A DNA stretch of 64,000 nt. Origin: Squalus acanthias. Lineage: Eukaryota. Location of the stretch: assembly GCA_030390025.1 (NCBI GenBank), contig CM059427.1, positions 122,946,001 to 123,010,000 on the forward strand, written 5' to 3'. Shown piece after piece: positions 1 to 64,000 of the stretch (positions within the stretch are counted from its first letter, which is position 1; each line of letters begins with the position of its first letter). The notes beneath the pieces are model-generated. The model saw nothing but the letters and a program-made list of their open reading frames with translations. It did no database searches and was not told the origin of the DNA. The translations under genes were made by a program, and so were the position numbers.

Positions 1-13
1 TTTACCCCTTTGA

Positions 14-462
14 ATTTATAGAGCGCCTTTCATGACCTCAGGACTTCCCAAAGCGCTTTATAGTCAATTAAATACTTTTGAAATGTAGTCACTGTTGTAA
101 TGTAGGAAATGCAGCAGCCAATTTGTGCACAGCAAGCTCCCACAAACAGCAATAAAATAAATGACCAGATCATCTGTGTTAGGTGTTGGTTAAGGGATAA
201 ATATTGGTTAGGACACTGGGGGGAATTCCCCTGTTCTTCTTTGCATAATGCCGTGGGATCTTTTATGCCCACCTGAGGGGCATGACGGGGCCTCGGTTTA
301 ACATCTCATCCAAAGGACAGCACCTCCGACAGTGCAGCACTCCCTCAGTACTGCACTGGGAGTGTCAGTCTAGATTATGTGCTCAAGTTCCTGCAGTGGG
401 ACTTGAACCCACAACCTTCTGCCCCAGAGGCGAGAGTGCTACCCACTGAGCCATGGCTGACG
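14..462 (-). mobile_element. SINE family A (DeuSINE-type, SacSINE1/AmnSINE1-like), near full length
   Basis: The minus strand reads tcagccatggctcagtgggtagcactc (A box)...ggttcaagtccc (B box), then the Deu-domain-like ggatgagatgttaaaccgaggcccc, then an L2-like tail taaagcgctttgggaagtcctgagg...aaaggcgctctataaat. Multiple copies occur in the window. Confidence 0.85.
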
Positions 463-751
463 CCTTAACATAGCAGCATGCAATGTCACTTGAAACTGCA
501 GTTGCTCTGTTGAAAATGTTATTAACAGATCCTGCGTATGTTTGTTAATGTGTACTGCAAATTGCATTTAGAAGATGCGTGACTTACTAATCAATTTAAT
601 GCTTATGGCTTATGAAAGCTTAGACACTAACTGACAAAAGAGCAAGATACAGTATTGCCAACTAATGCAATAAAACCCAGCTGAAGAATGTAGTTAATAC
701 TTTTTAAAATATGCATTATCATTGCAGCTCCCCTTTTAGATCCGTTGATCC

Positions 752-1127
752 ATTGGCTCAGTGCTAACTGCACTACCCAGTGTTGGAACTGAGTTACACA
801 GACCAGAAGATCCCAGGTTCAATCCCTGGTCTGTACTGCTAGATGATTTCACCTTGGATGGTAAAGATACTAGAATTAGCCTTAGTGCCCACGGGCTAGG
901 GTCATAAGGTGTATAGCCAGGGTTTCTGCTGCTGATCATTATCCAGCTGGGAAGTGCTCATGTTCAGGAGTAAATACAGGCTCAGACTCAATTGTGATGC
1001 TCCCTGGGTTGAATAGCCTCCCAAAATGCTCACTGTCTAGCTCACAAATGAAAGAAGGTCACTTGGGTGAGGTACCAGAATGGTGCTGCTGTCTGTGGAA
1101 CTACATCCCAGCCTGAGCCAGGAGAAA
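752..1127 (+). mobile_element. SINE family B (tRNA-headed, unnamed)
   Basis: tggctcagtg A box and cagaccagaagatcccaggttcaatccctggtctg B-box hairpin; body gaatagcc...cactgtctagctcac...cacttgggtgaggtacc shared with more than 20 loci in the window. Confidence 0.75.
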
Positions 1128-1129
1128 GC

Positions 1130-1310
1130 AGATTTGCATTTATATAAAGTGCTTCCTGAGAAACATCCCAAATACTATGAATATAATTTGAAGTGCAGTT
1201 GCTGCTGTCATGTGGGTGAATGTGGCGGCCATTTTGCACACCGCAAGGTCCCACAAACAGCAATGAGATGGGTGAGCAGTTAATCTGTTTTTCATGGTGT
1301 GGGTTGAGGC
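1130..1310 (-). mobile_element. SINE family A, 3' fragment
   Basis: ttgcatttatata...gcaaggtcccacaaacagcaatgag matches the tail of the 14-462 copy. Confidence 0.7.
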
Positions 1311-2459
1311 CAGTCAAACCAAGTCCTGGAGTGGGATTTGGAGATTTAAAAAAAAACCCTCGAACTCTTTGGTTGGATGTGCGATCTCCGAGATGTAAAT
1401 GCCAGCTTTCTTGGTAAAAAGTTTTACTCTGTTACCTGTTGACAGTTTGTTTGTTTTCCTTTTGGTAAACTGCAGGTTAACAAGTCTTCATTTAATGGCA
1501 GTTTGACTTAACTTAATTGGTGCCAAAGATTCTGAAATGCCTTGGAAGGGATTTGCGATATAATCTTAACAGCTTTACGATATTCTGAATTTACAATACG
1601 GATAAAGGCCAACTTGGCAGTGCACTGAAGGTGTTAAGTTTATTAATGAAAGAGAGTTCCATGTAAATCATTTGTAAAGACGGAGTTGGGAATGCCTGCG
1701 AGCACTCAGATTCATGTATTTTTCTAAGATGGCCTGACGCTCAACTTCAGCAATATATTTTCAAGAGACGATCCCTCCCTCTGCTTCTCCAATTCAACCT
1801 CCCCCCCCACCCCGCACCGCCAACACAATCCACAGCTTTGAAGCCCTGCTGTCATCAGCCTCAGGAAGGTCTTCACAGGATCAAAAACAAATTGAGCAGT
1901 GCAGGGCTTCCGGGCAGCTAACTAAAGAAAATATACAATCAGAGGATGTAGGCCAGCGAGCGGCAAGGCTGTCACAGCAGTAGACTTGGTCCTTCTCTTC
2001 CGCTCCTGAGCTGCACCCTGCATCTGGTCGGGTTCCAGCAATTATTGTCGAGATGTTCTAAAAACGGAGGCTGCAGGGTGATCCATAAAAGTAGCAGGAA
2101 AGACCCCTGGCTGCCTTCTTCCTTACAAAAACATGTATTATATTGTATCGCTGAAAATTTCTAAAATAGGACTTTGGCACGGGCCTTTGTTGTTGTTCCT
2201 CGCATCTTGTCTAACCGAGCAGCCGAAAGCTTTCTCTGAACAGCTCTCGGTACCTCAACCTGTTGGGTGCACACCGCGCGCCGGTGATGGAACACAATGT
2301 ACGTGTTCAGTCCCAGCCTGTCATATTCATCCGTGCTATCGAGCAACACAAAGGATGAGTGACAACAGTTCAGAATTTGTATTTGCTGAAGCTGGGAGCA
2401 CCTCTGTTCCCAACAGTTTGCCAGGAGGGACCTCCAATCAGTCGGAATGCCAAATTCCG

Positions 2460-2850
2460 TGCCCTCCCAATTTTCTTGCCTGAAGACATTGACTCCTTGC
2501 TGCAACACCAGTCACCCTCCTATACCTCAGCCAAATACCCGCTCTTCACATGAGCCAAGTCAGTAAGTAGTAAAGAAAGACTTGCATTTATATACCGCCT
2601 TTCCTGACCTCAGGATGTCCTTTGCAGCCAATGAAATACTTTTTTTTGACGTGTATTCAATATTGTAATATAGACGGCTCAACAGTGGGAAGATTTAAAG
2701 CCAAGTCCAACATCAACATGTGCCCTTTTCAGCAGCTAGCACTGGGTCGTTATCAGGAATGGGAAGCCTGGTTGATGTTTCTCCTCCTTAGCTCGGGATC
2801 ACTGAAGCCAACTGTACCCAATCACGACTGCTCAGTTCCACACTGGGCGA
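2460..2850 (-). mobile_element. Degenerate SINE B interrupted by a SINE A tail fragment (about 2572-2668)
   Basis: cctgaagacattgactccttgctg...ctcttcacatgagcc is the reverse complement of the B 3' end; aaagaaagacttgcatttatataccgcctttc is the reverse complement of the A tail. Confidence 0.55.
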
Positions 2851-3794
2851 CATACTTAACAATACTGCATTAAAATTCTACATACCCAATCTTGATTATA
2901 CTGGAGGGTTTGGGAAGGGGGTAAGTGAATGACCAGAGAAGATGAAGGAAAAACACTGGAGAAGCCACCAGAGCGTTACACGTGTCCTAATAGCCAAGCA
3001 AGCAGCGACCATTGCCAGAGAGCTGGGAGCAGGTGACCTCTCCCCGTGCTCCATTCCCAGACAAAATTGCACGACGCGGGAAGAATGAAATGATGAAAGC
3101 GATAAAAGCACATTTAAAATGGGGACTTTTCTTTCTAATAATTTTGTGATATTAATTTTATATCTTAAGATGTGTGCGTCGTGACAGTTGGATCATTCGG
3201 GATCACTGCACGTTTTCCCGGTTGCCCTTTGCCTCATTTTTGAGTCAAACTCCAAAGATTTCCTGTTATCCTTTTCCAAAAAAAAGCTTTAACTTTATTC
3301 AAATTGATAAGATTTTAAAGAAAAAAGGCTAACTGAGCGAATGCTTGTGAGTGCTGTAATATTCTGTCTCTCGTCACAGTGCAGCTGCTTGCTGTTTATC
3401 TGCTTGTTGCAATTGCCGTGCTGTCCCAGACCCCCCGAGGATTGGAGGCCTCTTTGTAGGCCTTGTTACGGTGGGCAATACAGTTTCCTTGTTTGTTTGA
3501 TTTTCACGATCCATTTTAGTCACGTAAACAACAGTTTTCCTTCTCCTTTTGTCAGCACGAGTGGAAGTCATTGAGAATCTGTTCAAATGGGACTTTCCTC
3601 ATTAGGACAGAAACTTCAACTTAGGCTCTATGTCGGTATGGGGGAGGAGCTGAAAGGATTAAAAAATATTATTGTGTGAAAACCTTCAAATCAAAAATTT
3701 TCTCGGCATTTTGTTCCAACATGAACAGACTCGTTTATTTTCCCTTAATCTGATTGAGCGTTTGGTTGATCACATACCAGTCTGGCTCCTGTTT

Positions 3795-4090
3795 CACAAA
3801 GATCACATAGATAAGGGCATATGAGGGAGACCATTCAATCCACCACAGCGTCCAACTGGTTCTTGAATGATTCCAGAGCTTTTGCCTCCACTACCCTACC
3901 CAGAAGGCCATTCCAGGTATCCGTTACTCCTAATGTGAAGAAGTGCTTCTTGACATTAGTCTTGAACCTGCTTCTTACCAGATGTACTTATATCGTGTAA
4001 TCCTGCAGTCGTGGTTTAACTTGGAATAGTGCTCAAAATTGACCTTTTCCATTCCACTCTATCTCATATACCTCTATAAGTTCTCCTCTC
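3795..4090 (-). mobile_element. CR1-clade LINE 3' fragment, degenerate
   Basis: Minus strand gtcaagaagcacttcttcacattaggagtaacggatacctggaatggcc (FF..R...WN-type motif of the CR1 ORF2 end). Confidence 0.6.
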
Positions 4091-4299
4091 ATCCCACAGG
4101 GGACTATGCCACTAGTAATGCCCAAAAAATTGGTAATGTTTCTTTAAGAGTGTCCTGGGATTGTTGCATCCCCTTTAGGTACTGCATTTGTAATCTACTT
4201 GCTTTGCTTAAATATATAATCAAAGAGAGAGACAGGGTCAAACCAGTTGTACAATGAATGCAGAGGGAGCAGAGTAAAAAAAGTTCTGGTCGCTTTGAG

Positions 4300-4790
4300 T
4301 TCTGAGCCCAGTTCTGGCCGCAGAAATACAAGAGAGACATTCAAGTGCTGGAGGCAGTGCAGAGAAGAGGCTCGAGACTGATCCCTAGTGTCAGGGGTCT
4401 GAGGTATGAGGAAAGACTGGAGAGACTTGAGCTTTTTGGACTGCAAAGGAGACAACTGGGAGGTAATTTTCTAAAGATAGGCAAGATAATTAAGGGAGTG
4501 GAAAAGGTAATTACTTTAAATTAAATTGTCAAAGTAGGACAAAGAGGGACCACAGGTTCAAACTAGTAATAGACCAAATTTAGGACCAATATCATGAAGT
4601 TTTTCTTCACACAAAGAGTGACCAACACACAGAACGGACTTCCATTAGATAGCGTAGTGGAGGCAAAAAACCTGGAATCATTGAAGAAACAATTAGATGC
4701 AGCGATGGAGAGAGTGTAGGGTCTTTCTGGTTGGATGTATTAAGATGGGCCGAATGGCTGGGCTCATCCGCAAGTGTCCTGTGATCTTGT
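4300..4790 (+). mobile_element. CR1-clade LINE 3' fragment (ORF2 C-terminus remnant plus 3' UTR)
   Basis: Encodes DIQVLEAVQRRGSRLIPSVRGLRYEERLERL, and later ttcttcacacaaagagtg (FFTQRV); ends with the gatgggccgaatggc CR1-type tail. Confidence 0.85.
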
Positions 4791-5794
4791 AAAGGCCATT
4801 TACATTATAGGGAATACCCTCGCCTGTATGTTGCCCACAATTCTTCACTACTCGATGGCAAGACGAGAACTCAGAAAATCTGGCCTGGTTGTGGGAAAAC
4901 AACATCAAACCAAATCAGTGCACGGCTCTCTTGGACTTATATGATTCTTTGCCTTGGAAGCTGATTCAGTAAACAGGCCTCTAGGAGAACAGAGGCAAAG
5001 GATAATAGAGATGATTCTTCATTGGCCCTAAGGAGTGCGCCGCCGACCTCCGAAAGAAATCCGCACTTACCTGGTGCGAGGCTCCCTTTGAAAACTTGCG
5101 TTGTTTCAGTGTGGAGTTGAGCACAGCGTAGTGGCCCACGGATCCCAGGAGCGCACCGTGTGCGTAAGCGTACCTGGGATCATGCGGGGCGGTGCGCCAA
5201 TCAGGAAACAGAAATCTCCAATGCCCGACATCAATCAAATTTGAAACTAAATGGTATGAATATTGATTTGAAAGATGACTTATCACTCCCACTGTAAATA
5301 ATAATGATAATCATTAAAACGCTCAGGCTAAACTGGCAAGGAATCATTTTTGTAAAATAAACACGGATCCCTTTTTCAGGATCTGTCCAGTTTTACTTAC
5401 ATAGAGTGAAATGAATAAAAACAACAATTATTCAAAGCAAGGTGCGGCAAAGAAATATTAGGCAACAAATCCTGTTTCAACAATATCCAATTACTTTATT
5501 AAGCAAAAAGTCTGGTGGCTGGGAATAATTCGTAATCAGAGTGATGGACAGCACAGTGAGAGCAATACAAAGTAATGGCAGTATTTGTATGGCAATACAA
5601 ATCTATGTTGAAATTTAAAACGGTATGGACAACTACCCCCCTCCCCTTACACTGTACAAGCAGGCTCCTGCGCCTGTTTGCACCAGCCGTAAAATTTTCA
5701 AGTGTACTTGCTGGGCAGTTGGTGGGCAATGAGCCCAACACTGCGCCAGCAATGAGGATTTCACAGTCTCAGCAGATGATCTGTCAAGTCGGAA

Positions 5795-5930
5795 CTTGGC
5801 AGATCGCAAGTTCGGGATCTAGCGCATGCGCAAGTGCATGTGGAAATCCCGAGCTTGCGGTCAATTTCAAAGGCAGTATGACGGCGTACTCTGAGAGTAT
5901 GCTGTCATACTGACCGCAAATTCTGCGCCA
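5795..5930. mobile_element. Hairpin-rich end of a MITE-like element
   Basis: Two adjacent inverted repeats (5802-5818/5846-5862 and 5874-5891/5895-5912), ending gaccgcaaattctgcgcc. Confidence 0.45.
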
Positions 5931-6065
5931 TTATTTAAAAAAAAGTGTCTTAAATTTTAAAGACTACTCAACCACCAAGAAAAGTGCAATGCCTATTGTA
6001 ATAAAACAATGGGTAGATTATGCCACCATGGACAAGTGAAAGGTGTGTAAATGAAGCTATACAGA

Positions 6066-8584
6066 TGACTCAGTACCACACCAGGCTGTGAGACTCAGTA
6101 CCACACCAGGCTGTGAGACTCAGTACCACACCAGGCTGTAGGGCTCAGTACCACACCAGGCTGTGAGACTCAGTACCACACCAGGCTGTGAGACTCAGTA
6201 CCACACCAGGCTGTAGGGCTCAGTACCACACCAGGCTGTGAGACTCAGTACCACACCAGGCTGTGAGACTCAGTACCACACCAGGCTGTAGGGCTCAGTA
6301 CCACACCAGGCTGTAGGGCTCAGTACCACACCAGGCTGTAGGGCTCAGTACCACACCAGGCCGAATAGCTCAGTACCACACCAGGCTGTAGGGCTCAGTA
6401 CCACACCAGGCTGTGTGACTCAGTACCACACCAGGCTGTGTGACTCAGTACCACACCAGGCTGTGTGACTCAGTACCACACCAGGCTGTGTGACTCAGTA
6501 CCACACCAGGCTGTGAGACTCAGTACCACACCAGGCTGTGAGACTAAGTACCACACCAGGCTGTGTGACTCAGTACCACACCAGGCTGTGTGACTCAGTA
6601 CCACACCAGGCTGTGTGACTCAGTACCACACCAGGCTGTGAGACTCAGTACCACACCAGGCTGTAAGGCTCAGTACCACACCAGGCTGTGAGACTCAGTA
6701 CCACACCAGGCTGTGAGACTCAGTACCACACCAGGCTGTGTGACTCAGTACCACACCAGGCTGTAGGGCTTAGTACCACACCAGGCCGAATAGCTCAGTA
6801 CCACACCAGGCTGTGTGACTCAGTACCACACCAGGCTGTGAGACTCAGTACCACACCAGGCTGTAAGGCTCAGTACCACACCAGGCTGTGAGACTCAGTA
6901 CCACACCAGGCTGTGAGACTCAGTACCACACCAGGCTGTGTGACTCAGTACCACACCAGGCTGTGAGACTCAGTACCACACCAGGCCGAATAGCTCAGTA
7001 CCACACCAGGCTGTGTGACTCAGTACCACACCAGGCTGTGTGACTGAGTACCACACCAGGCCGAATAGCTCAGTACCACACCAGGCTGTGTGACTCAGTA
7101 CCACACCAGGCTGTGAGACTCAGTACCACACCAGGCTGTGAGACTCAGTACCACACCAGGCCGAATAGCTCAGTACCACACCAGGCTGTGTGACTCAGTA
7201 CCACACCAGGCTGTGTGACTCAGTACCACACCAGGCCGAATAGCTCAGTACCACACCAGGCTGTGTGACTCAGTACCACACCAGGCTGTAGGGCTCAGTA
7301 CCACACCAGGCTGTGTGACTCAGTACCACACCAGGCTGTGTGACTCAGTACCACACCAGGCTGTAGGGCTCAGTACCACACCAGGCTGTGTGACTCAGTA
7401 CCACACCAGGCCGAATAGCTCAGTACCACACCAGGCTGTAGGGCTCAGTACCACACCAGGCTGTGAGACTCAGTACCACACCAGGCTGTGTGACTCAGTA
7501 CCACACCAGGCTGTAGGGCTCAGTACCACACCAGGCTGTGTGACTCAGTACCACACCAGGCTGTAGGGCTCAGTACCACACCAGGCTGTGAGACTCAGTA
7601 CCACACCAGGCTGTAGGGCTCAGTACCACACCAGGCTGTAGGGCTCAGTACCACACCAGGCTGTGAGACTCAGTACCACACCAGGCTGTAGGGCTCAGTA
7701 CCACACCAGGCTGTGTGCCTCAGTACCACACCAGGCCGAATAGCTCAGTACCACACCAGGCTGTGTGACTCAGTACCACACCAGGCTGTGTGACTCAGTA
7801 CCACAGCAGGCCGAATAGCTCAGTACCACACCAGGCTGCGAGACTCAGTACCACACCAGGCTGTGTGACTCAGTACCACACCAGGCTGTGTGACTCAGTA
7901 CCACACCAGGCTGTAGGGCTCAGTACCACACCAGGCTGTAGGGCTCAGTACCACACCAGGCTGTGTGACTCAGTACCACACCAGGCTGTGAGACTCAGTA
8001 CCACACCAGGCTGTGAGACTCAGTACCACACCAGGCCGAATAGCTCAGTACCACACCAGGCTGTGAGACTCAGTACCACACCAGGCTGTAGGGCTCAGTA
8101 CCACACCAGGCTGTGAGACTCAGTACCACACCAGGCTGTAGGGCTCAGTACCACACCAGGCTGTGTGACTCAGTACCACACCAGGCTGTGAGACTCAGTA
8201 CCACACCAGGCTGTGAGACTCAGTACCACACCAGGCTGTAGGGCTCAGTACCACACCAGGCTGTGTGACTCAGTACCACACCAGGCTGTGAGACTCAGTA
8301 CCACACCAGGCTGTAGGGCTCAGTACCACACCAGGCTGTAGGGCTCAGTACCACACCAGGCCGAATAGCTCAGTACCACACCAGGCTGTGAGACTCAGTA
8401 CCACACCAGGCTGTAGGGCTCAGTACCACACCAGGCTGTGTGACTCAGTACCACACCAGGCTGTGAGACTCAGTACCACACCAGGCTGTGAGACTCAGTA
8501 CCACACCAGGCTGTGAGACTCAGTACCACACCAGGCTGTAGGGCTCAGTACCACACCAGGCCGAATAGCTCAGTACCACACCAG
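6066..8584. repeat. Minisatellite, 25-bp unit, about 101 copies
   Basis: Constant ctcagtaccacaccagg plus an 8-nt variable part (ctgtgaga, ctgtgtga, ctgtaggg, ccgaatag, ctgtaagg). Phase is exact from 6071 to 8571. Confidence 0.99.
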
Positions 8585-9579
8585 TAAACCGCTGGGGCAG
8601 CTGGCTTTAATACATCATTTTGGACTTAACCAGCAGCTGGAGTCTAAAAAAATGTGCCTGGACACTTGCAAAGAAAGAACAACAAGCAGGAATAGTTGCT
8701 GGATAATGCTGGGAGGGGTCTGGATAATATTACATGGAGCAATTGAGTAGAAAGAAGAAACAGATTGAGGGCAAGAGAAAGAGCTGGAGTGGGAGGGAGA
8801 GATGGTAATTGAGCATTAGAGATCACAACACATGAAGATAGATCTGACAGCTTGAGTTCCATAGAACCCTAGATGATGACAAAATAAATTTCCTGTCTGT
8901 GGTAGTTATCTTTCACCTTAAGCCCCCACTTACAATCTCTTATCCCTTCATTGAGTAGCTCTGAGTCAATCCCGACATGGCATGTGGGTGAGCAGAGGGC
9001 AAACACATAGCAGAATGCAAAACGCTGTAGTCCAGCGATTGACAAAACCCTTCAGCTGTACATGTGCAGCGTTCCAGTAGACTAAATAGTTATATTCTTG
9101 TGAAAAGGCTGAGGTGAGGAGATTGTTACTGTATCAGATACAGACACTTATGGGATTTGACTAATGAATTCCCCAATCTTTTTGGATTACTTCCTTTTGT
9201 TGGAGGATTCTGGCGAGATGTCAGAGGCTGACAGAATGCAGGAGGCTGGAAATTCTTGCTTGTTTGCAGTGAGCTACTTCAAGAGGTGCTGCACTGTAAG
9301 GGACAGCAGGCCTCTGTGACAGACCGGGTCTGGCGTTTGTTGGGTCACACTTTTTCTTTCCGTGAGTCTGCTTTTCTTGAAGTCCGCTAGTGCTTTTTTT
9401 TGTTGGTTTGCTTGCTGACTGTTTCACATTGTCCCCATCATGCAGTGAGCTGTAGTGCTTAGCTTTTCCCTTGCAGAACAATTTATATCAGGAAACAACT
9501 AAAGGCTTTTAAGTGGTAGCTTGTAGGCCTGTCGAATTATTTTTTGCAGAGATAAATTGGCCAGTTCCCTCCCTGCCAG

Positions 9580-9745
9580 TGTTCTCCCTGAAGGTGCTGC
9601 CTCTTGCCGAGACGTGGCTCCGTGGCCACTGGCAGTCCGACTATACATCGTCCAGGTGGCTATTCTTCGTGTGTGAGCCCAGACAGTGAGTGCCCAGAAG
9701 CTAGTCAATTCCAGAGGGCATTACTGCCGAGACCCTGCCCTCAGC
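9580..9745 (-). mobile_element. SINE B 3' part (host of the family C insertion)
   Basis: cctgaaggtgctg...caggtggctattcttcgtgtgtgagcccagacagtgagtg is the reverse complement of the B body. Confidence 0.65.
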
Positions 9746-10157
9746 TTTTTTTTAATTCATTCACAGGATGTGGGCGTCGCTGGCAGGGCCAGCTTTTATT
9801 GCCCATCCCTAATTGCCCTTGAGAAGGTGGTGGTGAGCCGCCTAATGCTGGGCCATTTCAGAGGGCAGTTAAGAGTCAACCACATTGCTGTGGGTCTGGA
9901 ATCACATATAGGCCAGACCGGGTAAGGACGGCAGATTTCCTTCCCTAAAGTGGACATTAGTGAACCAGATGGGTTTTTATGACAATCCGGTGGTTTCATG
10001 GTCACCATTACTGATACTGGCATTTTATACCAGATTTATTTAATTGAATTTAAATTCTCCATCTGCCATGGTGGGATTTGAACTCATGTCTCCAGATCAT
10101 TAGTCCAGGCCTCTGGATCACTAGTCCAGTAACATAACCAATATGCTACCGTACCCC
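9746..10157 (-). mobile_element. SINE family C (tRNA head, MetaSINE-like core, LINE-derived tail)
   Basis: Minus strand: gggtacggtagcatattggttatgttactggactag...gagttcaaatcccacc head, core ggttcactaatgtcc..tttagggaaggaaatctgcc, tail tagggatgggcaataaa...gccagcgacgcccacatcc plus poly(A). The Meta-domain label is from memory only. Confidence 0.75.
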
Positions 10158-10204
10158 TGATGTACACACATTGACCCCTCGACCTTGCAGGAGGCATTGA
10201 ATAG

Positions 10205-10497
10205 CAACTTTGGTGGTAGGGTTACCACAATTGGCATTAGCGCCCCCTGGAGTAGGGAGGTGGGTAAAAATAAAATCACCCGGTGCCCCAGCTGGTAGTC
10301 CCACTTGTGTGGACATTGGGTAAGTGCAGGATTGTGCTTGGCTGTGGTACCCCATGGTTGAATAGCTTGCTCCCACTCACTGTCTAGACTCACGCATGTG
10401 AATAATGGCCATGTGGGTGAGGTTCTGGAGGGCACCCTACACCATGGAACCGACCCTCCAACAAAAGAGTTGATAGTTTCAGGAGTGAAGGGGAGAA
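10205..10497 (+). mobile_element. SINE B, 5'-truncated
   Basis: acaattggcattagcgccccctgg...gaatagcttgc...cactgtctagactcac...aatggccatgtgggtgagg. Confidence 0.7.
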
Positions 10498-12283
10498 ACG
10501 TGGGCATGTGTGGGTGTTGGTTGAGGACAGAGTCATATTTGGACCCCACAGTTTGGAATACCCTGCCCATACTAGCAATTCAGGGCTCACACATAAATAG
10601 CAGCCACCAGCGTGGAGGGCTGCCGATGCCTGTGGAACCACAGCCCAGTAAGATTCCGTGCTGGAGGGGAGTAAAAGGGTAAGCGCTCCCATATTGTGTA
10701 AACAAGGCTTCCTGTAGGACCTGGAAACAAGAGAAGAATCTCAGTCTGGATCCAAAGGACGGCTACTACTCAGTTCCAAACACAGGGCTGCGGTGGGCGT
10801 GAAACGGTTAAAAGATCATTTTCTTCAGTGGGGAAAAAAAAAAAATCTCAAAATCCACAGGATTTTTTTTTTGTACCACATGATGAATTCTGATATACAA
10901 CAGCAGTGTCATTCACACAGGAAAGCATCCATCAACTGTCTGCAAGTCGTCAATAATCACCTTCTATTACGATCATATTGCATCTTTAAAGTAGATGGCA
11001 CAAGTCCAACTTTTCTTCATTCCTGCACTTCCTGTACACTTGGAGCATACACTGCACAATCTGCTGTATTAGATTTTTTTTGGAGAGAGGGAATGAGAAG
11101 AAAAAGTATCTCATAAATAACGCAGGGCAGGTCAAGAAAACCAACACGGCCTGCAGGAAAATGTCAAGAAATCTCGTGCTGTTATGTGGACCTTGCTAAG
11201 CTGCCTAGTGATGTTGCCTGTCAGCACTCACCTCACACTTCCGAAGTTATTTTTTGTTGGGGGGGGTGGTGGGGAGGGATGGATTGAGTCTTTTGGAAAT
11301 GGGTGACACTGTGAGGGAAGAGTGGGATGAGGCATTGCTGAAGGATTGACAAGATGGGAGAGTTGGGTTTGGAGGTATTACCACAGGTTAAAGCAAAACA
11401 AAAAGTTTCCTCACGACCCTCTCTCATTATAGCCTTGCCAGCCTGTGTGTCATCTGTCCCTATCTATGACCTATCTATGTTTTAGTAAGAAAGTGCTGGA
11501 AGATTGAGCTTCTGTGTCCAAGCAAAAGGTTGTCAGCATCTCTGACGCTCAGTTGGTGAAGAGACTGTTATGTATGGAGCTGAGCCATTAGGAGTGGATG
11601 TGTTGCAGGGTCCACTTCCAGACCGTGCTGAGTTAGCTGATCACATCTGGAGCAGCTGTAGAGGCACTACAATTGGCTACAATGTCCCTGGGCAAGGAAG
11701 GGGGAAAAAAATCAGCCAGTCTTATTGTTGCCCACTGACGCCAACATGTGTGATGCCGGTTAAGAATTAGAACAGTATATCTTGACTGCTGCTCTATCAA
11801 GGCACTTGTTCTACAGCATCTCATTTAACAATTTACTGGAAATCTGTTCTATCGTACTTCCATGTGGCTTACTGGGTAAATGTACTGGAGTTGTGATCTT
11901 CCTGGTCAATATGGGGTCGTGCTTCAGTGGGTTAGGCAGCCAGAAACCCCTGTTTGGAAGTATGTACAGGTGGGCACTGAAGGTAATAGCAGGGTCAGCT
12001 ATGATGCCATTCACTATTGAATAACCTGCTAGCATTCACTGTCTATGCTCATGAACAATGGCCACTTAGGTACGGTGGAGAGGCCGCTGGTATTCTGGGA
12101 CACAGATCCCAGCAAGAGTTAATACCTTTAGGAGAGAAGGAGAGAGAGGCGGCAAAATAAAATCTTTCGGTCATATGGTTTATGGGTTCTCTTCTCATCT
12201 ATCTCGACATAAGTTAATGTTCACGCACACACACACACTCCAAAATGTCTCACTGTTGCAGCTCTTTACGAAGAAAAATAAGT

Positions 12284-12455
12284 ATGATATTAAACCCGAT
12301 GTAATAATAAACCCAGTGTGATATTAAACCCAGTGTGATATTAAACCCAGTGAAATGTTAAACCCAGTGAAATGTTAAACCCAGTGAAATGCTAAACCCA
12401 GTGTGATATTAAACCTAGTGAAATGTTAAACCCAGTGTAACGCTAAAGCCAGTGT
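12284..12455. repeat. Short tandem repeat, 17-bp unit, about 10 copies
   Basis: taaacccagtgtgatat / taaacccagtgaaatgt repeated. Confidence 0.92.
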
Positions 12456-13159
12456 CTTGCCACAGTTCTCTTCCCTGCCCTTTACCTCTCCGCACTGCTT
12501 TTGGCCCTGCTTTATACATTACAGTGCCAAACCACACAAGTAGATATGAGGGTCACGCAAAACTGAGAAAAGCAGGGGATGGCCAAAATTCTGAACGTAC
12601 CATGCTTTTTCCGCTCATTGTCATCTCCATGATTAATGTTGTCGTTGACTTAATGTCAGACAATTGTCAGCTTTTCCTGACACAAGTATAAAAAGAAACA
12701 CGGAGTCCCCACCCTTCTGCACATTGAGTCGATTTAAATATGTATTTCTGATAGAAACACACATGTAATCAAGCGTATGCAGAGAGGTGCACCCATGAGT
12801 GAAGCTGTGTGTGTGTGTGACCATGTTGGATCAGAAGTTGCTATTGTGTAACCACAGTGTCTGGGTAGATAGGGATTCCTCTGGGGTTTGTCAAGACAAG
12901 ACAGGAAGGGGCAATGTAATTGTTAACTTTTTTTTCCTCTGTTTTATTAATAATTCTCCGTGCGCTCACTGGAACCTGTAACTGGTCACAATTCCTACCT
13001 CTGCCAGCTTCAATGTACTCTTAAAGAATGGCAGTATTCTCTAGGGCTGCTGTATAATACTTGACTCTGCTGTCAGCCACAATTTGTGGCATTCTGGCTT
13101 AACCTGCCTTTCAGGGAAAAGTAAGTGTCTGCTGCTGAATGGTTGAACTCGGCCGATTT

Positions 13160-13540
13160 CCTTCTCTCTCTCATGAAGGTACTGGATCTTGTTGGCACAA
13201 CTTTCTGGGGGTGCTGGCACTCGCTGGTACCTCACCTAAGTAGCCATTCTTCATTTCTGCAAATCTAGACAGTGAGTACTGACAAGCTTTCCAACTGTGG
13301 AGGGCACCACAGCTAGAGACAATCTTCCCCGTACCTGACGTCTATATGCACGTAATTTCCAGCAAGGGTTAGTTGGATAGTGATCAGGAGTGGAAACCCT
13401 GTTGATTTTAGTTTCCTCCTCTCCCCTGATCCAAGGGTACTGGGACAAATTATAGCGCTCCTACTGGCCCCTGGCTCAGAGCAACAAGCTCAGTACAGAC
13501 CAAGTATCATATACCGTGCATTTACTCACTCATTGGGAAG
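13160..13540 (-). mobile_element. SINE B
   Basis: ggtacctcacctaagtagccattcttcat...ctagacagtgagt...gctcagtacagacc is the reverse complement of B. Confidence 0.7.
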
Positions 13541-13774
13541 TTCGCACAACTGAAAGTTAAAATAAACGTTGATTTTATTTTTGTTTTGAATGGATAACTT
13601 AGCTCATTGAATATAATCACCATCTCTTTGTGCAATGGTTAAAAACTGATTCTTGATTTTTTTTTTGCAAGTGGAAATAATAATGAATTCTATTTGTTAA
13701 TGCAAGGAAATGCGCGAGAGATACAATGATTAGTTCTGCTGGTGAAGGTAGCGAGTAGCTAAGCTGTTATAAAC

Positions 13775-14130
13775 CCCTAAGATCCCAGCTTCCCTCCCTG
13801 GTCTGCGTTGAGTTAGCTGAACTCAGGTTGGGTGGTGGCAGGACAAGTTCATTTGACTTCAGTGACCTCTGGGTTAGGGGGGGGGCGGAAAATATCTGCC
13901 AGTGTTCCCGCTTGAGATCTGTACCCGGCGGACCCTGCTGGGAAAGTGCGCACACACGTGTGGAAGTCAGAATTGTGCTCAGTTGTGATGCTCTCCCTGG
14001 AAGAATACCCTGCTGGCACTTACTGTCCAGTCCACTCAGGTGAGGTAAGGGTGGGGGGGTGGGGGGGGGGGATTGACATCTGTTAGGTAGAAAGGAGGCA
14101 GCACCTTCAGGAGAGATGGGGAGAAGAACA
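13775..14130 (+). mobile_element. SINE B
   Basis: ccctggtctgcgttgagttagctgaactcag...gaccctgctgggaaagtgcg...caccttcaggagagatgggg. Confidence 0.7.
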
Positions 14131-15019
14131 GAAGATGGGAGAACAGAGAAATACCATTTCGTATTTAGAATTTCTGAAATATGAAAGAGGCGCAAGTGAG
14201 CTGAGGTGCAGAGCCTTGACGTCAGAGGGTATGAACACACCAGTATTTAAGCAATTTGTTTTTGTAGCAATTAGGCCATTGCAGGAAAAAAAAAACAACT
14301 CGCTCTTAACCCAAAATTGGTATTATGAGGACTGTTGTCTGTTTGGAATCTGATTCCCAAATTGGTGCCTAGGCGTAAATTACTCTTAAGTGACTTGCTC
14401 TATAGTCGAGAGAGCTCCAGTTTCTTTCTATTATGGTAATAATTTATATGAAAAGGCACATACATTAATGTCATTTTCATTGTTAAAAAGTTTCAGCAAC
14501 GTTAAAGGGTTTTGTTAGACACAATTATGTTTCACTTAAATTGTTAGTACTTTACAAATTGAGACTATTAGTAACATTGAACTTTATTTTTTTTAAAAGG
14601 TGGGATACCTCTTTTTTTTGTTTGTCTCCCTTGGGCACATTTAAGAATATAAAAAAATACCTACGCACCAATACCCTTACACAAACACTGAATCCTTTCA
14701 TGCCATTCCTTTCTTTTTCAGCTCGAACAAAGATGGCGGCTAGAGTTAGGCTTGTGGGCCTGCTCATTGTAGCATCGAGAACTGATTCTAAATAAGTTTA
14801 GTTTTGGAAAATGGCCCAAACATGTACCAGATAATCCTACCTCAGTGTTGAGCTTTGGTGCAATGTTTGTTTGTCTCTCAACATGGTACTAAGTAAACAG
14901 AACTGTTCTCTATCTCCACATCCCCTCTGTTCAGGAGCTGCTGCTAATATAAATCACATTTTCTTTTTGGAAGCTGTTATTTTTTTTTCTTTCCTCTGCT
15001 CCTTTGGTTGAACTTGGCA

Positions 15020-15240
15020 TTCAAGATTCACAAGGCACTATTCAAAAAAGAGCAAGGCGTTCTCCTGGTGTCCTGGCAAACACTCCTCCCTCAATCAACA
15101 CTATAACCAACAAATTAACTTGTCATCCATCTTATTGCTGTTTGTTGGACCTTGCTGTGCACAAAATGGCTGCAGTGTTTGCCTTTATGACAACATTTCA
15201 AAGTAGAGCATTGCGATTCTGAGCGATGTGATAAGACGCT
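15020..15240 (+). mobile_element. SINE A, 3' half, degenerate
   Basis: ggcactattcaaaaaagagcaagg...ctggtgtcctggcaaac...ttgctgtttgttggaccttgctgtgcacaaaatggctgc. Confidence 0.7.
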
Positions 15241-18115
15241 ACATGGTTTATGCCACAAAAATAATCGGAGACTGGATATAGTGAGGCTCAACACCTGAAT
15301 GCCTGGTAGTCTTCCTTCCTGGATGGCTGAACTCTATTTTAGGTGACCAATGGTGTCCAATTCCAATTCTTAAATAGTTTATGGTTTGGATCCATGTGCT
15401 TTAAAAAGATAAGATTTTAGTACTGGCATCAAGTTACAGTAAGACATTTCCTGTCCTATTCTTTGCATCCTTCCCAATATTTCACAACACTTCTCTTGCC
15501 ATGGCTGAGGAATGTGTCTTTGTCCTTAGAATTAGACATGGTACAACATAATATAGTTTTTGGTGGGTTTTTTTTTCTCTCCTGGAGGCATTGACTGTTA
15601 GTAGCCGGGGTAGATTTCCATGGGTACTGGTATCCCTCGGGTAGGTAATGCAAGAGGCCATTCTCCATTCTTGATTGTGGGTGGTTAATATTGCCGAGTT
15701 ATTTGGCCTTCCCACTTCAGAAGCGCAATCTCTAGCCTCCATGGACTGTGTCACTAAATCTTGGCTCCTATAATGAGAGGAAAGATGAGAACGCAATGGA
15801 GGTGGGATATCCCAACAGACATAGCAGAATTGAAAGGGCCCTATTAAAACCATCAGCATTTTTATGGGCAAATTTGTCCAGTGTGAAATAAAAAAATCTC
15901 CGAAGAGTTTTAGAATCAGTCAACGGGAAGGGGAATTCATAAAGAGATCTCAACAAATTCCCCAGTCAACTATTTTAAAACTAATCTGAAATAAATCAAT
16001 AGCTCGTATAACAGAGCTTTGAGAAAGATGTAATAAAGGCTATGTAGCCAGCATTGTGAAGTACAGAAGGAAGCGTCCCTCTTGCTGGGGTAGCTGTTTT
16101 TCTAGGAAATACGGTACTGAATCAAACCATAGGCATGAGGTGAGGGGCTATCAAAGCAATAGGACAAAGTTTTTTTTAAAAAGCGTAGAAACTTGAAGGC
16201 GAGACTGAAAAGTGTGATTGAACAGTAAGAATGAACCTCATGTAAAACTGTCTTGCAGAACTTGAGGGTTAGTAGGAAGATTGGTAGACTTGACCTTTGG
16301 CCTTGTCCATCAGTCACCTCGCCTTTACCCAAGCAGCCTGCACGCACATCCATTATTGCTTTAAATCCAAATTGACTGTTTCTTCACATTCGATACGAAT
16401 CAACAGCCCTCAGTGCGAAGAGAGGGCTCCGGCAAAGCACTTGTGTGTGTTATCATAGCAGGAAACCAATAAAAGGCTTAATCAGGGGGAAGGGAACTTA
16501 GAAATTAGAGGAGGGGGGAAGTTGGGGGCACGCGAAAGGTGAGGCACGTTGGCTGCGACCAGCAGCTTGGAGACCAAGCCAGCACACATCAAGATAATTA
16601 AAACACAGGGAACTAAAGAAATCGGGTACAAAATAAACACATAACTCTTCTGTTGGAGGAAACTCATCTGAAATCAAATATTTTATTAAAGTTTACACTT
16701 ACTCACCGTCAGCCCTGAAGAATGTACTTTTTCTCATCCAGTCTCAGCACTTTATTTTGTATAAATATATAAAATATAATTGGTTTCAGGGTGCCGAGTT
16801 TTGCTGGCTGTACCTTGAAGCTCAGCGACGTGATTATACAATTCCTGCTAGACGCCATGTGGTTTCGATTAGCAGTAACTTGTGATTGACTGATTTCATG
16901 AGGCATGTCAATAAGAACAGATCACTAACTCACCCAAAGTTAGAGAAAGAAAGGCTTGTTTCTTTTCAAACAAAGAAAACACACGAACCTATTATGCCCT
17001 TGACTGTTTATTTATTATTATGAATACATTTCTGTTTATTCCAGTCGCGTTCTTGTCTGCACACACGAGGCAGCCCAGGATGAATCATTCCATCATTTTG
17101 GGGGGAGAGAAAGGGATAACTGCATTCACACTGCCTTCTTCTCGGGAGATTTTTTCTTTCACCCGTACTGGGCTGGCATGGAGTAAATTGTCCGCAGCGG
17201 TGTCTGCAGACCGTGAAAACAATTCGATGCACTTGGAAGTGCTTTATCTATAGCATGCACATCGGCACATCTTAAGTACTTGGGAGGCCTGCTTCTTTCA
17301 GCCGACTTAATGGCATCGTGAGCAGGTCCTTGCTAGAAGTGTGAGAGGCACAAAAGATATGGCAACTACAAAGTGAAATCAAAGTGTTCCTCACTGTGTA
17401 TGAACAGGCCGACATATTCATTTAACCCTTTCACTGGTTGCAGCAGTGTTACAAACCGCTGGCTGATTTTAAATGGGATTGTTCAAGGGCTATGATCCAA
17501 TTTTTGCGTTCCTCAATATGATATTTAAACTGCTTCCTCCCCTCCGCTGCCACCACCCCCTGCCCCCCCCCCGACTTCCCCCCAGTCTCTGCTATGTGTG
17601 CGAACACCCATCCCATTCATTCTCCTCCTGGTATCTGCTGCTGCTGTTAGGCTGAAGTAACACAGGGGCTTTGCAGCAAAGACCTGTACCGGGAACTCCC
17701 CCACAATGCTGGAGGCATTGGCTCTAGCTCAGGTACAATTATCAGAGTGATCGCTACCTTCCAGTACCTCGGCCAGCTGGCCATTTTGTACATGTGAGTC
17801 CTGACAGTGAGTGAGGTCAGGAGCAGGAACCGGCCCCGCCCCACCCCCACCCCTCCTGCCGGTTTTCCCTTTCCAACCCATGACCGCTGAGGTACTGCTC
17901 CTGCTGCAGCTCTGCCCGAGGTGTCAGAACAGACCTGGATTGCGGCCTGGGACTCCGCTTGGCCTGTGCAGCTCGGTTATTCATTGAAACAACCTTTTGT
18001 TTTAACAGCCATCGATTAGCTGTGCCTGAAAGGAAGTAACCAAACTCTTCACTGAGGTAATGGCATTTGGGGCACTATGTTTACACGGAGTGTTCCATTC
18101 CTTCTGCACCCTATT

Positions 18116-18713
18116 ACATAGAATTACACAGAATTACATCAAATTTACAGCACAGAAACAGGCCAGTCAGCCCAACTGGTCCATGCCGGTGTTTTTTTGA
18201 TTCGTTCATGGGATGTGGGCGTCGCTGGCAAGGCCAGCATTTATTGCCCATCCCTAGTTGCCCTTGAGAAGGTGGTGGTGAGCCGCCTTCTTGAACCGCT
18301 GCAGTCCATGTGGTGAAGGTACTCCCACAGTGCTGTTAGGGAGGGAGTTCCAGGATTTTGACCCAGCGACGATGAAGGATCGGCGATATACTTCTAAGTT
18401 TATGCTCCACACGAGCCTCCTCCCACCCTACTTCACCTTACACTATCAGCATAACCTTTATTCCTTTCTCCCTCCTGTGTTTATTCAGCGTCCCCTTAAA
18501 TGCATCTATGCTATTCACCTCAACCACTCCATGTGGTAGGGAGTTTCACATTCTCACCACCCTCTGGGTAGTTTTGGTCTGCCCCCACAAGTGGAAACAT
18601 CTTCTCTATGTCTACCCCATCAAACTTCTTCATAATTTTAAAGACATCTATTAGGTCACCCCTCGGCCTTCACTTTTCTAGAGAAAAGAGCCCCAGCCTG
18701 TTCAGTCTCTCCT
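18116..18713 (-). mobile_element. CR1-clade LINE 3' end, split by a second LINE end
   Basis: catagaattacacagaattaca tail repeat and acagcacagaaacaggcc; resumes at about 18399 (tttatgctccacacgagcc). Same family as 59066-59365. Confidence 0.85.
18192..18398 (-). mobile_element. LINE 3' end (tail shared with SINE C), nested
   Basis: gggatgtgggcgtcgctggcaaggccagcatttattgcccatcccta...gagttccaggattttgacccagcgac; the reverse of 40735-40960. Confidence 0.85.
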
Positions 18714-19388
18714 ACATTTGGGTTAAAAAATGGCTAGCATCTGTATACTGTGTTTTGGCTCATGATTCCACTGAAAGTGTGTACTGCCCCCTCACCGCCC
18801 CACTCAAGAGGAAGGATGAGTAGACCTCTAGAGTTTATATATTAGGTCACGGGCCGCTTCATTTCTACTGAAGCTTTTATATTTGCACTGTCAATACAGT
18901 CTGTTCCGGCAGAGCGACCTCCATGTACCGTTCTCCCACTGTTATGCCCAGGCTAGGGAGTGGGCCTCCTCTTTGATAGGCAGACCCACAGAGAGCTGAC
19001 ACGTGGATTTGCTACCCCACATATACCGATGCCCTTTGCCCGACAGCAGAATATTAGGCCCACATTCTGGCGGAGCTGCACAGGGTCTGCAGCTGGCTGC
19101 ACTCCTGGAGTGTGAAAGCACTTTTGATTGCTGCCTGTCACTTCTCATTCGCAACCTCATGAAGTTGCAGTTTGCTTACAAGGCTGGTTTACAACATTAA
19201 CACCAGCTTGATGTTATTACCTGCTGTTACTAAAGAACGCTGGTCCTGGCTTTTTTGCAGTGTGTAAATCACAATCTTACGAAGTAGGAAACTGCTGACA
19301 TTTAAAAATGTGGATATCGACTTAAAAATATGCGTCCTCGTCGCCTAAAGCAACTGCAATCATATCAGTGATGTTTAACAATAGTCAC

Positions 19389-22005
19389 CGAATCGCAGAT
19401 AGCACACACTCCAATCACAGATACCTCACACTCCAATCACAGATACCTCACACTCCAATCACAGATACCACACTCTCCAATCACAGATAGCACACACTCC
19501 AATCACAGATACCACACTCTCCAATCACAGATACCACACTCTCCAATCACAGATAGCACACACTCCAATCACAGATACCACACTCTCCAATCACAGATAC
19601 CTCACTCTCCAATCACAGATACCTCATACTCCAATCACAGATACCACACTCTCCAATCACAGATACCACACACTCCAATCACAGATACCTCACTCTCCAA
19701 TCACAGATACCTCACTCTCCAATCACAGATACCTCATACTCCAATCACAGATACCACACACTCCAATCACAGATACCTCACTCTCCAATCACAGATACCT
19801 CATACTCCAATCACAGATACCTCACTCTCCAATCACAGATACCACACACTCCAATCACAGATACCTCACTCTCCAATCACAGATACCTCACTCTCCAATC
19901 ACAGATACCTCATACTCCAATCACAGATACCACACACTCCAATCACAGATACCTCACTCTCCAATCACAGATACCTCACTCTCCAATCACAGATACCTCA
20001 TACTCCAATCACAGATACCACACACTCCAATCACAGATACCTCACACTCCAATCACAGATACCACACACTCCAATCACAGATACCACACACTCCAATCAC
20101 AGATACCTCACACCCCAATCACAGATACCTCACTCTCCAATCACAGATACCTCACTCTCCAATCACAGATACCTCACACCCCAATCACAGATACCTCACT
20201 CTCCAATCACAGATACAACAATCTCCAATCACAGATACCACAATCTCCAATCACAGATACCACAATCTCCAATCACAGATACCTCATACTCCAATCACAG
20301 CTACCTCAATCTCCAATCACAGATACCACAATCTCCAATCACAGATACCACAATCTCCAATCACAGATACCACAATCTCCAATCACAGATACCACAATCT
20401 CCAATCAAAGATACCTCAATCTCCGATCACAGATACCTCAATCTCCAATCACAGATACCTCAATCTCCAATCACAGATACCACACACTCCAATCACAGAT
20501 ACCTCAATCTCCAGTCACAGATAAAACAATCTCCAATCACAGATACCTCACTCTCCAATCACAGATACCACAATCTCCAATCACAGATACCACAATCTCC
20601 AATCACAGATACCTCACTCTCCAATCACAGATACCACAATCTCCAATCACAGATACCACAATCTCCAATCACAGATACCACACTCTCCAATCACAGATAC
20701 CACACACTCCAATCACAGATACCTCACTCTCCAATCACAGATACCTCACTCTCCAATCACAGATACCTCATACTCCAATCACAGATACCACACACTCCAA
20801 TCACAGATACCTCACTCTCCAATCACAGATACCTCACTCTCCAATCACAGATACCTCATACTCCAATCACAGATACCACACACTCCAATCACAGATACCT
20901 CACACTCCAATCACAGATACCACACACTCCAATCACAGATACCACACACTCCAATCACAGATACCTCACACCCCAATCACAGATACCTCACTCTCCAATC
21001 ACAGATACCTCACTCTCCAATCACAGATACCTCACACCCCAATCACAGATACCTCACTCTCCAATCACAGATACAACAATCTCCAATCACAGATACCACA
21101 ATCTCCAATCACAGATACCACAATCTCCAATCACAGATACCTCATACTCCAATCACAGCTACCTCAATCTCCAATCACAGATACCACAATCTCCAATCAC
21201 AGATACCACAATCTCCAATCACAGATACCACAATCTCCAATCACAGATACCACAATCTCCAATCAAAGATACCTCAATCTCCGATCACAGATACCTCAAT
21301 CTCCAATCACAGATACCTCAATCTCCAATCACAGATACCACACACTCCAATCACAGATACCTCAATCTCCAGTCACAGATAAAACAATCTCCAATCACAG
21401 ATACCTCACTCTCCAATCACAGATACCACAATCTCCAATCACAGATACCACAATCTCCAATCACAGATACCTCACTCTCCAATCACAGATACCACAATCT
21501 CCAATCACAGATACCACAATCTCCAATCACAGATACCACACACTCCAATCACAGATACCTCACTCTCGAATCACAGATACCTCACTCTCCAATCACAGAT
21601 ACCTCACTCTCCAATCACAGATACCTCACACTCCAATCACAGATACCACACACTCCAATCACAGATACCACAATCTCCAATCACAGATACCACAATCTCC
21701 AATCACAGATACCACACTCTCCAATCACAGATACCTCACTCTCCAATCACAGATACCACACACTCCAATCACAGATACCACAATCTCCAATCACAGATAC
21801 CACAATCTCCAATCACAGATACCACACTCTCCAATCACAGATACCTCACTCTCCAATCACAGATACCTCACTCTCCAATCACAGATACCTCACACTCCAA
21901 TCACAGGTACCACAATCTCCAATCACAGATACCTCACTCTCCAATCACAGATACCTCACTCTCCAATCACAGATACCACACTCTCCAATCACAGATACCA
22001 CATAC
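19389..22005. repeat. Minisatellite, 22-bp unit, about 119 copies
   Basis: ccaatcacagatacc(t/a)ca(ca/ct/at/ta)ct; phase is exact from 19411 to 21985 (117 x 22). Confidence 0.99.
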
Positions 22006-22139
22006 TCGCCAGTTGGCTTGACCGAGTAGAATTTTTCTTCAACCTAGTGAGACGCAAACGTCAGCCATGTTTCCTGAACCTGCTGCTTATGCTGGAAAGT
22101 AAATATGTATTTTCTAACAGAATCTCAGACTTTGCAAGC

Positions 22140-22460
22140 TCCCTCAGTGGCTCAGTTGGGAGCTGCAGTAGCCTGGTGCGTTACAGGAAGCTCTCAGGAT
22201 TGATCACTCTCGTCTGTGTTGCCAGTTGAGGCTACATTAGCAATGTTACAATCGACCACTGCCCCTCCCGGTTGACAGTGAGATCGTGCGGGTGTGAGGC
22301 GAGGGTGGGACCCAGCTCTGCTGTGGGACCACCTTGATTGAGTCACATGTTAACACTCACCGTCCAGGCTCAGCCTGTGAAGGGTGGCTGTATTGAATGA
22401 GGTGCCACACTCCTGCTGAACAGGACCCCGAAACTGAGCAGCGCCTTCAGCAGAGAAAGG
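22140..22460 (+). mobile_element. SINE B, degenerate
   Basis: gtggctcagttgg head...cactcaccgtccaggctca...cagcgccttcagcagagaaagggg. Confidence 0.55.
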
Positions 22461-24559
22461 GGAAATAAATCTGAAATCTCCGTGATACAGGCTGGGGTGG
22501 AGGACTGCCTTTTTCTTTCACTCGGGAGTCCAAGTCCATAGCTGTGCTTAATGTGTGTATTGTTAGCTTGGTGATGTGCATATACACACACAAACAACAC
22601 ACAAAGACCTCATCTTTGCCTGCTTCATTCCCTTTTCCAGACACCTCCAGGGTAGCAGTCCCCAGTGTTAGATCAAACAGCAGGTTTCCAGTCAATATTA
22701 CAGAGTAGTACATTTATACCGTAACAAATGCATACTGGGCTCTGTGTTGTTTTATCCATGCAGTAATTAAATGCAGCTTCAAACAGTATTGAAGGTACAA
22801 TTCTTTGTGCTCACTGCTTAATTAGTTTTGCTTTGTCCTCGAAGTGTCCCATCACAGTCCAATCAATAGCACTCTGGAGAACCCTCAACTGATAATGGGA
22901 ACAGATCTGACTGCCTTGAGGTGGAATCCGGACAGTCTTTAAGCTTAGAAAAATAGTTCCAATAAATGTATCAACAGTCATATAAAACTCTGGCCATTAA
23001 TCTTGTCAGGGTAAGAAATATAATGAGTGGTTTTAATTGAAGTTTATTTCTTTGAGTGTAGTTGGTTTATTAGGTGGAAAGTGATTCAGCAGTAAATTGT
23101 AACAGTGGAAATCTGCTTAAATGCACTAGTCTGCAAAGCATTTTAATGCATAAGCCTGATAGATGTGGAAAGTAGAGGCGTCCACGGAATTTTACTGTAT
23201 ATTTTATTGATGCCTACTCTGTACAAATCATCCTGTTTGATTTGGTTGCTGAGTGGAGTATTAATCCTTGATAAAGTCTCTCTTCCGTAAAAGAATACAT
23301 TGGCTTTTTACTTTGGCGTTATGTGGGTCCTTAAAAGGGGTCGGTCAGTAAGTCCTGAAGGCGGTTTTATGTGAGTGGGACGCAGTCAGCAGAAAAACAG
23401 ACACTTCTCCCACTTGTGAATTGTGACCCATTCGTTGTGGATCTTGTGAGATGCTGATGGACTCACTGGCCCTGCTAAGCACAACAAAGCGGTTTAATGC
23501 CTGTTGATAGTAACGCCATGCCGTAGCGTCAAAGGAAAATCCTTTGTGCGGGGAATGGGGCTCCTTATTTTCCTGGTTGGGTGCTATATTGGCCTACCAA
23601 AAGTTAACACAGAATAAACAGGGGAGAACAGTGCTGGGAAGTCCTGAAACCTAGCAACACATTAAAGACAACTTAATAATGAACTTAATCATGTCTCCTT
23701 GCCAATGGCTGATGTGTATTTATCCATCAGACTGTAGGTAAACCGAGTGATTCCTGCTCCTTTGAGAATTGGAATCAAACAATGTCGGCAGATTGGCGCT
23801 ACAGTCTCACAGTCCTATCTCTGACTCCCGCTCCCGTCAAGTGCGAAATGGCGTAATTTTCCTTTATTTGCTGTAATAAAGGAGAGGGTAAATTTATTCA
23901 ACAATGTCCTGGATCTTGATTCAGTTACAAAATGCTTATTATAAAGAGAGCATTATATATGGTCTTTCTAATCAAAAGGGAGAAGCATATGTTAGATCAT
24001 AGGTGCATCAGAGAGTGTTATAGTGAGGGATGTGTGATAGTGAGGGTTTGCTATATAGTTAGTGTCTGTGTTACAGGAGGATGGCATTAGTCTCGTGTAT
24101 TATATCAGAGGCTGTGGGGTATATTATGGATTGCTTAACATGTCCAAACCCTATCCTCAAAGAATTAATACAGCACCTTTGAAAATCACATATGCCTATC
24201 TATAAGTTGTTTTTCGTGGGATCTTACAGACCTGGAGTCTCCTATAGGATTGGGTGGGTGGGACGCAGGGGGCCTCGGTATTTAGGGCCACATATAGGTT
24301 TGGGGGAAGGGTATTTAGGGTCTTCTGCAGGATTCAGGAGAGATTCTTGTGGGATACAGAACTGTGGCTCAGTGAGCAAATACCCCCTGTCTATCCTAAA
24401 ACTACACTCTTGGGGCATCCTGATGCCGATCCACATTGCTTATCACACTTTACATTCCACCCTGTATAACAATCTAATGAGTGAGCTTGTATTGCAAGCA
24501 AATTGTAAGGAAAAAAAATGACTTCCATAATGAGTATTGCACTAAAAGTCATAGAGACC

Positions 24560-24870
24560 AGCACATCCCAGGCCTGCGATGGGCCACCTGATCCCAGTCA
24601 GTGGGCTAGAGGAAGAGGTGCTAGAATTGATCTCAGCACCCCAGAACTAGGCAGAGTGAAAAATTCAGCCAGCATTTTTGCTTCTGGATAGTGCACAAGT
24701 ATAGTTGGGACAGGATTGGGTTTGGCAATGATGCCCCCAAGGCCATATAGCTTGCCGACTGTTCACTGTCTAGGCCCCCAAAAAATAAGAGCGCTCATTT
24801 TGGTATCGGAGGATGTCTGTGGAACTGACCATCAAGGAGTCGACACCTTCAATAGAACAGGAAAGAAATT
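24560..24870 (+). mobile_element. SINE B, degenerate
   Basis: ctcagcacccc...aaattcagccag...ggacaggattgggtttggcaatgatgcccc...cactgtctaggc...gagtcgacaccttca. Confidence 0.65.
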
Positions 24871-25900
24871 GCCCCCAAAAATGTGATATTGTGACTAAAA
24901 AGCTAGTGCAATAGTAAAGAAACATCTAGCAGATTCTAATTGAGGAGGGCACCTGTGGAGAGAGATGTCTCATCTGACTGGGATCTAAGCCCTTAATGGT
25001 GTTATTCTTCAGCACTTTGATGTTTATAGAGAGTGGGATTTTTTACATGGGAGTCTGGTGTGTTTGTTGCTGTTTGGCTGCTTCTCTTTGCACTCCTCAC
25101 CTCCTAATAATCTTCCGCAGACACATTACACCAGCGCGAGTGTACTGAAGCCAGGGGTTTTTTATGATAATTATTTTGTTTGTTAATGACCTGCCAATAA
25201 ACAAATGGCAGCGGGAGGAATTTGCCAGGTTTTGGCGCGCCGTGTCTCTCTTCACGCCAGCTGAGACACTAGGGCTGTTCTTTTATAAGATGGGAAGCCC
25301 CCATTGCCAGTTCCCAGTCTCGAGTGGCACTTCACAAAAGAATGTGGCTGGCCTGGTGGCAACACGTCGCGACAAGCTAGGAGAGACTGTGAAGTGTTAA
25401 AATGTTTACATAGGGAGTGCCAATAGTCATTAGCATGCGATGAGGAATGCTTCTAAACATGCCTGCTGGTTCACTTTCCAAAGATAGGCAGCCACACAAA
25501 GGATTGCTGGTTGGAATAAAGCCACTCAATTTAAAGTATCTCATTGTTTTTTTTTAACTTAACTAGTAGTAATTGAGTGAACTAATAGTGATTGATTGAC
25601 GCTCGTGAAAGCTGTAAATCAGGTCTGTATGTAGTTGTACTGTTTCGATATTTTGCCATTTCCAGGGTGGGGTGGGGGGGGGGGGAGATGCCCGTTATTG
25701 AAGGGTCTTTCTCTCCGAGAGCTTTTCCACTCTTTCTGCTATGTATCGTTTACCCTGTGTCCCACTCCCACAGACGAGAAGGCTGGTAGGGAACTTGCTA
25801 CCAGGTCCCTGAAGCGTTGTCACTCCTCACCTGGGCATCTGGTGCAAGAGTGTCACTGAACTGACTTGCGCTGCCAATCTTCTCTGTCTCTCTCTCTTGC

Positions 25901-25984
25901 TGCGGAGATGCCGGTGTTGGACTGGGGTGGACAAAATTGAGAGGTCGCACAACATTGAGTCAGTTTGCAGTTGTGCGGTCTCTC
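25901..25984. mobile_element. Penelope-like mini-insertion, collapsed palindrome
   Basis: tgcggagatgccggtgttggactggggtggacaaa leader shared with 40212 and 53560; short inverted arms; flanking direct repeat tctctctcttgc at 25889-25900 and 25979-25990. Confidence 0.75.
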
Positions 25985-38352: not shown

Positions 38353-38917
38353 TAGGATCAGGAACTCCTCTCAGATAATCATCAACTCTTACAAACAAAA
38401 GGATTCATATAATAGAAATAGACAAGAAAACATGAATAATTATTCAATATTAACCATTGTTTTTGAAACTGAATTGCAGATGGCGATATTCAAGGTTTAT
38501 CTTGGTGTGTTTACAAGCAGATCCATCATTTGATTGTATGGGTGCATGGTCAGTCAAACCTTGTAAAATACAAAGTGTGTCTTTTACATTCTGCAAAACA
38601 GAATGGTACAATCTCAATTAATTAATAATTTCAGAAGTGACATTGTTTTTTAAGTCTCAGCATTATCAATTGGAATGAGAGAAGGGACAAAGAGAACAAT
38701 TTGTTATCTGCAATTTTTAATGAGTTGAATAATTTGAACCTCATGTATTTTTTTAATGCTGTTAATTTTCCCATTAGTAAATGCCTGATGGCTAGAGCTG
38801 GATGCCCTGTGCTGTAAAATCTGGAATAGAACCAGATCTCCATGTGTATTCTGGAGTCTGGAAGAGCAATGTATACTCAAAACTCTTGTGAGACTTGAGG
38901 GGGGTGGGGGGGGAGGT

Positions 38918-39068
38918 GGAGGCGCAAAATCTACCTTGGCGGTAGCGCAAAACGGACGATAGCGAATCTTTTTCAACAACTGAAAAGAATATCAGGTGGA
39001 GCGTAAAACATGCTGCTGATTCACTATCGCCCAATTTGCGCTACCTCCCAAAATGGATTTCACCCCCC
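38918..39068. mobile_element. Short palindromic MITE-like element
   Basis: ggtagcgcaaaacggacgatagcgaatc pairs with gattcactatcgcccaatttgcgctacc. Confidence 0.6.
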
Positions 39069-39334
39069 CCCTGAGATTTCTCTCCCCTTCCAATTTTCTA
39101 CCTCCATTCCTCACCCCTGAAGATACTGAAACTCACTGGGATGTAGTTGCACAGATACTGGTCACCCTTCCACGTGTGAGTCTAGTGGGTGGTCGCAGGC
39201 TGTTCAACCGTGATGGGCATCACACAGCCTTATCTTTTCTGGGAATTTCCCCAACCTATATAAATGCAAGTAGTTGTTACACAGGAACAATAATTAAGGT
39301 CTTTCTGGTACAATTAATTAATAAAGTTATGACT

Positions 39335-39705
39335 CACTATGGTACGAAGCCATGCAGTCCAGGCACGTCCCCAATTCGATTCCTAGTCTGTGCTGATCTA
39401 GGCCGGACAACGGGTGCACACTCCAATTGCCCTCAGCCTCCCGGGGTTTAGGGAGGGGAAAAATATTGGCCAGCATTTCCGCTCCTGGTCAGAGTCCATT
39501 CACTTCTGCCGGAGTGTGCACTTGTATGGACATTGTGGATGAAGACCAGATCGGCTGCCACCTGCCGCCAGCGATTGATAGCCCACCGATATTCACCGCC
39601 TTGCCTCAAACGTGAAGCAGGTTCACTTTGTGAGATTTAGGAGGATGGTCTGTACCTGTGAAATTACCGCATCACAAGACTGCACTGTTAGGAGAGGAAG
39701 GGAAA
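39335..39705 (+). mobile_element. SINE B
   Basis: tggtacgaagccatgcagtccagg...ttcgattcctagtctgtgctga...caattgccctcagc...ggagaggaaggg. Confidence 0.65.
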
Positions 39706-40211
39706 AAACTTATGTAAAAACTCCACCTATAAAACAGAGCAGGGAAAGGGGTTACAGTCCTTAAAGTTAATAAAGCCATAATTATTTTTTACTGTATTTG
39801 CTTTCTGTTAATCTCTACTAAAGTAAATTGCTTTCAGCTGTAAGATCTTTTAACCCAGGTAACTCACTGACTGAGATATTAGCTCAAATCACACATGTTC
39901 ACATTGGGAATCATATTCTGGTGTCTCCATGGGCTATTGCTTTTGTAAATACCTTTCGACTTTTCTGTCAAAATAAGGAGGCAAAGATACAAAAGCACTT
40001 GGGCTGTTTGCTGATATGCTGATATTTCCAACACGTTGCACCTGGAGAACGAGGTTAGTTCTTGAAGTAGGGGGAGGTGGAGCACACACACTCCGGGACA
40101 CGTGGTGACAAGACACTGCTGTCAGCTTCTAATTGCCTTCCCAGAGTCAGAAGCTAAACTGTGATCAGGCCATTCACCCAACACAGACAAAAGTCTCACT
40201 TACCTTTGAAG

Positions 40212-40434
40212 CCATGATGTGGAGATGCCGCTGTTGGACTGGGGTGGACAAATGTGAGAAGTCGCACAACACCAGGTTATAGTCAAACAGTTTTATTTGA
40301 AATCACAAGCTTTCGGAGCTCTGCTCCTTCGTCAGGTGAAGTCTTCACCTGACGAAGGAGCAGCGCTCCGAAAGCTTGTGATTTCAAATAAAACTGTTGG
40401 ACTATAACCTGGTGTTGTGCGACTTCTCACATTT
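40212..40434. mobile_element. Penelope-like mini-insertion, inverted terminal repeat pair forming a palindrome with 92-bp arms
   Basis: Arms 40250-40341 and 40343-40434 with 2 mismatches; 38-nt unpaired leader; 12-bp duplication ttacctttgaag at 40200-40211 and 40433-40444. Confidence 0.85.
40345..40381 (+). ncRNA. Minimal type I hammerhead ribozyme-like motif (mirror copy on the minus strand at 40303-40339)
   Basis: UCAC-CUGACGA-a-GGAGC(agc)GCUCC-GAAA-GC-UU-GUGA: conserved CUGANGA and GAAA core, 5-bp stem II, stem I UCAC/GUGA, palindromic AAGCUU in place of stem III. Activity is not shown. Confidence 0.7.
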
Positions 40435-40470
40435 ACCTTTGAAGAGTTTGGGAGTGAAGTAGTGGCTCAG

Positions 40471-40558
40471 CTGTCCGTTATACACCCCGCCCGAATTTCC
40501 TTTCCATTGACATCGATGGTAAGTAAAATCGGATTTGGTGTATAACGAGCGGTTGATC
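40471..40558. mobile_element. Short palindromic MITE-like remnant
   Basis: cgttatacacc...ccattgacatcgatgg...ggtgtataacg inverted symmetry. Confidence 0.5.
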
Positions 40559-40734
40559 CTTTACTGCCTGCTTTGTGTCCCCGCTGAAGTTGAATTTCAA
40601 CTCCTCTGTGTTTTCATTATAATTATAAATGAGGCGGGAGATGAGATGGTCGACCCGTATTCATTTTTTTAACGCAAATCTCTATCAGGAGTAGAATTTC
40701 AATACTTAAAATGAATAATAAGATAAAATACTTG

Positions 40735-40960
40735 TTCCCCTCCAAGTCACACACCATCCCGGCTTGGAAGTATATCGCCATTCCTTCATCGTCGCTGGGT
40801 CAAAATCCTGGAACTCCCTCCCTCCCTCACTGTGGGAGTACCTTCACCACACGGACTGCAGCGGTTCACCACCACCACCTTCTCAACAGCAACTAGGGAT
40901 GGGCAATAAATGCAGGACTTGCCAACAATGTCCATTTCCCAAGAATGAATTAAAATAAAA
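40735..40960 (+). mobile_element. LINE 3' end (tail shared with SINE C)
   Basis: ttccttcatcgtcgctgggtcaaaatcctggaactccctccc (SFIVAGSKSWNSLP)...tagggatgggcaataaatgc plus an A-rich tail. Confidence 0.8.
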
Positions 40961-42167
40961 TACCATCATATCACATTGAAATATGTCAGATCACTTCACT
41001 CTTCAGGTAAAGCGAGGTTAGAGAATTGGAACAGGTCCTGCATGTTTTAGTTTGTTGCCATTTTAAAGTCGCACATTCTGTCCTTATTTTATAATTCCAT
41101 TATTAAATCATATGTCCACATTTAAAATGCAAACTGCCTCTGCAAATGTGCAGGTGGTAGCACAGCAGTGCCTCCAACAGGAGGAGGGTGTAATCACAGT
41201 GCGATAAGTTTACATAGGCAGTCCCCATTATAAATGTGGACACAGGAATTTTAGAATGTAAAATGTTGACAGGAAGAGTGATGCAAGATTTTTAATATGT
41301 TATAAAATTAGATATATATATATATAGAAATAATGGATATGTTGAAAGTACAAAAACTGAGAGAAAGTCCCTCATTAGCAATGGCTGATTCTAGGGGTAG
41401 ACAATGGGGAAGGTCTTGTCCATCTGTTTAGAATCCTGGCTGTTAAAGTCTAGATGAAAGAATTTTGCTGCATTGTAAACATCCAGTGACAAACCAAATT
41501 ACAAAAAGTTTTCTAAATTAAAATTAGTAATTGCCAGAAGAGTCCAATGTGTTTGGAAACCCCAGGGTCTTAAAAAAAACCTAATTAGATATTTGTGTTT
41601 CTTTTCCCTTCAGAGATAAACAAGCTGTATCGCTCTTTTAAAAAAAAAATTAAAAAAATATTTTTTATTAAATCGGCACAAGTATCTGTTACCTCATAAT
41701 TTTCCCCAGGTGACTTGTCACCATGGCAATTTCCGGCCTTAATGAAGGAAACCTAATTAGCAAAAGACTCGCTGATTGGTTTGCTGGTATAATTAACACA
41801 GGTGATGCTAATTAATTCCTAGGAAACCAACAGTTCATGGAAAATAAGCGGAGCTTTGCAATATTGCTTATTGGACCATGACATTTGGAAAGAATATTTT
41901 GAAGGGTGTTTAATATGTTTTGGTAGGTCACACAAGTGGCTTTTTGCATGACAGAAAATGACTGCAAAGTGTTTCCTGTGCTTTGATTGGATTCTTCCCT
42001 CCCCCACGGGTTTATTTTTACATCTGTGCTCACCTGGGAAATTCCTAATCCGTCGATGTTCCATCTAGCACTGGAAAAAAAACCAGGCAGATCATTTTTT
42101 TTTTAATAGGGTACCCAGGTGAGGGGCTATGGTCCTAGTGCAGGCTGGTACCAAGGTTGGGAAGGGT

Positions 42168-42360
42168 AAGAAAGGACTTGTACAGCACATTTCACATCCT
42201 CAGGGCTTCCCAAAGTGCTTCCCCGCCAATGGATCATTTCTGAAGTGTAGTCACTCTTGCTATTTAGGCAAACGTGGCAACTAGTTTGTGCACAGCAAGA
42301 TCCCACAAACAGTAATGAGGTAATGACCAGTTAATCTGTTTTGGCGGCGTTGGTTGAGGG
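42168..42360 (-). mobile_element. SINE A, 3' fragment
   Basis: cttcccaaagtgctt...gaagtgtagtcact...gcacagcaagatcccacaaacag. Confidence 0.75.
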
Positions 42361-43257
42361 GTAAGAACAATTCAGTCACTGTCCCTCCAGCTCTTGTTCC
42401 CTATCCAGCGATTCCTGCTGGCTGGGGATCAGGTGTGAGCAGGATTGGGCTCAGCTGTAACACCCAGTGGCGTCAAATAGCCTGACTGTTTTGGCTCTCA
42501 CGTAAAGAACAGTCACTTGGGCAAGATACCACATGCTGGCACCTGTAGAACCAAACTCCAACTTGAGTTAGCGCTCTTAGCAGGAAAAACGTTCAATTAA
42601 ATTTACTGACATTGATGCTGTCACTACTCTGTGTTTTGTTGCTACTTTTATTATCCTTTTCTTCTGTTGTTGCTTTTTTTTTTGACAATTGGCCTCTCTG
42701 TGCATAACAGGCCAAGCGAGGGGGCCCTGCCTTGTTCCCAGCGATGGCACCTGGCACAATTCTCCTGCCCAACCTTGGAGGTTCGCCAGTCGCTGTGTGA
42801 GCAGCCCGTGTATGAGCACAGTCTGCTGTTAATCACTACTATCATGGATTAGCAAACGACTTGATAGATTGGAAACATCTTTTATTGGCGGCCAGCCTTT
42901 CACTCAGTACCACGATAAGCTACAAATTATGACGCTTGGGACAAAGGAGAGAACGGTTTGGACACAACTTCTTATGATGGAAAAATGCATGCCGCAGTCC
43001 AGTGACTTGACCATGTTTACATGATTATGCATCAAGCTACCATATACCTTATCTTCTTATAGGCTGAATCTCCCCAAATCTCTCTTTCCTCACATCCAAT
43101 CCAATATTAAATTGCTGTGTGTCTACATGTGACGCACACTCCAAATATGGGATGGAAGGAGAGAGAGGAGGGGGTCACGTACTGGGATGGAGAGTTGCAT
43201 TACTTTCATTCCCCTTATTGGATGGGAAGCAATTATCTTTCACTCTCCAATATTCTC

Positions 43258-43450
43258 CTTCAATTTTCTCTCCTCCCCTGAGCCCATTGAATCTCTCACC
43301 TGCGTACAGTTTCTTGGCCACTGGTCCCCTCTGCTACCTCCATCAAGTGGCGGCTCTTGCTACGTGAATGTCAGCAGGCTATTCGAGGAGCGAGGGCATC
43401 ACGGCCGAGCCCGTTCCCTGTTCACACTTGACATCCATACACGTGCGTAG
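43258..43450 (-). mobile_element. SINE B, 3' fragment
   Basis: gtcagcaggctattcga...gggcatcacggccgagcccgttccctgttcac. Confidence 0.6.
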
Positions 43451-44057
43451 GATAGTCCAGGGTTTGTGTCTGTCCAGCCTCCAATTAGTACAGGCTGGTT
43501 AAAAACACGGCCCCAGCATTTAGCACTTCTGCAGTTTGGTTTGTAGGAGTCCAACATTACATTTACATCGATAAAACTGGCTCCCTTCTCTGGAGAACAA
43601 AACTGCGGGTCTACGATTCTGTCACTGGCATAAGGGAGCTGGTTTCAGTTACAGCAATGTGGGAAACCTATGCATGGACACTGGACTCCTGGGACCCCAG
43701 ACTTAGAAGCGCTAAATGAAAAGTGCCTTTCGAGACTCATTGTAAACATTCACGTTCACTGCGAGTGAGAGCAGAACGGGTCCAGCAGGTGGGAGTGGTG
43801 GAATAGACGGTCTGTTGAAATGTCAGGTCGCATCACCTTATCTACAGTTTCATTATCTGACCCCAGCCTTTGGCTCTTTCAGTAACGTGTTGAAAATGTT
43901 GGCTGAGAAAGTCCTGGCCGTCCCCATCAGTGGTTGGGCCGCTGCTTTCATTGGCTTTTCTCTACCTCTTCTTCATTCTGGTGTCACCATGGCAACAATT
44001 GACACTCTACGGGCACCTGCTGTATATGCCAAAAAATATTTTTGGGGACTGAATTCT

Positions 44058-44418
44058 GATGGCTCAGTTGGTAAAGCCAGTGTGTAACTGAGTCAAACCA
44101 ACCAGAAAGTTTATGTTACAATTCCCAGTCTGTGCTGAGTTAGCCAATCCCAACTGGGGTGGTAAGAACAGGTGTTACAATTGGCCTCAGTGCCGCTATG
44201 ATAGTGACCGCTGCTGGTAGTGCGCCGGTATCGCCATTAGCTAAGGACAGGATAGGCCTAGCTGGCTGTGTTCAAGCAGCCTGCCCACGTGCAATGTCTA
44301 GACTCACAAATCCGAATGGCCACTTGGGTGAGATATTGAAGGGAGCTCATCAACCAGGAATCATACCATACCAGCAGTCAACACCTTGAAGAGAGGAGAG
44401 GAGATGAGAGGAGAAAAT
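44058..44418 (+). mobile_element. SINE B
   Basis: gatggctcagttggtaaa...gtctgtgctgagttagcc...acaattggcctcagtgcc...aatggccacttgggtgag...gagaggagaggag tail. Confidence 0.75.
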
Positions 44419-44932
44419 TGACAACAAAAACAAGCTAAATGCTAAGCCTATTGAAATGGCTTCATGGTGGATACATATGTTCATTCTTGTGCCTTCAGAG
44501 TGTTGAATATTGCTCACGTTATGTCAGCATTACATGCCAGTGTTTAAGTTGAGCTACTTTGAAGTATCCTGCTGTGAAGTGTTCTCTCTCATCCACCTAA
44601 ACAACCTCTTTACCCACAGCTAGTTCTCTCTTTATTCATCTCCGCTTGTCTCATTCCCTCTCCTGTTTGTGCCTTTCTGTTTGTCACCATCGCTTGTCGC
44701 TGTCTGTTTTCTGTCACTCTCTCTCTCTTTGTTCCTTTCTGTGCACGAATCTGAATTTCTAATTTCTGTTCCTTTTCCTTTCTCTCTCTCTCGTCTTTCT
44801 TTCTGTCTTGTGGTCAATGTTTTTAATACTTGGGCTGATCCTTTATCCATTGGTATCTCTTAATTGTGCTTTTCACGTGCCTCATTGTATTTCCTTTACA
44901 TCTCAGTTTCTTGTTTTTGTGGCATGTGTATT

Positions 44933-45378
44933 AAAGAAAGAAAGCCTTGCATTTATATCACACCTTTCACAACCTCAGGACGTCCCAAAGCGCTTTACAG
45001 CAAATGAAGTACTTTCGAAGTGCCGTCACTTTTGTAATGTAGGAAACACGGCAGCCAATTTGTACACAGCAAGCTCCCACAAACAGCAATCACATAATGA
45101 CCAGATAATCTGTTCTAGCGATGTCAGTTGAGGGATAAATGTTGGCCAGGACACCAGGGAGAACTCCCCTGCCCTTTTTCGAAATAGTGCCATGGGAACT
45201 TTTACATCCACCTGAGAGGGCAGATGGGACCTTGGTTTAATGTCTCATCTGACAGTGCAGCACTCCCTCAGTACTGCACTGGAGTGTCAGCCTAGATTTA
45301 GTGCTCCGGTCTCAAGTGTGGGTCTTGAACCCAAAATCTTCTGATTCAGAGGCAAGAGCACTACCGACTGAGCCAGCT
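44933..45378 (-). mobile_element. SINE A, near full length
   Basis: Colinear with 14-462, from aaagaaagaaagccttgcatttat to gcactaccgactgagcca. Confidence 0.88.
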
Positions 45379-46074
45379 ATTTGGATATCTTTAATGCCTA
45401 CATGTAAAAGGGTCAGTTCAGGGAGGCTTCCCTTCCCGTGTGGAGCCTTGCTCAAGGAGAGCATGGATTGGGGAATCAGACATGGAGGTTAGTGGCAGTC
45501 CCAATTTTCCAGTGACGGCATTTAATCAGATGAACATCGGGAGCCCCACAAATCAGCCGTTTTAACTGGGTACAGGTCACTGATGTATGCTACTGTAGTG
45601 CTGTGCCTCACTGATTTTACCTTAAAATTCAACCCATGTTTTATCTTTTAGCCCAATTCGTCTTACTTTCTCTTGCCTCCTCTTCAGAAGGTGCCCATTC
45701 ATGCTGGGGCACTGTTCCATGTACATCTCTTATCTCGCTTAAATGGCGACACTTTACGTGTGAGTGTTGTTAAGCTAGTTGACCATGGAGGCATTGCAGC
45801 CAAGCTCAATGACCACGCACTTTCCAGCAGAGGTCACTGGATCGCGAGCAGGAGCCAGAGTTCCAGCTGATTTTGTTTTCCTTCAGCCTAGCCCATTGGC
45901 ACTGATATCAACTGTATCAGACCCCTCTGGGTACTATCAACTGACTCAACAAAGATCGGTTGCCTAGATACAACAGGAGAAGACCACACTGGCTTCCTCT
46001 GGAGTTTGAACAGGTGCCCAGTGCCCATCGACACTGGTAGTGTGCCATGCATTGCATATCAGCTGACCAGGAAG

Positions 46075-46463
46075 AGCTCATTGAAACGTATAAAATTCTG
46101 ACAGGGCTAGACAGACTGGATGCAGGGAGGATGTTTTCCCTGGCTGGGGGGTCTAGAACGAGGGGTCACAGTCTCAGGATACGGGGTAGGACATTTAGGA
46201 CTGAGATGAGGAGAAATTTCTTCACTCAGAGGGTGGTGAACCTGTGAAATTCTCTACCACAGAAGGCTGTGGAGGCCAAGTCACTGAATATATTTAAGAA
46301 GGAGATAGATAGATTTCTAGACACAAAAGGCATCAAGGGGTATGGAGAGAGCGGGAATATGGTATTGAGATGGAGGATCAGCCATGATCATATTGAATGG
46401 CGGAGCAGGTTTGAAGGGCCGAATGGCCTACTCCTGCTCCTATTTTTCTATGTTCTATGTTTC
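46075..46463 (+). mobile_element. CR1-clade LINE 3' end, well preserved
   Basis: Translates LIETYKILTGLDRLDAGRMF...SRTRGHSLRIRGRTFRTEMRRNFFTQRVVNL, then a stop where W is expected; tail gaagggccgaatggcctactcctgctcct followed by (ttctatg)n. Confidence 0.92.
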
Positions 46464-47159
46464 TAGGTATTGACAGTGACTGTAGCGTGTGCCCAGATCT
46501 GTGATCCAGACCCCACACCCCTCCACCCACCTGTCCTGGTCACCTTGTCGACACATTGTGGCAGGCCAGGAGCAAGAACTGAGAACGAATGTTGCTGCAT
46601 TTGTCCGTTAGTTAAATGATGCTCCATATGGAGTTGGCTTGCAGCTTGAAGCCAGCTAACTTGTCCTAACAGCTGCATGTGGTTCACTCTGACCTGTACA
46701 GACCTCCTCGGCATAGACTTCAAACATGTTTCTTCAACATAACTCATATCTGGTAAAGTCACTATAACCTTACAGAAAGGAAAGTATGGCCAGTTGACCA
46801 CCCAGATACAGGTCAGCAAGCGGAGGGGTCCTCAAAAATAAGTAAAATTCAAATGACATTGGACCAAACAATAGTCTGTTATGCAGACCCACGTTTTGCA
46901 CTATGGGCAAACTCTTACTCACGTGATTCACTTCTAAAGAAGAAAGGACGCACTTACATTTGCATAGCATCTTATCATGTCTTCTGCATGTTCTTAAGCA
47001 CTTCAAAACTAATGAATTAATTTTGACATACAGTCGCTGTTACGTTGTTATCTGGTTTAGATCACCTAGACCTATATTGTAACTAAATGCTGAGGTCACA
47101 TTACAGGCAACTTATAATAGGCCAGCATATGGTGCAACTCTAGTGCAGGTGTGTAAATG

Positions 47160-47487
47160 CACCATGCAATACGGGCCTGAGCCATGTTATACACCAAGGT
47201 CCCAAGCTCGATCCCTGGTTTGTGCTGGTTTAGCTGATCTCAGTTGGGGTGGGGATGGGGAGAGTGCAAATGGCCTCTGTGTCTCGCTGGGCCAAGGAAG
47301 GGAAACGATCAGCTGTGGGGTTCTCGGTCCTGTGAACGTTGAGTGAGGACCGGATCAGCCATGACTGTGATATCCTCTTTAGTTGAGTTGCTCTATCATC
47401 AACATGCACAGTCTAGGCTCACACTTGGACAAGCTACTGCAGGTCGACCAGCCCCAATGGAACTGCATTCCAACAGGAGTTATTGCC
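47160..47487 (+). mobile_element. SINE B
   Basis: aaggtcccaagctcgatccctggtttgtgctggtttagctgatctcag...gtgaggaccggatc...gtctaggctcacac. Confidence 0.7.
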
Positions 47488-47704
47488 CTAGGTTTTCCAA
47501 TTGTTACACTGAGGGCAAAACATTCATTTTAAATGGGTTCCCATCGGCATTCCAATCGGAAAATCTAGGCCAGTCTTAAGGAGCGAATGGGAGGGAAAAA
47601 GATAATCAATTTTATGTGGATAGTTACAAGGATGATTAAAAAAACCTGAAACCCATAAATTAATTATACGGAGGACTTTTGAAAATGACACCTGGGAGGT
47701 GAGC

Positions 47705-47840
47705 TGGTTTGTGGTAAGATCTACTAGTCTGTGATAAGATTAAATGGACTGTGGTAAGAACCACTGGCTTGTGATAAGATTAACTGGTTTGTAGTAAGAT
47801 CTATTGGTTTGTGGTAAGATCTATTGGTCTATAGTAAGAT
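47705..47840. repeat. Degenerate tandem repeat, 20-bp unit, about 7 copies
   Basis: tggtttgtggtaagatcta(c/t) and variants. Confidence 0.85.
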
Positions 47841-49174
47841 GGCCGCATGGATTCTTCAATGATGAGGAAAGTGGCACACACCTGCCCTTTACCCTTTTAG
47901 TGAAAAAGTTGTAGGATGAGATGGCTTAAAGCTCATATTCTGGTGTGGGCACTGGCCTTCCCCAGCAGTCCAGCTGGGAACCATAAGCCACCAAGCATTA
48001 ATGCAAGTGATGCCAAAAGATGTCTTTGTCCTAGCCCTCTCTCCATTCCCTTTCGTGGAGGGTTTGACTGCCAACCAGCATTAATGTTTCCACAGCGTGC
48101 TGAGCGACCTCCGGTACCTCGCCTGGGTGCCCTTTATTCACGTATGACTGGCGGCGGTGAGTGGCGGCTGGCTATTCAAGTGCGGGACCAACCCTGCCCT
48201 CGCCTGATATCCACCTCGCTTGCACCTCCAGCCTGCAGGAGGTACTGGAAAGTGCCCGAGGGCCTTGCACTCAAGAGTTGTTGCTTTCAGGAGAGGAAAG
48301 CAGCAACTAGAGAGGGAAGAAAAGAGTTTTATGGATTTGACGTCTTGTAATACTGTCGACCTGACTGCTGATCTAACGTAAAGGGACCAGATGCTCTGTA
48401 AAGTGAAAAAAAAAATATATTGAATGTGATTTCTGAATGTATTGTTAACTAGAAAATGCTCTTTAGTAAATGCAGGGATGGAGAGGAGAACATATGAATA
48501 AAGTTGTCTGATGCTCATATCATCTAATAGCAGCGAGCAGCTGAGTCTGAAAGGCAGCCTGTCACGCCATGTCAAACTGACATTTCATGACATTAATTAG
48601 TTCGGACAATTTTTACCCGTTGTGAACTAGACAGCAGCAGAAAGTGTAGCATCTTTCAAGAGAGTAGCAGCTAATCGATAGCTCGAGACGAGCAGTGAGC
48701 TCGCTCCCCATTACATCGAGATCAGGGCTTGGCAGTCGAAAGCAGGGATAGTGCCTGCCTCAACCAAGGAGACACTGCAGACAGAAATATATATTGTGTG
48801 TGTGTGTATGTACGTATTTACCTGTCTGTGTGTGTGTGTGAGTGTGTGAGTATATATGTGAGTGTGTATGCAAACATAAATGTATGATTGCTTTCTAATA
48901 TCTTTTACGTCTAAATCTAAATATATCTACATCTTTGGATTTTGAACAGAATTCTTTCTTTCTCTTTATTTCTCTATACACTTCCCTCATTTTCTGCTTT
49001 TCCTCTTGTTCTTTTCTCTTCATATAGGGTAGATATTGATGTGTGTGATGTTACTGTACGAATGGTTAATGCACTCATGAAACTTCTCTCTGCTATTTCA
49101 ACAGAGTTCTTAACCCATTTATTTGAAATGAGTTACAAATAGTGGACAGAGGGATTTGATACGTCCATGTTAAG

Positions 49175-49602
49175 TGTTCGTTCCTCTCTATCCCTCTTTT
49201 ACTGTCCACTCTTTTTTTTGTCAGTCTCTTTATTTCTCCATTTCCTCTCTCTGTCTCTGTATCTTTCTGCTCTCTCTTTCTTCTCTATTTTCTTCCTCCC
49301 TTTCATTCTCCTTATTTCTCCTCTCTTTTTCTCTCTCTTGCACTCTATTTCTTTATTTTCTCGCTCTATCTGTCTCTATCCCAGTATCTTTCCTCTCTCT
49401 TTTTCCTATATTTTCTCCCTCTCTCTCTCTTTCTCTCCATTTCCCGTCTCTGTCTGTTTCTTTCTATTTCCTCTCTTTTCCTTCTTTCCTTCTATTTTTC
49501 TCAGCCTCTTTTTCTCTCTATTCTTCTATTTGCTCTCTCCATTTTGCTTTCTATTTCTCCGCCTGTTTTGTCCCTCTCTCGTTTTGTTCCATACCTCTCC
49601 TT
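49175..49602 (+). repeat. Polypyrimidine low-complexity tract
   Basis: About 430 bp of mostly C/T (degenerate ctttct/ctct). Confidence 0.9.
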
Positions 49603-50331
49603 CAATCAATATATTGTTTCCCTGGCCCCGGCTGACACTCAGGACTGTCTATACTTGAAACGCCTCAAATGCTCTTCGATGACAGCCCTCGATGCTGTGG
49701 AAACGACCGACGGTCGGAAGAGCTGGAAGGAACTGGAGGATTTCCCAATCAATTTTTATGACAAAATTGGTCAGAAGCCTACAGGGACGGGGAAAAAAAA
49801 AGTCAATGCAGATTTTGCGAAACCAAATCCAGTTGTAAATGGAGACCACTGAATAACAGCAGCTCCCTTCATCAATCAAAGGGAATGAAGAGTCCTTTTG
49901 TGATTGAAACATTTTCGCCTACGTGTGGTGCATTACTGCTCAGATCTCTTGGCCTCCTCCCGCACCCCCCACCCCCCAATCTTCTGTCGTATTTTTAAAT
50001 CAGGAATCTAAACTTGCTGTTGATTTGATTTTGTGTTTTTGCATTTGTTTATTTCTCCTCTTGATTTCTCTTGTTGACTGCTCTTCTCTGGCTGGGCGGG
50101 TGTGGCTATCTGGGCAGTCTAGTTTTATACTGTGATCAGCCAGATGCAGATACAATTTGACCAGCATTTATTTCTCCACGGGTTCTCCTCAGGATTCAGG
50201 TCTGTGCAGCACTGAGTCAAGCAGTCAGCTCGAGTCCCAGGACTCAAGCACTCAATCACTTGAGCTATTTGCTGTCATAGTCTGATTCTTTCAAGGAGGG
50301 AAAAAAAGCCCTTGCTATATAAGCGCCCCCA

Positions 50332-50500
50332 AAGGCCTAGTGGGCAAATTTGCCATGCGGTGTGGTGCTGAGCCATACAGACCAGGAGGTCTAAGATTCA
50401 ATCAGTGGTCTGTGCTGAGTTAGTCCATCTCAGCCAAAGTGCCTGCTCCTTATCACGATCCAGCCATCCCATTGAAACGTGTGCATGGCAGTAGGTGAAA
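50332..50500 (+). mobile_element. SINE B, 5' part
   Basis: ggtgtggtgctgagccatacagaccaggagg...tggtctgtgctgagttagtccatctcagcc. Confidence 0.7.
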
Positions 50501-50685
50501 ATCTTCTTTTAACAAAAAGTGAGAGAATGCTTGTCTTTCTCTCCAATCAACCCGCTGATGAAATTGTGGGAGCGTAGAGCTTCTAAGAATGGGATTTTGC
50601 TAGCGGGTCATTGATTATAGCAAAAAACAAGTGCTGACTCTCCTATATTTCATTAAAAGAGGAACTTAACCCATGGGCACTTACT

Positions 50686-51285
50686 ACCCCCTGGGGCTAG
50701 TACCCATGGGTGAGGACACGATTGGCTGTAGTACCCTTACAGCCCCTGGGGCTAGTACCCATAGGTGAGGACACGATTGGCTGTAGTACCCTTACAGCCC
50801 CTGGGGCTAGTACCCATGGGTGAGGACACGATTGGCTGTAGTACCCTTACAGCCCCCGGGGCTAGTACCCATAGGTGAGGACACGATTGGCTGTAGTACC
50901 CTTACAGCCCCTGGGGCTAGTACCCATGGGTGAGGACACGATTGGCTGTAGTACCCTTACAGCCCCCGGGGCTAGTACCCATGGGTGAGGACATGATTGG
51001 CTGTAGTACCCTTACAGCCCCCGGGACTAGTACCCATGGGTGAGGACACGATTGGCTGAAGTACCCTTACAGCCCCTGGGGCTAGTACCCATGGGTAGGG
51101 ACACGATTGGCTGTAGTACCCTTACAGCCCCCGGGGCTAGTACCCATGGGTGAGGACACGATTGGCTGCAGTACCCTTACAGCCCCCGGGGCTAGTACCC
51201 ATGGGTGAGGACATGACTGGATGTAGTGCCCTTTCAGCCCCCGGGGCTAGTACCCATGGGTGAGGACACGATTGGCTGAAGTGCC
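50686..51285. repeat. Minisatellite, 55-bp unit, about 11 copies
   Basis: c(t/c)ggggctagtacccatgggtgaggacacgattggctgtagtacccttacagccc. Confidence 0.97.
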
Positions 51286-52079
51286 CCCCCCACTGCCAGA
51301 TACCATGGGATCACAGGCACCCGTGGCTCTTTACCCCAATATGAGGAGGGAAGGGAACCTCTTTTATGTGGGGTGCAGACGCTAATCCGACCCAAAGACA
51401 GGCATCCATCTTGCGAATGTGCTATAAATTGCTTGCGCATTGCGGATTGCGTTGAATAGTTCCCTCTTTTTGTTGCCTGGACCTCTCTCAGTAGGTTGCC
51501 CCGATCCCTGCCACGTTCCCAGCAGCTTTTAGCTGCCAAACTGTGAATATTAATAGAAGTAAATACTAGGAGACTGCAGCTCTATTGCGGGAGGGCGAGC
51601 GAGTGCATGAATTTTTGTGAGGCTCCCAGACATTTATGGAGCAGTATTTGCATAGGATCTGGGCATCCGGTTTGTTGGTTCTATCTCTCATTTTTTTTTT
51701 TCATTTTGAACAGAATATTGAATTCTTGTTTACTTGAATCGGTGAGATTATTTATTTTACACACCACTGTTTGAGAATACTAATAAGTCTGTGCAAGTCT
51801 GGCAGGATTACTGTTCTGCTGCATTTGAAATCATAACCCTGCCTAATGGAAATGTGAGCCTTCTTATTTATTTAAAGAGACACTGACTAGGGGTCTGCTG
51901 TGTGTGTGTGTGTGGGGGGCGGGGGGGGGGGGTGGGTGTGGTTCAGGTACTTTTACAATTCATGCTTTCCGTGACTGTGGATTCAGCCGTTTGGATAAGG
52001 GAGCCAGTTTTACCAACACAAACATGGGGAGCCAGTGCATGGGCGTCACTCTCCTGCGATCCTGGCGACAGAACCGCGA

Positions 52080-52240
52080 GTTAACTTTCAAAAAGGGAAT
52101 TGGATAAATACGTGAAAAGGAAAAATCTACAAGGGCTGTGGGGAAAGTGCAGGGACAGTGGGACTAATTGGATAGCTCTTTCAAAGAGCCAGCACAGGCA
52201 TGGTGCGCTGAATAGCCTCCTTCTGCGCTGTAAGATTCTG
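52080..52240 (+). mobile_element. CR1 3' tail fragment
   Basis: tttcaaaagggaattggataaatac (FKRELDKY)...gctgaatagcctccttctgcgctgta. Confidence 0.8.
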
Positions 52241-52264
52241 CGCAGAGGTGCCCTTTAGTGACTA

Positions 52265-52660
52265 AAGATGCTAGTGATCCAAAAGGTCTCCAGGTTCAAT
52301 CCCTATCCTGCGCTGAATGAGTTGATTTCAACTGGAGCAATAGTTGGGCGGCTTCCATTGACCTCAGCGTGACTGGGCTTGGGAGAGGAGGAATCAGCCA
52401 GGATTCCTGCTACTGCTTGCCACATAGTGACCCCTGCTGAAAAGTTCACACATAATTAGATATCAGTTGAGAACAAAATTTGTCTGAGCGCCAATTCCCC
52501 CCCATGACCAAATAGCCTTTCAAGACTCGATGTCCAGTCTGACAGGTGAAGAAGAATGGGCTGTTGGGAGAGGGGCCGGAGAGCTAGCCATGCCAATGGA
52601 ACTGTACCCCTGGATGAGCCACATGACTTCAGGAGAGGAGTGAAGTAAAGGAGAGAAAAT
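52265..52660 (+). mobile_element. SINE B
   Basis: ccaggttcaatccct...aatcagccaggattcctgct...gtgacccctgctg...tggaactgtacccc...cttcaggagagga. Confidence 0.7.
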
Positions 52661-53559
52661 CAGAAGGGAAAGCGGGACAACAAGTGAAAACAATCGTCTG
52701 CCGGCAAATGCCTGGGAGATGGACCGTGTTCCAGTCTGTGAGGCAGGCAGCAGGTCTGAACTTAAAGGCAGCACTTTAAATAGAACTTTTTTGTCTCTCT
52801 CTCTCTGTCTTGTTTTCGATGTGAGACAAGGGTTAAGCAAAGGCCTGTTGCTGTTTTATTTAAGATGGCTCTAATGTATGTCCCACCTGACAAGGGAGAT
52901 GTGAAAGTTTTGTTGGTGAAGTGGTAGAAAGCAAAACATTCTTGAGAGGGACCGGCGGGATTTGTTTGTCCTGCTAAGTAATTATTAAGGCTGAACCGTA
53001 AGGCAGCGAAAGGACTCTTGGTGTATGAGCTGCCACCTTGTCTCATTTTCCATGTCTCTCAACTGTCAAGCTGTCCTGCATTCCAAAAAAAAAAGACCAA
53101 TATGAATTTTATTTACCCCATTTGCTGTGAGTTAGGGTGTTTGAACTCCATTATTGTACAAATTACCATATTAAAACCCAGTGATGACAGTGATTTTAGT
53201 GTTTTGTACGATTTATTTCCTCATTAGCATACTGCCCTTGGGCCAGTATAATTGGTACAAGAAGACTCTCTCTCTGTACTACTTATAGTCTCCCCTTTGA
53301 ACCCAGAGAGAAGCCAACACAGGGAACATATAATACAAAGAGCAAAGGGGGTTGTTTCATTATTCATGCAGCTTTGAACTAATAAAACACAATGTCAATA
53401 TATTTGGAGATATATGACATAATGTAGGTAGGTGGGAGAGTAACTTTCTACCATTTCAAGCTGCTTAAAGGTGCTTGTACTCGCTTCCCGACTCACTCAC
53501 CCAGCAGCAACCCCAATGCAACTAAGACCAGCCACTGGGAAGACTATCTTTTATTATGA

Positions 53560-53675
53560 TGCGGAGATGCCGGTGTTGGACTGGGGTGGACAAAAATGAG
53601 AAGTCGCACAACACCAGGTTATAGTCCAACAGATTTATTTAAAATTACTGTTGTTGGTGTTGTGCGACTTCTCAT
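53560..53675. mobile_element. Penelope-like mini-insertion, partly collapsed palindrome
   Basis: Same leader as 40212; 21-bp arms at 53596-53616 and 53655-53675; 14-bp duplication atcttttattatga at 53546-53559 and 53674-53687. Confidence 0.82.
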
Positions 53676-54004
53676 CTTTTATTATGAGCACAATCTGCCC
53701 AGTGGCTGGGTCTTAGCGAAAGCTGGAAATTTATGTTAAAGTTGGCACTCGTGCCAGCTCTCTAAGCTGAGTGTAAAAGCATCTTTATTGTAGTAAATGT
53801 TCTCCCTCCGTTGGTACTGTAATGGAATTGAGGGAGCACTGCTGCCTCCTGAGGCCGTCCTGGGTGTGAGGTCAGCTATCTGAGCGCAGGCCCAGGATTG
53901 AACCTGGGACCTTCCATGCCTCAGAGATGGGGCCTTGTATCTATGGCTGCATTGATACTCCCAACTATAGTGTTATAGCGAATGCTAAAGTAAGAGTATA
54001 AAAT

Positions 54005-54397
54005 TATTTTAAAAATTCTCATCCTTGTTTTCAAATTCCTCCATGGCTTCACTCCTCTCTATCTCTGTAACCTCCTCCAGCCCCACAACCCTCCGAGATA
54101 TCTGCGCTCCTCCAATTCTGGTCTCTTGCGCATCCACGATTTTCACCGCTCAATCATTGGTGGCCGTGCCTTCAGCTGCCTAGGCCCTAAGCTCTGGAAT
54201 TCCCTCCCTAAACCTTTCCACCTCTCTACCTCTCTCTCTTCCTTGAAGACGCTCCTTAAACCTTACTTCTTTGACCAAGCTTTTGGTCACAGGTCCTAAT
54301 ATCGCCCTATGTGGCTCGGTGTCAAATGTTATTTGATATCACTCCTGTTGAAGTGCCTTGGGACGTTTTACTATATTAATGCAAGTTATTGTTGTTG
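54005..54397 (+). mobile_element. L2-clade LINE 3' end
   Basis: aaaattctcatccttgttttcaaa (KILILVFK)...ggtggccgtgccttcagctgcctaggccctaagctctggaattccctccc (GGRAFSCLGPKLWNSLP); (ttg)n tail. Confidence 0.88.
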
Positions 54398-55864
54398 CAT
54401 AAACCTGACTCCAAATTGAAACAGAAACCCACAGCGGCTAGGGACTTTCCACCAGGCACACAAACCATATTGTCAGTATAACTCCAGCCTCCTGCAGCTC
54501 CGGTACCCAGTGCAAAGTTGCACAGCATCGTGACGCCATTGTGCTAACATCAAGAGCAAGGGACTATGAGCGACGCTGTGAACTGGACTCGTGTTCAAAG
54601 ATTGAGTATGGACTTGGGGGTACCAGCATTAATTGGTTCCCATTGAGGATGGATTAATGTGGTTTCCAGATTGCTGCCTCATTAGTGACCTTTCAGGGTT
54701 AGTGCAGAAAACATTGTGGTCAAAAATGGAATTGTAAAAGTATGCAGTTGCTTTTCTGTTGCTGAGGCCTGTGGAACCGATCCCACTGCACTGTCAACAG
54801 TAGCAGAGCGAATCAGTCTTTCTACATTAAGCAACAATCCCCCAAGTGGGCCAGTGTACCCTTTTCCTTATTTTTGTAGCGGTACACAAAAAGAAGCTGA
54901 ACTGATTGTACCATGTGTCTCTCACCATATTTAGCGTTCTGTGCATCTTGTCTACCGTGGAGTAAAGCAGGTTAGGAACAGAACCAAACGGTGCCTTTCC
55001 TAGTGTTAACTCAGTCCGCCTTCGGAGAGATCAAAGGATTATACGTGCATAAGACAGAGATACGGTCCAGGTCACAATGCAGTTTCAATGTTACACTCCT
55101 GCTGAAGGTGGGGGGGGGGGGGGAGACGGGGGAGGAAGGGCGAGGAAAAAGACACGAGAGTCTTATTCCCCACAGTAAACATTTTGTCTTTGCATCTGCA
55201 GTGTGTTTTTTTAAAAATATGGATCTAACGACAATTTGCTACAATTGGATTCTAAGCACAAGAATTTGCTGATGGGCAAACAAAAAAGTTCTTTTCCTGC
55301 AATTATTCAGCAATCTTTCTGCAAATTTGTCATTTGTGAAAATCTATGTGGGGAGGGGAGATAAGCGACCACCGTTGGAGGAATGTCAGAAAATAGCACG
55401 TCAGCATATCTCTGCGAGTTGGGACCGTAGTGTGTTTTAATTTAGCGATAATGAGGAGGAAAATGTCCATTAATTGGTAAAATAATTCACATCAATACTG
55501 AAGCACTTGTGATGTATTTTAATCACTAGCTAATAGGGAACATTATAAAAAGCAACGTCCTGCTTTAGTGCTTTTTTGTTTTACTTCAAACTTTCTTCCA
55601 TCTGACATGGTGGAATAATGATGATTCTTTTTTTTATTACATTATTTTTCTTCTCATCTTCCTCCCCTATTGTCCCCAAGTACGCCGGCTCCTTGCGGGC
55701 AAATAGTTCCACGGGTGCCGGCAGCCCCTCCGGTGCCCAAATAGCCGCGCTCCGTAGGTGAATCTAGGCCGCGAGCGTCAAATTACCACAAATTCATTCA
55801 GCTGAAGGCAACGATTCCTGACGCGTTTCAACCACGTGAGTACGTAATCTAGGCTGACGCTACA

Positions 55865-56295
55865 GTGGGGAGAACTCTCGCCCTCTGAGTCCGAAGGTCG
55901 TGGGTTCGAGCCCCACTCCAGAAACTTGAGCACATCACCTCAGCTGACACTCCCAGCGCAGTGCTGAGGGAGTGCTGCACTGTCAGAGGTGCCGCCTTTC
56001 AGATGAGACGTTAAACCGAGGCCCCCGTCTGCCCTAATAACAACAGAAAATGCTGGAAATACTCAGCAGGCCAGGCAGCATCCGTGGAGAGAGAAACAGA
56101 GTTAACATTTCAGGTCTGGGACCCTTGGTGGATGTAAAAGGTCCCATGGCACTGTTTCAAAAAACGTTGGGGTTCTCCCCAGTTTCCGGGCCAAAATGTA
56201 TCCCTCTACCAACAACACTAAAACAGATAATTTGGCCATTATCTCATTACTGTTTGTGGGAGCTTGCTGTGCGCAAATTTGCTGCATCACAATAG
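55865..56295 (+). mobile_element. SINE A interrupted by a Penelope-like fragment
   Basis: actctcgccctctgagtccgaaggtcgtgggttcgagcccc head and Deu-like core; resumes at ggtggatgtaaaaggtcccatggcac. Confidence 0.85.
56036..56125 (-). mobile_element. Penelope-like terminal-repeat fragment, second family
   Basis: acagaaaatgctggaaatactcagcaggccaggcagcatccgtggagagagaaacagagttaacatttcaggtctgggaccc; the minus strand shows ggtc-cca-gacc-tGAAA (hammerhead stem II plus GAAA, with CUGANGA truncated). Confidence 0.6.
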
Positions 56296-57997
56296 TGCCC
56301 ACCACCTTTCTGACTCATCCTTAGGTGAGGTACTGAAGGATGACTGCTGCCTGTGAAAATGGTGCTCCCAGTAAGCAAGTCAGCACCTGCGGGAGAGGAC
56401 GGCATGGCACGAAAGTAAAGATGTAATTCAGAAAACTCCTCCGTCTGTAATAAAAAAAACTCCCCTTCCAATATTTGTCATTTTGATGAGGGGGGAAAAA
56501 AGAAAACGATTCCTGCTGAAGGCAATGAATGAAAGTATAAAATGTGCTTTATTACCCACTGGATGAATCTGCTCTTTAATTGCAGGCCCAATTCACCCAG
56601 TGCCCCCAGCACCTGTTACTCTCTCATTCCCCTGAACGCCCAGCATTGGCTACAGCCCTTATTATTCCCAGAGAGCGGAGCCATTGGAAATAAAATTCAA
56701 TCCTGTGCACGAGTTCAGGCAGAAGGGAAAATAATAACAGGAAAACAATAAAGTTGCGCAACTGAAATGCGCTCTAAACAGGAATGGCTTCACCAGGGCT
56801 GACTAAACTGTTCAACTCAGAACCTTATCAGTTTACAGAGCACAGCTCAGTGGGCTGCACTGGGGAAAGTGAATATGTGTAAGACTAATCTCATAGCATT
56901 AATGTGAACTTGCTGGCTTTATCGGGGTGGGGTGGGGGGGTGGAGAGGGGGATCAATTTCCCTCCCCACCGAGAATAAAACTGAAGGCGGTGACTCAAGC
57001 AGGGAGGCAGTCCCACCATGGCCAGCTGCGAGATTCAGCGACATGTTGACTGGTGGCTAGGTTCAAACGGCTTGGCTGAGGGGGATCGGTGTGTGATTGA
57101 GGGCAGGGAGGGAGGGAGGGAAGAGACTCGGGAAGAAAAGGGGAAAGAATAACTGAAAGGTGAAGTGAACCCATTTCACTGAAATACTGGATCCCAGGTA
57201 TAGCAAAGGGGGGGTAGGACCTAGATATCTTAAGATGTGCCTTTAACGACACTGGGCACCAGGGGGGCCTGGCCTGCGAGTTCCTGGGGGCCCTGGCAGG
57301 GAGGTGTCAGATTCGAAGACTGGTTTCCAATGTGCAATCGATCACAGAAACCGGCAGAAGAAATGAAGGTGCTCCTCTTAAAGTGTTTTGCCTTTCAGCC
57401 CAGTACCCACGGACCCGCAAAACCCTTAGACCTCCCCTCAGCTGGCTGCCCATCCAAAGCTTTTCAATGACCCCCCCCATCCCCGGAATCCAGATAGGTC
57501 AGGATCACAGGCAAGGGGCAGGCGGAATTTGCTCTTTATTCCAGATGGCTTCTGTTCGAGGCCACACAACGCCCCCCCCCACCCCACCTTTGGAATTTCA
57601 GGGATCAGGCCGCCAGTCTTAGGGAATCCCGGCCGTTTTTTGGCTAGCAGTTGGTTTGCGCGAGGCAGAGGCTTCAGGAACTGGCCACGCCAGCGCAGTG
57701 TTACAGCAGCTGGAAATAAGGCCGGGATCTTGTGGCTGTTGTGTTGTCGCTTGTTTCCGTGTTATCTCAGTGGTGTTGCACGGAGCTGTTAGTGCGAGAC
57801 GCTAAGTGTTCCCGGTTGTGACAGATTCGTACCAATGTTGATGGTAATGTGGGAGTTTAGTAAGTCGGCAGCTTGAGGGGCTGGCATCATTTAGGGAAAG
57901 TGTAAACAAGATTGGCAGCAACAAGATAAATCAAGTCAAAAAAGAGACTTTTTGTGCATAATAAACAGGTACCATGTGAAATGACAGAAGTCTTTAC

Positions 57998-58265
57998 ACA
58001 ACAACAACTTGCATTTATATATAACACCTTTAATGTAGTAAAACGTCCCAAGGTGCTTTACCGGAGCGTTATCAGACAAAATTTGACACTGAGCCACATA
58101 AGGAGATATTAGGACAGATGACCAAAAGCTTGGTCAATGAGGTAGGTTTTATGGAGCGTCTTAAAGGAGCAGAGAGAGGTAGAGAGGCGGGGAGGTTTAG
58201 TGAGGCAATTTCAGAGATTAGGGCCTCGGCAGCTGAAGGCACGGCCGCCAGTGGTGGAATGATGA
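57998..58265 (-). mobile_element. L2-clade LINE 3' end
   Basis: Reverse complement of 54130-54397; (aac)n tail. Confidence 0.88.
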
Positions 58266-58329
58266 GGCTGGAATACATACATAGGTAGGAGCCATTTTAC
58301 ACTGAGAAATGGACCTGTGAGGTGCTCTG

Positions 58330-58625
58330 ATGGCTCAATGTGCAAATGCATCTTGTGGTACAGTGTCAAGCCTTACAGAACAGGAACGTCCCAGGATTGA
58401 GCCCTGGTCTGTGCTGAGATAGCCGATCTTGGGTGGGGGTGGAGGTGAACAGAATGCAGTAAGCTCCTGTAGCCCTGGACTATGAGGCAAAATCAGCCGG
58501 GTTTCTGATTGTTATCCTTATCCACTGACCCTGACTGAATAGCGCGCGCGCGTGTGTATTGAGGTGAGAACAGTCTCGGGCTTGACGGTGATACACTCTA
58601 TAGCCAAATAGCCTGCCAACACGTT
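58330..58625 (+). mobile_element. SINE B
   Basis: gatggctcaatgtg...ccctggtctgtgctgagatagccgatct...aaaatcagccgg...aaatagcctgccaacac. Confidence 0.7.
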
Positions 58626-58710
58626 TGAGCATAAGTTATTGCCTTCAGGAGGGGAAGGGGTTGAAGGAGAATAACTTGGGACCACGTTGGTGTTAGAAGA
58701 GAGTGTATAT

Positions 58711-58943
58711 AGGGTCGCCAACGCTGGTTGGATGTACTCCTGGAGGTTTTGTTACATGACCTCCAACCACCCCGCCCAGTCAAACAGCCTTTTCCCCCCC
58801 ATCTCCAATATTTTTATAATTCATAAACAAAAGTCTTCAAAGAAAATGAAAAAAGAAAACACCATTTTTTTTTAATGCCCCTATAGTCTTTCTGCCGGGT
58901 TGCTTGCAGCAGTGTTTGGGAGATTAATCTTTAATTCCTGGAG
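58711..58943. mobile_element. Second copy of the 31321-31585 element, opposite orientation
   Basis: agggtcgccaac...ccatctccaatattt...ggagattaatctttaattcct. Confidence 0.7.
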
Positions 58944-59065
58944 GGCTGGAATTCTAATATGCAGAATCGAGGTGTTTAAGATATTTAAAGGAGTTAACAG
59001 GGTAGATAGAGATATTTCCTCTGGTTGGGAGGAATCCAGAACAAGGAGGCATAACCTTAAAATTA

Positions 59066-59365
59066 TATCACATAGAATTTACAGCACAGAAACAGGCAGT
59101 GCGGCTCAACAGGTTCATGCTGATGGTTATGCTCCACACGAGCCTCCTCCCACCACTCTTCATTTCACCCTATCAGCATAACCCTCTATCCCTTTCTCAG
59201 TCATGTGCTTATCTAGCTTCCCCTTAAATGTAACTATGCTATTCGCCTCAACTACTCCCTGTGGTAGTGAGTTCCACATTCTCATCATTCTCTGGGTAAG
59301 GAAGTTTCTCCTGAATTCCCTATTGGATTTATTAGTGACTATCTTATATTTAGAGCCCTTAGTTT
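59066..59365 (-). mobile_element. CR1 3' end nested in CR1
   Basis: Minus frame KYKIVTNKSNREFRRNFLTQRMMRMWNSLPQGVVEANSI..FKGKLDKHM. Confidence 0.88.
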
Positions 59366-59528
59366 GAGCTAGGTCATTCAAGGGTGATGTCAGGAAGTAC
59401 CTCTTCACTTAAAGGGTAGTGGAAATCTCGAATTCTCTTCCCCCAAAAAACTGTTGAGGATAGGTCAATTGAAAATGTCAAAACTGCGATTGATTAATTT
59501 TTGTTAGGTTAGGGTATTAAAGGATCTA

Positions 59529-60229
59529 GGGCTAGAAATTCGTCTGGTTAGCGCCTCCGGAGGGCGATAACGGGGCACTAACCACTTACCGCCTGGGCGC
59601 GCCGAGAATATCGCCTCCCGCGGAGGTTTGCGGTGGTGGTATGGCGTGGCGCCCCTATCTCCTTCGCCCGGAGATCACAACATCATCGCCGTGCGCATCG
59701 CCCCGGTAGCGCCCCGGACCCGAACTTCGGTTCCGCCCCCTGCAGCATCGCCGGGCGAAAAACACCGGCAGCTGCAGGAGGCGGTCATCGGGAGGCCGGG
59801 CGCTTCGGGGGCGATACTTAAAGGCGAGGTGGCCGAGGTAGGAAAAAAAAATACTGAAATGCTCGTTCTCTGTTTTTTTTTGCTTTTTTTCCCCCAGCGA
59901 TCGATTAGCCCGGCACTCTGCTGCAGTGCATCGGGCTGATCGGGCCGGATCGCAGCTGCCGTCGGGGACCATGTAGGTTTTTCCCTTCCCTTTAAGGGAG
60001 GGAAGGAGCCTTCCAACGCGCCAGTGCTGCCCAGCCCATTGTGCAGCGCTGCTCACCTGCTGCCTGGTGCGCTCCAGGAAGGAAGCGGAGCGCTTGATTT
60101 AGCGTTCCACTTCCTTCCTGGAGCGCAAAACCGAATTTTTTAAAAGTTAAAAGACATCAGCGCCTGCGCTAATTTTTTCAACTTTTAAAAGTTAGCGCCC
60201 CAAATAGGGCAATAATGAACTTCTCCCCC
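59529..60229. mobile_element. CpG-rich MITE-like element, PIF/Harbinger-like ends
   Basis: Ends gggctagaaattc / gaacttctccccc (imperfect TIR); flanks cta / tta; removing it restores the contiguous CR1 sequence aaggatctagaaccaagg; internal hairpins. Confidence 0.65.
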
Positions 60230-61217
60230 TTAGAACCAAGGCGGTAGATGGAGTTGAGGTACAGAAGCTAATATCCAAATGGAAATGAAGTTGGTTTATC
60301 CTGCGGGGTGTGTGTGTGTGTGTATGCATCATCTTGTTGCCAAGCTCTTGGCAAGTGTGAGGTGTGGCTTGCTGGCACTTGCGCCTGGAAAATTAGCCTA
60401 ATCTGATTTGCGTGGATTAGACAGGTTTGTGAGGGAGGCCCCGTCAGTGCCCAGCGGCGGGCTGGAAGAGTCCCGCTGGGCTTTGATGAGAGATGTGACT
60501 CTGACTGCAAGAAAAAAAAGCCACAAAATGCTATAGGGAGGAAAACGAGCTTCATTTGCTTATAAAGGGACCTGTCATTACAACACAAGACTGCAAGCCA
60601 AAACAGAGAGAGAGAGAGAGAGAGAGTAAAGAGGACCACCAACTTCTGTCAGATCACGGGACCTTAAACACTGGGAGCTGGACCAATAGGTGTTCTGCTA
60701 AATGGCTTCCAAGCAACGCTGTTTTTCTCTTGGGTTCTTGAAATCCCCAGAGAAAGGTCAGATTCATTAAATGCCACTGTGAGCACCAGCTATTTACTGA
60801 TGTTTAACACTTAAAAAGAGCCCAGTTTTCAATAATATGTGCTGGAGCGCATCTTAATAATTGATGGATTTCATCAGAATGACTTTTATCCAAATGGGCT
60901 GGAGTGAGCCACAGTAGCCGAGATAAGACAGTGGCTTTTATTATTTCAAGAGTCCCCAGCTTTTCTTTTAAGAATTAGATGAAGCTCTTGCTGGGGTGCG
61001 GTTCCATGGGCGCTGACAGCCCACGTGAGGATACCCTCCCGCTGCGTTTACATCACGAGCCAGCTAACGGCACCAGTCTGCTGCATAACTGACCGCTCAT
61101 TCTCCCCTAAACCGGCTGCGCTACAGGGTGACCCCAGATCCAGCGCGCGTGCTAACTTGACCGTGGCAGTTTCAGACAGCGCATAGAGTAGTGATGCATG
61201 TGTGTCGCGGCATGACG

Positions 61218-62603
61218 TAACTGGGGTGCGGGGGGTGGGGGGGTTGGGTCGGTGGGTTTACTGGGGTGCGGGGGGGGGTGTGGGGGGTTGGGTCGGTGGG
61301 TTTACTGGGGTGCGGGGTGTTGGGTCGGTGGGTTTACTGGGGTGCAGGGGGGGTGGGGTGCGGGGGGGAGTGGGGTGTTGGGTCGGTGGGTTTACTGGGG
61401 TGCAGGGGGGGTGGGGTGCGGGGGGGAGTGGGGTGTTGGGTCGGTGGGTTTACTGGGGTGCAGGGGGGGTGGGGTGCGGGGGGGAGTGGGGTGTTGGGTC
61501 GGTGGGTTTACTGGGGTGCGGGGGGGGTGTGGGGGGTTGGGTCGGTGGGTTTACTGGGGTGCGGGGGGGGTGTGGGGGGTTGGGTCGGTGGGTTTACTGG
61601 GGTGCGGGGGGGGTGTGGGGGGTTGGGTCGGTGGGTTTACTGGGGTGCGGGGTGTTGGGTCGGTGGGTTTACTGGGGTGCGGGGGGGGTGGGGTGTTGGG
61701 TCGGTGGGTTTACTGGGGTGCGGGGGGGGGGTGGGGTGTTGGGTCGGTGGGTTTACTGGGGTGCGGGGGGGGGTGGGGTGTTGGGTCGGTGGGTTTACTG
61801 GGGTGCAGGGGGGGGTGGGGTGTTGGGTCGGTGGGTTTACTGGGGTGCAGGGGGTGTGGGGTGCGGGGGGGGTGGGGTGTTGGGTCGGTGGGTTTACTGG
61901 GGTGCAGGGGGTGTGGGGTGCGGGGGGGGTGGGGTGTTGGGTCGGTGGGTTTACTGGGGTGCAGGGGGTGTGGGGTGCGGGGGGGTGGGGTGTTGGGTCG
62001 GTGGGTTTACTGGGGTGCAGGGGGTGTGGGGTGCGGGGGGGGTGGGGTGTTGGGTCGGTGGGTTTACTGGGGTGCAGGGGGTGTGGGGTGTGGGGGGGGT
62101 GGGGTGTTGGGTCGTGGTTACTGGGGTGCGGGGGTGGGGTGTTGGGTCGGTGAGTTTACTGGGTGCGGGGGGGTTGGGTCGGTGAGTTTACTGGGGTGCG
62201 GAGGGGGTGGGGTGTTGGGTCGGTGAGTTTACTGGGGTGCGGGGGGGTTGGGTCGGTGAGTTTACTGGGGTGCGGAGGGGGTGGGGTGTTGGGTCGGTGG
62301 GTTTTACTGGGGTGCGGGGGGGGGTTGGGTGTTGGGTCGGTGGGTTTACTGGGGTGCAGGGGGTGGGGGGGTTGGGTTGGTGGGTTTACTGGGGTGCAGG
62401 GGGGGTGGGGGTGGGGGTGTGGGGTGTTAGGTCGGTGGGTTTACTGGGGTGCGGGGGGGGTGGGGTGTTGGGTCGGTGGGTTTACTGGGGTGCAGGGGGG
62501 TGTTGGGTCGGTGGTTTACTGGGGTGCAGGGGGGGGGTTAGGTCGGTGGATTTACTGGGGTGCGGGGGGTGGGGGTGGGGGGTGTTGGGTCGGTGGGTTT
62601 ACT
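61218..62603 (+). repeat. G-rich minisatellite, variable unit of about 30-60 bp
   Basis: Core ttgggtcggtgggtttactggggtgc(g/a) plus variable G-runs, roughly 30-35 copies. Confidence 0.97.
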
Positions 62604-63199
62604 CGCCCCCAGTGAGAGGAATGGCAGTCAGGGAGAACCAAAGCATTGGGCAAAAAATTGTGTCTAGTTTACGTTGAAGTGCCCACTGGTAGAGACCCAC
62701 AATAGAGGGCGCGGCCGGGAAAACTCAGAACGAAAGCAGGCGAGACGATGAGTGCCTTTTTATTTCCCCCTCGCTCTCTGGGCCAGGGGTACGCTGCAGA
62801 GTTGGTGGAGGTATGTTCGAGGAGAGTGCATGGTTCTCACTGAGTTCCTGATGGCTCCATTGCTCTGTGTTGGATCAGTGGGGCAGCAGCAGGGGCACTA
62901 GAATTGGCATCAACGGCCCCTGAGTAGGGAACTCTCTATCCGTTGACTCATTAAATGCTTGTGAATGCCCGGTGAGGACAGGACTGGACTTGGCTCTGGT
63001 GCCCTACAAAGTCACACTCAGTACCTTACGTTTATTTTCTTCAAGAACGAATCTAGCGGTGCCAGTTCCCAGTGCACTACTTTTGCATAGCCAGTAGCTG
63101 CACCACATTCACTAAGGCTGGATGACCCGGTTAAATCAAATGTTCCAGGCAGTCGGCCCTACCAAGTTCGGCAAGTTTACTCTGGGATGGCTACCTCAT

Positions 63200-63730
63200 C
63201 CTACTCCTGGTCGCTGTGCGGAGACCACTGCTGGAGAGAGAAGAGCGCGAGTGAGGGAGAGGACAGGATTGGGCTCAGCTTAGATCCTCTGAGATCTCTG
63301 CGCTCCTCCAATTCTGGCCTCTTGCGCATCCCCGATTTTAATTGCTCCATCATTGGTGGCCGTTCCTTCAGCTGCCAAGGCCCTAAGCTCTGGAATTCCC
63401 TCCCTAAACCTCTCCGCCTCTTTTACCTCCTTTAAGAAGCTCCTTAAAACCTAACTCTTTGATCAAGCTGTTGGTCACCTGTCCTAATATCTCCTTGTGT
63501 GGCTCAGTGTCAAAGTTTGTCTGATAACGCTCCTGTAGAAGCACCTTGATATGGTTTACTACGTTAAAGGTGCTATATAAATGCAAGTAGTTGTTGTTGT
63601 GGATGCCCCCCACAGCCGAATAGCCTTATGGGCTCACAAGTGACGAATGACCAAGTGAGGTACCTGACTTCCATTGAACTGTACCCCCAGCGAGAGAGAG
63701 CCTCCTTCAGGAGACCAGGGGGTGAGAAGA
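63200..63730 (+). mobile_element. SINE B remnant split by an L2 insertion
   Basis: gaggacaggattgggctcagct | L2 | ggatgccccccacagccgaatagcc; the two flanks are contiguous in other B copies. Confidence 0.65.
63285..63600 (+). mobile_element. L2-clade LINE 3' end
   Basis: LRSLRSSNSGLLRIP...IGGRSFSCQGPKLWNSLP; tail ggtgctatataaatgcaagtag(ttg)n. Confidence 0.88.
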
Positions 63731-64000
63731 AAAGCGTTAAAACTCGATAAAACATACATTACTTTTGACGTGACTGCATATTTAAATATTATAAAGGCAG
63801 GGTTGCTGTTACAAGTTAATGTTTACCAGTTTTCTAATGGATCAAACTATAACAGAGGTGAGGAGGCTCAGATATAAATGATCGTTTTTTTTCACAATTT
63901 AGAGCATGTTTTCAAATTTTGTTTTTACACTTAGAATAGCAACCCAGCAAATTAATCAAACTCATAAATCATACCCTACTTTTGCATTAATTAAGCATTA

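Follow-up and report, generated by a model that had tools for sequence, protein, structure and literature searches.

A palindromic pair of hammerhead motifs in Squalus acanthias is a common by-product of the integration of a Penelope-like retroelement

Introduction

Does a near-perfect palindrome that carries a hammerhead motif on each of its strands do something where it lies, or is it what the integration of a mobile element leaves behind? The question is raised by an insertion in Squalus acanthias, lying in a stretch of 64,000 nucleotides that was analysed as a whole and is called the window here. A preliminary description had assigned both motifs to the minimal type I hammerheads of Penelope-like elements (PLEs), had proposed that a read-through transcript would hide them in a duplex, and had pointed out that both cores are intact.

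PLEs are the sister group of telomerase. How their inverted ends and tails are built is called undefined in the accessible text of PMC8557442 (here and below, papers are cited for the accessible part of their text), and the arrangement of an inverted tail-less pseudo-LTR (pLTR) with one tail and a target-site duplication (TSD) has already been published (PMC3846280, PMC8557442). Within the literature covered, in which subscription papers and supplements are thinly represented, we found no study of the inverted ends of PLEs that deals with twin priming, start sites or a cap-type G, nor any account of a loop-restricted discordance between PLE arms that are otherwise of one source. Here we describe the insertion, place it in its family and ask what the family's junctions say about how such palindromes are made.

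Results

The palindrome was confirmed as first described, with arms of 92 nt each (40250–40341 and 40343–40434) around a spacer T at 40342 and two arm mismatches, 40320/40364 (in loop II) and 40285/40399, and the 12-bp duplication, TTACCTTTGAAG, was likewise recovered on both sides (Table 1). In both arm differences it is the same arm that departs from the family majority. Two related organisms from a single study (X20 and X21, one contig each) join 40199 directly to 40433, which makes the insertion 233 bp long and the direct repeat a target duplication; the left flank in these two relatives shows 25 differences in 800 bases. The match of a third organism's contig to the window ends at 40199. 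On the minus strand the left arm continues for about 40 nt (40249–40210), here called the tail, and the right arm has no tail, which makes the insertion asymmetric: it joins a tailed pLTR end, head to head, to an inverted copy that has no tail. Positions are given below on a scale on which q1 is 40343 on the plus strand and 40341 on the minus strand and q0 is the preceding A; the predicted cut then falls at q35|q36, and the tail spans q93–132. The family's TATA box is missing from the stub at the locus.

Table 1. Features of the insertion in window coordinates; cuts and transcription start are predictions
Feature	Position	Strand	Remark
Left copy of the 12-bp target-site duplication	40200..40211		Last 2 nt also match the end of the element's tail; single copy in X20/X21
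40-nt PLE tail, absent from the other arm and ending at the ATG of the parent ORF (40215–40213)	40210..40249	-	In L156–L159 the tail continues into the ORF start
Tailed pseudo-LTR arm, with the A of the predicted transcription start (minus-strand 40342, q0) as its first base	40250..40342	-	
Minimal type I hammerhead motif with AGA as loop II; cut predicted at 40307|40306	40303..40339	-	From sequence
Head-to-head junction; a minus-strand G precedes the start A	40342..40343		
Inverted tail-less pseudo-LTR arm (q1–q92); last 2 nt overlap the right duplication	40343..40434	+	
Minimal type I hammerhead motif with AGC as loop II; cut predicted at 40377|40378	40345..40381	+	From sequence
Right copy of the 12-bp target-site duplication	40433..40444		Empty site in X20/X21

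Each strand does carry a minimal hammerhead motif, composed of stem I (UCAC/GUGA), CUGACGA, an extra A, stem II (GGAGC/GCUCC), GAAA and GC-UU, with no stem III loop. The plus-strand cut site had been placed correctly, and the assignment to the Penelope type of minimal type I hammerheads was borne out. Folding also agrees with the proposed masking of both motifs in a read-through RNA, as a prediction: the whole transcript folds into a long hairpin of -176 kcal/mol (z = -24), a stability that none of 200 shuffles attained, and a single arm alone is predicted to form stems I and II. Across subfamilies the core is conserved relative to its flanks, as expected earlier, a conservation that is inflated because the motifs used to collect the arms contain the core themselves; stems I and II show changes that compensate each other. 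Variation among 21 recurrent hammerhead haplotypes is found at N7, in loop II, at position 17 (U or C) and as paired changes in stems I and II. Paired cells made up 98.9%, with changes on both sides in two of nine pairs; since the haplotypes are related and were found by core-containing motifs, covariation gives moderate backing to the predicted core and stems I and II. An Rfam scan gave 13 matches at E ≤ 10, none of them to a hammerhead family. Its top match was mir-1597 (46.5 bits; gathering score 93), and we rejected a miRNA identity, as the Rfam miRNA matches merely mirror the hairpin shape. Subfamilies with a U4C core (CCGACGA) were also seen (L060:1410–1456, L091:3376–3422 and L101:342–388), most of them with a compensated stem II closing pair.

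The locus is almost certainly the end of a PLE and, by its sequence marks, probably of one of the Neptune/Nematis type. The q1–132 unit is the end of a high-copy element, a 32-base tail pattern being matched exactly at 32,861 places in the 3.7-Gb genome, and in partial tandems it serves as the leader of the ORF, the tail ending at the ATG. That ORF is a single frame (826 aa in L031) with RT and, at its C terminus, a GIY-YIG endonuclease, matched in Pfam by PF00078 (E = 8e-7) and PF01541 (E = 0.0012), both slightly below the curated cut-offs; a search of PDB sequences returned a single weak RT match (E = 0.53). Longer copies, when translated, carry DKG, a CX4CxxC linker and cysteines within the GIY-YIG motif, and the linker, present in the L031, L034 and L035 frames, conforms to the CX2-5CxxC of Neptune/Nematis. 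The family thus combines what marks an EN+ PLE: RT with GIY-YIG, the pLTR arrangement with a one-sided tail, and a TSD with an empty site.

The idea that the locus is special was not supported by comparison with this family. A two-arm pattern matches at least 7,392 loci in the genome (a lower bound), the orthologous site is empty in two relatives and the TATA box has been lost; selection on two intact cores fared no better, since in only 8 of 43 compact fold-backs do both arms extend to stem I. These 43 were found among 90 tail-anchored insertions, a sample confined to the first 9.6 Mb of contig C1 and to exact tail matches (96 of 100 tail matches listed, less six that shared 40 bases after the tail). 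TSDs measured 10–16 bp in the 41 compact fold-backs scored and 12 bp in 18 of them, by a greedy matching that may overshoot. The tail stands on exactly one arm in 105 of 106 compact pairs, and outer ends lie mostly near q87–96 on tail-less arms and near q125–132 on tailed arms. On the 5′ side the longer arm is the tailed one in 16 of the 43 compact fold-backs and the tail-less one in 22, with the two equal in 5. Arm ends do not accumulate at the predicted cleavage site (four ends at q35–37 and six at q30–33 in the 90-insertion sample), nor was a clear peak seen there among 100 junctions listed.

Inverted arms range from about 50 nt up to a 2.57-kb palindrome. This largest insertion (L036:1059–3619) has arms that are 95% identical and contains the 3′ part of the ORF twice. 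Where the arms meet, overlaps use complementarity internal to the hammerhead (CTTC/GAAG, TCA/TGA, AAGCTT or stem II), or short inserts are found; at certain junctions (L138, L081) the inserts are small palindromes. Four separate loci (L183, L186, L204 and L205) have an identical junction with bases explained by neither arm's template. One insertion was met three times (L007, L017 and L019, on two contigs), with flanks about 99% identical over 1.5 kb, and represents either a duplicated segment or a larger mobile unit. A q57 variant that recurred among the best matches was set aside as a product of selection by the query.

Other parts of the window hold further pieces of the family: a second, smaller fold-back stub at 53545–53690, with the hammerhead core missing and a duplication of about 14 bp, within a different short inverted repeat; a tail-less solo pLTR at 29350–29515, with a TATA box, a stem II deletion and a 12-bp direct repeat around it; and a tail-only stub in a CT-rich stretch at 25898–25954. 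An imperfect 53-nt inverted repeat (72%) at 40458–40565 starts 13 bp past the insertion; it is multicopy in related runs and is also there at the empty site. Low-complexity, strongly skewed tracts with long open frames occupy 19400–22200 and 61200–62700. Pfam gave one sub-threshold match for the 62 frames searched among the 74 window frames of at least 95 aa (12 of low complexity were omitted), in a search that short exons escape.

Where do the arms stop? Subfamilies with upstream sequence keep a TATA-like CTATATATG about 24–32 nt before the q0 A, with a spacer of variable length, and that A would be the transcription start, as TATA and Inr predict. Among 97 arms reaching q8, 59 stop in q-2..q8; in the next 11 nt upstream, 6 of the 38 arms past q-3 stop (p = 2e-6), and in the comparison interval q9–19, 19 of 116. 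A TATA box with TCACT like the family's is found in rotifer Pen2a (PMC3846280), and the Drosophila Penelope promoter is internal and TATA-less.

An untemplated G is the accepted mark of cap copying in L1 and SVA (PMC4859970). When counting was restricted to templates with C before q0, the base preceding q0 was G in 2,032 cases and A or T in 727; the first 100 of the latter, read by eye, held 29 A, which gives a G:A ratio of about 10. At the control position q5, also an A after C, G or A was found in 574 cases, the first 100 of which held 29 A, for a ratio of about 2.4. Of 100 junctions listed, 36 reach q0, and by eye these show the templated base in 16, the cap-type base in 15 and others in 5 (p = 0.0016 against an assumed 40%). 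A scripted tally found G in 27 of 45 cases at q0 and 36 of 101 at q1–6, although some junctions enter it twice, once from each side, and a few of its arms belong to other subfamilies. Excess G before q0 is expected from copying of the RNA cap; it is in part confounded, since many partner arms end in the C-rich q1–q7 and several junctions parse both ways. At the locus itself, a copied cap and the first base of the partner arm explain the G equally well. Both start site and cap are predictions made from DNA only.

Do the two arms share one template? Compact pairs were pooled from several listings, a biased sample, and the 98 of 106 that are free of indels were compared. The arms differ at q51 in three of these 98 pairs, against 53% expected for independent draws; at q38 and q43 they never differ, the minor base being common to both arms in five and seven pairs, and at q35 they differ in five and share the minor base in nine. 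Private variants occur on both arms of long insertions. Loop II length was discordant between the arms in 18 of 70 compact pairs. Among the 56 pairs of the commonest backbone 13 show such a difference (30% would be expected if the arms were independent), with 11 of the 13 agreeing at q51, and in L146 and L138 rare outer variants are present on both arms, yet the loop differs. No loop indel was seen in 14 long pairs (three pairs skipped, three too short; p = 0.057 against 13 of 56), a modest contrast between compact and long copies that is confounded with distance to the palindrome centre. As the loop is near the centre only in compact copies, conversion there is possible; differences near the centre (10 of 490 bases, against 90 of 3,512 elsewhere) are weak evidence against centre-directed conversion, because local alignment trims ends. 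The commonest backbone with the long-loop haplotype was found in 0 of 112 arms, an absence that would fit contemporaneous-RNA donors better than random genomic donors. No age difference was seen between q51 A and q51 G (1.04 and 1.27 arm differences; n = 27 and 37).

Discussion

The palindrome is a by-product of integration, and a common one, of an element whose kind is already known. The locus is ordinary, it shows no sign of function, and its stub, with the TATA box lost, is most likely inert; the useful part is the junction statistics across the family.

The account that we favour, and consider reasonably probable, is that twin-primed copies of a leader RNA run to its predicted capped 5′ end and are joined head to head. 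A cut staggered by about 12 nt would allow both nicked target strands to prime reverse transcription on a short leader RNA, from the tail site (q~130) on one strand and from the tail-less site (q~90) on the other, which may correspond to the two RT start sites of Anolis Poseidon. Both cDNAs would run off at the capped end of the leader RNA (predicted, q0), and their 3′ ends would anneal through short complementarity within the hammerhead before being joined. Usually both would copy one RNA, or RNAs of a single source locus, two cases that look alike at the level of sequence, with a frequent switch to another RNA at the hammerhead. A difficulty for twin priming is that the first cDNA would have to be displaced if one RNA is to be copied twice.

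Several of the observations fit snap-back synthesis too. On this reading the second arm arises when one cDNA bends back at its end and serves as its own template, or when an antisense template does so, as was put forward for rotifer Penelope in PMC3846280. In its favour, rare variants outside the ribozyme are common to both arms, junction overlaps draw on hammerhead complementarity, and some junctions (L138, L081) have small palindromic inserts. Self-copying, however, could not yield the loop II haplotype differences between arms, and it leaves unexplained both the end of the second arm near q87–96 and the regular duplication of about 12 bp; one-sided snap-back should moreover make the same arm always extend further 5′, against the 16:22:5 observed. 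We regard self-priming as possible but unlikely, though a variant in which snap-back occurs from either side at similar rates is conceivable. Compact copies in their thousands and identical recurring junctions, such as that of L183, L186, L204 and L205, would suit a retrozyme-like or MITE-like palindromic element that is non-autonomous, propagates itself and moves in one piece. Such an element is very improbable, as junction positions vary by single bases and often delete a core, sizes are continuous up to kilobase palindromes, the compact form lacks the promoter, and the recurrent junctions fall at microhomologies. It is harder still to credit that the host has recruited the locus as a masked ribozyme or source of double-stranded RNA with a regulatory role; the predicted hairpin is very stable and both motifs are intact, but the orthologous site is empty in relatives whose left flank is so little changed, both arm differences depart from the family majority in one arm as in ordinary decay, and the locus is one among thousands.

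In PMC4209133 minimal PLE hammerheads showed weak cleavage, and only as dimers, and in Anolis Poseidon hammerhead cleavage is protein-dependent and dispensable for insertion (PMC11167929). Marker exchange confined to the hammerhead, if true, would give these weakly cleaving motifs a role besides cutting. It is possible, though unlikely, that the minimal PLE hammerhead is chiefly an RNA dimerisation signal, likened to the retroviral dimer initiation site, with AGCU pairing leader RNAs within a protein dimer, dual strong-stop-like copies running to the cap and the RT switching at the ribozyme. Were that so, the palindromes would be a fossil record of an integration intermediate and of copy-choice recombination.

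Among known systems, Pen2a_Av (PMC3846280) shares with the locus an inverted tail-less pLTR, a 30–40 bp tail at one end, a TSD near 10 bp and a junction overlap, and with the family a TATA box followed by an Inr-like TCACT and a pLTR that continues into the ORF start. The locus differs in having the two ends only, with neither ORF nor direct repeat, as do about half of the sampled insertions; the authors of the Pen2a_Av study proposed self-priming, and the accessible text of their paper describes neither a start-site pile-up nor an extra G. With metazoan PLE hammerheads (PMC4209133) the motif has in common a 4-bp stem I, an unpaired base between 9 and 10.1, G10.1-C11.1 and a palindromic 15.2–16.2 with no loop. 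Its stem II has 5 bp, against 7–8 there, two motifs abut here, and one subfamily here has U4C; in Schistosoma, opposite-strand hammerhead pairs lie 100–700 bp apart (PMC4209133).

Poseidon of Anolis carolinensis (PAc; PMC11167929) resembles the account given here in its two internal RT start sites bracketing the tail, in the cutting and extension of both target strands, in a predicted protein dimer and in a protein-assisted hammerhead. Its ORF starts at stem II, whereas that of the Squalus family starts at the tail end, and the accessible text on PAc contains no model for inverted arms. The CX4CxxC linker, present in the Squalus family, is missing from Penelope/Poseidon.

L1 inversions copy non-overlapping portions of one RNA, whereas in the Squalus fold-backs one stretch is copied twice, giving a palindrome. 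L1 is nevertheless alike in that second-strand priming produces an inverted 5′ segment and in the extra G at full-length ends (PMC4859970). Non-LTR retrozymes (bioRxiv 10.64898/2026.07.22.740005) are, like the locus, pLTR-derived, hammerhead-bearing and non-coding. They are head-to-tail tandem arrays, each unit with a hammerhead, whereas the Squalus locus is a head-to-head pair only, set between the two copies of a TSD.
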